Positions 1-64,000 of a stretch of 64,000 nucleotides of DNA are shown one piece after another. The notes below the pieces were generated by a model. The model had not been told where the DNA came from, ran no database searches, and saw nothing but the letters and a program-made list of their open reading frames with translations. Within the stretch, counting starts at the first letter, position 1. Every line of letters starts with the position of its first letter. The DNA comes from Polyangiales bacterium (GTDB lineage Bacteria; Myxococcota_A; Polyangia; Polyangiales; Polyangiaceae), in the NCBI GenBank assembly GCA_038231275.1, contig JBBRLQ010000003.1, positions 448,001 through 512,000 of the forward strand, given 5' to 3'. The position numbers were made by a program, and so were the translations under genes.

Positions 1-1
1 C

Positions 2-391
2 GGCACCACCGACACGGTGGAGGTGACGTTCGCGTTTCGCGAAGGCGCGTTCGACGGCAAGCTCGAGACGATGCGGCCGACCGGGCACGTGAGCGACGAC
101 CCCGCCAAGTGGGGGATGCACTTCTACTGGTGGCAGGGGCCGTTCCGTTTCCAGTACCTCGTCGTCGACGTGGACGCCGAGTACCAGCAGACGGTCATCG
201 GCCGCAGCGCGCGCGACTACGTGTGGATCATGGCGCGCACGCCCACGCTCACCGACGCCGCGTGGACGCGCCTGGTCGCAGTGGTGAAGGACGCCGGCTA
301 CGACACGAGCAAGCTCCGCCGCGTCCCGCAGCGCTGGGGCGAGAAACCCGACGTCGCGTTGGGCCAGAGGGAAAGCGTCACAGCGCACTGA
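2..391 (+). CDS. Lipocalin (Blc-like), 5' end outside window
   Basis: YLVVDVDAEYQQTVIG...RDYVWIMARTP matches the lipocalin C-terminal motifs; frame is open from position 2. Confidence 0.85.
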   Translation, partial: GTTDTVEVTFAFREGAFDGKLETMRPTGHVSDDPAKWGMHFYWWQGPFRFQYLVVDVDAEYQQTVIGRSARDYVWIMARTPTLTDAAWTRLVAVVKDAGYDTSKLRRVPQRWGEKPDVALGQRESVTAH

Positions 392-447
392 CTCTCGGGA
401 GAACCCTCGTTGCAGTCTCGGAGCTTCGCCTATGCTTGGGGAGCAAC

Positions 448-936
448 GTGGTGAGGAGAGGAGGAGGCCCCGAGGATGACCCGCACCATCGCAGGTCCGG
501 CCCGCGCGCGGTTGCAGCCGCTGTCGTGGTGCTCATCGCGTCGTGCGCCTGCAATCGTCCTGATGCCGTCGAAGCGAACCGCACCCGCGCCGCCGATGCG
601 GGACTGACCCGCCCCGAGGGGCCACGTTCCGGGGCGCACGTCGCCGATGCCCAGGACGGCGCGGCCGCCACCGGCGCCACGGGTCCCGCGCTTTCGCCCA
701 TCGAGACACGTTGCAGCCGCGACGCGGAGTGCACGGCGGTCGGCTTCGAGGTGTAGGGTCCACGCGCGTGCTGCACCGCGTGTGTGACCACGGCGGTCAC
801 GACCGCCTGGGCCGCCGCTGCGCGCGCGTTCTGTTCGCCTTCACGCGTGGCGACGCTGCCGTGCCCTCCGCTCGCGTGTCCGCAGGGAAGGATGACGACG
901 CGATGCGACAGGGAGACATGCGTCCTCTCTCCGTGA
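448..936 (+). pseudogene. Cys-rich secreted/lipoprotein gene interrupted by an in-frame TAG (754-756)
   Basis: Hydrophobic AVAAAVVVLIASCAC, then CSRDAECTAVGFEV*GPRACCTAC...FC...CPPLAC...C...C; the Cys pattern continues in frame past the TAG to TGA 934-936; start uncertain. Confidence 0.65.
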
Positions 937-1027
937 AGGGGACGACCTGTGCGCACGGCACCACATTGCGTCGTCGGCGTCACGGTCCGCGCACCCTCCG
1001 ATCGCGCAACTACCTGAAAAAAGCCGC

Positions 1028-1043
1028 TGGAACGAAGCGTGCT
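1028..1043 (+). promoter_or_regulatory. Candidate sigma54 -24/-12 promoter
   Basis: TGG-aacgaagcgt-GCT has GG-N10-GC spacing, just upstream of ATG 1056. Confidence 0.45.
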
Positions 1044-1055
1044 CAAGGGGCAGGT

Positions 1056-2138
1056 ATGCGCACTTTGCTTCCCTTCGCGGTTCCACTCCTCCTCTCCCTC
1101 CCGTTCGTCGCCGGCACGCTTGCGTGCGGCAAGACGAACGACGTCCCGCCGTCGGCCGCCGTCCCCGCGCGTCCGGGCGGTCCTACGGTCGCGTCCGGCG
1201 CTCCCGATCGCACGTTCGCGATCACGACGCTCTACCTCGGCGATGTGGACCGATCGCTCCAACCGTCGACCAAGGCGTGGCGGGAGTTCGGCTTCGATCT
1301 CGACGGCCGCACGACGGGAAAGGACGGCGCGGGTGCCTGTCGCGTGGAGTTCCCTTCGGCAGACGCAGGCCTCAGCATCATCAACTTGGAGGCGTGGATG
1401 GACGGCGACCTGGGGCGCGACAACGCCTTCGGCGCCGGCGTGGTCCCGCTGATACAGGTCCTCCACAACGACGTGACGAGCGCGGTGTCCGCTCGCATCA
1501 AGGCGGGTGCGATGACGTACCTCGTGCGCGTCGCCGGCCTCGACGGCACGGAGAATCAGACCGGCATCGGGCTGTCCGGCGACATCGCCGTCGGCGCGCC
1601 CCTCGACGCGGCCCCCTCGTTCGCGCGCGACCAGACCTGGCCCGCGCGCGCCGGGACGAAGACGGTCTTCTCCGACGCCTACGTGACGGCCGGGCAGTTC
1701 GTCGGCACGTCGAGCGACGCGCTCTTGCTGCACCTCGAGCTCGGCACCGACACGACCGGGAAGACCTTCTCGGCCATCGAGCTCCAGGTCCGCCGCCCCG
1801 TCGTCTCCTTCGGCGCACCCGCCGCGGACGGCGCGCTCAAGGGCACCATCGCGGGGGTCGTTTCGCTCGCCGAGCTTCGCGCCGCCGCCGACGCATGGAC
1901 TCCGCGCGCCACGTCGTGCCAGTACCACGACGCCGAGACGCTCACGCACGGCCTCGGGGACATGCTCCTCGATCCCGCGAGCGCGAGCCCGAGCGCGGCG
2001 TGCGACGCCGTGTCGGTCGGGATCGCGTTCGACGCCGTGGAGATCGCCGCCTCCGGCGCGCCCGTGGACGCCGGTGCACCGAGCCCGGGACCCGATCCGT
2101 GCGTCGACGCGGGCACCGACTCCGCCGACGGCGGGTGA
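1056..2138 (+). CDS. Myxobacterial lipoprotein, unknown function
   Basis: Signal peptide plus lipobox (TLAC); GFDLDG..C..DG..G.DN.FG motif; DAG-rich tail. Confidence 0.8.
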   Translation: MRTLLPFAVPLLLSLPFVAGTLACGKTNDVPPSAAVPARPGGPTVASGAPDRTFAITTLYLGDVDRSLQPSTKAWREFGFDLDGRTTGKDGAGACRVEFPSADAGLSIINLEAWMDGDLGRDNAFGAGVVPLIQVLHNDVTSAVSARIKAGAMTYLVRVAGLDGTENQTGIGLSGDIAVGAPLDAAPSFARDQTWPARAGTKTVFSDAYVTAGQFVGTSSDALLLHLELGTDTTGKTFSAIELQVRRPVVSFGAPAADGALKGTIAGVVSLAELRAAADAWTPRATSCQYHDAETLTHGLGDMLLDPASASPSAACDAVSVGIAFDAVEIAASGAPVDAGAPSPGPDPCVDAGTDSADGG

Positions 2139-2202
2139 AGAGGAGCGGGGAAATCAAAGCACCGAGGTTCGCCGACCCGAACGGAACGGAGCGCGATCGC
2201 GG

Positions 2203-3105
2203 TCAACGGATCCGCGATTCGAGCTGCTCGCGAAGATGCTCGAGGACCACGCGAATGCGCGCGCGCGGACGGGCCTCGGCACGGACGAGCGCGTAGACGA
2301 CTTGGCTCTTCGGGCCCCAGCCCGACAGGGCGAGCGTCCGTAGCTGCCGCTTTTCGAGGGCTTGTCGCACGACGAAGCGGGGGAGAAGCGCGATCCCCAC
2401 GCCTGCGAGCGCGGCGTCGCGCAGGGCCAGGAGGGCGTTCGAGCGAAAGGGCCCGCGCACCTCCACGGTCGTCTTGTGCTCGCCCGACCAGAGCGTCCAC
2501 ACGCCGACGTCGGCGCCCGCGTGCAGATGAACCAGCGCGTCGTGCTCGGCGAGCTCCGCAGGTGCGTTCGGCTCGCCCCGCTTGCGCAGGTAGGACGGCG
2601 ATGCGACGACGACGCGCCTCCCCTCGCCGACTCTGTGCGCGACGAGCGTGGTCGTGTCGGGCGGCACGAGCCCCGCGCGCAAGGCCACGTCGACGCCCTC
2701 TGCGAGGAGATCGACCGGATGGTCCTCGAGACGAAGGTCGATCCGAAGCCCGGGATGGTCGTCGACGAGTCGTGCGAGCGAGACATCGAGCGGACCCGCG
2801 CCGAACGCCGTGGGCATCGACAGGGCGACCAGGCCCGTGACCGCCGGATCGCTCTCCACGGAGGCGCGCGCCTCTTCGGCGGCGGCTACCGTGCGAACGG
2901 CATGCTCGTAGAAGCGACGACCCGGCTCGGTGACCGCCAGGCGCCGCGTGGTGCGCACGAGGAGCGGAGCGCCGAGCTCCGCCTCGAGCGCCGTGATCTG
3001 CCGGCTCACCGCCGCCGGCGTCACCTCGAGCGCGCGCGCCGCCTTCGAGAGGCTCGTCGCGTCGACCACGCGCACGAACGTCGCCATGGCAGAGAGCAGA
3101 TCCAT
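2203..3105 (-). CDS. LysR family transcriptional regulator
   Basis: MDLLSAMATFVRVV..SLSKAARAL..AVSRQI..LE HTH, RTTRRL, and substrate-binding domain (EGVDVALR). Confidence 0.97.
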   Translation of the reverse strand: MDLLSAMATFVRVVDATSLSKAARALEVTPAAVSRQITALEAELGAPLLVRTTRRLAVTEPGRRFYEHAVRTVAAAEEARASVESDPAVTGLVALSMPTAFGAGPLDVSLARLVDDHPGLRIDLRLEDHPVDLLAEGVDVALRAGLVPPDTTTLVAHRVGEGRRVVVASPSYLRKRGEPNAPAELAEHDALVHLHAGADVGVWTLWSGEHKTTVEVRGPFRSNALLALRDAALAGVGIALLPRFVVRQALEKRQLRTLALSGWGPKSQVVYALVRAEARPRARIRVVLEHLREQLESRIR

Positions 3106-3202
3106 CCCCCGCGGAGCGTCGGTCACTTGTGAGTTTTTGTAAAGAGTGTCTTGCTGCTCGCGCGCCTACCGAAAGCACCTCGCGGACGGCATCTTCACCT
3201 CC

Positions 3203-3796
3203 ATGAACAACGTCACCCCGTCTTCGCGCCTCGCCCATACACTCTTGCCGGCGCTCGTCGCCGTCTTCGCCGCGGCGTGCCAATCGGCCGCGGCGGCGCC
3301 AACCCAACCCAGCACCATGTCCGGCGACACCGCCCTCACCCGCGAGCGGGCGACGGCGGCCCTCGTCGGCATCGCCGAAGGAGGCGCGGGTTGCCGCGAT
3401 TTTGCGCTCGTTTCGTCCCCCATCGCGGTCATGCACCTCGAAGATCCCAAGGCCCAGCAGACGGCCGGCCGTGCGACGTTCGCCTCGTGGGACGCGGGCG
3501 GCGAGCGCAACCTCGAGGGGGCCGCGGTGGCCACCATCGTCGGCATGCAGCCGAGCGGCGAGCTCCTCGGCAATCACCACCTCCTCTTCGCCGAAGGCAC
3601 GCTCCGCTCGCAGAACGACGTCATTGCGCTGGCGCCGACGACGGACCCCTGCGTTTTCAATGCAAAGGTAAAAATGATCTACCGCGACGGCTCGGGCGAG
3701 TTCGCCGGGTACAGTGGCGCCGGGGTGGCGGAGGCCAAGCTGAATTTCTGCGGCGCCCCCGGCCGCGCGGAGATCTACGGGCGAATCTGCAAGTGA
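3203..3796 (+). CDS. Lipoprotein, possibly dirigent/allene-oxide-cyclase-like beta barrel
   Basis: Lipobox AAAC; alternating beta strands; GSGEFAGYSG resembles the dirigent/AOC GGTGxFxGxxG motif; divergent from LysR. Confidence 0.6.
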   Translation: MNNVTPSSRLAHTLLPALVAVFAAACQSAAAAPTQPSTMSGDTALTRERATAALVGIAEGGAGCRDFALVSSPIAVMHLEDPKAQQTAGRATFASWDAGGERNLEGAAVATIVGMQPSGELLGNHHLLFAEGTLRSQNDVIALAPTTDPCVFNAKVKMIYRDGSGEFAGYSGAGVAEAKLNFCGAPGRAEIYGRICK

Positions 3797-3984
3797 CATC
3801 CCTGGAGCGCGAAGCCAGCATCATCGGCCTCCCGGGACGCCGGCAAGCGGCGCATCACAGATCGACGGGGACTTCGAGTCGGCCCGCGATCTCGGAGCAA
3901 AGCTGGCGGCGGCGCTCGAGGCGCGACTAACCGCTTCACATCCCCGATCCCCGGCGACTACCTCGTCGAAGAGGTGGGTGGAGC

Positions 3985-4251
3985 ATGAAGACGATCGATC
4001 GACGGCAGGCCCTCGGTGCGGCGCTCGGGCTGGCGGCAGGTGTGGGCGCGCTCGCGGGTTGCGACAATGGTTCGCGCACGGCGCCGGCGGCGAGCCCGTC
4101 GGTGGCGCCGCCGCCTCCCGTGACACCTCCCCTCGACCCGAAGACCAAACGCCGAGACGAGATTCGACGTCGCCGGCGTGAGCGCGTCGCCGATCGCGCC
4201 GGCGCCGCGCTGCTGTCGATCGCGCTGCAGCGCTGGCGCGTCGGTCGGTAG
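3985..4251 (+). CDS. Short Tat-type lipoprotein, probably a truncated gene
   Basis: IDRRQAL twin-arginine motif, hydrophobic stretch, LAGC lipobox, Pro-rich linker, then no recognisable domain. Confidence 0.5.
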   Translation: MKTIDRRQALGAALGLAAGVGALAGCDNGSRTAPAASPSVAPPPPVTPPLDPKTKRRDEIRRRRRERVADRAGAALLSIALQRWRVGR

Positions 4252-4276
4252 GGGCGAGCCGCGACGTTCAGCGTTG

Positions 4277-5410
4277 ATGTACCCTCGGCGCGTGCGGGCT
4301 CGCCTCACGTTCTTGGCGTTCGGCCATTCGATCCGTATCGCGCGTCGTGCGTGGCCGGCGTGGCTCCTCGCGCTCGCGCTCGTCGCGTGCGGCTGGCGCG
4401 AGCCGGCGCCTCCGCTCTGGGGGAGGGACGCCCGCTTCGGTCGCCTCGGCGGATCGGGCGCGCCGTTGACGAAGCGCGAGGCGTGCGGGGACTGGGCGAG
4501 CGCGGCGATTGCGCGCGACGGGCACGCTCGCAGGCACACCTCATTTCCCGAGACCAACACGTCGGCTGCCTGCTTCACGCCGGTCACGCACGATGGCCGT
4601 CACGTTCGCGTCGGCCAGATCCCACCGGGATGCGGCTACCCGGACGCGGCGGCCCGGCGGCGCCTGAGCGCCCTCGCCGACGAGCTCGAGCGGCTCGCGA
4701 CGAGCGACGCGCCGAGCTGGCTCGTGCCGTGCGCACTCTCGACCGGGCAACGCGGCGCCGCGCTGCGGCACAACGCAGACGTGCTACGCGCGCTCGCGAT
4801 CGCCGAGGGCGAGTATCCCTACGCTGCGGTGATCATCCCCGGACATGGTCTGGCAGAGCAGGATGAGATCGCGCTGAGCGGGCTTCTGCCCGATCGCGGT
4901 TGCGGTCCGTTCACGGAGCGGGACGTCGCGCGCTTCGGTTCCATGCCGGCGCGCAGCGCGATCGGGGCCGACGCGATTCGAGGGAGGGCGGCGCCGCTCG
5001 TGATCGCGTCGGGCGGCGCCGTCCACTCCCACGTGATCGAGGCGTTCGCGCTCATGCACCTGCTCGTGTGCCAGGAGCACGTGCCCGCAGAACGGGTCCT
5101 CGTCGAGCCGTGCGCGGAGCACACGCACACGAACCTCCGTAACAGCGCTCGTTGGCTGGCCGCGATGGGTGCGCGCGCGGCGTACCTCGTCACGGATGAC
5201 GGCCTGCAGGCCGAGTACTTTCAAGATTGGAGCGGCTTCGACCTGATCTTCGGGAGCATCGACCAACGATCGCTTCGCGACTGGGGCTACGTGATCGGCT
5301 CGTGGCGCCAGGCGTCGATCGGCAGCGCCCAGGGATTCTGGTTCACGCCCTACAGGTTCTGGGCCGAGTCGAGAGACGGCCTCGGATCGCTCACGTGCGC
5401 CGTCCCCTGA
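4277..5410 (+). CDS. YdcF/ElyC (DUF218) family lipoprotein
   Basis: VIASGG, EAFALM, VLVEPCAEHTHTNLRNS motifs; LVAC lipobox; start uncertain. Confidence 0.8.
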   Translation: MYPRRVRARLTFLAFGHSIRIARRAWPAWLLALALVACGWREPAPPLWGRDARFGRLGGSGAPLTKREACGDWASAAIARDGHARRHTSFPETNTSAACFTPVTHDGRHVRVGQIPPGCGYPDAAARRRLSALADELERLATSDAPSWLVPCALSTGQRGAALRHNADVLRALAIAEGEYPYAAVIIPGHGLAEQDEIALSGLLPDRGCGPFTERDVARFGSMPARSAIGADAIRGRAAPLVIASGGAVHSHVIEAFALMHLLVCQEHVPAERVLVEPCAEHTHTNLRNSARWLAAMGARAAYLVTDDGLQAEYFQDWSGFDLIFGSIDQRSLRDWGYVIGSWRQASIGSAQGFWFTPYRFWAESRDGLGSLTCAVP

Positions 5411-5420
5411 TCCGAGCCGC

Positions 5421-5446
5421 CGGCTTTTTCTCTCCGTGAAAAGCCG
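5421..5446. terminator. Intergenic hairpin, possible terminator
   Basis: cggctttt...aaaagccg inverted repeat just after the stop at 5410. Confidence 0.35.
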
Positions 5447-5532
5447 CGTAGATCCGGTTTTTTCTCCCATTCGCGCCGGGGCTTGCGGCAAGGTGGCCCG
5501 TGCGGCCCATCGGTCGCTCGCAAATCCGGACC

Positions 5533-6756
5533 ATGAATCGCGCACCCACGACAATCGTCGACCGCACGCACCCCTGGCGCGTCCGCCTTTGCCTTGCCTC
5601 CGCGGCGCTTCTCGCATCCGCGTCGTGCAGGCCGACGGCGACCACCCCTCGCGACGTCGACGCCGCCGCCGTCACGCTCGCGGCTTTCGACGGGGCCGCA
5701 CCGGACGCCGCTCCGATGCGCGACGGCGCGGCGCTCTACAGCGCCCTGTGCGCGACGTGCCACGCCGCCGACGGCACCGGCTACAAGGCCGACAACGCGC
5801 CCTCTCTCGTGAACCGCACGTACCTCGAGAGCGCGCCCGACGATCAGATTCGAAGGTCGATCGTCGAAGGCCGACCGGGCACGTCGATGGCCGCGTACGG
5901 CGCCGCGCGCGGCGGACCTCTGGGGCCCGACGAGATCACGCGCCTCGTCGCGTTTCTCCGCAGCCAAGGCCCGGCGTTCAAGGATACGCCGGCGCGCGGC
6001 ATCGGCGACCGCGGCAAAGGCGCGCCGCTCTACGCCGCGAACTGCGAGAAGTGCCACGGCAACGTGGGCACCCACGGAAACGCCGTACACCTGGCGAACC
6101 CCGCCTTTTTGCAGGTCTCGTCGGACGCGTTCATGGGCTACGCGATCGCGAACGGACGGCCGGGCACGCCGATGGAGGCGTGGAAAGGCAAGCTCACCGA
6201 TCCGCAAATCGACGACATCGTCGCGTTCATGCGAAACTTCGGGGTCCCGCCGCCCGCCGCGTCCCTTCCGCCGCCGACCGGGAGCGAGCCGCTGCTCGTG
6301 AATCCGCAAGGCAAGGCGCCCGCGTGGAAGCCGCGCTCCACTCCGTGCCCCGACGGCGGGCCGCCTCCTGGTACTCCGCCGTGCACGCCGGACGAGCGCT
6401 TCGTCTCGGTCGACCAACTGAAGCAAGCCCTCGACGAAAAGAGGCGCGTCATCATCGTCGACGCGCGGCCACCGTCGGACTGGATGCGCGTCCACATCAC
6501 GGGCGCGGTTTCGATTCCGTACCACGATCTGAAGCGACTGGCCGAGGTCCCCAACGACGGAACCTGGGTCGTGGCGTATTGCGCCTGCCCCCACCACCTG
6601 TCCGGCGACGTGGTCGATGCTCTCCGCAAGAGTGGCGTTCGCCACGCGGTCGTCCTCGATGAAGGCATCTTGGAGTGGCACCGGCGCGGCTACCCGGTAG
6701 TTGCCGCCGCGGGCGTAGAGCCACCGCCGAAGCAAGCGCCTGCGCCGAAGCCGTGA
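5533..6756 (+). CDS. Di-heme c-type cytochrome fused to a rhodanese domain
   Basis: CATCH and CEKCH, each followed by GRPGTxM; C-terminal IVDAR..HITGAVSIPY..VAYCAC rhodanese motifs. Confidence 0.9.
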   Translation: MNRAPTTIVDRTHPWRVRLCLASAALLASASCRPTATTPRDVDAAAVTLAAFDGAAPDAAPMRDGAALYSALCATCHAADGTGYKADNAPSLVNRTYLESAPDDQIRRSIVEGRPGTSMAAYGAARGGPLGPDEITRLVAFLRSQGPAFKDTPARGIGDRGKGAPLYAANCEKCHGNVGTHGNAVHLANPAFLQVSSDAFMGYAIANGRPGTPMEAWKGKLTDPQIDDIVAFMRNFGVPPPAASLPPPTGSEPLLVNPQGKAPAWKPRSTPCPDGGPPPGTPPCTPDERFVSVDQLKQALDEKRRVIIVDARPPSDWMRVHITGAVSIPYHDLKRLAEVPNDGTWVVAYCACPHHLSGDVVDALRKSGVRHAVVLDEGILEWHRRGYPVVAAAGVEPPPKQAPAPKP

Positions 6757-6820
6757 ACGAGGAGCCGTGGTGCTAGTGTGGAACGGTCAGCGAACCTGCC
6801 GTCAAAGGTTCCGCCGCCGA

Positions 6821-7951
6821 ATGCAGAAATTTCATCCATGCCCTGCGCTCTCGACTCTCGTGGCGCTCGCCGGCGTCGCTCTCGGCGCGTGTTCGTCCGA
6901 CAAGGCGGCCGCGCAAGGACCGCCTGACTCTGGTGACGGAGCTCCCGACGCATCGCGAGCCGACGCGCTGGACGCCGCGAGCTCCGAGCTCGACGTCTAC
7001 GCGACGGGCTTCGAGTCGAATGGGACGACCGATCTCGCAAAGTACTGGAAGAACGGCTCGCCGACGTCGCTCACGGATGGATCCAAGGGGCACGCGCCCC
7101 TCGGCAACACCGAGAGTCCGGATGCCGTCGCGTACGCCCTCGTCGTGTCCGGCACCGATGTCTACGTCGCGGGCTACGAGTTCAACGGAACGCAGTACGT
7201 CGCAATCCTCTGGAAAAATGGCATCCCGACGCCGCTCACGGATGGCTCCAATGACGCAGGAGCGACCTCGCTCGCGGTGTCCGGTGGCGACGTCTACGCG
7301 GCCGGCTACGAGTCCAACGGCACGAAATACGTGGCCAAGGTCTGGAAGAACGGAGCGCCGACGTCCCTCACGGACGGAGCTACGAATGCGACGGCGTTCT
7401 CCATTTCCGTTGCGGGGAGCGATGTCCTCATTGCGGGCTACGCGTCCAACGGCACGAAGAGCGTCGCCAAAACGTGGAAAAACGGGGTGCCGACGTCGCT
7501 CACGGACGGAACCAACAGTGCGTTGGGCCGCTCACTCGTTTTTTCCGGAGGCGACGTGTATGTCGCAGGGCACGAATCGAACGCAACGAAGACCGTCGCC
7601 AAGACCTGGAAGAACGGCGTACCGACGTTGCTCACGGATGGATCCAACGATGCCGTCGCGTACTCCGTTGCGGTCTCCGGCAGCGATGTTTATGCCGCCG
7701 GCTCGGAGCTCATTGGAACCCGGTATGTGGCGCAGACCTGGAAGAACGGTGCCGTGACGCCTCTGACGGACGGAACGCACAGCGCCACCGGTATTTCGAT
7801 CGTCGTACACCGGCCGAACGTCTATGTCGCCGGGCACGAGTATTCGGGGACCAAGCAGGTCGCGAAGGTCTGGAAAAATGGCGTTCCAACATCGCTCACC
7901 GATGGCACCAACGACGCCATCGCCCTGGGAGTGGCCGCCTACGTCCGTTAG
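6821..7951 (+). CDS. Lipoprotein with seven WKNG repeats (beta-propeller)
   Basis: LGAC lipobox; seven repeats of DVYxAGxE...AKxWKNGxPTxLTDG. Confidence 0.85.
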   Translation: MQKFHPCPALSTLVALAGVALGACSSDKAAAQGPPDSGDGAPDASRADALDAASSELDVYATGFESNGTTDLAKYWKNGSPTSLTDGSKGHAPLGNTESPDAVAYALVVSGTDVYVAGYEFNGTQYVAILWKNGIPTPLTDGSNDAGATSLAVSGGDVYAAGYESNGTKYVAKVWKNGAPTSLTDGATNATAFSISVAGSDVLIAGYASNGTKSVAKTWKNGVPTSLTDGTNSALGRSLVFSGGDVYVAGHESNATKTVAKTWKNGVPTLLTDGSNDAVAYSVAVSGSDVYAAGSELIGTRYVAQTWKNGAVTPLTDGTHSATGISIVVHRPNVYVAGHEYSGTKQVAKVWKNGVPTSLTDGTNDAIALGVAAYVR

Positions 7952-7965
7952 TCCCTCGCGGCGAT

Positions 7966-8784
7966 CTACTTGGCGCCGGGGGCCTTGCAGCCGCGGTCGA
8001 CCTCCACGCCCGCGCGGTAGTCGATGCACTGCGTGACCGATCCGTCCTCGGCGTAGAAGGTGGTGCGACCGTCGCGCCGGTCGTCGGCCCAGTGGTCTTC
8101 CTGCCGCAAGAGGCCGCTTCGGTAGAACCACCTCTGCACGCCGACGAGCTTGCCCTTCGCGTATGACTCCTCCCACTCGGGCGTGCCGTTCGCGAAGCGC
8201 GTGACGACGGCGCCTTCGAGCTTCCCGCCGACGAAGACGTGCTCGCGTCGCAGCTGACCGTCGTCGTGGTACTCACGATCGCGCTTCGCGATGCCGCGCT
8301 CGACCTCGAAGGCGTCGTGGACCGCGCCGTTCACGAAGTACGTGGTCCAGGTGCCGGTGAAATCCGGCGGGCGCGCGACGTCCACGTGAACGACGTTGCG
8401 CCGCGGCGGTTCGTAGCCGGTCGTCGTCCCGCGGCGATCGTCGCGGTAGAGATCCATCGTCCAGAAGTCGTCGAGCCGGTAATGGCGCGTGCTGCCGCCG
8501 CCTCCGCCCTCTCCGCCCGCGGACTCGGCGCCGTCGAGGATGCGCTGGGTCTCGTCGGCGGAGGCTCCGGGCAGGCCCTTCACGCGAAGGGCCCAGTACG
8601 TCTCGCCGTGATCGCCGAGGGCCTTCGGGTCCTTCACGTAGATCTTTTGCAGCGCGGCGCCGCCGACCCTTCGCGTCTCGGCATCCGCCGACGCGATCAT
8701 GCCGCGCGCTTCGACGGCGCTGGGGGCCCGCTTGCACGCGAAGAGAAACACCAGCGAGAGGAGCACGCGGCGCATGGGCATCAC
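7966..8784 (-). CDS. MORN-variant (YwqK-like) repeat lipoprotein
   Basis: LFAC lipobox; repeats GxWxxYFxNG / YHDDGQL / YRSGLL. Confidence 0.8.
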   Translation of the reverse strand: MMPMRRVLLSLVFLFACKRAPSAVEARGMIASADAETRRVGGAALQKIYVKDPKALGDHGETYWALRVKGLPGASADETQRILDGAESAGGEGGGGGSTRHYRLDDFWTMDLYRDDRRGTTTGYEPPRRNVVHVDVARPPDFTGTWTTYFVNGAVHDAFEVERGIAKRDREYHDDGQLRREHVFVGGKLEGAVVTRFANGTPEWEESYAKGKLVGVQRWFYRSGLLRQEDHWADDRRDGRTTFYAEDGSVTQCIDYRAGVEVDRGCKAPGAK

Positions 8785-8882
8785 CTTACGCCTGAGCGCG
8801 CTCTGCGCCGCGCGCCGGTCTCGTCACCTCTCGAAGATGTCGTACTTCTCGGAGGGCGATGAATCGGCTACGCCGGAGTCAT

Positions 8883-9734
8883 ATGACCCCGCGAAGTGAG
8901 GATGTCGCCGAACCCGTGCAGGGCGCCGACCATGCCGCGGCGCACCGCGCGATCCGCGTCACTGGAGTAGCCCGGGCAGTGTACGCCGCGGCGGTGGCGG
9001 GATTGGGCGTCCTGCTGCTTTCGGCGGAGCTCGTCTACGTCTGGGCGCCCGTTCCCCGGTGGGTCCCGTGGCGAGACGTGCTCGCGTACGCCTCGGGCGC
9101 GCTGATGGTGCTCTCGGCGGTTGGTCTCTCGTGGCGCAGGACGGTCGTCCCCTCGGCCGCCATCGTGACGTCCACCTTCCTGAGCTGGCTGCTGCTGCTG
9201 CAAGTGCCACGGCTCATCGCCGCGCCCTCGAAGGAAATTCTGTGGTCCGGCGGCGCTCAGCTCGCGTCGCTCGTCGCCGGCGGCTGGGTTCTCTTCGCGT
9301 CCTCGGCGAAGGCCGACGGCCCCGTGCGCTGGCTTCGTGGAGACCGTGGGCTGCGGATGGCTGGGAGGCTCTATGCAGTGGCCTTGCCGCTGTTCGGTCT
9401 CCACCACCTCATGGACGCGGCAGGGGCGGCCGACGCGGTCCCGGCGTGGCTCCCATTCCGGCTGGGTTGGGGGTACCTGACCGGCGCCGGGCACGTCGCC
9501 GCGGGCGTGGCGATCCTCGTGGGGGTCGTACCGCGCCTGGCTGCGACGCTCGAAGCGATCATGATCATGTCGTTCGTTCTGCTGATTCACGTGCCGGGGG
9601 TGATCGGCGCCGCGCGGGATCCATTGCAATGGACGATGCTCTTCGTCGCGTCCGCGATCGGCGGCGCGGCGTGGATCGTGGCCCTCAGCGTCGGCGAGAA
9701 CGCGTCGAGAGCTCGTCGACCGACGCGGCCGTGA
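8883..9734 (+). CDS. DoxX-like membrane protein with two internal repeats
   Basis: Multiple TM helices; VPxWxPW..W.YLTG motif occurs twice; start uncertain. Confidence 0.8.
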   Translation: MTPRSEDVAEPVQGADHAAAHRAIRVTGVARAVYAAAVAGLGVLLLSAELVYVWAPVPRWVPWRDVLAYASGALMVLSAVGLSWRRTVVPSAAIVTSTFLSWLLLLQVPRLIAAPSKEILWSGGAQLASLVAGGWVLFASSAKADGPVRWLRGDRGLRMAGRLYAVALPLFGLHHLMDAAGAADAVPAWLPFRLGWGYLTGAGHVAAGVAILVGVVPRLAATLEAIMIMSFVLLIHVPGVIGAARDPLQWTMLFVASAIGGAAWIVALSVGENASRARRPTRP

Positions 9735-9824
9735 CGATCATCGTGCGGTTCGACGTTCGCGAGGTGAACGCCATTCGACGTTTGGGGCCCTTGGCGCGTC
9801 AACATCGAAGGACCGCGATGGCTC

Positions 9825-9905
9825 GCATGACGGAATCGTAGCTCACCGGTGCCAAGCGTGCGCACAGCCCGCCATGTGCACGTGGCCCGCGGTCAACCGG
9901 CGCGC
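9825..9905 (+). repeat. ~80-bp imperfect direct repeat, copy 1
   Basis: Matches 11810-11889; 29 bp identical (9877-9905 = 11861-11889, tgcacgtggcccgcggtcaaccggcgcgc). Confidence 0.9.
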
Positions 9906-9990
9906 TCCACGTTCAACGAATGTTCATCGAGCTTTCGTAATTCGTCGCGCCGCGTTCGATCATCCTCCGCAGTGGATAAAGGAGTTCCTC

Positions 9991-11670
9991 ATGCGACGCA
10001 CGATGACGATGGCGATGGCGGTATTCTCGGTGGTCTCGGGATCGGTCTCCGCGCGCGCCGACGGCTACGCGGTCCATGGCAAGGGGCAGATCGCCTACAA
10101 AGATGCGCAGACGGCGCCGAAGGCGACCTACCGTGCCCTTCGCCACGCCCGTGTGCGCCTCATGGACTCGGACACCGGTTTCGACGAAGAGATCGCGCAG
10201 GGTGTCACCGATGCGTCCGGGCATTTCGACCTGAGCGGCCACGCCGAGGACTGGTGCTGCGGCAACGACGAGAAACCCGATCCGTACATCGAGATCGTCC
10301 TCGAGGTCGACGGGTGGGTCGACGTGGAGAACATCATCGGCTTTTCGTACCGCTACGACTCGCCCGAGCACTCCAACACCGAGGGGTCGATCGACTTCGG
10401 GACGCTCCTGCCCGAAGACGACGACAAGGCGACGCTCTACGCACGCGGAACCGAGCAGTACGACTACTACCGGCAGACGGCGGGCGGGAGCATCCCCGGG
10501 TACGACGGGCACGTGCAGATCGACGTGCCCGCCATCTTCGAAGCGGGCACGCCATGGACGACGCCGGAGGCGATCCACTGGCCGGGTGACTTCACCAATT
10601 TCGACGGCGTGTACCACGAGTTCGGACATCGCATCCGCGAGGCCGCGGACGGGGGCAAGTTGCACTTCGCGTGGGACGCCGTTCGCTTCTGGTACCCCCG
10701 GCATCACACCAACACGCTCATCTCGAACCCCGGCTTCGCGTTCAACGAAGGCTGGGCGGAGTACCACTCGACGCTCCTCGGCGTTCACGGCAAGCCGTAC
10801 GACGACTTCCACGACACGTTCACGAAGTGGGGCGCGCACGACGGCGGCGACGCGTGCGAGGGCAACGTCGCGCACAAGCTGCTCCTCATCTCCAACGCGT
10901 GCGGCGGGTTCCAGAACCTTTGGTCCGTGCTCAGGGGTGCCGGAGAGGACGCGATCCACAGCTATGCCGAATTCCACCGCGCGTTCGGCAAGAAGTTCCC
11001 CGAGTGCTTGAAGAAGGTCGACGGCGTCGCCCCCGTCGCGGGGCCCGACGACGCAAAGGCCAGCGCAGCGCCCGCGAGCGCCGCGGCAACCGGCGGGGGT
11101 CCGCAGGTGTCAGGCGGCGCGGTCACGCTCGTGGCGCAGCTCGCGGCGATGAAGCGCTCGGTCGACGCGATCGACGCGCGCGCGCCGCAGCGCCAACCCA
11201 AGCAGAAGCCCAGCATCGCGTCGCTCGCGACGAAGGCGCCGCAGCTCGCGCCGGTGCTGACGCGTGTGCACGCCAAGCGCGTCGCTCATCTGCAGCGCCT
11301 CGACGCGACCGCGCGCGCCGCCTACCGCACGAGCGTCCTCGGCCTTAAGCCGATGACGTTCCAGACGTTGAAGGATGGGAGCTGGGAGAAGGACATCGTC
11401 GCCGCGCGCTCCAACTTCATCGGCGCGGTGGCGCCGCCCCTACTCGCCGACGTCCAAGCCTTCCGCAAGGATCTGGTCACGGAGCGCGCCGCGGCGAGTG
11501 ACGCGCGCCTCACCAAGTACCTGGACAAGGTCGCGGCGAAGTACGCGCGTGTCGAGCGCGAGGTCCAAGCGGCGCTCGCGTCGCGCGGCGCGAACGGCAA
11601 GATCCCCGAGGTCCTCATGCCGAAGACGTTCCACGGAAGCGCCGCCCCAACGACGACTCCGATCCCGTGA
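9991..11670 (+). CDS. Secreted zinc metalloprotease (gluzincin-type) with helical C-terminal domain
   Basis: AAGGAG RBS; signal peptide; HEFGH plus downstream NEGWAEY third ligand; N-terminal transthyretin-like segment (VRLMDSD..DE..G.TD..G.F). Confidence 0.8.
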   Translation: MRRTMTMAMAVFSVVSGSVSARADGYAVHGKGQIAYKDAQTAPKATYRALRHARVRLMDSDTGFDEEIAQGVTDASGHFDLSGHAEDWCCGNDEKPDPYIEIVLEVDGWVDVENIIGFSYRYDSPEHSNTEGSIDFGTLLPEDDDKATLYARGTEQYDYYRQTAGGSIPGYDGHVQIDVPAIFEAGTPWTTPEAIHWPGDFTNFDGVYHEFGHRIREAADGGKLHFAWDAVRFWYPRHHTNTLISNPGFAFNEGWAEYHSTLLGVHGKPYDDFHDTFTKWGAHDGGDACEGNVAHKLLLISNACGGFQNLWSVLRGAGEDAIHSYAEFHRAFGKKFPECLKKVDGVAPVAGPDDAKASAAPASAAATGGGPQVSGGAVTLVAQLAAMKRSVDAIDARAPQRQPKQKPSIASLATKAPQLAPVLTRVHAKRVAHLQRLDATARAAYRTSVLGLKPMTFQTLKDGSWEKDIVAARSNFIGAVAPPLLADVQAFRKDLVTERAAASDARLTKYLDKVAAKYARVEREVQAALASRGANGKIPEVLMPKTFHGSAAPTTTPIP

Positions 11671-11694
11671 GTCACGCCGAATTCTGCTTCTGCG

Positions 11695-11771
11695 CGTGCT
11701 GGCGCCCGCGCGCTCGAGGGCGCCGATGTCGAGCCCGCGCCCTTCGGACCGGGGCCGTTCTCTCCTGCGCG
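11695..11771 (-). pseudogene. Internally deleted remnant of the VOC/PhnB gene
   Basis: 11740-11765 is identical to 31731-31756; 11695-11734 matches 31409-31448 at 37/40 (LDIGALERAGAST vs LDIAALERAGAGT). Confidence 0.85.
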
Positions 11772-11809
11772 GGGAGCATTGCCCGGCATCGTCGGCGAGG
11801 CGGACGTCA

Positions 11810-11889
11810 GCATGACGAATCGCAGCTCACCCCTGGTGAGCGTGCGCGCAGACGGCCGTATGCACGTGGCCCGCGGTCAACCGGCGCGC
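11810..11889 (+). repeat. ~80-bp imperfect direct repeat, copy 2
   Basis: Partner of 9825-9905; overlaps the 3' end of the small ORF 11827-11997. Confidence 0.9.
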
Positions 11890-11997
11890 GAAGAATCCGG
11901 CGATCGCGACGGCCACGCGGTCGAGCGTCGACAAGGCCGCGCTGAAGGCGACGAGGCTGAACGCCGAGACGAGAAGGACGAGATTGATATCGGACAT
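11827..11997 (-). CDS. Small (56 aa) membrane protein with His-rich tail
   Basis: MSDINLVLLVSAFSLVAFSAAL...GHVHTAVCAHAHQG; GAGGA RBS; GG-N10-GC motif at 12063-12076 upstream. Confidence 0.55.
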   Translation of the reverse strand: MSDINLVLLVSAFSLVAFSAALSTLDRVAVAIAGFFARRLTAGHVHTAVCAHAHQG

Positions 11998-12588
11998 GGG
12001 TCGGTTCCTCGAGGACCATGTCGCGCGGCCGGCCGCGAAATTTCCCAATTCGACGTCGCCTCGCGATCATGGTGCCGCACCCGGCACACCGTCCGCGCCC
12101 CCCGACGTCGGGAGCGTCGCGGATCGTGCGTCCACCCCGCGAGGAGGGTGCAGTCGGCGACGTCGCGGTACCCGCGCGGCGCGGGGTTGGGCGCGACGTC
12201 GAGCGACTTGAGCCGGAAAATTCCGTACGTTGCGCGCGTCGGCCCATCGTGATCGCCAAGATCGGCCCATCGTTGCTCACGATCTCGGCGATCACGTTGA
12301 GGCGATCGAGGCGATCACGTTGGCCGGTATGCGCAGTCAGGGCGGCATCTCGGCCGTCAACGTGCTGGCCACGAGAGCCCCCTCGGCCGGTGCGTCGCGC
12401 GAAGAACCTGTGCAAGGTGCTCGCGTCCTCCTGCGCCGACCTCTCGACCGGGCCGACGCTCTCGCGCGTGCACTGACTCCCAAGAGTCGGACTCTACTGG
12501 CCACTCACGTTTCGACGCCGTCCACTCTAAGGCGGGCAGCACACGATGTAGCTCAGCGCGCGCCCTATCGCCGAACGACTCGACGCGC

Positions 12589-13776
12589 TCACTTCCCGGG
12601 GGCCGCTCCGCTCTCCAGCAAGCTCGCCTGCTCGGCGATCGTGAGCGACTTCCAAATCGCGGCGGCGAGCATCTCTTCGCCGGCGTTGGACGGGTGCACG
12701 TCGCACTGCCCCTTGTTGGGGCCCTCGGTGATCTTCATCGTGAGCCCCGCCGCGCACGGATCGTCGCCGTGTGCCGACGACGCGGCCTGAAACACGTCGT
12801 ACGACTCGACGAACTTGAGGTTCAACGCGGGGTACTTCGCCAGCGCCGCCTTGGCACCGTCGTGGATCTTGGCGTTCAAGATCTTGATGCCCGCGCGGAC
12901 GAGGGCGTCCTGCAAGCGGTACCCGGTGCTGTAATAGAGGACAGCGACGACCGGCCCCGTGTACCCGGTCTGCGCGATCCCATCGAGCATCGCCTCCCAG
13001 TTTCCCTGCAGCTTCACGAGGACGGCGTCGAGCACACCCCCCGCGAGGCACGCCGCGTCGGAGAACGTCTGCACCCAGTTGCACGCGCCGTTCTGGAAGC
13101 GCATCGCGTCGTTGGCGCCGGCGGTGATTGTGACGAGCTTCACCTGCCTCGGATCGTCGCGGAGGACATCGAGCGCGTGATTGAGCTGGGAGATGCCGGA
13201 GCCGAAATTTTCCTTGTTGGCCGCCGTGCCGTCGCGCATGTCGTAGTCGGCGTGGTTGTACTCGCTGTGGAGCGCGTAAAGATGGCGGTTCTCGAAGCAG
13301 TTGTTGTCGTCGACGTGGCGGCCGGTCACCAGGCTCCCCGACGCCTCGCCGGGGCACGCGGTGTTGGCGAGGGTGACGCGCCTTCCGGCGTCGCGCTCGA
13401 GCATGCTCACGAGCGCCTCGGGGTAACCGATCGCGTTGGCGGCCTGATCGGGAAGCTCCTTCGACGTTCCGTCGGGCAGCCAGCTGCGGTGGTTGATGTT
13501 GTAGCCGAAGGCGATCGAGTCGCCGATCGCGAGGTAGCTCGCGCGCGGCGGGACGACGGCGGGCGCCCCTGCGTCTTCTGCGGCGCCAGGATCGGTCGTC
13601 CCCGTGCCGGCTCCCGGCGTGCCGGGGTCCCGCGCGGGCGGCGCGCCGACGGGACGGCCTTCGGTCGGCTCCGCTTGCACCGTCGGAGCTCCCGGCGACG
13701 AGCCGCACGCGACGGCCGCCGCCGCCAAGAAGAGAGATGCCGCCGCGACCACCCCGTTCCACGAGTTGCGTTTCAT
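12589..13776 (-). CDS. SGNH/GDSL hydrolase lipoprotein
   Basis: YLAIGDS, NTACPG, GAND and DVHP blocks; AVAC lipobox. Confidence 0.92.
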   Translation of the reverse strand: MKRNSWNGVVAAASLFLAAAAVACGSSPGAPTVQAEPTEGRPVGAPPARDPGTPGAGTGTTDPGAAEDAGAPAVVPPRASYLAIGDSIAFGYNINHRSWLPDGTSKELPDQAANAIGYPEALVSMLERDAGRRVTLANTACPGEASGSLVTGRHVDDNNCFENRHLYALHSEYNHADYDMRDGTAANKENFGSGISQLNHALDVLRDDPRQVKLVTITAGANDAMRFQNGACNWVQTFSDAACLAGGVLDAVLVKLQGNWEAMLDGIAQTGYTGPVVAVLYYSTGYRLQDALVRAGIKILNAKIHDGAKAALAKYPALNLKFVESYDVFQAASSAHGDDPCAAGLTMKITEGPNKGQCDVHPSNAGEEMLAAAIWKSLTIAEQASLLESGAAPGK

Positions 13777-13873
13777 GAAGATGACAGTGGCATCCCCCGC
13801 GCGCCCACGCATGACGGCGTACGCCACAAGTGCTTGCAGTGCGCGCCATCTCGCCGCCTGGATCGGCCGAGAT

Positions 13874-14878
13874 TCACTCCCCCCGGAACTGGCGCGGCGT
13901 CTTGCCGGTCCACCGCTTGAACGCCCGCAAGAAGGCGCTCAAGTCGGCGTAACCCAAGACGAAGGCGATCTCCCCCAGCGCCATTTTCCCTTCGGAAACG
14001 TGGGCGCGCGCGAGATCTTCGCGCACCGATTCGAACATCTTCTGGAAGCTCGTGCCCGCGTGCGTCAGGCGTCGCTGAAGCGTCCGCGGGCTCAGGCCCA
14101 GCTCCTTCGCGACGATCTCGACGGTCGGCGCCTCGCCGCGCATTCGCTCGCGGACGCAGGCGCGCACCTGCCCGACGAAATCGGGTGCGGGGGGGCGCTC
14201 CGACAGCGCTTGCGTCGCGTGCTCGTCGAGGACGCCGAGCAGCGACGGATCGGCGGTGACGAGGGGAAGCTCGAGGTACGGCGTCGGCACCGTGAAGCCG
14301 TTGGCCTCGGCGTCGAACGTGATGTCGAGCGTGCCGAACGTCTCGGTGAGCTCGTCGACGCGGCGCGGCCTCGGGTGGGCAAACCACACGCGCCCCGGGA
14401 TCAGGCGCTCGCCCGAGAGGAGACGCGCCTGCTCGAACAACGTGGCGACCAGGCACTCGTTGGCGTGCCGCCCCAGGCAATGGCGGACGCCGAGGATGCT
14501 CTGCTCGATCGTCGCCGCACCGTCGCGCTCCTCGTACGTCACGACGAAGATGTCGTTCATGAGCGTGCCGAAGCGCACGATGCGGAGGAACGCCTCACGG
14601 ACCGTGGGCGCCGATCGACACGCATACTCCATGACCCCATAGACCCCGCGGCGGTACGCGCCGGCGACGTGGAGGCCCATGAAAGGGTCTTTGCTTTCGC
14701 GCTCCGCCGCCTCGAGGAAGGCGTGCAGCCCGGGCAGCGGGAGGACGACCTCGGTGTCCGTCTCCACGGTGTGCGGCAGCCCGAACTCGCGGATCAGGCC
14801 GTCGGCATCGCCCCCCTTGGCGCGCACGTAGGAGACGGCGAGCCCGACCATGCGCGAGCGTATGTGCGGCGGAGTCAC
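13874..14878 (-). CDS. AraC family regulator (OruR-like)
   Basis: C-terminal double HTH (LSPRTLQRRL...EIAFVLGYADLSAFLRAFKRWTG); start approximate. Confidence 0.95.
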   Translation of the reverse strand: MTPPHIRSRMVGLAVSYVRAKGGDADGLIREFGLPHTVETDTEVVLPLPGLHAFLEAAERESKDPFMGLHVAGAYRRGVYGVMEYACRSAPTVREAFLRIVRFGTLMNDIFVVTYEERDGAATIEQSILGVRHCLGRHANECLVATLFEQARLLSGERLIPGRVWFAHPRPRRVDELTETFGTLDITFDAEANGFTVPTPYLELPLVTADPSLLGVLDEHATQALSERPPAPDFVGQVRACVRERMRGEAPTVEIVAKELGLSPRTLQRRLTHAGTSFQKMFESVREDLARAHVSEGKMALGEIAFVLGYADLSAFLRAFKRWTGKTPRQFRGE

Positions 14879-15052
14879 GGACGCCGATCCAACCGGAAAC
14901 GGAGGCCGCCTGCAATGCCGGGCAGCCTCCATCCTCGATCGAGCGCGTCACCCCGACCAGATCGCGGTTCCGCTCGTCCTCCCTGTGCTCCTGCATCACG
15001 GGTCGACCTCGCGCGTGCTGCACACGCTGACGCGCCTCGTACACAAACGCTC

Positions 15053-15282
15053 TCATCGCGTTGGCCGCCGACGCTTCCCAGGTTTGCGCCCTAGCATCGC
15101 CAGGTCCGCGAGGTCCTTCGGTCGACCCGCGGCGCGCTTGTTGAGGATGAGCTCCGCGCGTCCGAGCACCGGCAGCTTGAGGCCGTCCACGTCGACCTCG
15201 ATGTGGCCGCGCCAAGCAGCCTTCCAACTCACGCCGCTGATGGACGTAGGATGTCGATGCGCAGGGGCTTTCGGCCGAGCAT
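15053..15282 (-). pseudogene. C-terminal fragment of a nucleotidyltransferase, frameshifted
   Basis: GRKPLRIDIL [1-nt deletion near 15248] TSISGVSWKAAW...LPVLGRAELILNKRAAGRPKDLAD; N-terminal catalytic half absent. Confidence 0.75.
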
Positions 15283-15415
15283 CCCGAGGGCGAGGCTGCG
15301 CGTGAAGACTATCGGGTCACCGCCGAACGTTACGGCGGGACCAGCCGAGCGTCGTTCGACGAGATCACGGCGTGGCTCGCGAGCCGTGCCAGGTAGACGC
15401 GGACGCGCGGCGTCC

Positions 15416-15652
15416 TCATCCGTCACCCCCAGCATCGACCGGAACGAACCAGTTGTGACAGACCCCGCCCTCCCAACGACACCCCTCCGACGACGAGCAC
15501 GTGGACGGATCGGGAATGCACAGACAACCGCCATTGCACAACGGGCTCGTCGAGGACGGTGGCGAGGAGGAGGAGGAGCAGGCTCCGAAGAAGAACGCCA
15601 CTGTGGTCAGAAACAGGACGGACACCCAAGTGAAGTTCCTTGCAAAGTTCAT
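15416..15652 (-). CDS. Small Cys-rich lipoprotein (78 aa)
   Basis: FGAC lipobox; six further Cys; DAG tail; sigma54 motif upstream. Confidence 0.7.
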   Translation of the reverse strand: MNFARNFTWVSVLFLTTVAFFFGACSSSSSPPSSTSPLCNGGCLCIPDPSTCSSSEGCRWEGGVCHNWFVPVDAGGDG

Positions 15653-15665
15653 GGGACCGCCGCAA

Positions 15666-15681
15666 CGCAACTCCGATGCCA
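15666..15681 (-). promoter_or_regulatory. Sigma54 -24/-12 promoter
   Basis: TGGCATCGGAGTTGC on the minus strand, near consensus, 14 nt from ATG 15652. Confidence 0.65.
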
Positions 15682-15883
15682 GTACGCGGGCGAACGCTAC
15701 GCGACGCGCGCCGGCCCGTCGGAAACGGGGACGAAACCTGTTCGCTCCGGGTTTTCCGATCTGACTCAAGCTGGCGCCCGCTACTTTCGTGACGGCACCG
15801 TCCCGGCAGCTGCCGTTGCGCCGGCGAACGCTCGCGAGACGCGAGCCCCTCTCCCCGAGCCGCCGGCCTCGAACCGCGAGCGC

Positions 15884-16495
15884 GCTCGCAGCCGCGCACG
15901 CGCGCCCTCTCGAGCGCGCGGCGCGTGGGAGTGACTAGCGGCCGAAGCCACCGAGCCGCGTGAGCATCGCCGCCAGGCGATCGAGGAGCACGAGAACCGC
16001 CTCGGCGTCTTGCTGAACGACGAGCCCGAGCGCCATCGCCGCTTCGACGGCCGCTGCGGCTTCGTTGGCCTCGGCGCGAGAACGGCGAAAGCGTTGGCGG
16101 CGATCGTTGCCCTCGCGCGCCGCCGCCTCGGTGAGCTGAAGGTACGCGCCGAGGAGCGCACGACGAAGCTGATCGCCCAGCGTGCCGTAGCCCCGAGGCA
16201 GCTGCCTGACCAGCGCGTCTCCCGCGACGAGCGCATCGCGCGAGACATGGAACGCATCGAGACGATGATGAGTAAAACGTGCAATCTGCATGGAAGGAGC
16301 CTCCTTGCCCGGAGCGCCGGGCCTCGATCCCTCGAAGCGCAGGCGGCGTGACGACGCCGTGCTCGCGCATCGCGTGCCCCCGTCGGCGTTGGCGCGACGC
16401 GTGCGCGGTGGTCGAGGCCCGGCGCTCCGGGCGAGGAGGCGTGCGAGGGGCGAGGTGCCGGCTCGAGGCTGGCGTGCGCGTGCGCGGCTGCGAGC
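15884..16495. mobile_element. Inverted-repeat-bounded unit carrying a four-helix-bundle gene
   Basis: Perfect 20-bp IR: gctcgcagccgcgcacgcgc (15884-15903) and its reverse complement (16476-16495); no transposase, no visible TSD. Confidence 0.55.
15935..16291 (-). CDS. Four-helix-bundle protein (23S rRNA IVS protein / TIGR02436-like)
   Basis: HHRLDAF..S..L...LPRG...L.DQLRRA..S/G..L...E...R..R.F..SR.E..E pattern; AAGGAGG RBS. Confidence 0.88.
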   Translation of the reverse strand: MQIARFTHHRLDAFHVSRDALVAGDALVRQLPRGYGTLGDQLRRALLGAYLQLTEAAAREGNDRRQRFRRSRAEANEAAAAVEAAMALGLVVQQDAEAVLVLLDRLAAMLTRLGGFGR

Positions 16496-16899
16496 ACGTG
16501 GCCCGGCCCGACGGCGGCGGTCCGCGGCGGATACACGACGATGTCGTAGGTCTGCGGCATCGTCGTGCCCCACGCGTATTTGTGGAAGAGCGAAGCGGGC
16601 GGCTCGACGTTGGGGCCCTCCCAGATCATGCACGCGCCGCACGTCTCGCAGTTGCCGACGGTCGCATGGGCGCATGCTCCGGTCAGGGAGATGCCGAAGC
16701 GGTGCAAATAGAATTGATAGACGCCGTGGACGCACTGGCCGCTCGTGAAGCCCGTCCAGTCGCCGACGGCGCCAGTGACTGCTTCCGAGGGCGTGCCCGC
16801 CGACTCCCCGCCAGGCGCGCTCGCGCAGCTCGCGACGGCCACGACCAGGCCCACGAATGAGCCAAAAACACCGACCAATCGAGGACGAACCGTGAACAT
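16495..16899 (-). pseudogene. CHAP-domain (peptidoglycan hydrolase) lipoprotein truncated after the catalytic His
   Basis: VASC lipobox; GQCVHGVYQFY (Cys) and PQTYDIVVY...GHV (His); homology stops at the IR. Confidence 0.7.
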
Positions 16900-17022
16900 G
16901 CGCCGGACCTCCCGTCTGAGTGCGAGCGGACACTAGCGCTCGCGGTCCGCAGAACGGCGCCATTCACGGGCAGAGTCGCGCCAAGTGTGCCGAGCCTGCC
17001 GCCGGACGAATCGCGCTATCCG

Positions 17023-17739
17023 TCAGCCCACGCCGAGGAGCGGGAGCGCGACGTTCGGAATGAAGTCGACCAGGAAGTGCGTGACCATCACGGCGAGTAG
17101 GTCGCGCCGCTTCCAGTACATCGCGGTGAAGACCAGCGCGATCGCGCCGGCGATGACGATGCCCGCCGGCCCCTGTCGCACGTGGAAGAGGGCGAAGGGA
17201 ACGACGGTCAGGGCCGTGGCGAGCAGGCGGCTCCCCGTCAATGTCCGAAGGCGCTCGAGCGCGTAGCCGCGGTAGAACGCCTCCTCCGTCACCCCTGCGC
17301 GCAGCACCATGAGGCCGGTGGCCCAGAGCGGAGGGATGAAACGATCCGGCTCCTGAGCCCCCACCTTCCAGTGCATCACTTGCGCGAGCGCGATGCACGC
17401 CCCCAGCACGACGATGCACGGCACGAGCCCGACGAGGCCCCAGAGCACGGAGCGCCCGGGGCGCGCGAGGCTCCACCCGATCGACGACAGCGGCAGTCGC
17501 TCACCCTTGCGCACCAGCACGAGGAGCACGCCGAGGAGGGCGAAGACGCCGAGCTCCCTACCGACGAACGAGCCGAGCGACGTGGGGTCGCCGACGTCTA
17601 TCTTGAGCGCCCAAAGGAACGCGGGCGTACCGAAGACGGCGAGCACGAGGCCAAGGGCCGTGATGAGGCGGCGACGTTCGGGCGAGCGTTCCTGCATGGG
17701 GGACTCGGGGAGGATGGCGTGCGCGATGTCGTTGTTCAT
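17023..17739 (-). CDS. CPBP (CAAX protease/Abi) intramembrane metalloprotease
   Basis: EEAFYRG, FALFH and HFLVD motifs; multiple TM helices. Confidence 0.93.
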   Translation of the reverse strand: MNNDIAHAILPESPMQERSPERRRLITALGLVLAVFGTPAFLWALKIDVGDPTSLGSFVGRELGVFALLGVLLVLVRKGERLPLSSIGWSLARPGRSVLWGLVGLVPCIVVLGACIALAQVMHWKVGAQEPDRFIPPLWATGLMVLRAGVTEEAFYRGYALERLRTLTGSRLLATALTVVPFALFHVRQGPAGIVIAGAIALVFTAMYWKRRDLLAVMVTHFLVDFIPNVALPLLGVG

Positions 17740-17744
17740 GGTTG

Positions 17745-17790
17745 ACCTTACGGTGTAAGAACATTTGAACCATGAACCTTACGGTGTACG
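17745..17790. promoter_or_regulatory. Two TetR-type operators in the divergent promoter
   Basis: Palindrome CTTAC-ggt-GTAAG (17747-17759) and near copy CTTACGGTGTACG (17778-17790). Confidence 0.75.
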
Positions 17791-17801
17791 GTGTCAAGTC
17801 G

Positions 17802-18416
17802 ATGCCCCGACGATCCGCCGCCGTTCGCCCGCCGCTCACGCTCGACCGCATCGTCGCGGCGGCCGCCGAGCTCATCGATCGCGAGGGAGCGGAGGAGCTC
17901 AGCGCCCGCAAGCTCGCGGCCACGCTCGGGTGCGAGGCGATGTCGCTCTACCACCACGTGCCGAGCATGGGTGTCTTGCTGGATCACGTCGTCGATCAGG
18001 CATTGTCGTCGCTCCCTCCTCCGCCGCAGGGATCGCCACCGGTCGCACAGCTGCGAGCGATGGCGCGGGCTTACCTCGCGCTCGCGGGCGCGCGCCCGCA
18101 TGCGTTTCGCGTCATCGGCACGCGGCGCATCCACACCGCGGTGGGCGTCGCGTTCCAGGTGCGGTCGATCGAGCAGCTCGTGACCATCGGGCTCTCGACG
18201 CGTGATGCCTTGCGCGCGTCGCGCGTCCTCTTCGTCTACTTGAACGGCGCTGGCCTCGCGATCGCGAGCTGGCGCCTCGACGCCGTGCAGCCCCGCTTCC
18301 ACTCTGTGCCGGGCGGCGTGCCGCGCGATCTCGAGAAGCTCTCGACCCGCGCGTCCCTCGAGAAGGACGCACTCTGGGGACTCGAGGGCCTGCTGCGAAT
18401 GGTGACCGGCCCCTGA
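17802..18416 (+). CDS. TetR family regulator
   Basis: LTLDRIVAAA..LID..G..LSARKLA..LG..AMSLYHHV HTH; TetR_C-like domain. Confidence 0.95.
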   Translation: MPRRSAAVRPPLTLDRIVAAAAELIDREGAEELSARKLAATLGCEAMSLYHHVPSMGVLLDHVVDQALSSLPPPPQGSPPVAQLRAMARAYLALAGARPHAFRVIGTRRIHTAVGVAFQVRSIEQLVTIGLSTRDALRASRVLFVYLNGAGLAIASWRLDAVQPRFHSVPGGVPRDLEKLSTRASLEKDALWGLEGLLRMVTGP

Positions 18417-18758
18417 TCGATCGTCCTACGACTCGATGCCGACGTGCGCGAACCCAGGCCGTGAGCCATCGCTTCCACTCACCGCGGACGCAGGTCGTCC
18501 TCGTAGGGCGAGCGCGCGAGGATGCCGACGCCGTTCACGAGCGAGAAGTGTTCCTGCCGGACTCCACCTGGACATGAGGGTCTCCGCGAGGCACGCCCGA
18601 CCCGCACCGCGCGAATGGATCAGCAACGCGCATGCCACACGCGAATAATCCGCGAGAGTTGCCTTCACCTCCGGCTGACCACGTCAGCTCGTCCCGATCG
18701 CGCGGTCACCTATGGGACGAGCTGGATTCGACGCCCTCGGGCGACGACGTCCAGAGAG

Positions 18759-19796
18759 TCATGCCGACCCGTTCCTGGACGAGCCGACGCCGAACCGCAT
18801 CACGATGACGCTGACGTTGTCGGGGCCCCCGCGCCGATTTGCCAAGTCTACGAGACGCTCGGCCGCACGCGCGAGCTCCCAGTTGATGTCGAGGACGTCC
18901 CGAACGAGATCGTCGGGCACTGCTTTCGTGAGCCCGTCGGAGCAAAGCAGATACACGTCACCGATCCGCGGCTTGGCGAAGATCACGTCGGTGAGGACGT
19001 AATCGCGCGGGCCCACCGCGCGGCTGAGGGAGTCGGCGCCGGGACCGACGATGCCGTAGCTGGCCATCGTGTGGTCGGTCGTCATCTGCTCCAACTTCCC
19101 TTCGCGGAACCGGTAGCAGCGGCTGTCGCCGACGTGGCCTACGTAGAGGCGGCCCTCGTCCGGTGAGAAGCGCGCCGCCACGATCGTGGTCCCCATCTTG
19201 ACGAGTGTTCGGTCCTTCTTGGCGCGCTCGTGGATTCGCATGCTCGCGAGCTGAATCGCCCGGGCGACGTCGCTGGCGCGCGGCGGGAGCTTGGGGTGCG
19301 GCTTTCCCATGAACGTGCGGCTCTCGATGGCCTCGGCGATCGTCTCCACTGCGAGCTTGCTCGCGATCTCGCCCCCCCCGTGGCCGCCCATTCCGTCGGC
19401 GAGGATGCAGAGACCGTCTGCCTCGCGCGCGAGCACCGAGTCCTCGTTGTTGTGGCGCTTGCGACCGCGATCCGTGCGGGCGACCGCGTCGACGCGGAGG
19501 TAGGGCGGGTCCGCGGGGGGCCCTTGCTCGAGCGCTCCCTTGTCGAAGGCGATCGGGACGGCCGGGCAGCTTTCGCGCGGCTTGTCGTCCTCTTCGTCCT
19601 CGGGCTCGAAGGGGTCCAGGCGTGCGAGCTGCGGTCCCGACAGACGAGGGTTGGGCACCGGCCCGTCTCGGAGGACGCTGCGCCCGCGGCGGCGTCGCCG
19701 AAACGAGAGCGCGAGCGTGGCGGCGATGGCGAGAAAAACCACGCCGACGACCACAAGGAGCCACATGGGCGACCACTGCTCGAAGGTCCCGGTCAT
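18759..19796 (-). CDS. Membrane-anchored PP2C-type Ser/Thr phosphatase
   Basis: NED, ADGMGG, MGTT, HVGDSR, LCSDGL and DN motifs; N-terminal TM helix. Confidence 0.95.
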   Translation of the reverse strand: MTGTFEQWSPMWLLVVVGVVFLAIAATLALSFRRRRRGRSVLRDGPVPNPRLSGPQLARLDPFEPEDEEDDKPRESCPAVPIAFDKGALEQGPPADPPYLRVDAVARTDRGRKRHNNEDSVLAREADGLCILADGMGGHGGGEIASKLAVETIAEAIESRTFMGKPHPKLPPRASDVARAIQLASMRIHERAKKDRTLVKMGTTIVAARFSPDEGRLYVGHVGDSRCYRFREGKLEQMTTDHTMASYGIVGPGADSLSRAVGPRDYVLTDVIFAKPRIGDVYLLCSDGLTKAVPDDLVRDVLDINWELARAAERLVDLANRRGGPDNVSVIVMRFGVGSSRNGSA

Positions 19797-19965
19797 CACG
19801 CCAAGCGAGGATATTCCCTCCTCCACGTCTTGGCACGCATTGGAGGCGCTCTTTCGCGCCGGGAGCCCGTCGCGATCAGCGGCCCGGGAAAACGTTGACG
19901 GTTCGGAGTAGAGCGTGTCCGATGGAAGCGGTTCGCCAACATCGAAAGCTCAAAGGATTTTGCGC

Positions 19966-21567
19966 ATGCGCCTCGTACGATTCGCTGCGAACGGGCTCTG
20001 GATGCTGTGCGCGGTCGGTGCGGGCGCGGCGCCGGGGTGCAGCCAGATCACGCACGCCGGCGACTACCACACGCAGGAATGCGCCACCAACGCCGACTGC
20101 ATCGGCGCCCACGGCGCGAACTGGATTTGCCGCCGCAGCGACAAGACTTGCCAGGGTTTGATCACCGACGACTGCCAGACCGTGCTCGGCTCGGACAACC
20201 TCCTCGACGACGACACCTCGCTATTCGGAGCGCTCTTCGCCATCAACGGCGCGAACGCGGCGACCGGCAAGGGGGAGCTTTACGCCCTCAAGATGGCGTT
20301 CAACGACTTCGCGCCGGTCAACGGCCTCCCCCCCGTTCCCGGCTCGAGCAAGCGTCGCCAGGTGAGCGTGCTCGTCTGCGACGACTCCGCCGCCAACGAC
20401 GTCGCGCTCCGGTCGGTGACCCACATGACCGCGGAGCTCGGCATCCAAGGAATCATCGGGCCGTCGTGGAGTGGGCCGACCATCAACTTCCTGACCAAGC
20501 AATCGGTTCCCGCCGGCGCGCTCGTCATCGGCGCAGGCACGACGAGCCCCGACCTGACGAACCTTCAGAAGAACGGCCTATTTTTCCGTACGTGCGAGTC
20601 GACGGCCCTCGAGGCGCCGCCCATCGCGCGGCTGGCGGCGGACGTCGAGACCGAGCTCGAGAAGCAACCGGCGCTCGCGGGAAAGGTGAAGATCGCGGTC
20701 GCCTCCAAAGGGGACTCGTTCGGCAAGGGGACGACCCAGGTTCTCCTCCAGTCGCTCACGATCGGTGGCAAGCCGGCGACGGATCCCGCCAACGCCGGAA
20801 ACTTTCTGCAGCTCGACTACGGCAACCCCGCCGACCCGACGACCGATCCGCTGAAGTACACCGAGACGGCGACCAAGCTCGTCGCCCTCGCTCCTCAGAT
20901 CATCATCATCATCGGCACCAGCGAGGCGCCGAGCAATATCATGGGCGTGGTCGAGCAACAGTGGCCGGCCGGCGTGAGGAAGCCATACTGGCTTTACTCG
21001 CACAGCCAAGTGAGCAGCGCCATCGTGAACCAGCTCAAGAACTCCGATCCCGCGGGCGAGCTGCGAAAACGCGTCATGGGGGTCACGTTCGGCTCCCTCA
21101 CCCCTGCGTATCTCCAGTTCCGCTCGAACTTCAGCGCGTCACAGCCGGCGGACGTGTCGCCCGACTCGATCTTCGCGAACACGGCATACGACGCCTTCTA
21201 CACGCTGGTGTATGCGGCGACCGCCGCCGGAGGCAATCCGCTCACCGGCGCGAACCTCGCGGCGGGCATCGGGAGCCTCGTGCCGCCGGGCCCGCCGATC
21301 AACGTCGGGCCGGGCGATCTCCAGCAGGCACTGACCAGCCTGGGCAATGGCCAACGGGTCGACCTCGTAGGCACGTCGGGGCCGTTGGACTTCAACCTGC
21401 AAACGGGAGATGTCGCCCAGGAGAACCAGGTGTGGTGCATCCCCGGCGACGGCAACAACCAGCCGCTCTTCCCGTCGTTCAGCGGTTACGGCTTCAACCT
21501 GCAGTTCAATCCGACGGGCTCGCTGGCATCGGTCACGTCGAAGTGCGGCGTGACCTTCGGGCCGTAG
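19966..21567 (+). CDS. LivJ-like (type I periplasmic binding) lipoprotein with Cys-rich N-terminus
   Basis: APGC lipobox; C..NADC motif; IIGP, FFRT, YDA and GTSGPLDF motifs; no ABC permease nearby. Confidence 0.85.
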   Translation: MRLVRFAANGLWMLCAVGAGAAPGCSQITHAGDYHTQECATNADCIGAHGANWICRRSDKTCQGLITDDCQTVLGSDNLLDDDTSLFGALFAINGANAATGKGELYALKMAFNDFAPVNGLPPVPGSSKRRQVSVLVCDDSAANDVALRSVTHMTAELGIQGIIGPSWSGPTINFLTKQSVPAGALVIGAGTTSPDLTNLQKNGLFFRTCESTALEAPPIARLAADVETELEKQPALAGKVKIAVASKGDSFGKGTTQVLLQSLTIGGKPATDPANAGNFLQLDYGNPADPTTDPLKYTETATKLVALAPQIIIIIGTSEAPSNIMGVVEQQWPAGVRKPYWLYSHSQVSSAIVNQLKNSDPAGELRKRVMGVTFGSLTPAYLQFRSNFSASQPADVSPDSIFANTAYDAFYTLVYAATAAGGNPLTGANLAAGIGSLVPPGPPINVGPGDLQQALTSLGNGQRVDLVGTSGPLDFNLQTGDVAQENQVWCIPGDGNNQPLFPSFSGYGFNLQFNPTGSLASVTSKCGVTFGP

Positions 21568-21608
21568 AGCCGCAGCCAGCGACCCACAAGAACGGCCGGA
21601 GCTTCGAT

Positions 21609-22379
21609 TCAGAAGGTGCCGGTCAAGCCGGCCGTTCCGACACCTACGTAGGGCGAGACCTGCGCGCCTGCGGACTTCTCGGCGGAGGAGCGGTTCAAGA
21701 ACAAGAGGAGCCCGCCGGTGGCGACTCCAACGCCGCCGACGATGAAGCCGATCGTCGAGATGGTGCTCGTGGTCTTGAGGGACGTGATGTCGTCCTTCGA
21801 TTTGGGCGGGCAGAGCCGGTTGGCGCACGCCGAGTCGAGGTCCGCGCGCTTGCCGAGCGCCGAGACGCCAAAGATCGACCCGATGGCGATGCCGACGCCG
21901 CCCACCGAGAACGCCACGATGGCCGGCACCGCGCTATGCCCCGACGAGGCCGGCGGCGGGCCGCCCGGCGGCGCGGCGTCAGAGGGTGACCCTCCCGAGG
22001 CGGGCGCCGGAGAGCTCCGAAGGACCTTGACGGCGTCCTGCGCCTTCACGCGACCGCTCGAGTCCGCGCCGGGCGAGTTGATGAAGAGCTCGTACTTCTC
22101 GATGGCGGTCTGCTTGTCGCCGAGCGCCTCGAAGCACTTGGCGATGTTGTAGAGGAGGTTCGGATCGGGATCGACGGCGTACGCGTGCTGGAATCTCTCG
22201 TTCGCCTTGCGGTAGTCGCGCGCTTGGTAGGCGGTCAGGCCTTCGTCGGTCAGCTTCTGTACGAACGCGTTGCGCGCGACAGGATCGGTGGGCACGGCGT
22301 CGTCGGCGGCCGCCGGCGAGCCCGTCGCGAGCGCAGCGAGGAGCAGCGAAACGGATACGGCGACTCTCGAGCGTGTCAT
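21609..22379 (-). CDS. TPR protein with C-terminal hydrophobic hairpin
   Basis: Signal peptide; TPR motifs (AY..DP.P.LLYNIA.C.E.LG); two C-terminal hydrophobic segments. Confidence 0.85.
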   Translation of the reverse strand: MTRSRVAVSVSLLLAALATGSPAAADDAVPTDPVARNAFVQKLTDEGLTAYQARDYRKANERFQHAYAVDPDPNLLYNIAKCFEALGDKQTAIEKYELFINSPGADSSGRVKAQDAVKVLRSSPAPASGGSPSDAAPPGGPPPASSGHSAVPAIVAFSVGGVGIAIGSIFGVSALGKRADLDSACANRLCPPKSKDDITSLKTTSTISTIGFIVGGVGVATGGLLLFLNRSSAEKSAGAQVSPYVGVGTAGLTGTF

Positions 22380-22427
22380 GCGTTCTCCTTCGGGTTCCTG
22401 CGTCGCGGGCCGGCAGCGCCCGCCAGT

Positions 22428-24233
22428 CTACTGGACCTGGGGCGCCTTCGGGGGTGCGGGGTCGTCGACGAGACGCACGCGGTTCGTGTCGTCCACCGTT
22501 CGAATCTTCGACGTGGTCGTCGCCGTGGGGAGGCCGCTCGGCGCCGCCGCCTTCGCCGCGGCGAGCGCCGGCGGGGGCTGCCCGGTGGTCGCCGGGCTAG
22601 ACGGGGGCTGCGCGGCGGCGGAAGCCCGGCCAGACGGGCCCGGCACCGCGACTCTCCCCGTCGGGTGCGTCGTGAGGACGCGCGACGCGAGCGTCGGCGC
22701 GCCGGACGGAAGCGCGGCGGGGACCACGCGCAGGGGGCGAACCGCGATCGGCGCCTCGATCACCGTCTTCTTCATCGTCACCCGCGCGCGCTTCTCGGTG
22801 TCCGCAGGCGCGATCGTCAGCGTGAGCGACTCGGGCGCGTAGGTCTCCTTCGTGAGCTGCAGGCTGAACTCCCCCTCGGGAAGCTGCAAGGTCACGGGCG
22901 TCTCGCCCAGTAATTTTCCGTTCGATTCGATGCGCACGCCCGGCGGGTCGCTCTCGAGACTCACCTTGTGCAGTGCCGCGGTCGCGAGACGTGCCGGCTC
23001 GTTGCGCGTGCTCCGGAAGAGGAGCACGGTCGCGGCGCCCACGGCGAGGAGGAGCAAGGCCACGCTCGCGACCGTGACGATCCGTCGTGTGCGAGTCGCC
23101 TCCTTCGCAAGCGCCTCGAACGCCTCGGGGTTCGTCGACGTAGCCCCAGGCGGCACTGGGAACGACGGCAGGCCCGGCAGCCCGGGAATGTGCACGCCGC
23201 TCGAGCTCCCGCTGGGCGGCGGCACGCTGCTCTGGAATTTGACCGAGGCTCCGGCGTGCCCCGACGCGCGCAGGATCGTGCTCGCGCGCTCCGCGTAGAT
23301 GCGCCCCTTGCTGGGCCCGAACGGCAGGAGCGCGATGGCGAGCTCGGCGACGTTCTGGAAGCGGCGCGCCGGCGCTTTCGCGAGGCATCGGTCGACGATC
23401 ACCTGCAGGTCGTTGGGGACGTCGGGAGTGAACTGCGCCATCTTGACGGGCTCCCCGTCGAGGACCTGCTTGCAGATCTTGCTGATCGACTCTCCCGAGA
23501 ACGGCGGGCGGCCGGTCAGCATCTCGTAGAGCACGACCCCCAGCGACCAGATGTCGGTACGGTGGTCGACGGTCGACTCCCCGCGGATCTGCTCGGGCGA
23601 CATGTACAGCGGCGAGCCCATGACGTTCTCCGCCTCGGACGCCGCGCGCTCCTTGAACGAAGAGCCGGCCAGCGCGGTCTTGGAGATGCCGAAATCGAGG
23701 ACCTTCACGACATCCGTGCCGTCGGCGCGCCGCGCGAGGAAGATGTTCTCCGGCTTGATGTCGCGGTGGACGATGTCGTTCGAGTGCGCGACCGCGAGCG
23801 CCTCGCAGACTTGCAGGACGGCCTCGACGGCGGACCGCACCGGCAGTGTCCCCGACGTGGCGAGTGTGTCGGCGAAGTCTTTTCCCTCGAGGTACTCCAT
23901 GACGAGGTAGGGCCCGCGCCCTTCCACCGTGCCGACGTCGAAGACGCGCGCCGCGTGCTCGCTCTTGATGCGCACCGCCGCCTTCGCCTCTTGCGCGAAG
24001 CGGCGGACGATGTCGGCGTTGCCCTGCACTTCGGCGCGAAGAAACTTGATGGCGACGACTTCATCGAGCTCGGTGTGGCGAGCGGCCAAGACGATGCCGA
24101 CGCCGCCGACGCCGAGCACTCGCTCGACGATGTACTTGCCGCCGATCACGTCCCCCGCTCGGATGTCGTCCGAGCGGATCGGGTCGATCCCGCTGACCGC
24201 CGCCATTGCCGGGTCCTGTCCGCTGCGGTTCAT
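22428..24233 (-). CDS. Hanks-type Ser/Thr kinase with TM helix and PEGA domain
   Basis: GVGGVG, VAIK, HRDIKPEN, DFG, YMSPEQ; TM helix; SDPPG..G.TP PEGA motif. Confidence 0.97.
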   Translation of the reverse strand: MNRSGQDPAMAAVSGIDPIRSDDIRAGDVIGGKYIVERVLGVGGVGIVLAARHTELDEVVAIKFLRAEVQGNADIVRRFAQEAKAAVRIKSEHAARVFDVGTVEGRGPYLVMEYLEGKDFADTLATSGTLPVRSAVEAVLQVCEALAVAHSNDIVHRDIKPENIFLARRADGTDVVKVLDFGISKTALAGSSFKERAASEAENVMGSPLYMSPEQIRGESTVDHRTDIWSLGVVLYEMLTGRPPFSGESISKICKQVLDGEPVKMAQFTPDVPNDLQVIVDRCLAKAPARRFQNVAELAIALLPFGPSKGRIYAERASTILRASGHAGASVKFQSSVPPPSGSSSGVHIPGLPGLPSFPVPPGATSTNPEAFEALAKEATRTRRIVTVASVALLLLAVGAATVLLFRSTRNEPARLATAALHKVSLESDPPGVRIESNGKLLGETPVTLQLPEGEFSLQLTKETYAPESLTLTIAPADTEKRARVTMKKTVIEAPIAVRPLRVVPAALPSGAPTLASRVLTTHPTGRVAVPGPSGRASAAAQPPSSPATTGQPPPALAAAKAAAPSGLPTATTTSKIRTVDDTNRVRLVDDPAPPKAPQVQ

Positions 24234-24569
24234 TTGCCAACAGCGTATCGACTAAGAAAAGCGGGTCAATGTGGGCACACGCCGCACCTCGGCGCGGCTC
24301 GCCAAACCTGCCAGGGTTGGGGAGTCCGAATCCGCTCGTGGGTTGCTGCCGAGCTCCGGCGGCTCGCCGCTCGCGCGGGAACGGATCGAAGGACGCGACG
24401 CAGGAAATGGTGCATCGCCTGGTTCATCGCCCCGAGGGGTGCGTCGAAGGGCAACCTCGTACATGCCTTTCCTATCTAGACAACTGGAGCGTACCCCGCT
24501 CTTCTGGAAGCACCCTACGCCACCCTCGCGGTTCCCCCGTCCCCAGCAACGCGCAGGAGAGCCTGAATC

Positions 24570-27374
24570 GTGAGTGCCGCACCGACGCCGTCAGACGAGG
24601 AGGGGCGCCTCCGGGCACTTCTTGCCTACGACGTCCTCGACAGCGAGGCCGAAGGCGGCTTCGACGAGCTCGCCGAGCTCGCCAGACAGATCTGCGCCAC
24701 CTCCGTCGCGCTGATCACGCTCGTCGACTCAAAGCGGCAGTGGTTCAAGTCCCGCTTGGCGTTCGCGCCCCAAGAGACCCCGCGTGACATCTCTTTTTGC
24801 GCGCACGCCATCCTCCGCCCGGAGGTCATGGTGGTCCCCGACGCGACGCGCGACCCGAGATTTGCCGCCAACCCTTTGGTCACGGGCGATCCCTTCATCC
24901 GCTTCTACGCAGGCGCGCCACTGATCGCGCCGAGCGGCCACGCGCTCGGAACGGTGGCCGTGCTGCACGACGCGCCCCGCGAGCTCGACGACACCCAACG
25001 GAGCGCCATGGCCATGCTCGCTCGTCGGGCGGTCGACCAGCTCGAGCTGCGTCGGCGAGTGACGCGCGCTAAGGACGACGGCGAGTCTCAGAAGGACGCA
25101 CTCCTGGCGGCGTCGCTCGACTCCGTCATCGTCATCGATTCCAGCGGGCGCATCGTGGAGTTCAACCCGAGCGCCGAGCAGACCTTCGGCTTCACGCGCG
25201 GGGAGGTGGTCGGGCGATTGCTCGTCGACGTGATCATTCCGACGTCGCTGCGCGCCCCGCATCGCAAGGGGTTTGCACACTACCTGGCCACGGGCGAGGA
25301 GCGGATGATGAACCGGCGCGTTGAAACGGTCGCTCTGCGCGCCGACGGCGTCGAGATTCCGGTGGAGCTCGCCATCGCCCGGCTTGGCGGGAGCGAGCCG
25401 CGGAGGTTCGTAGGGTTTCTTCGTGACGTCTCCGAGCGCAAGCGCGCCGAGGCGGCGGTCCGTCAGGACGTGGAGCGCTTTCGGCTCGTCGCGCGCGCCA
25501 CCAACGACGTGGTCTGGGACTGGGACATCGTGAAAGACCGCCTCTGGTGGGGCGACGGCTTCCAAACCCTGTTCGGCTACTCGCCCGCGGAGGTCGAGGC
25601 CGGCCGGGAGTCCTGGACGACGCGCCTGCACGCGGACGATCACGATCGAGTGAAGGCCGGCTTCCAGCGGGTCGTCGAGGATCACGGCCAGTACTGGACC
25701 GACGAGTACCGCTTTCGCCGGCACGATGGCTCGTTTGCCGAGGTTCTGGATCGGGGCTACGTGATCCGAAGCGCCGGCGGCGATCCGATTCGGATGGTCG
25801 GCGCGATGATGGACGTTACGGCGCGCAACCTCGCGCAGGAGCAAATCCGTCAGTCGGAGGAGAGGTACCGCGACCTCTTCGAGGACGTCGGCGAAGCCAT
25901 CTTCACGCTCTCGCCGGAGGGCGAAGTCACCTCCATGAACCGGGCAGCCGAGGCGATGTTGGGCGGACCACGGGACTCCTGGATTGGGCTCCCGTTCGCG
26001 CCGCTCGTACACGCGGAGGAGCGGGAATCGGTGCTGAAGCGGTTTGCGCAGGTGCTGCGTGGCGAAGCTCCACCTACCTTCGAGGTTCATCTCACAGCAT
26101 CCTCGGCCCGTGAGGCGAACATCGAGCTCACGTTGACGCCGAGAAGGGCGGGCGGGCGGCTCGTCGGCATCCTCGGCATCGGCCGCGACATCGCGGAGCG
26201 GAAGCGCCTGGAAGAGCAGCTTCGGCAGTCACAGAAGTTGGAGGCCATGGGGCAGCTCTCTGGCGGCGTGGCGCACGATTTCAACAACCTGCTCACCGTC
26301 ATCCAATGCGGCGCGGAGCTGCTCGACGAAACGAGCGAAGCGTCCGAGCTCAAAGAGCGCGTGGCGGAGATCCAGGACGCCGCAGCGCGCGGAGCGAGGC
26401 TCACTCGTCAGCTACTCGTCGCGAGCCGAAGGCAGGCCATGCGACCTACGGCCGTCGATCTCAACGAAGTCGCGCGTGAACTCGTCAAGATGCTCACGCG
26501 TATCGTCGGCGAAGACATCTCGGTCCGGTGCGAATACGCAGCGTTGCTTCCGGTCATCCGCGCGGACGCCGGAATGCTCGAGCAAGTCCTCTTGAATCTC
26601 GTGGTGAACGCCCGCGACGCGATGCCGGGCGGCGGAAGGCTGACGATCTCGACCAGCGCCCCAACCATCGATGAGACGGCCGCGAAGCGCCATCCCGAGG
26701 CGGTCGTCGGCCCATGTGTATGCCTCTGCGTTCGCGACACCGGGGGCGGCATCCCGCCCGCCGTCCTTCCGCGCATCTTCGAAGCGTTTTTCACTACGAA
26801 GGCGGTGGGCAAAGGGTCGGGACTGGGACTCGCGACCGTCTACGGAATCGCCAAACAACACGGAGGCTGGATTGAGGTGGAGAGCACCGTCGGAGAGGGC
26901 ACTTCGTTCGCCGTCTACCTTCCCATCGGGGAGACGGCCGCGCTTCCCTCGAAGGCACCCGCAGCATGGCTCGTCGGCTCGCGAGGCGGCAACGAAACGA
27001 TCCTCCTCGTGGAGGACGACCCTGCGGTGAGGGCGCTCGCAGCCCGAGTGCTTGCCCGCCAAGGCTACGAGATCCTCGAGGCGCCTTCCGGTGTCGCGGC
27101 GCTCGAGGTATGGCGGCATCACCGCGATCGGGTCGACCTCCTCGTCACGGATCTCGTCATGCCTGGCGGGATGACGGGCCGTGAGTTGGCCGACCGACTG
27201 CGGGGCGAGCGCCCGCGGCTCAAGGTCCTTTACGCGAGCGGGTACAGCGCGGACTTCGTCGGCCCCGGCGCTGAGTTGATCGAGGGCCGCAATTTCCTAC
27301 AGAAGCCCTACCGTCCGGATCGTCTCGCGGAGCTCGTTCGCGACTGCCTGGACCGTCCGAGCGCGCCGCTCTAG
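24570..27374 (+). CDS. Hybrid histidine kinase GAF-PAS-PAS-PAS-HisKA-HATPase-REC
   Basis: SFCAHAI GAF; three PAS domains; AHDFNNLL; FTTK..GSGLGL; C-terminal receiver. Confidence 0.97.
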   Translation: MSAAPTPSDEEGRLRALLAYDVLDSEAEGGFDELAELARQICATSVALITLVDSKRQWFKSRLAFAPQETPRDISFCAHAILRPEVMVVPDATRDPRFAANPLVTGDPFIRFYAGAPLIAPSGHALGTVAVLHDAPRELDDTQRSAMAMLARRAVDQLELRRRVTRAKDDGESQKDALLAASLDSVIVIDSSGRIVEFNPSAEQTFGFTRGEVVGRLLVDVIIPTSLRAPHRKGFAHYLATGEERMMNRRVETVALRADGVEIPVELAIARLGGSEPRRFVGFLRDVSERKRAEAAVRQDVERFRLVARATNDVVWDWDIVKDRLWWGDGFQTLFGYSPAEVEAGRESWTTRLHADDHDRVKAGFQRVVEDHGQYWTDEYRFRRHDGSFAEVLDRGYVIRSAGGDPIRMVGAMMDVTARNLAQEQIRQSEERYRDLFEDVGEAIFTLSPEGEVTSMNRAAEAMLGGPRDSWIGLPFAPLVHAEERESVLKRFAQVLRGEAPPTFEVHLTASSAREANIELTLTPRRAGGRLVGILGIGRDIAERKRLEEQLRQSQKLEAMGQLSGGVAHDFNNLLTVIQCGAELLDETSEASELKERVAEIQDAAARGARLTRQLLVASRRQAMRPTAVDLNEVARELVKMLTRIVGEDISVRCEYAALLPVIRADAGMLEQVLLNLVVNARDAMPGGGRLTISTSAPTIDETAAKRHPEAVVGPCVCLCVRDTGGGIPPAVLPRIFEAFFTTKAVGKGSGLGLATVYGIAKQHGGWIEVESTVGEGTSFAVYLPIGETAALPSKAPAAWLVGSRGGNETILLVEDDPAVRALAARVLARQGYEILEAPSGVAALEVWRHHRDRVDLLVTDLVMPGGMTGRELADRLRGERPRLKVLYASGYSADFVGPGAELIEGRNFLQKPYRPDRLAELVRDCLDRPSAPL

Positions 27375-27462
27375 GCGAGGCCTCGAGGGAAGATCCAACG
27401 GCCCGCTTCGGTATCACACGGCGAAATCCTGTGCCGGGCGCGAAAATCCAGGGAAACGAACG

Positions 27463-29244
27463 ATGAAGCAGTTCCGTCTGACAGGTCTTGGCGTGCTCGC
27501 GACGGTGGCGACGGTGGCAGCCTGCGGCGGCGGTTCGGCCGTACCCGGCACCCATTCGGCGGCCAACGTTCAGTCGAACGCGATGGCGGGCACGTTCGCG
27601 GGGCAGAACAAGTGCAACGCGAAGAACCAGGAGCGCCCGTTCGTCATCGAGTGGGACGCGACGGACATGTCGAGCTTCGAGTCGCGCGCCGCGAACGACG
27701 TCATCTTCGTCCACTACGAAGGGTGTGATCTGAAGATCCTCGATTCGTGCGTGAACGACTCGGTCAAGGGATCGCTCGGTTCGTACAAGCCGGTGGACTG
27801 GACGAGCGGTTCGCTCGAGGCGCTCGACATCAATAGCCAGGGCGAGCTCTACGCCAAGCTGCCGCTCGGCGCTGCGTCGCTCGGCGGGCGCGTCGAGGGC
27901 GGTGAGAAGTTCCACATGGAATACTTCGTCAGCGGCACCCGCAGCGCGACGCGGGACGCCGTGTTCAAGGCCGACGTCGAAAAAATCTCCGGCTGCAAAG
28001 GCGCGACGCACTTCGTCTACGCCTACAACTTGGGTGCGTTCGCGCTCGGCGCGCAGTCGAACATGAAGGGCACCGTCGGAGGCAGCGCGTTCGGTTTCGG
28101 CGCCGGGGGGAGCCGCTCGAGCGAGTCGAAGGCCGACAAGCAAGGTGGCGTGCTTGCGAGTTGCCGCGCCGAGAGCGCGAAGGACGTGCAGACGTGCACG
28201 GTCCCGATCCGTCTCACGCTCCGTGAGCTCACGGACGGACAGAGCGCCGACGCGAAGGAGGCGTTGGCCCCCGAGACACCCGAGGCCTATAACCTCGCCG
28301 CGCGCCTCAAGGCGACGAACGATCGCGAGCGAAAGGCGCAAGGCCACGCGGAGACGGCGCGCGAGAAGATGGTGTCGCGCGACGGCAAGGGCTGCGTGGC
28401 GGAGTTGGACAAGCACGACAAGCTCGACCCGCGCCCGAGCGGACTCTCCACGAACAGCGCGTCGTACTACTCCGTCGTCCGCGGGCAGTGCCTGATGCTC
28501 GGCGGGCAATGCGCGGTGGGAAAGACCGTCTTACGCAAGACGCTCGAGAAGACGCAAGGCGCCATGTCGACGCCCGAGGCCATCGACGGCCAGGTCGACG
28601 GGATCGCGGGAATGTACTGCCAAGGGGCCTCCATGGGCGGCCGCGACCGGATCCTCCAGGCATCCATGGCGCTCGGCTCCACGAAGACCGCCGCGGTGTG
28701 CAACGATCACATCAAGGCCCTGAAGGACCTCATCCCGACGACCGCTCCGAAGGACGAAGACGACCACCAAGTCCTCGGCGCGCCGGACATCCTCCGCAGC
28801 TCCGGCGTTGCATGCCTCGCGAAGGCTGGCGACTGCCAAGGAGCGTGGGCGCTCCGGCAGTACACGAGCGCGCACCCGGAGCTTTGGAAGTACGCGTCCG
28901 CCGACCGCCGCGCACAGATCGCGCAAGGCGCCAACATGCAGCAGTCGATCCTGCGCGCCGAGTTCGACATGACGACACCGAAGTGCCGCGGCCAACTCGA
29001 TGCCGTCGCCGCGCCGCCGCCGCCGACCGTGCCCACGCCTCCCGCGGCGCCGTCGGTCGAGGGGATCAAAGCAAAGTACAAAGCGGACGTCGCCAAGTGC
29101 ATGCGCGGCGAAGCCGTCGACGGGGGGAGCATGGTCGGCGGTGGGACCTGCAAAATGCTTCGCAAAGCCGCACAGACCGGCGACACATCGGAGCTCCCGA
29201 AGGGCGCCAAGGAGATGTTCCAGGAGGTCCAGAGCGGGAAGTAG
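27463..29244 (+). CDS. Large Cys-rich lipoprotein, unknown function
   Basis: VAAC lipobox; protein-like composition; beta-rich N-terminal half and helical Cys-paired C-terminal half. Confidence 0.85.
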   Translation: MKQFRLTGLGVLATVATVAACGGGSAVPGTHSAANVQSNAMAGTFAGQNKCNAKNQERPFVIEWDATDMSSFESRAANDVIFVHYEGCDLKILDSCVNDSVKGSLGSYKPVDWTSGSLEALDINSQGELYAKLPLGAASLGGRVEGGEKFHMEYFVSGTRSATRDAVFKADVEKISGCKGATHFVYAYNLGAFALGAQSNMKGTVGGSAFGFGAGGSRSSESKADKQGGVLASCRAESAKDVQTCTVPIRLTLRELTDGQSADAKEALAPETPEAYNLAARLKATNDRERKAQGHAETAREKMVSRDGKGCVAELDKHDKLDPRPSGLSTNSASYYSVVRGQCLMLGGQCAVGKTVLRKTLEKTQGAMSTPEAIDGQVDGIAGMYCQGASMGGRDRILQASMALGSTKTAAVCNDHIKALKDLIPTTAPKDEDDHQVLGAPDILRSSGVACLAKAGDCQGAWALRQYTSAHPELWKYASADRRAQIAQGANMQQSILRAEFDMTTPKCRGQLDAVAAPPPPTVPTPPAAPSVEGIKAKYKADVAKCMRGEAVDGGSMVGGGTCKMLRKAAQTGDTSELPKGAKEMFQEVQSGK

Positions 29245-29266
29245 AGTCGCTTCGCCGATGCTCGTG

Positions 29267-29385
29267 TGTCCGGGCGCCGGGACACCGCCCTGTCCGGCAC
29301 CCAGGACAGTCTTCGCGCGGCCAACGTCGAAGGTCGCGGAGTTGCGGCGGGCATCTGTGTCCAAGGCGACGGCACGTCGGTTGCT
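29267..29385 (+). promoter_or_regulatory. Tandem enhancer palindromes plus sigma54 promoter
   Basis: TGTCC-N8-GGACA at 29267-29284 and 29291-29308; cGGcacgtcggttGCt at 29370-29385. Confidence 0.75.
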
Positions 29386-29399
29386 CACCACCGCGCGAC

Positions 29400-29789
29400 A
29401 TGAAAAAGAAGATCATCGCCGCCCTCATCGGCACGCTCCTCGCGGCAAGTCTGGCCGCGTGCGGTCAAGGACCGACGGGAACGGAGAGCGCGGAGCCATC
29501 GTCGAGCTCCGAGTCGGAGGCGCTCACATGCGGCCGCTGGGGGACGAACAACATCGGGGGCGGCTACGTCTCGTGCAATGCGTGTCTGCCGCAGCACCCG
29601 CCGTGCGCCGCGACGCAGTACGGCCCGCTCACCCCGGGGTACTGCTCGCCGGGGCACATCTACTGTTGGTTTCAAAAGAAGCACGCCGGGTACGTCGGCG
29701 TCGGCGCCAAGCTGTACTTCGTTCCGTCCGAAGGCTGGTGGGAGACGGAGGTCTGCAGCTACAACTGGAGCTACTGCCCGGCCAACTAG
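29400..29789 (+). CDS. Small lipoprotein with 8-Cys aromatic-rich domain
   Basis: MKKK..LAAC lipobox; Ser-rich linker ending SESEAL; Cys/Trp/Tyr-rich domain. Confidence 0.85.
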   Translation: MKKKIIAALIGTLLAASLAACGQGPTGTESAEPSSSSESEALTCGRWGTNNIGGGYVSCNACLPQHPPCAATQYGPLTPGYCSPGHIYCWFQKKHAGYVGVGAKLYFVPSEGWWETEVCSYNWSYCPAN

Positions 29790-29882
29790 GTGCTACCGAT
29801 GAACCCCCATCCCCATCAAGATCGCCAGCGGCCCGTGAGCGGGACTTTGCGGGGGCGCCGCGTCCATGCTCGCATGGGTCCG

Positions 29883-31385
29883 ATGATCGAAAGGCTCCAC
29901 CTCGCGCTGGTCTTCGCGGTGCTCGTGGTCCCGGGGCTCGCTGCCGGCTGCGGTATGCCGACCCTCACCGCAAAGGACGTCGACAAGCTCGTGCTGACGA
30001 CGACCGCGAAGAACAAGTGCCGCCTCGATCGCGACGTGTTCCTCGAAGCGACCATGAAGAACGGCGACAAGCGACGAACGGGCTCGGCGTCCGAGAGCAA
30101 AGGGATCAACCTCAGCAAGGGCGTTCGCTTCGAGGCCTCGGTGGGCAAGGTCAACATCGGAGGAAAAGAGGCCGAACGAGTCTGGTGGACGCCGCCTCTC
30201 GCGCAGAGCCAGCTCCTCGACAAGGAGACCGTCACCATCACGGCGATCATGACCGAAGAGGCGGGGAAGAAGGCCGAAGTGAGCTTCCCCGTCGAGTTTG
30301 GCCGCTCTTGCGAGGTGACCCTCGCGATGGGCGGCGCGGGAGGAGCGGGCGGAGCGTTCGGATATTCGGGCGGGCAGTATTGTCAGGGCTCGACCAACGG
30401 CAGCGCCGGCGCGAACGGCGGGGACGGCGGCTCGGGTGGCTCCGGCAAGGTCCAAGTCACCACGATCGTCAGCCCGAAGCACGGTGAGCTCGTCCTCCTC
30501 AAAGGCACGAACCACGTCGGGACGGAGGAGCTGATCGTTCGCCCGGACGCGCGCGTCACGATCGACGGCAACGGCGGCAACGGCGGCGACGGCGGGCAGG
30601 GCGGCGACGGCTGCAACGCGGGCGCCAACTGCGAGAGCATCCGCAACGCGGCCCCACAGGTCGGAGACGGCGCAGACGGCGGCTCCGGAGGCAACGGCGG
30701 AAACGGCGCGGATCTCGTCATCGAGATCGATCCCCAGCACCCCGATCTGAAAAAAATGCTCGCCGTGAGCGTGACGGGCGGAAACGGTGGGGCCGCGGGC
30801 GCGGCCGGGCAGGGCGGCGCGATCCAGGTTCAGTACTGCAAGGCCCACGGGCGCAATGGCGGCGCCGGTCGTCCTGGAAATCCGGGCAGGAACGGGACCG
30901 TCCGCATCGAGGGCGCGGGCGTGGACGCGACCGTGGCGACGACGCCCGCGGCGGTGACCACGCCCGAACGACCCGGCGCGAAACCAGCGGAGGGCGGTCG
31001 CGCGGGAAAACCTGCGGCCGCCGCGCCCGGCAAGGAGGCCTGGCGCGCCGCCGGCCTCGCGGGCGACTTCACGATCAAGGTCGAGAATCGGACGTCGAAG
31101 GACATCTGCTCGATCAGCATCGAGAGCGGCAAGCTCGGCAACATCGTGAGCGGCTCTCCTCTCGCGAAGGGCGCGACGCGTGAGCTCGTGCGGACGGGCT
31201 CGCCCAAACCTGCGCCCGCGGGGACGCGCGCGAATCAGTTCGCGGTCTCGGTCGTCGCGACCTCGTGCGATGGAGCCCTCACTGGCAGCGGCACCATGGT
31301 CGTGAAGGTGGCCGACAACACGTGGCTGCTCCACGAGGGCGCGACGCCCAAGAACACGACCGCCTCGCCGCTCCGCCTGAAGTAG
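29883..31385 (+). CDS. Gly-rich (GGxGGxG) repeat lipoprotein
   Basis: AAGC lipobox; several GGNGGDGG tracts separated by beta strands. Confidence 0.8.
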   Translation: MIERLHLALVFAVLVVPGLAAGCGMPTLTAKDVDKLVLTTTAKNKCRLDRDVFLEATMKNGDKRRTGSASESKGINLSKGVRFEASVGKVNIGGKEAERVWWTPPLAQSQLLDKETVTITAIMTEEAGKKAEVSFPVEFGRSCEVTLAMGGAGGAGGAFGYSGGQYCQGSTNGSAGANGGDGGSGGSGKVQVTTIVSPKHGELVLLKGTNHVGTEELIVRPDARVTIDGNGGNGGDGGQGGDGCNAGANCESIRNAAPQVGDGADGGSGGNGGNGADLVIEIDPQHPDLKKMLAVSVTGGNGGAAGAAGQGGAIQVQYCKAHGRNGGAGRPGNPGRNGTVRIEGAGVDATVATTPAAVTTPERPGAKPAEGGRAGKPAAAAPGKEAWRAAGLAGDFTIKVENRTSKDICSISIESGKLGNIVSGSPLAKGATRELVRTGSPKPAPAGTRANQFAVSVVATSCDGALTGSGTMVVKVADNTWLLHEGATPKNTTASPLRLK

Positions 31386-31405
31386 TCGCGGACGATGCGT
31401 TCACT

Positions 31406-31864
31406 TCACGTGCCGGCGCCCGCCCGCTCGAGGGCGGCGATGTCGAGCTTCTTCATCTTCATCATCGCCTGCATCGCGCCGCCTTTTCCCAACAAGGCGC
31501 CGAGGTTCTTGGGGACGATTTGCCAGGAGACGCCGAACTTGTCGACGAGCCAGCCGCACTGCACCTCTTTGCCCCCGTTCTCGGTGAGCTTGGTCCAGTA
31601 GCGGTCGATCTGCGCTTGGTTCTCGCACTCCACGAACAGCGAAATCCCCTGGCTGAAGGTGAAGCTCGGCCCACCGTTGAGGACGTAGAACGTCTTGCCG
31701 AAGAGCTCGAAGGTCATCGAAAAGACCGCCCCCTTCGGACCGGGGCCGTTCTCTCCGGCGCGCATGGTGGAGAGGATTTTTCCCTCCTCGAAGACGGACA
31801 GATAGTGGTTCACGGCCTCTTCGGCGTTGCCGTTGAAGGTCAAAAACGGAGTGATTTGCGGCAT
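31406..31864 (-). CDS. VOC/PhnB-like (3-dmu-9_3-mt family) protein
   Basis: ITPFLTF..NAEEA, LNGGP, CGWLVDKFGVSWQI, AMMKMKKLDI. Confidence 0.95.
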   Translation of the reverse strand: MPQITPFLTFNGNAEEAVNHYLSVFEEGKILSTMRAGENGPGPKGAVFSMTFELFGKTFYVLNGGPSFTFSQGISLFVECENQAQIDRYWTKLTENGGKEVQCGWLVDKFGVSWQIVPKNLGALLGKGGAMQAMMKMKKLDIAALERAGAGT

Positions 31865-31963
31865 GGGAAGCTCCACGGTGGGTTCGGTTGGCCTTAGCTG
31901 ACCGCCGGCGAGGCCCGGCGTCACGTGAATGTCGGAGCCGTCCCACCGATTTCGACATGCCCT

Positions 31964-33178
31964 CTAAAGAACATTTCCCGCAGCGGCCATGATCGCGCCG
32001 ATGTTCTTGGGCGCCATGAACTCCGCGGGTGAGATCGTCCCGGCGTTCATTTGCACGAACGCGTCCATGGCGCTCTGGTTGCCGTGGACAGCGCCGAGCA
32101 GCTGCTGCATCTCCGGCGGCGGCGGCTTCAGCGTTGCCAGCTGGCAGGTGAATTCGTACATCGGCATGACATGCTCGTCGCGCGCGCGCTGGTAATCGCT
32201 CATCGCCTCTTCGAACGAGCGAGCTCCGGTGAAGGTCTCGTCCAGGGCGACGGCACATCGCTCGGCGTCGCGGAACGCGTCGTTGATCCCCTGCGCGGTG
32301 ATCGGGTCCTTGGTGTAGCCAGCATCCCCCACGAGCGCCCATCCGGGACCGTACGGCTTGCGGAAGAAGTTCGGCACTGCCGCGCCGGCGAACTTTGCTT
32401 CGCGTTTGGCACCGCGTAGCCGTTCGGCGAACCCCGGCACGAGCTCGAGCATCTTCAGGAAGTTTCCCTCGACGTCCTTCTTGTTCGCTTCGAACTCCGC
32501 GTACGGCCATCCGCCGACGATGAGCGTCAGACCGTCATGGGTCGGCGCTGCTGCGAATCCGCGCCTTTCTCGGATGTAGGTCTCGAACCGTCCGTCCATC
32601 GGAAGACCGCTCCAATACGCGTAGTACGCGGCGAGCAGCGGCGGCTTCTCGTTGTACTGCGGAGGGCGGACGGCCTCGGCGACGAGGGAGCGCAGGCCGT
32701 CGGTGCCGATGACGACTTTGGCGCGTTCGGTGACGGTGCCGCCGCTCTTCGTGTGGCCCTTGATCCCCACGACGCGCCCTTCTTCCGTCAAGACCTCTTC
32801 GACCGTGAAGCCTTCACGAATCTCGGCCCCGGCGTCCGCCGCAGCGTCGACGAGCAGCTTGTCGAGGATGGTCCGCCGCGCGCAGTAGGCCACGGGAGCA
32901 TCCTTCGTACCCGGCGATCCGCGGAGGGTGAATGGACCGAAATCGAAGGTGTACGTATCGATCGGTGGGCAGCCGGTCGCGACGAGACGGTCGAGGAGTC
33001 CCCATCTCGAGAGCGCGGCGACGGCGAGCGGCTGCACGACGTGCGTAGACACCGTGTCACTCGGGAAGGTCGCGCGGTCGACCACCAAGACTCGGTAGCC
33101 CTTGCGTGCCAGCAGCATCGCGGTCGGTGAACCGGCGCAGCGCGCTCCTACGATGATTGCGTCGTATGATTTGCTCAT
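31964..33178 (-). CDS. FAD-dependent oxidoreductase (GGR/aromatic hydroxylase-like fold)
   Basis: IVGARCAG, GTDG, LVGDAG..KDPITAQGI; ATGA overlap with the upstream gene. Confidence 0.93.
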   Translation of the reverse strand: MSKSYDAIIVGARCAGSPTAMLLARKGYRVLVVDRATFPSDTVSTHVVQPLAVAALSRWGLLDRLVATGCPPIDTYTFDFGPFTLRGSPGTKDAPVAYCARRTILDKLLVDAAADAGAEIREGFTVEEVLTEEGRVVGIKGHTKSGGTVTERAKVVIGTDGLRSLVAEAVRPPQYNEKPPLLAAYYAYWSGLPMDGRFETYIRERRGFAAAPTHDGLTLIVGGWPYAEFEANKKDVEGNFLKMLELVPGFAERLRGAKREAKFAGAAVPNFFRKPYGPGWALVGDAGYTKDPITAQGINDAFRDAERCAVALDETFTGARSFEEAMSDYQRARDEHVMPMYEFTCQLATLKPPPPEMQQLLGAVHGNQSAMDAFVQMNAGTISPAEFMAPKNIGAIMAAAGNVL

Positions 33179-34659
33179 TTTGGTCCCCGCTCCTCCGCGA
33201 TTCGTTGGCCGATGTCTTCGACGGCGTCGAGCAACGCGTCGACGTCCTGCTGCTCCGTTCGGAAGTTGATGATGCACGCCCGGAGCGCGAACCGGCCGCG
33301 CAGAACGGAGCTGGAGCAAAACGCACGACCATCGAGCTGCAGCTCCGTTTCAATTCGCTCGTTGAGCGCGTCGAGCGCGGCATCGTGGCCACGCAGCGCG
33401 GGCGGAACGTATCGAAAGCACGCGATCGACAGGTCCCCTTTGCTCATTCGTTCCATGTCCTTTCGCTTTTCGACCTGCGCTTCGAGGTAGCGAGCGAGCT
33501 GGACGTTGCGAGCGATGCTCTCTGCGTAGGGCCGGCGCCCGTGCGCCAGGAGGGAGAAGAACACCTTGAACGCGTTGAACCCGCGCGAGAACTCCGGACC
33601 ATAGAGGCCAAGGTCGACGCCGTCGCCGGTGCGCTCCTTGTCTTGGCGAACGTACGAAGGAAGCGGGAACCCGAACGCCTCCTGCAGCTTCTGGGGATCA
33701 CGCACCACCACGCAGCCACCGGTGAGGGGCGTGGAGAGCCACTTGTGCGGGTCGAACGCGATCGAGTCGGCGCGATCCATCCCGCGAAAAAGCGGTCTCA
33801 GAGAATCGGCAAGGCAGCCGAGCGCGCCGTACGCGCCGTCGACGTGGAGCCACGCACCGTAGCGCGCAGCGAGGTCTGCGATGCCGTCGAGCGGATCGAT
33901 CGCGCCGGTGCCAACGGTGCCGGCGGTCGCGACGATCGCTGCCGGTTTCACGCCTGCTGCGGCATCTTGCGCGAGGGCGCGCTCGAGAGCGTCGACGCGC
34001 ATCTGGTAGCGGTCGTCCACGGGGATCTTCCGAACGGCGTTGCTGCCCATGCCGAGCATGTCGGCCGCGCGGTCAATCACGATGTGAGCTTCTTCGGACG
34101 CGTAGATCGCCATGGGAGCCGCGGCGGCGATTCCGTTTTGCCGTACGGATCGACCCGCACACGCGTCGCGCGCCGCCTTGAGCGCGACGAAGCTCGCCAT
34201 CGCTCCTCCCGAGGTCAGTAGTCCGAAAGCGCCCTTCGGTAGTCCGAAGACCTCGCTGGCGAACCAGCGCGTGAGGTGCGTCTCGATCGTGATCGCACCG
34301 GCTCCCAAACGAAAGGACGCGGCGTTCGCGTTGAGCCCGGCTGCGAGCAGGTCGGCGACCGCCCCGGGGACCGTCCCGGCGCCGCAGACGTAACCCATGA
34401 ACCGGGGATGACCACTGTAGGTCGCGGAGTCGAAGAGCACCGTGCGAGCGTGGGCGAGGAGCTCTTCGCACGAGAGCGGCTCTTCCGGAATGGGCGGTGC
34501 AATCGCCTGCAATGCCTCCGGTGCCCAACGGGCCGAGACCGGTCGATCGGGCAGGGTGCGAAGGAGCTCGCACCACACGTCGAGCGCACCTTCGCCCAGA
34601 GCGCGGGCTCGATCGGGGGACCAATCGAGCTCGCGCGCGAAGCGTCCATGTTCTTTCAT
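33175..34659 (-). CDS. Group II PLP-dependent amino-acid decarboxylase
   Basis: HPRFMGY, TSGG, ATAGT..GAIDP, HVDGAYG, DPHKW (PLP lysine). Confidence 0.95.
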   Translation of the reverse strand: MKEHGRFARELDWSPDRARALGEGALDVWCELLRTLPDRPVSARWAPEALQAIAPPIPEEPLSCEELLAHARTVLFDSATYSGHPRFMGYVCGAGTVPGAVADLLAAGLNANAASFRLGAGAITIETHLTRWFASEVFGLPKGAFGLLTSGGAMASFVALKAARDACAGRSVRQNGIAAAAPMAIYASEEAHIVIDRAADMLGMGSNAVRKIPVDDRYQMRVDALERALAQDAAAGVKPAAIVATAGTVGTGAIDPLDGIADLAARYGAWLHVDGAYGALGCLADSLRPLFRGMDRADSIAFDPHKWLSTPLTGGCVVVRDPQKLQEAFGFPLPSYVRQDKERTGDGVDLGLYGPEFSRGFNAFKVFFSLLAHGRRPYAESIARNVQLARYLEAQVEKRKDMERMSKGDLSIACFRYVPPALRGHDAALDALNERIETELQLDGRAFCSSSVLRGRFALRACIINFRTEQQDVDALLDAVEDIGQRIAEERGPK

Positions 34660-34667
34660 CGTCTTCT

Positions 34668-35570
34668 TCAGGCCGGCTTGCGACGCCCGGCGACCAGCGC
34701 GAGAAACGCGCCGGGAGGGCCGGGCAACGTCCGCACGTCGACCAGGCCGACGTCGCGCAGCGCGGCTTCGACGGGGCCGGGAGCGACCTGACTATTGCCG
34801 TACAAGGTCGTGCGCAGCTGCCAGAGCGCGGCACTCTGCGGGTCGAGATTGGGGTTGACGGCGCTGATCAGCATCCAGCCCCCCGGGCGAAGCGCGCGAT
34901 GGGCACGCTCGTAGGCCGTTCGGACGATAGGCTCCGGCATGAACGGAATCGGAACCCAGGCCAGGTCGAACGCCGCAACGTCCTCGAGGCTCTCGGCACC
35001 TTGCTCGCGCAGCTCGATCCGGTCGCCGAGGCCGGCCTTTTCGACGTTCTTACGCGCAAGCGCGAGCGACGGTTGCCACGGATCGATGCCGACGACGCGC
35101 AGATCGGGCCATGTCCTCGCGATGGCGATCGAGAGCGCCGCGACGCCCACGCCAATGTCGAGGAAAGCGCCGCCGGGCGCGCCCAGCCGATCCGACAATC
35201 CTTCGAGGCTCGGCACGACCATGCGCGCGAGCGGCTGTGCGAATCCGACGGAGACATCGCCGGCGGTCTGGAGAAGTTCGGGCTCTACGTGGCCCCAGCC
35301 CGCTTTGCGCGTCTTCTCGAAGAGGAGCTTGGCCTCGAGGGCGAGCGAGAGGCGGATCTCCGCGAGGAAGGGGCTCACCTCTTGGGTGCTGACGTTGTCC
35401 AGCACATCCCCCGCTCCGAGGGCACCGAGCAAGCCCTGGACGCGCGCGGCGAGGGCGGGCTCCAGGGGAGTGCCGCTCGCGTGTGCATCGAGCGCGGCGC
35501 CGAGCGCGGTGAGTCCCGCGGCGGATGCGTTGTGGCGGTTGATGAACTCGCGAAGGGCTTGAATGCTCAT
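34668..35570 (-). CDS. Class I SAM-dependent methyltransferase
   Basis: FLDIGVGVA, GID, LRPGGW motifs; GAGA RBS. Confidence 0.93.
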   Translation of the reverse strand: MSIQALREFINRHNASAAGLTALGAALDAHASGTPLEPALAARVQGLLGALGAGDVLDNVSTQEVSPFLAEIRLSLALEAKLLFEKTRKAGWGHVEPELLQTAGDVSVGFAQPLARMVVPSLEGLSDRLGAPGGAFLDIGVGVAALSIAIARTWPDLRVVGIDPWQPSLALARKNVEKAGLGDRIELREQGAESLEDVAAFDLAWVPIPFMPEPIVRTAYERAHRALRPGGWMLISAVNPNLDPQSAALWQLRTTLYGNSQVAPGPVEAALRDVGLVDVRTLPGPPGAFLALVAGRRKPA

Positions 35571-35637
35571 CTCGTTCTCCCGTGTGCTCTGGGTCCAGTT
35601 TCTTCCACGCGCCGAGAAGGTCTCTGCGCGCGCTTCG

Positions 35638-35910
35638 TCACTCTGCCGTCGTCGGGTCGATGATCGCGCGGACGGCGTTGATGCGGTTTGCCGGGAAGCC
35701 GCCCTGCTTGGCGTGCTCGAGGATGTCCTTTTCGCTTTCCGCAACGTAGACGCAGTAGATCTTGTCGTCGGTCACGTAGCTGTGCTGCCACTGGATACGC
35801 GGTCCCATCACGCGCAACACGTCGCAGGACTTCTGTGAAACGCCTTTCAGATCGGCCGGCGACAGCTTGCCTGCTCCCGGAAGGTCCCTCTCGATGACGA
35901 ATCTCGGCAT
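35638..35910 (-). CDS. DUF4242 (SCO4226-like) protein
   Basis: MPRFVIER...IQWQHSYV.DDKIYCVY.A....I.EHA..GGFPANRI. Confidence 0.9.
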   Translation of the reverse strand: MPRFVIERDLPGAGKLSPADLKGVSQKSCDVLRVMGPRIQWQHSYVTDDKIYCVYVAESEKDILEHAKQGGFPANRINAVRAIIDPTTAE

Positions 35911-35998
35911 GGCATCTCTCCTTGGAAGGTGGGGTCGGGTGCCAGCCCTCCGCGGAAGCGCCGCGGGGACCTTTCCCATATCCGAGGCGTGAATTCGG

Positions 35999-38900
35999 AT
36001 GTCACAATGTGCCGTGGCCGGACGAGATCGAAAATCCGAGGCCCCATCGCCGAACATTCGGTCTGCGCGCAAGGTATGGCTAGGCCGCGAGCGCGAACTC
36101 GCCGAGCTCGAGGCGGGATTCGACGATTTGGTTGCGGCCGGGCGTGGGGGCCTCTTCCTCATCACAGGTGAGCCGGGCATCGGCAAAACGCGCCTGGCGG
36201 ACGAGTTCGGTCGATCGGCCACCGCTCGCGGCCTGGCCGTTCATTGGGGTCGCGCGTGGGAGGTAGGTGGCGCCCCCTCCTACTGGCCATTCATTCAGGT
36301 CTTGCGGAGCATTTGCCGCGGCCTCGATGGGGTGGGCCTTCGTGGATTGGTCGGGAACCATGCTTCGGAGCTGGCCGAGCTGTTGCCTGAGCTCCGTCAC
36401 CAGATCCCGCCCCCCGCGAGCACGAGCGCCCAGCGCACCGCGAAGGATCGCTTTCAGCTGTTCGAGGCCGTCAACACGTTCCTCCATGCGGCCGCGGCGA
36501 CGACTCCGCAGGTGGTCGTGTTCGATGATCTGCATGCCGCCGACCCGTCGTCTCTTCTGCTCCTGCATTTTCTCGTGCGCGATTTGCGCTCTCGACCGCT
36601 CCTCGTCATCGGCACCTACCGCGAGGCCGAGGCGCGGCTCGCGCAAGAGATCGGTCAAACGCTGGCCCACATCGCGCGCGAGGCGTGCGTGCTTCCGCTC
36701 CGCCGCCTGGATCGAGAGGAGGTGGCCGACTTCGTCGTGCAGGCGACCGGAGAGGCCTTCAGCTCGGATCGTATCGAGGCGATCCATCAGCGCTCCGAAG
36801 GGAACCCGCTCTTCTTGCGCGAGCTGCTTCAACTGATGAACCTTCCGCGCCAAGACGCGGGCGCACGTCAACCCGAAGGCATCCGCGAGGTGGTGCGCGC
36901 GCGGCTCTCGCTGCTCACCCCGACGGTGCGAAAGGTGCTCGAGGTCGCCTCGGTGCTCGGGCGCGAGTTCAGGTTGGACGCGCTCGCCGCCATGACGAAG
37001 ATGACCGAGCTGCTCGACCTCGATGGGCTCCTCGCGCCCGCCGTGGATGCCGGCATCGTCGAGCCCCTCGACCAGGATCCGCCGACGTGGCGCTTCACCC
37101 ACGTTCTGCTCCGTGAAGGGCTCTACGAAGATCTCGCGATGGATCAACGCGCCGCGCTTCACCATGGCGCCGCGTTGGAGCTCCGACGACGAAGCAACGA
37201 GCGCGGCAGCAGCGGTGAGCCACTCCTCAGCGAGCTCGCACATCACCTTCTGCGCGCGATGCCGCTCGTCCCGCGCGGGGAAGCCGCCGACGCCGCGCTG
37301 CGTGCCGCCGAGCGCGCGATCGCTCTCTTGGCCTTCGAGGATGCGAGCAAGCTGCTCGCGCCCACGAGCCGGCTGCTCGACGATGTGGAGGCGGAGGAGG
37401 TTCGGCTCTGCGAAGTGCTGCTCCTGCTGGGAGTCGCACGCATCCGCGCTGGAGACGTGAAGTTGGGCAAGGAGACGTGTCGGCGAGCCGCCGAGCTTGC
37501 CCGTCGAGTGGGCGACGGCGAGCTCTTCGCGCGTGCGGTGCTCGGCTCCGCATGCGAGTTCACGCCGGATGTTCGCGATCTCGCGCTCATCGCGTTGCTC
37601 GAGGAAGCGCTCGTTCAGCTGCCTGTAGGCGACGGCGCGCTGCGGGCGCGCTGCATGGCCCAGCTCGCCGCGGAGCGCCAACCGATGCCCGACACGCGCG
37701 AGCCCGTAGAGCTCGCGCGCGCTGCCGTGGCGATGGCCCGTCGTCTCGCCGATGTCGACACACTCCGCTTCGTGCTCGCCCACGCGGGCTTGGCGATGCT
37801 CCCTTTCGGCGCGCCCGCCGAGCGGCTGGTGATCGACCAGGAGTGCCTCCGTCTCGCGCTCGCTGCCGGTGACAAGGTCGTCGCCATCCGGGCTCACCTC
37901 CTGCTTCAGGGCGATTGTTGGCAGCTCGGTGATCCTGCCGGAGCCGACGCCCATGCTCGTTCCTACAAGGCGCTGCTCCCGCTCCGTCACGGCGCCTTTT
38001 CGTGGATGCTGAGCGTGCTCGAGGCCATGGCGGCTCTCTCGGAGGGGCGCTTCGACGACGCGGAGCGGCGCTACCGGGAGGCCGACGAAACCGCTCACAA
38101 CGACGAGAGCAAGGCCATCGAGATGGCGGCTTTCCCGGTCGGCTTCTGCCGAGCCACGGAGAGGTACGAGGATCTGCCGGCGATCGAGGCGCGTTTGCGC
38201 GGCGCGCTCGGCTCGGTCGGCGAAGAGCTCTGGAGCTGCGTCGGCGAGATGTTGATCGCACAGCTCTACGCGCGTGCAGGGGATCGGTCGCGTGCGTCGG
38301 CGCAACTCGCCACCGTGCAAGCACACCCAATTTTCGCAGCGATCAAGGAGGGCACCTGGCTCGTCTTGCTGGTCGATGCCTGTCACTTGCTCGGCGACGT
38401 GACACTCGCAGAAGCGCTCTATCCGGCGCTCTTGCCTCGTGCGTCCGAGTTCTACTTTCTGGGACCGGTCGGCGGATACGTCGAACCGCCCTTCAGCCGC
38501 CAGCTCGGACTCCTCGCGGAGACACTCGGTCGTCTCGACGTTGCCGTCGACCACCTCACCGACGCGGAGGTGAGGACCGCCCAAGCCAACATGCGCGCCC
38601 ATCTCTCACGCGTGCGCTACGAGCTCGCCGGAGCGCTTCTTCTCCGCAACGAGCCCGGCGATCGCGAGCGCGCCATCGCGCTCCTCGACCAAGCTCGAAC
38701 ACTTGCCGAGGAGCTCGGTCAGGTCGGTCTCTTGCCGCGGCTCGGTGAGCGGCGCGCCATCGTGGCGGCTCTCACGCCATCGGAACCCGACCACGGGCAG
38801 CAGCGCCTGACGCGCCCGCGCGTCGAAGCGAGTAACGACACTGCGAACGCAGCGGATCGAGAGACGCGCCTGGCGATGCGCCGCGAAGGCGATACCTGGT

Positions 38901-39412
38901 CGCTCGTGTGGCACGGGCACACGCTGCGCTTGCGCGACACCGTTGGCTTGCAGGTGCTCGACCAGCTCGTGTCGAGCCCCGGTCAGGAGTTCCACGTGCT
39001 CCAGCTCGTCTCCCCAGGAGGCGAGGCCGGTGAGGTCACTGACCGCGGCGATGCGGGGACCGTGCTCGATGCCGAGGCCGTGCAGAGCTACCGGCGCCGG
39101 CTCCTCGACCTTCGCGAAGAGCTCGACGAAGCGGAGGGGTTCGCCGACGTAGGCCGCGCCGATCGTGCCAAGAACGAGATCGATTTCTTGACCCAGCAGC
39201 TGGCGAGCGCCGTCGGCCTCGGCGGACGCGATCGCCGAGTTGGCGCCGCAGCCGAGAGGGCCCGGACGACGGTGCAGAAACGGCTGCGCAACGCCATTCG
39301 CCGCATCGACGATGATCTCCCGGAGCTCGCGACGCACCTCGATCAAGCCATTCGCACCGGCACGTTCTGCGGCTATCTGCCCGATGGGCGCCCTCGCGCG
39401 CGCCGGCTCTGA
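35999..39412 (+). CDS. Large AAA ATPase regulator (MalT/LAL-like NTPase plus helical repeats)
   Basis: GRERELAEL, GEPGIGKT (Walker A), VFDDLH (Walker B), GNPLF; C-terminal ERAR..V.KR.R..I..I motif; start uncertain. Confidence 0.9.
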   Translation: MSQCAVAGRDRKSEAPSPNIRSARKVWLGRERELAELEAGFDDLVAAGRGGLFLITGEPGIGKTRLADEFGRSATARGLAVHWGRAWEVGGAPSYWPFIQVLRSICRGLDGVGLRGLVGNHASELAELLPELRHQIPPPASTSAQRTAKDRFQLFEAVNTFLHAAAATTPQVVVFDDLHAADPSSLLLLHFLVRDLRSRPLLVIGTYREAEARLAQEIGQTLAHIAREACVLPLRRLDREEVADFVVQATGEAFSSDRIEAIHQRSEGNPLFLRELLQLMNLPRQDAGARQPEGIREVVRARLSLLTPTVRKVLEVASVLGREFRLDALAAMTKMTELLDLDGLLAPAVDAGIVEPLDQDPPTWRFTHVLLREGLYEDLAMDQRAALHHGAALELRRRSNERGSSGEPLLSELAHHLLRAMPLVPRGEAADAALRAAERAIALLAFEDASKLLAPTSRLLDDVEAEEVRLCEVLLLLGVARIRAGDVKLGKETCRRAAELARRVGDGELFARAVLGSACEFTPDVRDLALIALLEEALVQLPVGDGALRARCMAQLAAERQPMPDTREPVELARAAVAMARRLADVDTLRFVLAHAGLAMLPFGAPAERLVIDQECLRLALAAGDKVVAIRAHLLLQGDCWQLGDPAGADAHARSYKALLPLRHGAFSWMLSVLEAMAALSEGRFDDAERRYREADETAHNDESKAIEMAAFPVGFCRATERYEDLPAIEARLRGALGSVGEELWSCVGEMLIAQLYARAGDRSRASAQLATVQAHPIFAAIKEGTWLVLLVDACHLLGDVTLAEALYPALLPRASEFYFLGPVGGYVEPPFSRQLGLLAETLGRLDVAVDHLTDAEVRTAQANMRAHLSRVRYELAGALLLRNEPGDRERAIALLDQARTLAEELGQVGLLPRLGERRAIVAALTPSEPDHGQQRLTRPRVEASNDTANAADRETRLAMRREGDTWSLVWHGHTLRLRDTVGLQVLDQLVSSPGQEFHVLQLVSPGGEAGEVTDRGDAGTVLDAEAVQSYRRRLLDLREELDEAEGFADVGRADRAKNEIDFLTQQLASAVGLGGRDRRVGAAAERARTTVQKRLRNAIRRIDDDLPELATHLDQAIRTGTFCGYLPDGRPRARRL

Positions 39413-39417
39413 GACGC

Positions 39418-39479
39418 GGGTATTGCTCGCCGGTGCACATCTACTGGAGGTCTGCAGCTGCAACTGGAGCTACTGCCCG
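39418..39479 (+). pseudogene. Internally deleted copy of the 3' part of gene 29400-29789
   Basis: gggta(c/t)tgctcgccgg(g/t)gcacatctactg joined directly to gaggtctgcagct(a/g)caactggagctactgcccg; about 80 bp between them is missing. Confidence 0.9.
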
Positions 39480-39492
39480 ACAAAACGAGTCG

Positions 39493-39765
39493 CTATCGAT
39501 AGCCGCCCGTCGCCGTCAGGATCGCCGCGGGCGTCGCCGCATCCACTTCGATCACGAGCAGCTCCTCGGAGCGAAACCAGACGATGGCCCCCGCGGCGTC
39601 GCAGGCCATCACCATCGTGACGGGAAGGGGCTTGGCCGCTTCGCGTGCGGCGGGATCGCGGAGCGGACGGGCCGATGCCGCAGGACCCGGCGTGAACATG
39701 CGGATCCCGCCGCCGAGCACGATGTACTTGGTGCCCGACTCGCGATGCACGGCGAGGGTTGCCAT
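39493..39765 (-). CDS. Small hypothetical protein (90 aa)
   Basis: MATLAVHRESGTKYIVLG...ACDAAGAIVWFRSEELLVIEVD; protein-like composition. Confidence 0.65.
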   Translation of the reverse strand: MATLAVHRESGTKYIVLGGGIRMFTPGPAASARPLRDPAAREAAKPLPVTMVMACDAAGAIVWFRSEELLVIEVDAATPAAILTATGGYR

Positions 39766-39809
39766 GGCCACGACGGTAGCACCGCTCGACCAACGGTCCG
39801 CGGCGCCTA

Positions 39810-39854
39810 GAAAAGACCGCTCCTTTCGGACCGGGGCTGTTCTCGCCCGCGCGC
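39810..39854 (-). pseudogene. Second VOC/PhnB gene remnant
   Basis: 40/45 match to 31719-31763 (RAGENSPGPKGAVFS vs RAGENGPGPKGAVFS). Confidence 0.85.
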
Positions 39855-39859
39855 GCCCG

Positions 39860-40280
39860 GCGCGCGCCCGGTTCCCCCTGCCCAGCCGAGGCACGCGGTG
39901 TCGCCGTCTGGGCACTCGAGGTCGAGCATCGGAGGCAAGTCACCGGCGCCGAGCTCGCCGACGACGCTCAGGAAGCGGTTCGCCTGGGCGACGCCGTCCT
40001 CGGTGGGATCGAAGAAGTGGTACGCGCCGCGAACGATCCCGCCGCCTTTGCGCCGCTCCAGTTGCCGTGGAACGTCGCCTGCGTGTTTGTACGTTCCCTG
40101 CGTCGCCTTGATGACGGCGAAGTCGATCCCAGCGGCGTGGGCGGTCCCCCAGTCGATCGTCCCCTGGCCGTCGCTGACGTCGACGCCTTCGACCGTGGCA
40201 TGCGCGCACGCCGTGATCGGCGCGTCGCTCTGGGACGTGTGCTCGTCGTCCGCCGAGCCGCAGCCCCAAAAAATCGCCCC
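39860..40280 (-). pseudogene. GH25 muramidase fragment
   Basis: GVDVS..QG.IDW, IKATQG, GAYHFF, LPPMLDLE; compensating +1/-1 frameshifts near 40088 and 40040; start and C-terminal half missing. Confidence 0.85.
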
Positions 40281-40294
40281 GCGCTCGCCGAGCC

Positions 40295-40891
40295 TCACTC
40301 GCCGCCGATGCCGTCCGCTCCTCCGTCGCACCCGACCGGGCTGCAGTTCCAGCCGGAGTCCTCGGGCGTCCTTCCACAATAACAATGGATGGCGCTGCAG
40401 CCGGTGCCGTAGTTGCAGTTGTCGAGGCCGAACTCGCAGGTGCTCGCAGCGGGCGGCTGTGACGAGGGACACACCGGCGGCGGACACGGCGGGGCGATGC
40501 ACGACCACGCCCCCTGCTTGCACGTGCACTGCGCAGCGCATCGGCCGGGGGAGGAGCACCTCTGACCGTCCGAGGTGCATGCGCCACCTGCCGTCGGCCC
40601 GAAGTCCGGGCACGCGGGCGGCGGGCAGATGAATTGCGAGCACGCCCACGTGTCGTCGGTGCACGTGCAGGTGTTGCAGCCGTCGGACGCCGGACAGGTG
40701 CTGCTCGACGTGCAACCGGGCAGCGGCGTGCACGTGGACGACGCGCCGTCGCTCTGTCCGGCGTCGGCGCCGGGAACCTCGATGGCCTTGCCGCCGCACG
40801 CCTGGACGGCGAGCGCCGTTCCGACGACTGCGACGATCGCTGAGCGGCAGAGACCCGCGATGCTTCGCGCATCCCTCCTGAGGTTGAGCAT
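40295..40891 (-). CDS. Cys-rich repeat lipoprotein
   Basis: VQAC lipobox; three C..C.C...W.C modules. Confidence 0.8.
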   Translation of the reverse strand: MLNLRRDARSIAGLCRSAIVAVVGTALAVQACGGKAIEVPGADAGQSDGASSTCTPLPGCTSSSTCPASDGCNTCTCTDDTWACSQFICPPPACPDFGPTAGGACTSDGQRCSSPGRCAAQCTCKQGAWSCIAPPCPPPVCPSSQPPAASTCEFGLDNCNYGTGCSAIHCYCGRTPEDSGWNCSPVGCDGGADGIGGE

Positions 40892-41024
40892 TCTCTAAAA
40901 GTAGCGTGCCCAGAGGTCCATTTCGGGATCATCTGCGGCGCGACCGGTGACTAACGGGTGGAGATGTCGAGCGGCGCCGAGACTCGGCGCCGCTCGGGTG
41001 CTACCCCGTCCTTCCGGAGCCGCC

Positions 41025-42002
41025 ATGCGCTTTGCTTCTTTTCTCTCGCTCACGGTCACGCTCGGTGTCGGCCTAGGCGCGAGCGCTGGCGCGGCGCACG
41101 CGGCCGATCGGCACAAGACGCGCGTGTGGATCGAAGCGCGGCCCTGGCCGTGCGCGGATTTCGTCGCGCCGCTCGCGCAACAGATCGCCTTGGCGTGCGA
41201 CGCCGCGGGGGGAACTTGCGGCGTTGCGTCGGACGCGCAGGCGGCCGATGAGCGCATCGTGCTCAAGTGCCAAGAAGCCGAGGGACAGTGGATCCTCGAG
41301 GGCGAGAGCGCGTCCGGGGCGCGCCTCTGGTCGGTGGGTCTCTTCGGAGACGAGGACGAACGACTCCGAAGGGCGGGCCTTTGGGTGGCGCGGGTCGACG
41401 GCGGCGGCCCGGGGATTCCGGCCTCCGTTCCGAACGTCACCGTCGCGGCGCCGGCGTCCAAGACTCCCACTGCGCCGCGCGCGCCCGCGGTCGACCCGAA
41501 ACCCGAGAATCCCGACGAGACCCCGGGCGCGACCCCGGATCGCCGTGGCGGCCTCTCCTTGAGCGCGCACGGCGCGTACGAGACGACCTCGGACGGCTCT
41601 CCGCTCGTGGGGGCGCGCGCGATTTTCGGTGCGCGCATCGCCGGAGGGACGCGCGGCACGCTGGCCCTCGACGGCGTCGCTCCAACCCAGACGAACGTGC
41701 GCCCGTTCTCGCTGCTTCGCGCCGGTCTCGGCGCCGCGTGGGGCGCGCCGTGGATGGACGACGTCCTTGGCGCGGCGGTCGAAGTCGGCGCCGCCGCGGC
41801 ATCGAGCTACCGCTTCGGCGGAACGAAGGGCGCCCCCTACGGCGCCGTCTCGCTCACCGCACAGTACCCCAACGCGACGCTGCGCCCGTTCGTGACGGCG
41901 AGCCTCTCGGTGTTCGCGATGAAGGACGCCGGCTTCGAGTCGGTCGGCTCTCTTGCCCCGATGGTCGGGCTCGACGTCGGCCTCGCGTGGAGCGCGTGGT
42001 GA
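41025..42002 (+). CDS. Secreted protein with probable C-terminal beta barrel, in ECF operon
   Basis: Signal peptide (AHA); Pro linker; amphipathic strands ending GLDVGLAWSAW. Confidence 0.7.
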   Translation: MRFASFLSLTVTLGVGLGASAGAAHAADRHKTRVWIEARPWPCADFVAPLAQQIALACDAAGGTCGVASDAQAADERIVLKCQEAEGQWILEGESASGARLWSVGLFGDEDERLRRAGLWVARVDGGGPGIPASVPNVTVAAPASKTPTAPRAPAVDPKPENPDETPGATPDRRGGLSLSAHGAYETTSDGSPLVGARAIFGARIAGGTRGTLALDGVAPTQTNVRPFSLLRAGLGAAWGAPWMDDVLGAAVEVGAAAASSYRFGGTKGAPYGAVSLTAQYPNATLRPFVTASLSVFAMKDAGFESVGSLAPMVGLDVGLAWSAW

Positions 42003-42008
42003 ACTGAC

Positions 42009-42614
42009 ATGACCGTGGCGCTCAGCGGGACCAATCGCGAAGCGGTGCGCGCGCTCTCCGACGAGCGCGCGGCGACGCCCATGGTCCCGTGGCCCGAGCT
42101 GGTTCGTATCGTCACGCGCCAGATGGAGAGCATCCTCGGCTCCGCGGGGCACGCGCGCGATCGTGACGATCTCACCCAGGCCGCGCTCGAGCAGATCGTC
42201 CGGGCGCTTGATCGCTTCGAGGGGCGCGCGGAGCTGACCACGTTCACGTACCGCGTGTGCACGCGCGTCGCCTTGAACCATTGGCGCGGGTGGCGGCGGT
42301 GGCTGCGACGATTTCAGCTGGGGATCGACGCGACCGCCGAGCGCGTGGCCGGAGGCGCGGACACGTCGACCCGCGCCCTCGAGCGCGAGCGCGCGAGGGC
42401 GCTTCACCGCGCGCTGGAGCGAATGAACCCCGTACGGAGGCTGGTCGTGACGTTGTCGGACCTGGAAGAACTCGCCGGCGCGCAAGTGGCCGAGATCCTC
42501 GAGTGCCCCGAAGCCACCGTTCGCTCGCGCCTGCGCCGCGGTCGGGAGGAGCTCTACGGGCTCCTCGCGCGGGACCCGATCTTCCGCGACGAGATCGAAG
42601 GGGGGACACGATGA
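42009..42614 (+). CDS. ECF sigma factor
   Basis: DDLTQ, F.GRA..TTF.YRV (region 2); VAEILECPEATVRSRL.RGR (region 4). Confidence 0.95.
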   Translation: MTVALSGTNREAVRALSDERAATPMVPWPELVRIVTRQMESILGSAGHARDRDDLTQAALEQIVRALDRFEGRAELTTFTYRVCTRVALNHWRGWRRWLRRFQLGIDATAERVAGGADTSTRALERERARALHRALERMNPVRRLVVTLSDLEELAGAQVAEILECPEATVRSRLRRGREELYGLLARDPIFRDEIEGGTR

Positions 42615-43861
42615 GCTGCCCCCACGGCTTCACGGCGGACGACGTGGCCCGCGCGCTCGGTGGCGAGGGTGTGCCCGAGGTGGACGGCGACGCCTCACGC
42701 GCTCACGTGTCGGAGTGCGAATCGTGCCTTCGCGCGGCTCGTGCGCGCGAAGCGGCCAGGACGGCGTGGGCGCGCGGCAAGGTCCATGGCGCGGCCGAGC
42801 GCTCCGCGCGCGCAGAGCGGCTGACGACGTCGTGGCGCTCGCCGTCCACGCCGTCGCGCCTCGTGCTCGCGACGAGCGCGGCGCTCGGCGGCCTGGCGGT
42901 GGCGGCCGCGATGGCGCTGCTCTTGCCGCACGACCGGGCGTCCAGCGGAGGCGCGGCGACGATCGCGCGCGCCCGCACGATGGGCGCGGCGCACCAGCGC
43001 GCTCCGCACGTCGACACGCGGGCGCCCGCGCTCGTCGCGATGGTGCCGTGCGCCGTCTGCACGCTTGACGGCGAGGCGGTTCAGGCGGGCGATGTGGTGC
43101 CCGAAGGCGCGCGTCTCGACGTCCCCCGCGGCGCGACGCTGACGCTGGGCTTCAGCCTGCGTGAAGGGCTCGTCGATCCGACGTCCGGCGTGGACCTCGT
43201 CGGCCCCACGACGATCGAGCGCGGCCGCGTGGGCGAGGACGGAACCCCGGTGGTGGTCGTCGTCGAGGGAACGGCGCGCGTGCGCGCGCGCGAGACGCCG
43301 CTGACGTTGGCGAGCGCGCACGCGTGGACCCGCGCGTCGGACGCGACCTGGACTCTCGACGTCCAGGCCACTTGGTCTCGCGTGCACGCGGCGTACGGTG
43401 AGGTGGCGCTCGACGCCGACGGCGCGCGCTCGACGGTGCACGCTGGCGATTCGGCGACCGTCGTGGCGCCCGTAGCGCCCATCACCGCGGTCGCGGCGCC
43501 TCGTCACGTGCCGCCCGCGTCGTCCGCGCCGACCGACACGCCGCTGCCCGTGCCGCTCGGGCTCTCCACGGACCGGCCCCCCGCAGGCGCCGCGCTCTGG
43601 CGCGCCGGGCAGGAGGCGCTGCGCGTCGGCGATCGAGCCCGCGCGGAAGTGGCGTTCGGCGCATTGGTGCGCGGTGGAGGCGACGCCCGGCTCTGCGCGC
43701 GCGCGAGCTTCGCACTCGCCGAGCTCGAGCTCGCCCGTGGGGCGCGCGCCGAGGCCGAAGCGCACCTGACGCCGCTCGTTCACGATCCGGACGCGCGGCT
43801 CGCCGAGGACGCCGCGTTCCTCCTCGCCCGCGCGCGAGGCGAGCCCTCACGTCGCGAGTGA
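42611..43861 (+). CDS. Anti-sigma factor (HxxxCxxC, TM, FecR-like, TPR), C-terminus possibly truncated
   Basis: HVSECESC zinc motif; TM helix; FecR-like strands; TPR helices; ATGA overlap with the sigma gene. Confidence 0.8.
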   Translation: MSCPHGFTADDVARALGGEGVPEVDGDASRAHVSECESCLRAARAREAARTAWARGKVHGAAERSARAERLTTSWRSPSTPSRLVLATSAALGGLAVAAAMALLLPHDRASSGGAATIARARTMGAAHQRAPHVDTRAPALVAMVPCAVCTLDGEAVQAGDVVPEGARLDVPRGATLTLGFSLREGLVDPTSGVDLVGPTTIERGRVGEDGTPVVVVVEGTARVRARETPLTLASAHAWTRASDATWTLDVQATWSRVHAAYGEVALDADGARSTVHAGDSATVVAPVAPITAVAAPRHVPPASSAPTDTPLPVPLGLSTDRPPAGAALWRAGQEALRVGDRARAEVAFGALVRGGGDARLCARASFALAELELARGARAEAEAHLTPLVHDPDARLAEDAAFLLARARGEPSRRE

Positions 43862-43905
43862 TGTCCGGTCGTCAGGTCCCTCGACTTGCGGGCGACGCTC
43901 GTGCG

Positions 43906-44475
43906 CTACTCGGTGCCGCCGTCGTCGGCGACGCTCACGACCGTGAAATGGATCGTCGCGGAGACCACGGGCTTCCCGCTCGAGTCTTGGTAGGCCTTGC
44001 CGGTCCTGTCGTGCAGTGACGCGACGACGGTGTGCGGGCCGTCGGATCCGCGAAAGCAAAACGACAGCGGCGCCGCGATGGGGCTCGTAAAACCCTCTGA
44101 GTTGCGCGGGTAGACGGCGCCGATCGACTCGTTGCAGTCGGCCCCGTCGATGTTGAGCCACACGTCACCGCAGTCGGCCGCGCTGGCGCAGAGCGCCGGA
44201 TCGCGCAGCGTGAAGCCCGTCGCGGTGAACGCAACCGCCGGGGTCACCTCGCCATTGAAGGTCAAGGACGCGCCGTCGGCAGGGCTCGTGATCGTGATCG
44301 ACGCGGGGCCCGGCGGCGGCGTGATCGTCGCGTCGCCTCCACCATCGACGCCCGACTCCGCGCCGCCATCGGATCCGGGAGGCGCTCCACCTGCGTCCGT
44401 CGCCGAGCCGCTCGAGCTCGAGCAACCGACGAGCCACATCACGCACGCTGCCGTTCGCGAAACCACGCTGCGCAT
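43906..44475 (-). CDS. Lipoprotein with Ig-like domain
   Basis: LVGC lipobox; DAG linker; ITITSPADGA...GPHTV. Confidence 0.75.
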   Translation of the reverse strand: MRSVVSRTAACVMWLVGCSSSSGSATDAGGAPPGSDGGAESGVDGGGDATITPPPGPASITITSPADGASLTFNGEVTPAVAFTATGFTLRDPALCASAADCGDVWLNIDGADCNESIGAVYPRNSEGFTSPIAAPLSFCFRGSDGPHTVVASLHDRTGKAYQDSSGKPVVSATIHFTVVSVADDGGTE

Positions 44476-44667
44476 TTCGTCTCCTCCGAGGCGGCGCACT
44501 CTCGCACCCGCGGAGGATCGCTGCACGAGCGAAGCGCCTAATTTTCGCAGGGATCATGTGTCGCAACGCTTCGCCGCGCGCCGAAATGTCCCGGTGATCG
44601 ATCTGGATCACATCCTGGGAATCACGCGCGTCCCGGTGCCGAGATCAGAAGAGCTAGCATTGCGGCA

Positions 44668-45348
44668 TTGAACCCAACGCAAGCCCTCGTCCTCGGCGTG
44701 CTGGCGATCGACGGGTGCTCGCCGGCCGCGGCACCACCTGCAGCTCCAGTGACCGCGCCGGCCGCGACAACTCCCGCAGCAGCACCGGTCGCGACGGTAC
44801 CGTCCGTCAAGACGCCCGCGCCGGAGCCGATCGATTGGCCGCTGCCTCCAGGCTGGCGGCGCGAGGTCATCCCGTTCCCGCTCGATTTCGCGCCGGAGCT
44901 TTCGTACCGCGGCGCGGAGATCATCCGCTTCGCGCCGCGTTTCTTCGACGCGTCGGCGCCGACGTATTTCTCCTACGCGTTCGCGTGGGCGCTCCAGGGG
45001 AGGCCGGCCCTCGACGCCGCCGCGCTGCAGGCGGATCTCGCGCGCTACTTCGCGGGACTCTGTAAGGAGGTCGGCGGCTCGAAGTTCTCGTTCGACCCCG
45101 ACCGCTTTCGCGCGCGGCTCACGCCGTCGGTGTCGCCGCGCGCGACTGCCCGGGCGCTCGTGGGCACGGTCGACGCGTACGATCCGTTCGGCGACGGGCG
45201 CGCGCTCACGCTGAACGTTCGGATCGAGATCTGGGACTGCCCTGCGCCGGGCCCGCGCGTCGCGGCGTTCGCGGCGTCGCCGGCGGCGGCGAAGGAGCCC
45301 ATCTGGCGTGAGCTCGAAGCGCGCCTCGCCGAGCTGCGGTGCAAGTGA
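44668..45348 (+). CDS. Hypothetical lipoprotein
   Basis: Hydrophobic N-terminus plus GC; W..E.IPFPL.FAP...Y.G.E..RFAP motif. Confidence 0.75.
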   Translation: MNPTQALVLGVLAIDGCSPAAAPPAAPVTAPAATTPAAAPVATVPSVKTPAPEPIDWPLPPGWRREVIPFPLDFAPELSYRGAEIIRFAPRFFDASAPTYFSYAFAWALQGRPALDAAALQADLARYFAGLCKEVGGSKFSFDPDRFRARLTPSVSPRATARALVGTVDAYDPFGDGRALTLNVRIEIWDCPAPGPRVAAFAASPAAAKEPIWRELEARLAELRCK

Positions 45349-45390
45349 GGCCTCACCACAGGCGCTTTTTTTAGGTGCGATTGAGAGAAC

Positions 45391-45948
45391 TCAGCTCGCC
45401 ACCTCGTAAAAGAGCGGCGCGCGGCGGGCGCAGAAGGTCGAGATGACCTTCTGCTGCTCGTCGCTGAGCCCTTCGAATTCCACGCCGAGGCCGGGGGGCG
45501 ACGTGTCCGACTTGTTGCGGTGCCACTTGACCTCACCGTGCGCGTGGATCGTGCCGTTGGGCAGCGCGAAGTCGAGCGCGACCTCGCTACCGACCGGGAT
45601 GTTTCGGTAGGTCTCGACGAATACGCCGCCCTCGCTCACGTCTCCGCTGAGGCCAGAGAAGAAGTGCGACTCGCTGGCGAGATCGATCTCGACGCTGAGC
45701 GCGATGCGCGGATGCTTGCGGCGGTTGTCGTGGGGCGCGGCCACGGCGTGCGCCGGCTCCGGCAGGATCTCGTCGAGCGCGTGGAAGACCTGAGCGACGA
45801 TTTCGCCGACGATGTCTTCGGGGCGAACCTCGACCGTCTCGGGAGTGTGGGGAGCCGCCTCCACCGTGGGGCGCGATTGCGCGGGCGTGGCCATTGCGCG
45901 GCTCTTGGTGCGGTCCTTCTTCCGTAGTTTGCGGGTCTTCTTCGTCAT
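45391..45948 (-). CDS. PilZ domain protein (TIGR02266-like)
   Basis: RRKHPR and DVSEGG c-di-GMP motifs; GLGVEF. Confidence 0.92.
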   Translation of the reverse strand: MTKKTRKLRKKDRTKSRAMATPAQSRPTVEAAPHTPETVEVRPEDIVGEIVAQVFHALDEILPEPAHAVAAPHDNRRKHPRIALSVEIDLASESHFFSGLSGDVSEGGVFVETYRNIPVGSEVALDFALPNGTIHAHGEVKWHRNKSDTSPPGLGVEFEGLSDEQQKVISTFCARRAPLFYEVAS

Positions 45949-46019
45949 ACACGCGCACAAAGCAAGAACCACGCGCACGCATTACGGTTCAGCCCGCTTT
46001 CTACGCGTAGGCTGGCTGC

Positions 46020-48122
46020 GTGGCAAACCAGGGGATTTACCGAGAAGGCGGCGGCGGGGGTGGGCTGCCGCTGCCGCGCGCGCACCTGCTTGCGTTCACG
46101 GTCGGCGTCTGCGCGCTCGCGCTCGGCGCCGTCGTTCTCTCGCCAGCGCTCCTCGCCCTGCTGGGCGGCTCGGCGGCGGGCGCGTGGCGCATCTTCAGGA
46201 ACGGCGGCGTCGCGATGTACTCGCTCGTCGCGCTGAACCTGCTCGCGCCGGTCGTGATCGCCGGGCTCGGCGCCTTCGTCCTGCGTGGAAAGCGCGCGCC
46301 GGCGGGGCTCCTGTTCGTCTTGGCGTCTCTGCCCTTCGCGCTCGCGCTCCTCGGCGCGTGGATGGGCCAGCGCCAGGTCATGCGCGCGCTATCGGGAGGG
46401 TCGATCGATCCCGAGCAGAGCGCGCGCATCCTCGCAGAGGGGATCGCCGAGACGATGGCGGCGGACATGTTCGGCGGCTTCGTCGCGTGCGGCGCGGCGC
46501 TCGCGGCTGCCTTCGCGTCGGCCGCGGCGGTCGCGTCGATCGACGTTGGGACTGCGGCGCGCGGCGGCGCGAGACCCGCGGCGACAGGAGCGCTCGGCGC
46601 CGGCGTCGCGGGCGGCCTCTGGCTCGTGGCGACGTTGGGCCTTGGCGCGGCGCGCATGCGCGCGGCGGGCGGCGTGGCCTTTTTGCCGGCGCTGCCGCTC
46701 CTCGTCCTGGTGCCATCGGCGGTGCTGGCCGGGCGCGCTTCCTCGGTCTTGAGGGGGTGGCACGATCGCGGCGAGGCTTCGCGCGTCGCCGGCGCGCTGC
46801 TCGTCGCCGCGCTCGCTGCGCTGCTCGCGGTCCTCGCGCTCCAGCGCGCCGTCGAGTCGAGCTTCGCGTCGAAGGCGCTCGAGGCCATCGCCGGCGAGAC
46901 GGTGGACGAGTCGCAGCGGGCGCGCATCCTCGTGTACGCGCTCGACGCGGGCCGCCTCGCCTCCGCCGCGTACGCGCTCCACTTCGCGCTCGGCGCGGCG
47001 ACCTTCGGGCTTGCCCTCGCGCCTGCCCTTGGCAACGCGCGCAACCCGGCGACGCCGAGCGTCGTGATCGCCGCGGTGGTCGGCCTCCTCTTGATCGCGT
47101 GCACAGTGAGCCTCGCGCGATCGCGCAACGCCGCGCCGCACGCGATGGCGGCGCGCGCCACGGACCCGAGCCCCGCCGGCGTGACCTTGCCGGTCGTCGT
47201 CGATGCGTTCTCGCACAAGGGCGCGGGCGCCGGATACGAGGGCGCGCGTCTGGTCCTCCGGCGCGACGGCACCGGCGACGGCACAATCGACAGCGGCTGC
47301 GCCCAGCCCAAGCTCACGGTCTACGCCGATCGCGCCGCCACCGTCGCGTCGCTCCGCGCGCGCCTGGGGGCGCCATCGGATTCGTCGCCGTGCCCCCGCC
47401 GCCTCACCTTCGTGGCCAAGCGCGCGCACCCGCCGGAGCTCGAGGCGCGCCTCGGCGAGCTCACGGGGTACCTGGGCACGACCGCCTACTTCACGGCGAC
47501 GCTCGACGACGACCGCACCGCGGGCCCCGCGAGGCCGTACGATCTGGTGATGCGCGTGACGTCCGTGTCGGACGACACGCTGGAGATCGACGGTGCGCGC
47601 GTCACGTTGCCGCTCGTGGGGGGCGCGTCGCCCGGAGGGCCGGGCGCCACGCGCGTCCGCTACCTCTTTCGCCCCACGGACACGATCGGTCACGTGCTCG
47701 ACACGATCGTGGCGGTCGAGACCGCATACGCGTCACACCTTTCCACGTGGGAGCTCGAACGCTCGATCGACGACGGCGCGCGGCCACCGCCGCCCCCGCC
47801 CACCACCGATGAGCATGGGATCACGGTCGCCGGCCGCCTGCCTCCCGAGGTGATCGAGCGCATCGTTCGCAAGGATCGCGGGCACGTGCGCGCCTGCTAC
47901 GAGGCCGGGCTCTTCCGGAACCCGACGCTCCACGGGCGCGTGGTCGTGAAATTCGTCATCGGACGCAGCGGCGCCGTGACGAGCGCCACCGACGACGGCT
48001 CCGACCTGCCCGATCGCGGCGTCGTCGCGTGCGTACTCTCCGCGTTCTCGCGGCTCTCGTTCCCGCAACCCGAGGCCGGCGTGGTCACCGTGACCTACGC
48101 CGTGGTCCTCGCGCCCGAGTAG
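46020..48122 (+). CDS. Polytopic membrane protein: two MotA/TolQ/ExbB-like units, ExbD-like region, AgmX/PglI (TonB-C-like) C-terminus
   Basis: F..GG..M and D...ARILAEGIAE motifs duplicated; VTLP..LTVYAD; I..IVR....VRACYE..L..NP.L.GRV.V.F.I. Confidence 0.7.
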   Translation: MANQGIYREGGGGGGLPLPRAHLLAFTVGVCALALGAVVLSPALLALLGGSAAGAWRIFRNGGVAMYSLVALNLLAPVVIAGLGAFVLRGKRAPAGLLFVLASLPFALALLGAWMGQRQVMRALSGGSIDPEQSARILAEGIAETMAADMFGGFVACGAALAAAFASAAAVASIDVGTAARGGARPAATGALGAGVAGGLWLVATLGLGAARMRAAGGVAFLPALPLLVLVPSAVLAGRASSVLRGWHDRGEASRVAGALLVAALAALLAVLALQRAVESSFASKALEAIAGETVDESQRARILVYALDAGRLASAAYALHFALGAATFGLALAPALGNARNPATPSVVIAAVVGLLLIACTVSLARSRNAAPHAMAARATDPSPAGVTLPVVVDAFSHKGAGAGYEGARLVLRRDGTGDGTIDSGCAQPKLTVYADRAATVASLRARLGAPSDSSPCPRRLTFVAKRAHPPELEARLGELTGYLGTTAYFTATLDDDRTAGPARPYDLVMRVTSVSDDTLEIDGARVTLPLVGGASPGGPGATRVRYLFRPTDTIGHVLDTIVAVETAYASHLSTWELERSIDDGARPPPPPPTTDEHGITVAGRLPPEVIERIVRKDRGHVRACYEAGLFRNPTLHGRVVVKFVIGRSGAVTSATDDGSDLPDRGVVACVLSAFSRLSFPQPEAGVVTVTYAVVLAPE

Positions 48123-48275
48123 CCGCCTAGCGCGCGGCGGCATGGCACCTCACGGTGCGAAATGAGCTCGAGACATCCGCGTGAGGCATTCCGATGTTCC
48201 CTTGCCGGAAAAGGACGCGGCGCTGCTGAGCCTTCAGTCAGGGCGAATCGGGCGCGGGCATGGCAGAATGATTCT

Positions 48276-49010
48276 GTGACGGCGTTCGTCGGTCTCGTGC
48301 TCTTCGCGACACTCGCCGCGCCGGGATGCAACGGCTGCGCGCGCTCGACCTCGGCCCCGACCTCGACCTCGACCTCGACGGCGTTCGTCCGCATCACATT
48401 GGACGGCATTTCGGTCGACACGTGGCGAGCGGCAGGGGCGGGGTCTCATCCCGCCATCCTCCTCCTCCACGGCGCCGCGGGGCCGGAGCTCTTCACCGAT
48501 CCCACCTCCGATCATCGCAGGTACCCCGAGATTTTCGCGGCGGGCGGCTACTCCGTCTTCATGCCCCACTACGAAAACGGAAGAGGCGATCGGCTCGCTG
48601 TCGTGACGCGCATGCTCGATGCCGTCGTGGCGGATCCCGGAGTGGACCCGAAGCGCGTCGCGATCGTCGGGTATTCACGCGGGGCGAACCTTACCCTGCG
48701 CCTCGCCGTCGCCGACGCGCGGCCGGCCGCGGTGGTCGACTATTACGGATGGCTCTCGGGCGCGGACGCCGAAAAGATGACCCGGATGCCGCCGACGCTG
48801 ATCTTGCACGGCGCGAAGGACGGCGACGTCCGCGTCGACGAGGCCTACAAGCTCGAAGGGCTCTTCCGCGCGAAGAAGGTCGACTACGAAATCCACGTCT
48901 ACCCCGACGAAGAGCACGGCTTCAGCAAACGATCGCTGGGCGACTCGGCGACGCGGACGCTCGCCTTCCTCGGCGCGCGCCTCGGCGTCGACGCCTCGCC
49001 ACGGCCCTAG
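48276..49010 (+). CDS. Dienelactone-hydrolase-like alpha/beta hydrolase
   Basis: LLHG, GYSRG nucleophile elbow, HGAKD, HGF; (CCTCGA)n tract encodes a TS linker. Confidence 0.9.
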   Translation: MTAFVGLVLFATLAAPGCNGCARSTSAPTSTSTSTAFVRITLDGISVDTWRAAGAGSHPAILLLHGAAGPELFTDPTSDHRRYPEIFAAGGYSVFMPHYENGRGDRLAVVTRMLDAVVADPGVDPKRVAIVGYSRGANLTLRLAVADARPAAVVDYYGWLSGADAEKMTRMPPTLILHGAKDGDVRVDEAYKLEGLFRAKKVDYEIHVYPDEEHGFSKRSLGDSATRTLAFLGARLGVDASPRP

Positions 49011-49051
49011 CTCTAGCCTCGGGCGCGAGGCACCGTGGGCACGTAGAGTCG

Positions 49052-49447
49052 CTACCGCCGCGCGTCCGGGAGGACGAACGCGCGGCGCGCGAGGGGCGAC
49101 GCGAGCGTCTCCGGCGAGTAGTAGCGGCGCAGCGCGCCCGCGTCGAAGAGCTCTGGGTGCGCGCGCGCGAAGTCGCCCCACGCGAGCTCGGGATCGGCCG
49201 CGACCTTCTCGTGGACGAGGACGACGAAGGCCCACGTGATCGTCTCGTGGTACTTCTCCGGCGCCCCCTTCGCGGTCGCGAGGCGCATGATGCCTGCCTT
49301 CGTCTTCGCGATCGCGTCCATCAGCGGCAGCGCGCGCGCGTACGCCCACGCGACCCGAACGTGCGCCGCGTGGGGGAAGGCGTCGAGGGTTCCATCCTCG
49401 AACGCGCGGAGGAGCGTCGAGGTCTCCTCGTCGAGCGGTGCGGTCAC
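49052..49447 (-). CDS. Conserved hypothetical protein
   Basis: FPHAAHVRVAW, KYHETIT, YYS..L.S..AR..FV.PD; GTGA overlap with the upstream gene. Confidence 0.75.
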   Translation of the reverse strand: MTAPLDEETSTLLRAFEDGTLDAFPHAAHVRVAWAYARALPLMDAIAKTKAGIMRLATAKGAPEKYHETITWAFVVLVHEKVAADPELAWGDFARAHPELFDAGALRRYYSPETLASPLARRAFVLPDARR

Positions 49448-49716
49448 GACGAACGCTCGCGCATACGGTGGCTGGCCGAGGCGTCGAGGTCGAGCCCGTA
49501 CACGGCCTTGAGCTGCGCGATGCACGCGAGGCTGGCTTTGCCGAACGGCGCCTTGCCCTCGAACGCGTGCAGGACGATCCCCTCGAGCAGATCGCCGAGG
49601 GTCATGTCGTGGTATTCGGCGAGGCCCTTCAGGACCTTGAGGACCCGCTTTTCCATACGGACGCCGGTCTGGATGCGCTCGACGACGAGCTCGTGAGGGG
49701 CCTTTCGTGTTGCCAT
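49444..49716 (-). CDS. Small ribbon-helix-helix-like protein
   Basis: RIQTGVRMEKRVLKVLKGLAEY..MTLGDLLE; TGGTA-N6-TACCA palindrome (49716-49731) overlaps the start. Confidence 0.75.
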   Translation of the reverse strand: MATRKAPHELVVERIQTGVRMEKRVLKVLKGLAEYHDMTLGDLLEGIVLHAFEGKAPFGKASLACIAQLKAVYGLDLDASASHRMRERSS

Positions 49717-49759
49717 GGTATTTATGTACCACGGTAGTGTGCGCCGGCAACGACGCGGG

Positions 49760-51964
49760 TCACCGTGGCGGCGGCTGCGCGCATCGACCGTTGACGCAGA
49801 CGTCGACGGTCGCGCAGCAGTCGGCCGCGGTGGTGCACTTGTCGAACTCCTGCGAGCACCCCTTCGGCTGCGAAGAGCAGACCGCGCCGTTTGGGCCTTG
49901 CTGGCAGTATCCCCCGCAACACTCGTCCCCGGTGTCGCACGTGGTTCCATCGACGACGCACGGGTCCAGCACCCAGTATCCCCGAGAATTTCCCGCCATG
50001 AGCTCCTGCGCGGGAACGTAGAACGCGGGATGACTCGGGTCGGTCCCCGGAGCCGCGTTCAAGTCGATCGCCGCGACCCAGAGCTTCTTCGTCGTTGGGG
50101 TTCGGCTGATGTCGTGAAACCGAGGGTCGCTGTAGAACGGATCGATCGTCGCGATGTTGCCGTAGAGCCGCCGGCTGGTGAACACGATCCACGCGTAGCC
50201 TCCCGACGCGACCGGATTGACGGTGGGCTCGTAGTTGAGGGTCGCGTCGTCGTCGTGCCCGTAGCCTTCGACCGGCACCATTCCGACGCCGCTCGCGTTG
50301 TCCAGGCGATGGGCGATCTTGGTCTTGACGTCCACCCACCACAGCTCGCCGCGGCTCGCCGGACAGCTCGAGACGGCGTCGCATCCCGAGCGCGTCTCGC
50401 CGAACTGGCCGTTATTGACGGTCTCGAGCTCGAAGGCCACGGCCCCGTTCGACGGGAACTCCGGCGTGTTGAGCGTGGGGATGAACGCGGGCCAGACGGC
50501 GGTGCCGGACGGCGGCGTGTAGAGGACGCTCGCGTTGGAGAACTTGGTGGTCGAGAGATCGAAATCCATCAGCCCCAGCGACTTCTGATCCGCGTTCGGT
50601 CCTCCCCAGATGTTGTAGGTGACGCGCGCGCCGTCCGGCGAGAAGGAGGGGCACCCCGCCTGCAAACCGGCAGGAAGCCCCGTCGATGGAACGCTCGCCC
50701 CGGAAGGCAGCGCATGGAGCTCGCTCGGAAGGGTCGCGTTCCCATCTTGCTGAGGGGCGGAGTTGGAGAAGAGGAGCTTCCCGTCCGGATAGATCGCCGA
50801 CCACATCACCCGGTTGTCCGATCCGATCGGGATCACCTGATTGTGGTTCGCGAGCTCGACGGCCGCGGGCCCGGACGTGATGAGCCGCGAGCCATTGGCC
50901 GCCACCGAGTGGCAAACCCGGCATTCGTTGTTGGCGGTGACGAGGACGGGATCGGTCGAGCCCCCCCGAATCGCGAGCGTCGCCGCCCCGATGTCCGCTC
51001 CGGTGATCGACTTGAGACCGCTCGTCGCCAGATTCGTTCCGTACGAGTTGTAGTAGACGGTCCCCTTCAAGGTTCCCTGCGCGACCTTCCACGTCTCGCG
51101 GATGGGGCCATAGGCGGTCGTGCCGGACGCGAAGACCAAGCTCACCGTCGCAGGCTCGCCTCCGTTCGAGAGCGTCATATACTTCCAGACGCTCTGCGGA
51201 ATGGGATGGTGGACGAACGGTACGGCGGGCCTCTTGAAGAAGCCCTCGTACTCCCACAGCGCTTCCTGGATGTGGATGTAGACTGCATCGAATGGCCTCT
51301 GCGTCTTCCACTGGAGGAGCGGCGCCAGGATTCCGCGCGGCCATACGGTCTTGTCGTAGGGGTAGAGCCACGCCAACGACGGATCGGGGGTCGGCGGTCC
51401 GGTCAGGATCTGGTGGGTCCCATCGTCGACGGGGCCTCCGGGCCCTTCGCCGCCCACGCCGCCGTATCCGCCGGCTCCCGCGCCGCCGTCGCCCGCGGAG
51501 TCGCCGTTCTGAACGATGTGGACCTTCACCGTCACGCTGGTCCGCGCCTCCTTGGTGAAGTAGTGCGCGTGAACGTCGGTCTTGCCGGCGAGGGTGCCTC
51601 GGGGCGTGAAGACTCCCGACGTCTGATCGATCGACCCTAGCTCACCGTGATCGACTTGCCAGCTCGCGGGGACGGGCCGCCCATCGAGCGTGGCCTTGAA
51701 AGAGATGGTCGGCGTCGGCTGGCCCGTCGTGACGGTCACGGTCGGATCCACCGGGGTGATCGCCAGCGTGCCGGTCAAGTCGGGCGAGCCGTCGAATGAG
51801 CCGAAGGAGAAACCGTCGACGTCGCCGCCGTCACCGCCGCCCCCGACGCCGACTCCATCCGGCGGACCGCCGTCTTGCCCGCTCCCGCACGCCCAGGCCA
51901 TGACGACCGCCAGGAGTGCGAAGAGTGCGATGGCGCGAAACGATCCCGAGCTGGTGGTGCGCAT
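49760..51964 (-). CDS. TolB/PD40-like beta-propeller lipoprotein with Cys-rich tail
   Basis: AWAC lipobox; PSFSPDG, WIVFTSRR, KLWVAAID; CRVCH motif; CC-rich C-terminus. Confidence 0.85.
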   Translation of the reverse strand: MRTTSSGSFRAIALFALLAVVMAWACGSGQDGGPPDGVGVGGGGDGGDVDGFSFGSFDGSPDLTGTLAITPVDPTVTVTTGQPTPTISFKATLDGRPVPASWQVDHGELGSIDQTSGVFTPRGTLAGKTDVHAHYFTKEARTSVTVKVHIVQNGDSAGDGGAGAGGYGGVGGEGPGGPVDDGTHQILTGPPTPDPSLAWLYPYDKTVWPRGILAPLLQWKTQRPFDAVYIHIQEALWEYEGFFKRPAVPFVHHPIPQSVWKYMTLSNGGEPATVSLVFASGTTAYGPIRETWKVAQGTLKGTVYYNSYGTNLATSGLKSITGADIGAATLAIRGGSTDPVLVTANNECRVCHSVAANGSRLITSGPAAVELANHNQVIPIGSDNRVMWSAIYPDGKLLFSNSAPQQDGNATLPSELHALPSGASVPSTGLPAGLQAGCPSFSPDGARVTYNIWGGPNADQKSLGLMDFDLSTTKFSNASVLYTPPSGTAVWPAFIPTLNTPEFPSNGAVAFELETVNNGQFGETRSGCDAVSSCPASRGELWWVDVKTKIAHRLDNASGVGMVPVEGYGHDDDATLNYEPTVNPVASGGYAWIVFTSRRLYGNIATIDPFYSDPRFHDISRTPTTKKLWVAAIDLNAAPGTDPSHPAFYVPAQELMAGNSRGYWVLDPCVVDGTTCDTGDECCGGYCQQGPNGAVCSSQPKGCSQEFDKCTTAADCCATVDVCVNGRCAQPPPR

Positions 51965-52076
51965 TCTGACGTCTCCCGGCGAGCGGAAAGAGCGCTCGAA
52001 AAAAGGGCGAGGGTCGGCCTGGCCCCCACCACGGCTGCGCAGCCTAGTCCTTCGCCCGGCGCCCGAGAAGGGAATC

Positions 52077-52092
52077 TAGAGTTTTTACTCTA
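52077..52092. promoter_or_regulatory. AT-rich palindrome in divergent intergenic region
   Basis: TAGAGT-tttt-ACTCTA. Confidence 0.4.
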
Positions 52093-52383
52093 AACGGAAT
52101 TTTTGATTTCCAGTCAGAACGGCGACCTTTTGGGCGCCGCGTTGCCCCGGCGCACGGGCGATCCTGGATCGCATTCGCTCGCGGGTGGAGTCGCGTGCGA
52201 TGACGACCGGATCGCGAGCGCGGACGACGTGAGATACGCGACGACCAGGGTGCGGCGCGCGGGCGCGGGTGAGCCGACCGCAGGCGAGGTCGTGCCGTTC
52301 GAGGGTAAATTTCTGCGCGAAAGCGGCGGATCGCCGAGCCTCGACGCGGTGCGTCGGATCGCGCGGGAGCGCCGCGTGCGGCG

Positions 52384-52399
52384 AGGCACAGGCGTTGCG
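52384..52399 (+). promoter_or_regulatory. Sigma54 -24/-12 promoter
   Basis: aGGcacaggcgttGCg, 13 nt from ATG 52412. Confidence 0.6.
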
Positions 52400-52411
52400 A
52401 TGTGCGTACGC

Positions 52412-53359
52412 ATGAAGACCGCGCGCCATCTTCGCCTCCTCGCCGTCGCCCCCTTCGCGCTCGCCGCCGCCGCGTGCTCGTCCACCCCGGGCGGTGACGG
52501 TAGTGAAGGCGTCGGCTCCGACTCGGATGCGATCGTCGGCTCCACGATGGTGTCGCGCGGCATGGAGTGGGTGAACGCGAATCTGCACTACTGCCAAGCG
52601 GCGCACGGCCACGTCGACTACGACAAGGCCTGCTGGGGCTGGGAGGGGCCGAGCCACCGCTGCGAGCGCGAGAGCAACGCGGCGTGGAACGCGTACCGCT
52701 CCGACTGCTCGGGCTTCATCACGTATGCGTGGGGGATCCCGGCAGGCGGCGGCGGCGGCTACGTCACCTCGGAGTTCGCGCCGTACGGCCACTCGTTCTC
52801 GCACACGATCAACGGCGTCGATCTCCGGCCCGGCGACGCGCTCAACAAGACGCCGGACGGGCACATCATGCTCTTCAAGCACTGGGTCACGCCGGGACGC
52901 TCCGCGGTCTTCATGGAGGAGCCGGGCTGCTCGTCGTCGATACCGTACGCGCACGAGTTCACGTCGGCCGTGTCGATCCACGGCGACGAGGTCTACGTCG
53001 ACTACCAGCGCGAGACGTTCTACGCGATCCGCTACAACGGCTCGACCGGTGCGGGCAGCAGCAGCGGCGGCGGAGGCGTCGCTGTCGGCGTCGGCGGCGG
53101 AGGCGGCGGAGGCAGCACAGCGCCGGACGCGTGCGACCAGGGCGCGGGCTTCTGCACCGAGACGCTCCAGTGTGACAACGGCCACTGGATCATCCGACAG
53201 GACGATGGGCACGCGTGCACGACGGTCCAGAACGTCGAGGAGCCCTGCCACGTCGGCGGCGGTTACTGCACCGCGACCCTGCAATGCGAGAACGGCCACT
53301 GGGTGCCGCGCAGCGACGATTCCGCCGCGTGCACGTCCGGCCCCGGCTCGCCGCACTGA
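52412..53359 (+). CDS. NlpC/P60-like peptidoglycan endopeptidase lipoprotein with two Cys-rich C-terminal repeats
   Basis: AAAC lipobox; DCSGF, LRPGD, GHIMLF; C..G.G.CT.TLQC.NGHW..R.DD..ACT twice. Confidence 0.88.
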   Translation: MKTARHLRLLAVAPFALAAAACSSTPGGDGSEGVGSDSDAIVGSTMVSRGMEWVNANLHYCQAAHGHVDYDKACWGWEGPSHRCERESNAAWNAYRSDCSGFITYAWGIPAGGGGGYVTSEFAPYGHSFSHTINGVDLRPGDALNKTPDGHIMLFKHWVTPGRSAVFMEEPGCSSSIPYAHEFTSAVSIHGDEVYVDYQRETFYAIRYNGSTGAGSSSGGGGVAVGVGGGGGGGSTAPDACDQGAGFCTETLQCDNGHWIIRQDDGHACTTVQNVEEPCHVGGGYCTATLQCENGHWVPRSDDSAACTSGPGSPH

Positions 53360-53449
53360 TCGCAAAAGCGCACCCCGGAAGGCGCGTCATCTCGAGACCG
53401 GCGGCGCGGACCTGGCCCTTCTATGGCCACGCGCGCTACGATCGCGTGA

Positions 53450-54427
53450 ATGCGTGTCGCCCCCGTCGTCCTTGCCTCGTGTGTTCTGGCCGCCGCGTGC
53501 GGATGCTCCTCGTCGAGCTCGGCCCCGGCCGCGAGCGCGGGCTCGTCCGGCGACGCAGAGGCGCCGGGCTCGGGCGAAGGTGGAGCGCCGGACGCGGCGG
53601 CGGACTCGGCGGCGGCCGACGCAGGACCGCCCATCGGCGGCGATCGCCCGGTCACGATGTACGTTCCGCCCAGCTACACGCCGGGCAAGCCGATGCCGCT
53701 CCTCGTTGGCCTCCACGGCTACGGCGGCACCGCCGCCAACCAAGAAGCCTACTTCCGGCTCGCGCCGCAGGCCGATGCGCGCGGCTTTCTCTACGCGATG
53801 CCCGAGGGGACGGTCGACCCGACCGGGAAGCAATTCTGGAACGCGACCGACGCGTGCTGCGATGTGGCGGGCAGCGGCGTCGACGATTCGGGCTACTTGA
53901 GCCGCGTGATCGACGAAATCAAAGCCCGTTACAGCGTGGACGCGAAGAGGGTTTACCTCATTGGACACTCGAACGGCGGGTTCATGGCCTTCCGCATGGC
54001 GTGTGACCACGCCGACCAAATCGCGGCCGTGGTGACGCTCGCCGGTGCGATGTACGTCGACGTTACGAAGTGCGCGCCGAGCGGGCCCGTCGCGCAGCTG
54101 CACCTCCACGGCGACGCCGACACGACGAACCCGTTCGGCGGCGGTACGCTCATCACCGGTGCACCCATCCCCTCCGCGATGCAGTCGGTGCAGGACTGGG
54201 TGACCTTCAACGGATGCGACGGCGTCGTGGACAGCTCGTCGCCAAACCTCGACCTCGTCTCGATCCTCGCGGGGGCCGAGACGTCGGTCGGCAAGTACAC
54301 GTCGGGCTGCAAGCCGGGGGGACGTGTGGAGTTCTGGCAGATGGCCGGCGCTCGGCACGCCCCGCCTTGGACGCCGGCGTTCGCGCCAGCGGTGATCGAC
54401 TTCTTGCTCGCGCAGTCGAAGCCGTGA
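53450..54427 (+). CDS. PHB-depolymerase/LpqC family esterase lipoprotein
   Basis: LHGYG, WNATDACC, DD.GYL, GHSNGG, HGDAD. Confidence 0.92.
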   Translation: MRVAPVVLASCVLAAACGCSSSSSAPAASAGSSGDAEAPGSGEGGAPDAAADSAAADAGPPIGGDRPVTMYVPPSYTPGKPMPLLVGLHGYGGTAANQEAYFRLAPQADARGFLYAMPEGTVDPTGKQFWNATDACCDVAGSGVDDSGYLSRVIDEIKARYSVDAKRVYLIGHSNGGFMAFRMACDHADQIAAVVTLAGAMYVDVTKCAPSGPVAQLHLHGDADTTNPFGGGTLITGAPIPSAMQSVQDWVTFNGCDGVVDSSSPNLDLVSILAGAETSVGKYTSGCKPGGRVEFWQMAGARHAPPWTPAFAPAVIDFLLAQSKP

Positions 54428-54446
54428 CGTCATTGCAACGTACGCG

Positions 54447-56555
54447 ATGACCTCGCTCGATCCAGCGCACCTCGATGCCCTGCTCGCGGAGCACATCAAG
54501 GATCTGCGCGTCATCACGGATCTCCGCGTCCTCCTGACGCGGATGGCCAACATCCCGCCGAATCATGCCGAGCGCTCGGCGTGGCTCGAGGACCTCGGGA
54601 GCTGGCTCCACGGCACTCACGGAACCTTCTTCAGCGGCACTTCGGACGACGCGAGGACGAATCGGCTCCGCGGCTTCGTCCTCGCGCTCGCTTCGGTCGC
54701 CGTGTTTCGCGAGAGCTTCGCGACGCTCCTGACCGCAGTCGTCAGCGAGCTGCGAGGCACCAAGCTCTTCGCCGACGTCGGCATCCCCGTGGAGTCTGGT
54801 TTCTGGCGTGAAGCGAGCGACCGGATCTCACGCAGCCTCCTGCCGACGCCGCCCGCGCCCAAGAGCTTCGCGGAGTTCATCGCGCATCTCTTCCCGACGG
54901 TCGCCGAGGCGCGATGGCTCGAGCGATGCCCTACGGAGCTTTGGAAAGAGCTCTGGTCCATCCTCGAGAAGACGGAGGCACCGCTCTCGATGGCGTGGAA
55001 GCCGCTCTCCGGCTCGATGTCCGATGCGATGCGGATCCTCGCCGCGCGGATCGCAGCTCTCGGCGTCGCACAGGACTTTCGCGATCGACTCCCTGGTATG
55101 TCCGTCGCGAGCCTCCCCTTCCTACGATTGCCACAACTGTGCGAAGCCGTGCAGCTCGGCCCGCCCCGACTCTCGATGAGCAACGAGGGCGCGTTGTCGA
55201 TGATCGACGAGTGCCGCGACGCGCTTCGCCAGGTCCGTGCCCACCTCGAAGAGTTCGGCGTCAGCGTCGACCTCGTCTATCGCATCGAGCTCATGACCGC
55301 GCAGCTCGCTCGGCTCGAGCAGCTCGTCGAGCTCATCGTGCCGAGCACCATCGACACACTGGCGCGCAACCTCGGGCGATTCGCGCTGAGCCTCGTTCAG
55401 GCCCAATTCAAGGGCCGCAGCGTTCTCGAGCTCTTGAGAACGAGCTCGCATCTGCTCGCACGAAAAATCGTGGAGCGAAGCGGCAAGACTGGCGAGCACT
55501 ACATCACGGAGACATCGCGTGAATGGCGCATGATGCTGCTCTCCGCCGCGGGCGGGGGCTTCCTCACCGCATTCACCGCCGCCATCAAGCTCTTGACGGC
55601 GGAGCTCGCTCTTCCGATCTTCTTCGCCAGCGCGCTCGCTTGCGTGAACTACGCCGGAAGCTTTCTCCTCATGGGCGCGGTCGGCTTCACGCTTGCGACC
55701 AAGCAGCCGTCGATGACCGCCGCAGCGCTGGCTGCGTCGCTGGAGTCTGAGAGTGGTCGTGCCGCGGGCAACGCGCAGGCCCGCTCCGTCGAGAAGCTGG
55801 TGACGTTGATCGCGCAGATCTCTCGGTCGCAGCTCGCCGCCGCGATCGGAAATGTCGGAATCGTGATCCCGACCGCGGTCGCCTTCGACTTCCTCTGGCG
55901 CCGCGTCACCGGTCATCCATTTCTCGGTGCGGAAAAGGCGGCGCACGTCATCGAGTCGCTGCATCCGCTGCATAGCGGCACCATCCCGTACGCGGCGCTG
56001 ACGGGCGTTCTCCTCTGGCTCTCGAGCCTCGGTGCGGGCTGGTTCGAGAACTGGATCGCATATCGCCGCCTCCCCGAGGCGCTCGCCGAGCATCGTCGTC
56101 TAAAGCGACTTCTCGGTCCCGAACGCGCAAAGCGCTTCGCCCACGCGGTGGGCACCGGCGCGGCATCGGTTGGGGGAAGTGTGACCCTGGGCTGCCTGCT
56201 CGGGATCGTGCCGACGCTTGGTGTCCTCTTCGGTCTCCCGCTGAATGTGCGACACGTGACCCTCTCGACGGGCTCGCTCGCGTTCGCGGGAAGCGCGCTC
56301 GGTGCCGAGGCGATCACCCAAACCGGCTACCTCATGGCGATCGCTGGAATCGTCCTGATCGGATCGCTCAACTTCGGGGTGAGCTTCGTGCTGGCCCTCG
56401 GCGTTGCGCTTCGCGCGAGCGAGCGCTGGCGCCTCGGAACCACTACGTTCGTGCGCGATCTGACGACGGCGCTGGCCAAGCGAATTTTTCGCGATCCGCT
56501 CGAGTTCCTCCTTCCGCCGCGACCGCCGCCGAGGGCGAAGGAGGACGCCCCTTGA
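54447..56555 (+). CDS. Gcr-family ('site-specific recombinase', PF10136-like) membrane protein
   Basis: GEHYIT, SAAGGG, NYAGSF, TLATKQPSMTA, RHVTLS, LNFGVSF; many TM helices. Confidence 0.88.
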   Translation: MTSLDPAHLDALLAEHIKDLRVITDLRVLLTRMANIPPNHAERSAWLEDLGSWLHGTHGTFFSGTSDDARTNRLRGFVLALASVAVFRESFATLLTAVVSELRGTKLFADVGIPVESGFWREASDRISRSLLPTPPAPKSFAEFIAHLFPTVAEARWLERCPTELWKELWSILEKTEAPLSMAWKPLSGSMSDAMRILAARIAALGVAQDFRDRLPGMSVASLPFLRLPQLCEAVQLGPPRLSMSNEGALSMIDECRDALRQVRAHLEEFGVSVDLVYRIELMTAQLARLEQLVELIVPSTIDTLARNLGRFALSLVQAQFKGRSVLELLRTSSHLLARKIVERSGKTGEHYITETSREWRMMLLSAAGGGFLTAFTAAIKLLTAELALPIFFASALACVNYAGSFLLMGAVGFTLATKQPSMTAAALAASLESESGRAAGNAQARSVEKLVTLIAQISRSQLAAAIGNVGIVIPTAVAFDFLWRRVTGHPFLGAEKAAHVIESLHPLHSGTIPYAALTGVLLWLSSLGAGWFENWIAYRRLPEALAEHRRLKRLLGPERAKRFAHAVGTGAASVGGSVTLGCLLGIVPTLGVLFGLPLNVRHVTLSTGSLAFAGSALGAEAITQTGYLMAIAGIVLIGSLNFGVSFVLALGVALRASERWRLGTTTFVRDLTTALAKRIFRDPLEFLLPPRPPPRAKEDAP

Positions 56556-56672
56556 AGCGCGCTGAATTTGGAGAAGACCGGCCGGCCTGCAAACGTCTTC
56601 CGTCTCAACCGTGCCGCCGAGCTTGCGGAGCGTGCTCTCCTTCCAGCTCTGTCCATCGGGTAAGATCGCAAC

Positions 56673-57548
56673 ATGATCATCGTCACGGGCGGCTCCGGCC
56701 AGCTTGGGCACGCCATTCTCGAAGCCCTTCTTCAGCGTGTGGATCCGGCTCAGGTCGGCGTAAGTGTCCGCGACCCTACCAAGGTCGAGGATCTCTCCAA
56801 GCGGGGCGTGCGCGTCCGCCAAGCCGACTTCAATGATGCGAACAGTCTGCGCTTCGCTTTCGAGGGCGCGTCGCAGGTCCTTCTCGTGTCGTCCAACGCT
56901 GCTGCCGGGGGCGGCGACCCGATTCCCCAGCACCGCACCGCGATAGCAGCCGCCCGCGACGCTGGCGCTCGGCGGATCCTCTACACGAGCCACCAGGCTG
57001 CGAGTCCTGAGTCCGCATTCAGTCCTGCGCGCGATCACGCCACGACCGAGGCCCTTCTCGAAGCCGCGAAGATGCCCTTTACCTCCCTGCGCAACGGTTT
57101 TTACGCGACAACGGTGGGCCGTCTACTCGGCAATGCGCTGGAGACCGGTGAGCTGAAGGCGCCCGCCGACGGCAAAGTGTCCTGGACGACGCCCGCTGAC
57201 CTCGCCGAGGCGGCCGCGGTCATCCTCTCTTCTGAGGGGCAGTTCGACGGGCCGGTAACGCTGACCGCCTCGGAGGCGCTCGACCTTGCCGATATCGCCA
57301 CGATCGCATCCGACGTGACGGGCCGCGCCATCAAGCGCGTGACCGTCTCCGACGAGGAGTACAGCGCGTCCCTGGTTGCGCGCGGCGTCCCTGCTGGCGG
57401 CGCGAAAATTTTGCTCTCGATCCACACCGCGAGCCGAGCGGGGGAGTTTTCCATGGTCGATCCGACGCTCGAGAAGCTCCTGGGACGCAAACCGATGACC
57501 GTGCGCGAAGTGCTCGCCGGCGCCGGACGAACGCGGACAGAATCCTGA
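56673..57548 (+). CDS. NmrA/atypical SDR NAD(P)H oxidoreductase (QorB/YtfG-like)
   Basis: TGGSGQLG, H..TE..L, LRNGFY, DLAEAAA. Confidence 0.93.
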   Translation: MIIVTGGSGQLGHAILEALLQRVDPAQVGVSVRDPTKVEDLSKRGVRVRQADFNDANSLRFAFEGASQVLLVSSNAAAGGGDPIPQHRTAIAAARDAGARRILYTSHQAASPESAFSPARDHATTEALLEAAKMPFTSLRNGFYATTVGRLLGNALETGELKAPADGKVSWTTPADLAEAAAVILSSEGQFDGPVTLTASEALDLADIATIASDVTGRAIKRVTVSDEEYSASLVARGVPAGGAKILLSIHTASRAGEFSMVDPTLEKLLGRKPMTVREVLAGAGRTRTES

Positions 57549-57639
57549 TCGCCCGTTGCCGGCGCGTGAGGTCGAACCCGCGAAGCGCGCTCGACGCGAG
57601 GTGACCGAACACCACCGACGCACCTGTTAGAATCCTCCC

Positions 57640-58062
57640 GTGCGCTCCCAACCCCTCATCAACTGCCGCGACGTTCAGGCCTCCAGCCGCTGGTACCAAC
57701 GCCTCCTCGGGTGCGTGGGCGGTCACGGAGGGGCCGAGTACGAACGGCTCTGGGATCCGACCCGTCACACCAGCAAGTGGGGCTCCGACGGCATGATCAT
57801 GCAGCTGCACGCGTGGGAGGTCGATCACCACCACGGACCCATGGGCGACCCCACGCGCGACGTCGGCAACGGCATGCTGTTGTGGTTCGAGGTCGACGAC
57901 TTCGACGCCGCAGTGGCGCGTGCACGCGAGCTCGAGGCGCCCATTTTGCTCGACGTGCACCGCAATCCGAACGCAAACCACCGCGAGCTCTGGGTCCGCG
58001 ATCCGAACGGCTATACCGTGGTCATCGCGTCGCCCGACGGGGAGGCGGAGGAGGGTGCGTAG
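57640..58062 (+). CDS. Glyoxalase/VOC family protein
   Basis: DVQASSRWY..LLG, LWFEVDDFD, RDPNGY. Confidence 0.9.
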   Translation: MRSQPLINCRDVQASSRWYQRLLGCVGGHGGAEYERLWDPTRHTSKWGSDGMIMQLHAWEVDHHHGPMGDPTRDVGNGMLLWFEVDDFDAAVARARELEAPILLDVHRNPNANHRELWVRDPNGYTVVIASPDGEAEEGA

Positions 58063-58112
58063 CACCGCTGGCAGTCGCGACACGAAAGAGGATGCGATCT
58101 CATCGGAGATGG

Positions 58113-58390
58113 TCAGCGCCTCCCGAAGCCCAGCCACGCCGGCATGGGCACGCGCTGCGGGCCCTCGCCGAATCGCGTGCGGAGCGCATCGACGATCGCT
58201 GCCGCAGCGCTTGGCCACTCCGTCCCCATCCTCGAGCGAAAGAGCCCGATAGGCGCGGAGCTGCGCGAGAACGACGTCCACATGGCGTCAAGAGACGCGA
58301 AGTGCGCCGCGTGGTCGAGGCGCTCGACGGAGACGTCTCGAAAGCCCGCAGCGCCGAGCTCCTCCGCGAAGACCATCGGCTCCGCGGCAT
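58113..58390 (-). pseudogene. Probable C-terminal fragment of a methyltransferase
   Basis: EL.AAGF.DV.V.....F.S.D..W pattern; SAM-binding N-terminus absent. Confidence 0.55.
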
Positions 58391-58682
58391 CGGGTTCATC
58401 GGTCTCCAAGGGGGTGGGGGCAACGCGTGGAGTCGGCGTGCTCGATGCTCGGCACCGCGTTCGAGTTCCTCGTTGCCCCACGGCCGACCCCGAAAGGCGA
58501 AGGAGGACCGCTGACCACTTCTGCTCGGCCGTTCTCATCTTTCGAGAGAATGCCCACGATCCAACTGGAACATCGTCCTATCCCTGATGCAGGCGGCAGG
58601 TCTGGTGGTGTGGGACAAGGCAGCTGGAGTTTAGGGCACGTAGTGAACCAATCGGGTTCCGGCCTTGGGATACGCTCCGACG

Positions 58683-60665
58683 ATGGGGGGTGCGGTGCCG
58701 TCCAACGATCGTCGCGTGCGCGTTAGGCCGATCCTACGCTTGTTGCTCGCCGATCTCGCCGTGCTGCTGTGCCTGACGATTGGCCCGCTGGGGGCCGTCT
58801 CGCTTTGGGGCTACGCGCGCGCCATGGACGACACCGCGCACGCGAAGGCCCATGAGAGCCTGCGCCACATGGCGAGCGACCTGCACGAGCACGTGAGCCG
58901 GCATCAGCGCACCGCGGATGCGGCCGCGCGCCTCTGCGTGCTCGACGGGGGCGACGGATGCCGGAGCGAAGCGATGCACGCAACGCTCGCGGCGCTCGCG
59001 CCGAAGGAGAGCAGCTTTCGCTCGCTGGGGCTCGCGATGGGGGACGGCTGGATCCTCGACATCGCGCCGGTTGCCGAGGGCTTCATGACGGAGGAGTGCC
59101 GCCGCGATGGGACCAAGACGCTGACCAACACGCTGACCAAGACGCTGTGCCGAGACATCCTCTGGTCCCCTGCGCGCGAGCGGCTCGTGTCGCACGGGGA
59201 GGCGGAGACGGAGCGGCCGGACATTCGCGAGCGCCTTTGGTATCGGGATGCGCTGCTCCGCACCGACGGGCGTTGGGGCGCCCCGTTCCTGCAAAAGGCC
59301 GACGGCGCGCTCATCAACCGCTACCGCATGACCTACGCGCGGAAGGTCGAGGCACACGAAGCGCCCGCGCTCGCGGGAGCCGTGGTCGAGAGCGCGCTCT
59401 CGCTCGACCAGCTCCTCTCGGACATCCGCGCGATGCAACCGTCGCCGGGAACGTTGACGCTCATCACCGACGCCGAGAGCCGCCCGATCCTTCTGCCGCC
59501 GCTACCTGAGTTTCGGGGGATAGAGGCGACACCGATTGGTCGCCCGATCGGGCCGGACTTTCTCCCACTCGCCGACCGTGTCGTCGCGGGCGCTGCGAAG
59601 GAGGGTCAGCTTTCGATCGCCGGGGCGGACTACTACCTCACGAGCCTGCGCTTCGATGGCGAGCCAGGGATCGACTGGACGATCTCGATGGGAATCCCCG
59701 CGAGCGAGCTCCTCGTCGGTCCCCGACGCGTCGCCTGGATCATGTTCGGTGTCGCCTCCCTCGTCGTCCTCCTCGTCCTTTGGCGCGCCGTCGCGCTCGC
59801 GCGGCGTTTCAGCGCGCCATTGCTCGCCCTCGCCGCATCGACCGAACGAATGACCGACGGCGATGCGATCGAAGTTCCCAAGACCGACATCGCCGAGGTC
59901 GACGCCCTCGGCGCCCGCTTCCTCGAAGCGTCTGCCGCCGTCCGCGAACGCGCGCAGTTCGAAGCGGAACGTCGCCACACTCAGCGCATGGCTACGATTG
60001 GTACGCTCGCCGGCGGCGTCGTGCACGACATCAACAACCAGCTCACGGTGCTCCTCGGCGCGCTCTCGCTCGCGCGAACCGGCGACGAGAACGCGGAGCT
60101 CGACGTGGCCGAGTCCGCAGCGTCGGCGTGCGCCGAGCTGACGCGAGGGCTCTTGGCGTTCTCGCGCGGGGGCTCGGCGATCGGGCGCACGCCGATCGAC
60201 GTCAACGAGCTTGTCCGCAAGACGGCGCAGCTCCTTGGCGCCACGCTCCGGACCTCCGGGGTCGACGTCGCCGTCGAGCTTGCGGCGTCGCCGTCGAGCA
60301 CCGTGGGCGATCGTGTCCTGCTCGAGCAGGTCCTCCTGAACCTTGCGCTGAACGCTCGCGACGCCATGCCCAAAGGGGGGCGGCTCGTGCTGGCGACGTC
60401 TCGCCGCGGCGTGGGTGAGGTCGTCGTTTCCGTCACCGACACCGGCGTCGGAATCGCGCCCGAAATTCAGGCCAAAATTTTCGACGCCTTCTTCACGACG
60501 AAGGAAACAGGCAAGGGCACGGGGCTTGGGCTATCGATCGCACACGGCATCGTCAGCGCACACGGCGGTAAGGTCGAAATCGACAGCACCCCCTGCAAAG
60601 GCAGCACGTTCACGGTGGTATTGCCGGCCGCGCCGATCGCTGCGCCGCGCCCTACTGCAACCTGA
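58683..60665 (+). CDS. Membrane sensor histidine kinase (Cache-like, HAMP, HisKA, HATPase)
   Basis: Two TM helices; DIRERLWY Cache motif; VHDINNQL; FFTTK..GTGLGL; start uncertain. Confidence 0.93.
   Translation: MGGAVPSNDRRVRVRPILRLLLADLAVLLCLTIGPLGAVSLWGYARAMDDTAHAKAHESLRHMASDLHEHVSRHQRTADAAARLCVLDGGDGCRSEAMHATLAALAPKESSFRSLGLAMGDGWILDIAPVAEGFMTEECRRDGTKTLTNTLTKTLCRDILWSPARERLVSHGEAETERPDIRERLWYRDALLRTDGRWGAPFLQKADGALINRYRMTYARKVEAHEAPALAGAVVESALSLDQLLSDIRAMQPSPGTLTLITDAESRPILLPPLPEFRGIEATPIGRPIGPDFLPLADRVVAGAAKEGQLSIAGADYYLTSLRFDGEPGIDWTISMGIPASELLVGPRRVAWIMFGVASLVVLLVLWRAVALARRFSAPLLALAASTERMTDGDAIEVPKTDIAEVDALGARFLEASAAVRERAQFEAERRHTQRMATIGTLAGGVVHDINNQLTVLLGALSLARTGDENAELDVAESAASACAELTRGLLAFSRGGSAIGRTPIDVNELVRKTAQLLGATLRTSGVDVAVELAASPSSTVGDRVLLEQVLLNLALNARDAMPKGGRLVLATSRRGVGEVVVSVTDTGVGIAPEIQAKIFDAFFTTKETGKGTGLGLSIAHGIVSAHGGKVEIDSTPCKGSTFTVVLPAAPIAAPRPTAT
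59111..59147 (+). repeat. 12-bp tandem repeat x3 within the sensor domain
   Basis: gaccaagacgct gaccaacacgct gaccaagacgct, encoding TKTL-TNTL-TKTL. Confidence 0.9.
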
Positions 60666-60689
60666 GCACGGGTTAGACGCGCCGGTACC

Positions 60690-60929
60690 CTACCGCTTCG
60701 ACTTCGCCCCGACGGCGGGCGCGAACTTCGCCACCGAGTCGCGGATGCGATTCGCCGCGCCGATCGCCTCCGCCAGCGCCTTGTGGACACCGGCCAGGGT
60801 CTGGTCGTCGACCGCGCGCGCCTCGAGCTCCTCCTGCGCGAACGTCAGGTTCGCGACGAGCACAGTGAGCGGGTTGTTGATCGCGTGGGCGAGCGCCACC
60901 CTCGCGATACGATCCTCCGCCTTCGCCAT
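60690..60929 (-). CDS. Stand-alone HisKA/DHp-like protein (79 aa)
   Basis: LAHAINNPL H-box followed by two helices; no ATPase domain; GAGGG RBS. Confidence 0.7.
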   Translation of the reverse strand: MAKAEDRIARVALAHAINNPLTVLVANLTFAQEELEARAVDDQTLAGVHKALAEAIGAANRIRDSVAKFAPAVGAKSKR

Positions 60930-61027
60930 TCCCTCTGTCACTATCTGGAAATTCGGCGATAAATAACGGCGTATCGTCCTCAATTTCAAAACTTATCCGG
61001 ATCGCGGCCGTGGCCGTTGCTCTCTTC

Positions 61028-61336
61028 ATGAGGGCAGAAGACCCGCAGTTCCTGGTCTTGCTCGCGTCGATCGCGGCGAACGTGCGCGGCCTTAGGGCGC
61101 GCCGCAGCCTCACCCAAGAGGCGCTGGCCCAGCGCGCCGATCAAGATCTCGCGTACGTGCAGCGCGTCGAGCGGGCGGCAACGAACCTCAGCGTCCGCGT
61201 GCTCTTCGCCCTCGCGCGCGCGCTCGGTGTCGCGCCGGGGCAGCTCCTCCGTCCTCGCGCGCTGCCTCCCTCGCGACGCGGCCGGCCGGCGAAGAGAAGC
61301 GCCGCTACTGTCCGACGAGGCCGCCCGCAAGAGTGA
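61028..61336 (+). CDS. XRE family HTH regulator
   Basis: NVR.LR....LTQE.LA.......Y...VER...NLS...L..LA.ALGV. Confidence 0.9.
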   Translation: MRAEDPQFLVLLASIAANVRGLRARRSLTQEALAQRADQDLAYVQRVERAATNLSVRVLFALARALGVAPGQLLRPRALPPSRRGRPAKRSAATVRRGRPQE

Positions 61337-61348
61337 CGCCCTTTGTAG

Positions 61349-61380
61349 TTGACGTATTGGTTAAATAACCTATACGTTAA
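61349..61380 (+). promoter_or_regulatory. Promoter with overlapping ArsR operator; probably leaderless mRNA
   Basis: 32-bp imperfect palindrome ttgacgtattggttaaataacctatacgttaa; TTGACG -35; ATG 3 nt downstream. Confidence 0.75.
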
Positions 61381-61382
61381 AT

Positions 61383-61757
61383 ATGACGTCGCCCGCGAAT
61401 CTCGACGAGATCTTCGGCGCCCTCGCAGACCCCACGCGTCGCGCGATCGTGGCGCGGCTCGCCGGCGGGGAGGCCACGGTTCTCGAGCTCGCCGCGCCGT
61501 TCGACATCAGCCTCCCGGCGATCTCGCGGCACCTCAAGGTGCTCGAGAACGCGGGGCTCATCTCGCGCGGACGCGACGCGCAGAGACGGCCGTGCCGGCT
61601 CGAGGCGGACGCGCTCGACGAGATCAACCGATGGACGCAGCACACGAAGCGCGCGTGGGAGCAGCGCTTCGACGAGCTCGACGAGTACTTGAAGAAGCAA
61701 CAGCCGACCCCACCCAAGAAAGAAGAGAAGAAGAGCCATGGTCGCAAAAAGCCCTGA
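61383..61757 (+). CDS. ArsR/SmtB family regulator
   Basis: FGALADPTRRAI, ISRHLKVLE.AGLI. Confidence 0.96.
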   Translation: MTSPANLDEIFGALADPTRRAIVARLAGGEATVLELAAPFDISLPAISRHLKVLENAGLISRGRDAQRRPCRLEADALDEINRWTQHTKRAWEQRFDELDEYLKKQQPTPPKKEEKKSHGRKKP

Positions 61758-62244
61758 CACGACGTGGTCGCTGGATCGCGAGATCGTCCTGTCGCGCGTG
61801 TTCGAGGCGCCGCGTGCGCTCGTCTACGACGCGTGGACGCAGCCCGAGCACCTCACGAAGTGGTTCTGTCCGAAGGGCTTCACGACGACGACGCGCGAGA
61901 TCGACGCACGCGTCGGCGGGAAGTGGCGCTTCGACATGGTCGCCAACGATGGCAACATGATGAAGGTGCCAACCGGCACGATCTTCGGCAATCGCATCGT
62001 GTTCCTCGAGATGCGCGCGCCCGAGCTGCTCGTGTTCGATCACGGCCAGGACAAGGACGACGACGAGACGCGCTTCCGCGTGACCGTCACGTTCGACGAG
62101 CAGGCCGACAAGAAGACGGTCGTGACGATGCGTCAGCTCCACCCCACCAAGGAGCAGCGCGCAGCCGGCATCGGCTTCGGCGCGGTCGAGATCGGCTACA
62201 CGACGATCGACAGCCTCGCCGACTACCTGCGCAAGATCCGCTGA
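61738..62244 (+). CDS. SRPBCC/AHSA1 domain protein
   Basis: REIVLSRVFEAPRALVY.AWT.PEHL..W..P.GF, D.RVGG.WRF. Confidence 0.94.
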   Translation: MVAKSPDTTWSLDREIVLSRVFEAPRALVYDAWTQPEHLTKWFCPKGFTTTTREIDARVGGKWRFDMVANDGNMMKVPTGTIFGNRIVFLEMRAPELLVFDHGQDKDDDETRFRVTVTFDEQADKKTVVTMRQLHPTKEQRAAGIGFGAVEIGYTTIDSLADYLRKIR

Positions 62245-62252
62245 GCGCGCGC

Positions 62253-62702
62253 TCACTCCCCGAAGCTCGACGCTCCGGCGGCCCCCGCGACAAAGGAAGC
62301 TTCGTTCGATTCGAGGTCCCATGGCTCCGACCCGTCGGGCGGCTGCTGGTACGACGTGAAGCGGACGATGTAGCGACGCCGTTCGGGAGGGAACGCGTAG
62401 AAGCGGTCGAGCTGGATCGACGTCTCGATCGACTCGCCCGGCCCGAGGCGCACGAAACCCTCCGGACCGGGAGGCCCTCGCTTCACGAGCGGCCCGGTGT
62501 AACCGACCCTGGGCCCGCCCGCCGGCGTGATCGCGAAGAGGTCGTTCTCGAGCGCGCCGTCGAGGGCCGCTTGCGAGCGGTCGACGAAGATCGGGGCTGC
62601 CGAACGGTTCACGATCGAAATCGTCGCGCGAACGCCGGCGTCGGTCGCGATCGACAGCGTCGCGCACGCGCTGGGGGCCATGGCACGGGGTGCGTCCGTC
62701 AT
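62253..62702 (-). CDS. Stand-alone protein resembling the M35 protease pro-domain
   Basis: LENDLFAI...G..V.YTG.LVKR..P...FV.L.PGES...IQL...Y.F; ATG 62702 overlaps the protease TGA. Confidence 0.75.
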   Translation of the reverse strand: MTDAPRAMAPSACATLSIATDAGVRATISIVNRSAAPIFVDRSQAALDGALENDLFAITPAGGPRVGYTGPLVKRGPPGPEGFVRLGPGESIETSIQLDRFYAFPPERRRYIVRFTSYQQPPDGSEPWDLESNEASFVAGAAGASSFGE

Positions 62703-63430
62703 TTGGCGTTCTCGATGTAGTACTCGAAGTTGTCGGCGTTGGTGATGGCGTCCTCGGGCCTCGTCTTGGCGAGCCGCAAGGCGTTCTCGATGCCGTACCC
62801 CTTGTCGCCCGTCGCGCCTATGTCGTTGAAGTGGGACATCTCGTGGGCCAAGGTTCCGGCCTTCGAGTCCTTTCCGATCGACGCGGCCTTCTTGAACATG
62901 TCGCCCAGGAAGATCGTGTGGCGCTGGTCGCCCGGGTGGACGTACGCGAACAAGTTCGAGTCGGGGTTGGTCGAGTCTCGGAAGTGGCTGAACGTCGGAT
63001 CGTCGGTCAGCTCCTTGTTGAGCGCCAGCTCGTGCTCGACGCGGGCCTGGATGATCGCGCGGCGCGGCTCGGTCGGCGGTCCGAAGAAGCGCGCGAAGTT
63101 GGCCTTCGCGAGGACGTCCCAGCGCGCGAGCTCCGCTTTCTTCTCGAGCAAGAGGGCCCGCTCGTCGCCCAGCGCCTGCTTGAGCGCGGCGTGGTGCGCG
63201 GCCACCCACGGGGAAGGCGGCGTCGGCAGCTCGATGTCTCCTGTCTTGAAGGCGGGGCCGAGCCCCCGGCTCGCAGCCCCCAAGAGCGCGCCGATCGCGC
63301 CGATCGAGCTGCGAAAGAGATCGACGGATGGCGCGGCGCGGGGACCCCGCAGCACGCCGGGGCCGATGTGCACCCCGCGGTTGCCGACGTGGACGAAGGC
63401 GGCCGCGTTCTTCAGGGCGGCGACGCTCAC
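62699..63430 (-). CDS. M35 (aspzincin / Lys-specific) metallo-endopeptidase without signal peptide or pro-domain
   Basis: FAYVHP, GTLAHEMSHF, GATGDKGYG, NADNFEY; GTG start after AGGTGA. Confidence 0.9.
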   Translation of the reverse strand: MSVAALKNAAAFVHVGNRGVHIGPGVLRGPRAAPSVDLFRSSIGAIGALLGAASRGLGPAFKTGDIELPTPPSPWVAAHHAALKQALGDERALLLEKKAELARWDVLAKANFARFFGPPTEPRRAIIQARVEHELALNKELTDDPTFSHFRDSTNPDSNLFAYVHPGDQRHTIFLGDMFKKAASIGKDSKAGTLAHEMSHFNDIGATGDKGYGIENALRLAKTRPEDAITNADNFEYYIENAK

Positions 63431-63434
63431 CCCG

Positions 63435-64000
63435 TCACCTTCGCGCCCTTTGCCCCGGCATCGGGACGTACGACGCGGGGAGGGGCGGCGGCAGCGTGCG
63501 CGAGAGGTCAACGTCCGGCGGGGGCTCGGAGATTTGTCGCGGCACGGGGCGAGGGACGATCCCGCTCGGCGCGGCGCTCGCCCGCGCGGAGTCGAGGAGG
63601 CGCGAGAACGCAGGGTACATTTCGGTGTAGCGATCCTTGGAACAGGTGGCCGTCACGTTGAGGATCACCGGCCCGTCTTGCTCGTCGATCTCGATGAACG
63701 TGCACGTCTGCACGATCATCCCGTCGTCGCCGGACCGCTCGATCGCGATCTCCACTCGAGACATCCCCTGCGCGTCCGAGGCGCAATGGCTGAGGACGCG
63801 GAGCCCGCGGCGGTCGCGCAGATCCGCGATCTGTTGGAGCGCGAGCGAGTGCACGGTGTCTCCCGGGCGGCGCGGCTCGCTCACGAGGACGACGCTCGCA
63901 GGCGTGCCACCGCCCGGGGCGGGCGGCTCGCTGAGGGTCACGATGGTCCGGCTGGTCCAGTCGGGCGGCGGCTCGAAGTCGGCGGCGCGCAGCGCGCGCG
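63435..64000 (-). CDS. DcrB/DUF1795-like protein, 5' end outside window
   Basis: FEPPPDWTSRTIV, SVVLVSEP, final strand-helix (ILNVTAT...AFSRLLDS) of the Mog1p/PsbP-like fold. Confidence 0.65.
   Translation of the reverse strand, partial: RALRAADFEPPPDWTSRTIVTLSEPPAPGGGTPASVVLVSEPRRPGDTVHSLALQQIADLRDRRGLRVLSHCASDAQGMSRVEIAIERSGDDGMIVQTCTFIEIDEQDGPVILNVTATCSKDRYTEMYPAFSRLLDSARASAAPSGIVPRPVPRQISEPPPDVDLSRTLPPPLPASYVPMPGQRARR

Follow-up and report, generated by a model that had tools for sequence, protein, structure and literature searches.

Three tightly packed genes on the minus strand at the window end of contig C3, here called A, B and C, probably form an orphan type VI effector cassette made up of a chaperone (A), a cargo effector (B) and a prodomain-like immunity protein (C). 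The window is the whole stretch of 64,000 nucleotides that was analysed, and the features within it are collected in Table 1. A chaperone-effector-immunity cassette with a propeptide-like inhibitor had already been proposed in a first-pass annotation of this DNA, and this core is now supported by homology, by fold, by the pairing of the genes, by the type VI carriers of relatives and by a predicted complex. All sequence features listed in that annotation were found at their positions. In the mechanism that we propose, B would be the cargo effector, with its C-terminal 170 residues acting as an M35 zinc endopeptidase that harms the recipient cell, and C would be the cognate immunity protein, a free-standing beta-sandwich shielding the cytoplasm of the producer. 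The Y-x-G-x-x-x-K-R loop of C would run along the active-site cleft of B and cover the zinc ligands, in the way that the zymogen is blocked in cis by its prodomain. A would be an Eag-type chaperone, which presumably contacts B and keeps hold of its N-terminal region up to the loading of B onto a VgrG spike of the genome for delivery by the type VI system. The Eag-like gene A is the sole candidate type VI link beside B, and linkage to VgrG or PAAR is seen in relatives of the toxin domain.

Table 1. Positions of the cassette genes and of the features within them
Feature	Position in window	Strand	Description
Gene A	63435..64000 + 25 nt past window end	minus	196 aa, predicted Eag/DUF1795-type fold, putative effector chaperone
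Gene B	62699..63430	minus	243 aa, GTG start, C-terminal M35 (aspzincin) domain
B residues 1-74	63209..63430	minus	N-terminal region; Gly/Ala-rich, weakly hydrophobic stretch 43-61
Toxin domain, B residues 75-243	62702..63208	minus	common to VgrG-, PAAR- and Rhs-like-borne relatives
HEMSH (H196, E197, H200)	62831..62845	minus	two zinc ligands and catalytic base; invariant in 20/20 aligned relatives
ATGDKGYG, B residues 206-213	62792..62815	minus	aspzincin GTxDxxYG motif; T207, D209, Y212 and G213 invariant in 20/20
Gene C	62253..62702	minus	149 aa, signal-less, M35 prodomain homologue, putative immunity protein
C loop residues 67-79 (GYTGPLVKRGPPG), including K74-R75	62466..62504	minus	predicted to lie in the active-site cleft of B

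The three frames are intact and tightly coupled. A starts with an ATG at C3:512025, the GTG start of B lies 4 nt past the stop codon of A, and the start codon of C is the ATG of an ATGA overlap with the stop codon of B. With a GC content of 0.698 (genome 0.692) and GC3 values of 0.89, 0.93 and 0.86 for A, B and C, the codon usage of the cassette is native, and a recent horizontal acquisition is not supported. A scan for promoters and terminators around the cassette gave no promoter-like site and one terminator-like site, which is chance level. The neighbouring genes encode regulators, a kinase and an ArsR/SRPBCC pair. Beyond position 64000, where the first-pass annotation had suggested looking for vgrG or PAAR genes, we found a divergent sigma-70-like gene and a Ser/Thr kinase gene instead. 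No match to TssC, Hcp, VgrG or PAAR is present on the 549-kb contig C3; all lie elsewhere in the genome, which has nine VgrG, three PAAR and eight DUF1795 matches as well as TssC and Hcp on contig C25. About 20 kb from these last two genes, the same contig carries a VgrG-M35 fusion (by Pfam) followed by a paralogue of C that is 34% identical to C.

Residues 109-240 of B match the Pfam family Aspzincin_M35 (PF14521) with 87.8 bits (E 1.2e-24; cut-off 30), and in a profile search of the whole genome B scored 89.1 bits. The motifs HEMSH (196-200), GATGDKGYG (205-213) and NADNFEYY (231-238) are all in place, and B has neither a pro-region nor a signal-like start, which confirms the earlier description of this gene. 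Its GTxDxxYG motif aligns with that of AsaP1 and GfMEP, and Asp209 within it is presumably the third zinc ligand, as in aspzincins. The toxin domain (residues 75-243) is 47% identical to the C-terminus of the VgrG-M35 fusion on contig C25 and 50% identical to a PAAR-M35 protein (P0158). A profile of 20 relatives of this domain matched AsaP1 (1e-37), GfMEP (1g12, 3e-36) and the deuterolysin-type 1eb6 (6e-10); none of the eight PDB sequences matched by it at E≤1 bore the name VgrG. Judged by its sequence, B is thus an intact, active-looking aspzincin. Residues E157 and D154 of GfMEP align with E236 and D233 of B, of which the former is at least 90% conserved and the latter invariant among the 20 relatives. 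According to a review, mutation of E157 in GfMEP alters the P1' specificity (PMC11985622). B is probably a Lys-directed endopeptidase and would be toxic to the recipient.

The N-terminal region of B is harder to place. An N-terminal extension with a hydrophobic helix had been proposed as a possible loading tag, and the extension is indeed present; its hydrophobic stretch is weak, with a Kyte-Doolittle maximum over 19 residues of 1.23 at residues 43-61, whereas a prePAAR effector encoded elsewhere in this genome reaches 2.74 in its membrane helix. The canonical prePAAR motif was not found in residues 1-30. Pfam detected no PAAR domain in B, and a comparison with the PAAR-M35 protein gave no significant match outside the toxin domain (BLASTP E 15). 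The idea of a PAAR remnant came from a MAFFT alignment in which residues 4-25 coincide with the final PAAR repeat of relatives that are fused to PAAR; it was rejected at the same BLASTP E value of 15. A metagenome scan with B returned two distant loci and no relative of the N-terminal 74 residues.

C itself gave no match in Pfam or NCBIfam. Used alone as a phmmer query, it aligned to residues 29-126 of AsaP1 (2x3a), which belong to the pro-region, with E 8e-4 and with its LVKR placed over LIKR. A profile built from 66 free-standing relatives of C improved this match to E 1.9e-17 (residues 31-149), and no other chain was found below E 0.5. The relationship is also seen at the level of the family. 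When 1.84 billion proteins were searched with a profile of C and its paralogue on contig C25, 709 cluster representatives were retrieved at E≤1e-3, the majority having a length of 130-190 aa. In 6 of the 28 representatives that were scanned with Pfam the C-like domain is N-terminal to Aspzincin_M35, as in zymogens, and zymogens in which the domain precedes PF14521 are matched by the C-family profile with E values of 1e-17 to 4e-11. The AF2 model of C (pLDDT 91) has AsaP1 chains as its top four Foldseek matches (E 2e-7 to 2e-6; best E 2.1e-7, TM 0.69), and VIA-align superimposed it on AsaP1 residues 23-174 with Z 15.4 (rmsd 2.8 over 127 residues), compared with Z 10.2 for the next, unrelated entry. 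This second-best match is the intracellular proteinase inhibitor of B. subtilis (3isy, Foldseek E 5e-3), and the nearest named Atlas cluster is BsuPI (0.88). Homologue searches with C alone and with the 66-sequence profile led only to the cluster of C itself and to a few unnamed proteins. A cluster look-up for ten family members gave names for 3 of the 12 members listed, namely 'hypothetical protein' once and 'peptidyl-Lys metalloendopeptidase' twice, the latter for a free-standing 181-aa protein and for the zymogen P0055. C is thus a true homologue of the M35 zymogen prodomain with the same fold, and the assignment of its sequence pattern to M35 propeptides holds both in the sequence searches and in the structural comparison with M35 zymogens. 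As C is a separate downstream gene, it should be called a prodomain homologue rather than a propeptide.

In order to see how far the pairing of the two genes is conserved, as the first-pass annotation had proposed, we surveyed 35 related loci fetched with the toxin-domain alignment. These loci span Acidobacteriota, Myxococcota, Pseudomonadota, Bacteroidota, Planctomycetota and Thermodesulfobacteriota. A C-like domain follows the M35 match on the same strand at a distance of 9-232 nt in 22 of them and at 403 and 488 nt in two more, so that 24 of the 35 have it within 488 nt; four others are canonical zymogens and seven lack a C-like domain. Toxin-then-inhibitor is therefore the conserved order, in line with the earlier argument that the order of the genes excludes a frameshift. 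The description of a split protease is misleading, as nothing has been split in this genome and the module is old and widespread. The great majority of the nearest toxin-domain relatives either form one chain with a PAAR, VgrG or Rhs-like carrier or have such a carrier as a neighbour. Among the PAAR-M35 relatives PF05488 is recorded for 6 of 25 matches, with further N-termini being PAAR-like, and four loci hold VgrG-M35 fusions by Pfam (L035, L038, L041, L043). Short cargo forms of M35 stand behind VgrG, DUF4123, PAAR or TssA genes (L039, L040, L051, L056, L060, L067), and in Bacteroidota and Planctomycetota the domain ends large (1732-1779 aa) and Rhs-core-like proteins (L044, L046, L047, L055, L058). 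Among its kin the module is rare: it was found in 8 of 401 sampled genomes of the phylum and, with C alone as query, in 2 of 201 genomes of the order. The tree of the catalytic domains mirrors that of the C-like domains, both being unrooted, and in these trees three zymogens whose prodomains group among the immunity proteins also group with the toxins. M35 and C-like genes are an old and widespread, putative toxin-immunity module and not a local gene split. The direction, a propeptide being freed or a free inhibitor being fused, is not decided by unrooted trees.

Prediction of the B-C complex, a further check suggested in the first-pass annotation, gave a score of 0.92 (median of three runs), compared with 0.00 for the best of three controls; this result agrees with the proposed pairing, but the score may be an echo of the solved AsaP1 zymogen, which the model could have learned, and its calibration is rough as the partners came with their own alignments and a riding zinc. 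Of 80 solved complexes 58 attain the mark used for the score, as do 2 of 110 mismatched pairs. The runs share 100% of their contacts, with a partner pLDDT of at least 89. On B the predicted interface comprises H196, E197, H200, D209, D233 and the edge-strand residues 159-167, and on C it is formed for the most part by residues 67-79. L72 would contact E197, H200, D209 and A232, and K74 residues 161-163, T193, H196 and E197. The model thus supports a position of the YTGPLVKR loop of C across the zinc site of B, by which C would inhibit B. Lysine occupies the K74 column in 20 of the 23 sequences of immunity type and in 16 of the 18 of prodomain type, and in the AsaP1 structure a lysine of the propeptide reportedly fills the S1' pocket. 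In the model the conserved K74, a candidate for such a 'lysine plug', meets T193, H196, E197 and the edge strand, and a contact with the putative S1' residue E236 is not listed.

The assignment of A is less direct. The 187-aa fragment inside the window scored 15.6 bits (E 0.018) against Pfam DcrB (PF08786), which is below the cut-off of 27.2, and A is not among the eight genome matches to DUF1795/PF08786 at E≤0.1. It is 32% (E 1.9e-15) and 28% (E 9e-8) identical to two paralogues of the genome, and both of these loci pass the PF08786 cut-off. The AF2 model of A has a moderate mean pLDDT of 70, with 80-90 in the core, and Foldseek matched it best to EagT6 (6xrf, E 5.8e-8, target TM 0.65-0.68), 1tu1, DcrB (6e8a) and SciW (6xrb). 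We regard A as a DUF1795/Eag relative because the paralogues pass the cut-off and because of these fold matches; the fold is of the Eag type as far as a model with a mean pLDDT of only 70 can tell. The Eag-type fold is not known to occur outside type VI systems. A ends in a Pro-rich extension with the last residues ...VPMPGQRARR, and such an extension (~40-60 aa with an invariant PMPG-x-R end) is common to A and all six aligned paralogues. Two DUF1795 paralogues lie directly upstream of PAAR-bearing effectors in this genome, and the effectors behind the paralogues of A have a membrane region and a PAAR domain. Among the 35 related loci an Eag-like gene was never found upstream of the M35 gene and was found downstream of the immunity gene in two.

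Three other explanations have to be weighed against the cassette. It is unlikely, if worth keeping in mind, that the three genes are stranded or decayed, with B being the remnant of a prePAAR-type effector whose membrane and PAAR parts recombination removed or exchanged, so that it is no longer mountable on a spike, and C being kept mainly as an orphan immunity protein against kin M35 toxins. This would fit B having no PAAR domain, no prePAAR motif and no true membrane helix, the lack of type VI genes nearby and the complete absence of the Eag-then-M35 order from the related loci. There is also a faint likeness between residues 20-62 of B and the last part of the membrane region in a PAAR effector on contig C28 (37% identity over 46 residues, E 0.14, not significant), and the N-terminus of B begins with VSV like that effector. 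On the other hand the three frames are intact and coupled with native codons (GC3 0.86-0.93), all catalytic residues of B have been kept, and short M35 cargo effectors without PAAR are known behind VgrG or adaptor genes in other loci. A role of C against kin toxins is also weakened by its identity of only 34% to the paralogue on contig C25, which makes cross-protection doubtful.

The remaining two explanations concern the place where B acts and the route that it takes, and we consider both highly improbable. B might be an intracellular protease with its own cytoplasmic inhibitor, serving regulated proteolysis in the producer, with A as an unrelated DcrB-like protein. That neither B nor C has a signal peptide, that the neighbours are regulators and a kinase and that 3isy and the BsuPI cluster come next to C in fold and cluster comparisons would agree with this; what speaks against it are the carriers of the toxin-domain relatives, the M35 domain on a VgrG in the same genome, and A, whose fold is best matched by effector chaperones and whose paralogues precede PAAR effectors. 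By about the same small chance B and C could be a toxin-immunity pair that uses a route other than type VI, such as an Rhs/YD-repeat or other polymorphic-toxin carrier or outer-membrane exchange. The relatives at the ends of large and Rhs-core-like proteins do indicate that the domain is not bound to one carrier, but B is only 243 aa long with neither a carrier domain nor a signal peptide, the gene in front of it has a predicted Eag-type fold, and the genome has a type VI system. Delivery of B as type VI cargo, which we infer from this setting, remains the preferred reading.

A wider reading of the type VI cassette is put forward tentatively, with slightly less than even confidence. The immunity proteins of VgrG-, PAAR- and Rhs-like-borne M35 toxins across phyla would be the zymogen prodomain acting in trans, with the loop lying over the zinc site like a pseudo-substrate; the inhibitor would have diverged together with the catalytic domain, and signal-bearing and signal-less forms would mark the target compartment. 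In the present cassette this module would be coupled to an unusual PMPG-tailed Eag chaperone that loads an effector without PAAR and without a membrane helix by a mechanism so far undescribed. Of the type VI weapons, protease effectors belong to those that are less well understood. If the reading is true, the solved AsaP1 zymogen is a template for the whole immunity family with its 709 cluster representatives and predicts the loop and the residues that set cognate specificity, and a clear case of a toxin-immunity pair related to an ordinary secreted zymogen is at hand. The presence or absence of a signal peptide on the immunity protein might then serve as a cheap, sequence-only predictor of the compartment attacked by each toxin, be it the periplasm, the cytoplasm or both. 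In addition, an Eag-like gene with a PMPG tail in front of a client that lacks the features of Eag clients could indicate a second effector-loading route.

M35 type VI effectors as such are already known in the literature. Published pairs are VgrG2b-PA0261 from P. aeruginosa (PMC6899460), M35(PAR) and its immunity gene from E. coli PAR (PMC10673891) and T6EC12-T6IC12 from Methylocaldum szegediense, in which T6EC12 carries PF14521 and exerts its toxicity in both the cytoplasm and the periplasm, and T6IC12 is predicted to occlude the toxin cleft (bioRxiv 10.64898/2026.09.28.754971). The layout of our cassette is alike, as these pairs also consist of a metallopeptidase toxin that is delivered by type VI and neutralised through a complex with the product of the next gene. 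It differs in the Eag gene, where the published pairs use a VgrG fusion, DUF2345-mediated loading or Hcp, and in C having no signal peptide where PA0261 is periplasmic. PA0261, AKO63_2956 and T6IC12 were compared with C by their published descriptions. As a link to the E. coli PAR pair, the enterobacterial loci L056 and L051 were searched at the DNA level against genomes of E. coli, with no match. The words 'propeptide', 'pro-peptide' and 'prodomain' are absent from the main texts of PMC6899460 and PMC10673891, as is 'propeptide' from the T6EC12-T6IC12 preprint (bioRxiv 10.64898/2026.09.28.754971), and we found no structural account of the immunity mechanism in these papers. Our literature search found neither a prodomain origin of M35 effector immunity in print nor a free propeptide-homologous inhibitor for the M35 family.

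For the single proteins the known systems provide closer comparisons. The catalytic domains of the zymogens of AsaP1 from Aeromonas salmonicida, of the peptidyl-Lys metalloendopeptidase GfMEP (1g12) and of 1eb6 belong to the family of B and share its HExxH, GTxDxxYG and NADxxE segments, and the pro-region of the AsaP1 zymogen (2x3a, 2x3b, 2x3c) shares its fold and the Y-x-G-x-x-x-K-R motif with C. In M35 zymogens the inhibitor is N-terminal in the same chain, whereas here it has its own gene behind the catalytic domain, and unlike the secreted zymogens neither B nor C has a signal peptide. C also lacks the releasing cleavage site of a zymogen, and its inhibition would thus never be lifted in the producer, whereas the target cell would have none. 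A resembles the chaperones of the EagT6-Tse6 and SciW-Rhs1 systems (6xrf, 6xrb, 6xrr), the chains of which are the best matches of its model, and just as Eag genes directly precede their clients it is located directly upstream of its presumed client B. Known Eag chaperones serve effectors with PAAR domains, a prePAAR motif (AARxxDxxxH) and membrane helices, features that are all missing from B, and the solved chaperone chains have only 140-150 residues whereas A and its paralogues carry the added PMPG tail. Free propeptide-homologous inhibitors are known as well, for example Spi of Streptococcus pyogenes acting on SpeB and the subtilisin-propeptide-like inhibitors. As proposed for C, they are prodomain folds that work in trans as inhibitors dedicated to the protease encoded next to them. 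The difference lies in the purpose, as these inhibitors guard the producer against its own secreted enzyme, whereas B and C would be paired in the manner of a toxin aimed at other bacteria and the immunity protein that goes with it.

The last 1.75 kb of the window (C3:448001-512000) are occupied by three tightly spaced minus-strand genes with intact frames (Table), just as the first-pass annotation had read them: gene A for a putative effector chaperone of the Eag/DUF1795 type, gene B for an M35 toxin candidate and gene C for a prodomain-like putative immunity protein. The codon bias of A, B and C is that of genuine genes in the source genome (GC3 0.89, 0.93 and 0.86), and the GC content of the cassette is 0.698 compared to 0.692 for the genome. 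The DNA past position 64000, where vgrG or PAAR genes were to be looked for, carries sigma-70-like and Ser/Thr kinase genes instead, and a whole-genome profile search found no type VI gene on contig C3, including no above-cut-off match to VgrG, PAAR or DUF1795. On the other side lies an overlapping pair, an ArsR-family regulator gene running into the start of an SRPBCC/AHSA1-like gene (both named from sequence); the pair is convergent with gene C, the two stop codons being 9 nt apart.

Table. Positions of the cassette genes, their neighbours and related features (window numbering unless a contig or locus is named)
Feature	Position	Strand	Remarks
Gene A	63435 to C3:512025	-	196 aa; ATG 25 nt beyond window end
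Gene B	62699-63430	-	243 aa; GTG start, 4 bases after stop of A
Gene C	62253-62702	-	149 aa; start within stop of B (ATGA overlap)
Sigma-70-like gene			past A, divergent
Ser/Thr kinase gene			932 aa; past A
ArsR-like and SRPBCC-like genes	61383-62244		ahead of C, convergent
PMPG tail of A (C-terminus)	63435-63580
PMPG-tail protein	C25:53035-53589
PMPG-tail protein	C28:80337-80927
PMPG-tail protein	C13:129117-129707
PMPG-tail protein	C14:125899-126432
PMPG-tail protein	C48:39835-40377
PMPG-tail protein	C6:92233-92775
Three evolved VgrG genes in a row	C25:59127-67000 (L006:11128-19000)		third starts at about C25:65.5 kb
VgrG-M35 gene and two C-like genes	L038:3956-5469		Geobacter sp. MAG
Four C-like genes with M35 toxin genes	L062:2375-5886		Niastella populi

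Gene C has no match in Pfam or NCBIfam. As a single query its product aligns to the pro-region (residues 29-126, E 8e-4) of AsaP1, an M35 zymogen of solved structure from Aeromonas salmonicida, and a profile of 66 free-standing family members searched against the PDB retrieved AsaP1 residues 31-149 with E 1.9e-17 and nothing else below E 0.5. The AlphaFold model is a beta-sandwich (pLDDT 91) for which Foldseek ranks four chains of the AsaP1 zymogen highest (E 2e-7 to 2e-6); VIA-align superposed it on AsaP1 residues 23-174 with Z 15.4 and an rmsd of 2.8 over 127 residues, the second-ranking match being an intracellular proteinase inhibitor of Bacillus (Z 10.2), with generic sandwiches at Z 8.5 or below. 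The likeness to the M35 propeptide that had been proposed for C was therefore recovered: by sequence and predicted fold C is homologous to the M35 prodomain, but being encoded separately from the protease it does not count as a propeptide. A search of 1.84 billion proteins with a profile built from C and the paralogue of C on contig C25 yielded 709 cluster representatives at E<=1e-3, of which 151 reached E<=1e-10. The 150 listed are mostly 130-190 aa long; some begin at the domain itself, and in others it is preceded by a leader of signal-like or lipoprotein-like type. A Pfam scan of 28 representatives revealed six ordinary zymogens with the domain N-terminal to Aspzincin_M35, one protein with the domain on both flanks of the catalytic domain and four with the domain C-terminal of fibronectin-type domains. 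In the larger proteins P0054, P0128, P0134 and P0139 it forms the C-terminal end behind fibronectin type III and M35 was undetected, so the fold is not used solely beside M35. A 181-aa free-standing member carries the automatic annotation 'peptidyl-Lys metalloendopeptidase', a single case from which it follows that pipelines detect the similarity between this family and M35.

Residues 109-240 of B match Aspzincin_M35 (Pfam, E 1.2e-24, 87.8 bits with a cut-off of 30), and its motifs HEMSH (196-200), GTxDxxYG (206-213) and NADNFEYY (231-238) align with AsaP1 and the Grifola peptidyl-Lys metalloendopeptidase. This agrees with the intact aspzincin motifs noted before, as does the finding of neither a signal peptide nor a pro-region in B. 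As E236 of B is aligned to Grifola E157, mutation of which alters P1' specificity according to a review (PMC11985622), a lysine preference of B is plausible. Residues 1-74 gave no match in Pfam, NCBIfam, a comparison with a PAAR-M35 protein or metagenome contigs, and the hydrophobic helix suggested there turned out to be weak, with a Kyte-Doolittle maximum of 1.23 versus 2.74 for the real membrane helix of a sister effector.

Prediction of the B-C complex gave a score of 0.92 (median of three runs) versus 0.00 for the best of three controls, with 100% contact agreement between the runs and a partner pLDDT of at least 89; the mark for this score was attained for 58 of 80 complexes of solved structure, compared with 2 of 110 mismatched pairs, a rough calibration with own alignments and a riding zinc. 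On the side of C the predicted interface comprises residues 52-54 and 67-79 plus a few more, and on the side of B the edge strand 159-167 together with H196, E197, H200, D209 and D233. The proposed free inhibitor is thus supported insofar as C is placed across the active site, and the score indicates likeness, not proof, because a similar arrangement has been solved in cis in AsaP1. Among immunity-type sequences 20 of 23 share the loop residue K74 of C, and among prodomain-type ones 16 of 18 do. In the model it lies against T193, H196, E197 and the edge strand; an E236 contact is not named for it, so that a plugging of the S1' pocket by this lysine stays hypothetical.

For the conservation of the gene pair we collected 35 loci with an alignment of the B toxin domain from one-genome-per-species contigs and searched each locus for C-like domains using the C profile. 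A C-like domain follows the M35 match by 9-232 nt on the same strand in 22 loci, confirming the expected pairing, and at 403 and 488 nt in two more, of which one has an M35 gene that looks broken and the other a weak match; four loci hold canonical zymogens, in which the domain comes first, and in seven the scan found no C-like domain. The pairing of M35 toxin and C-like protein is old and widespread. Toxins with a downstream C-like gene are carried by type VI carriers, either as PAAR fusions (PF05488 on record for 6 of 25 relatives, PAAR-like N-termini also being seen), as VgrG fusions with M35 according to Pfam (L035, L038, L041, L043) or as short cargo genes behind VgrG, DUF4123, PAAR or TssA genes (L039, L040, L051, L056, L060, L067), and further relatives of the toxin domain are the ends of Rhs-like or very large proteins. 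Most downstream C-like copies have a signal-like or lipoprotein-like leader; leaderless are C, the C25 paralogue, those in L036, L056 and L060, the four in L062 and, of the two in L038, the first. In L038 this signal-less copy and a signal-like second one follow a VgrG-M35 gene, which looks like protection of both compartments against one toxin. The four signal-less genes of L062 are interleaved within about 3.5 kb with M35 toxin genes (two or more), by gene content an array of putative toxin-immunity modules. Loci of secreted M35 zymogens (mostly Gammaproteobacteria) often possess a second C-like domain, in frame after the catalytic domain (L077, L078) or as adjacent gene (L076, L081, L088, L053, L054), and hence the enzyme-then-inhibitor order is found in secreted enzymes too.

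We also reconstructed a quick maximum-likelihood tree of 56 C-like domains and a tree of 51 catalytic domains. L084 (unpublished genome) and L089 (which covers the region of L079) were excluded, as was L085 (same as L051) from the catalytic tree. The C-like tree is split with SH-aLRT 98 into 24 rows from zymogen loci throughout (15 prodomains, two C-terminal copies and seven other copies) and 32 rows with all 23 immunity-type copies, six further copies and three prodomains that had been chosen among the best C-profile matches and are biased toward that side. In the catalytic tree the same three zymogens join the toxins and the remaining 17 group together, the split support being only 88, which fits a co-divergence of inhibitor and enzyme; both trees are unrooted and therefore give no information on the direction of change.

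The window fragment of A scores under the Pfam DcrB cut-off and A is not among the eight DUF1795 matches of the genome, but two paralogues, with which it shares 32% and 28% identity, lie at places that exceed that cut-off. Its model (mean pLDDT 70, core 80-90) has EagT6 in complex with Tse6 as best fold match, followed by PA0094, DcrB and SciW, and two paralogues are located directly upstream of effectors with a membrane region and a PAAR domain. Unlike the solved Eag chaperone chains among the fold matches, which have only 140-150 residues, A and all six aligned paralogues are extended by a Pro-rich C-terminal tail of about 40-60 aa with an invariant PMPG-x-R at its end, mostly followed by RR and the stop; as its codons differ between copies, the tail is conserved at the protein level.

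Elsewhere the genome has nine VgrG and three PAAR matches above cut-off. On C25 an 898-aa VgrG (Phage_GPD, Phage_base_V, Gp5_trimer_C) has an Aspzincin_M35 end 47% identical to B residues 75-243 and is directly followed by the C paralogue (34% identical to C); the gene after that codes for a VgrG ending in Peptidase_M91, and TssC and Hcp are found about 20 kb on. Following the chaperone-effector-immunity cassette of the first-pass annotation, B would be co-produced with C, which would sit across its cleft and protect the producer cytoplasm, a step supported by the complex prediction; A may hold the N-terminal region of B until B is mounted on a spike, and in a recipient lacking C the peptidase would be free to act. 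The core of this reading is supported. For this copy several findings speak against the complete reading: C3 has no type VI gene, B has no feature of known Eag clients, an Eag-like gene precedes the M35 gene in none of the 35 related loci (it follows the immunity gene in two) and the module is uncommon in related genomes (8 of 401 sampled from the phylum). A serious rival reading is therefore that B is what was left stranded of a once larger effector, even though no catalytic residue has been lost and none of the three frames is broken.

A literature search found no link between prodomain and M35 immunity; propeptide, pro-peptide and prodomain are absent from the main texts of PMC6899460 and PMC10673891, as is 'propeptide' from that of the preprint bioRxiv 10.64898/2026.09.28.754971. 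The prodomain ancestry of the immunity family appears to be undescribed, the published M35 immunity proteins having been compared by description. B itself would belong to an already known effector class: M35-type type VI effector pairs are VgrG2b with PA0261 (PMC6899460) and M35(PAR) with its immunity gene (PMC10673891), and the PF14521 effector T6EC12 is described as toxic in both compartments, its cleft being covered, according to a prediction, by the immunity protein T6IC12 (bioRxiv 10.64898/2026.09.28.754971). The pairing of the chaperone candidate A with B is unusual.
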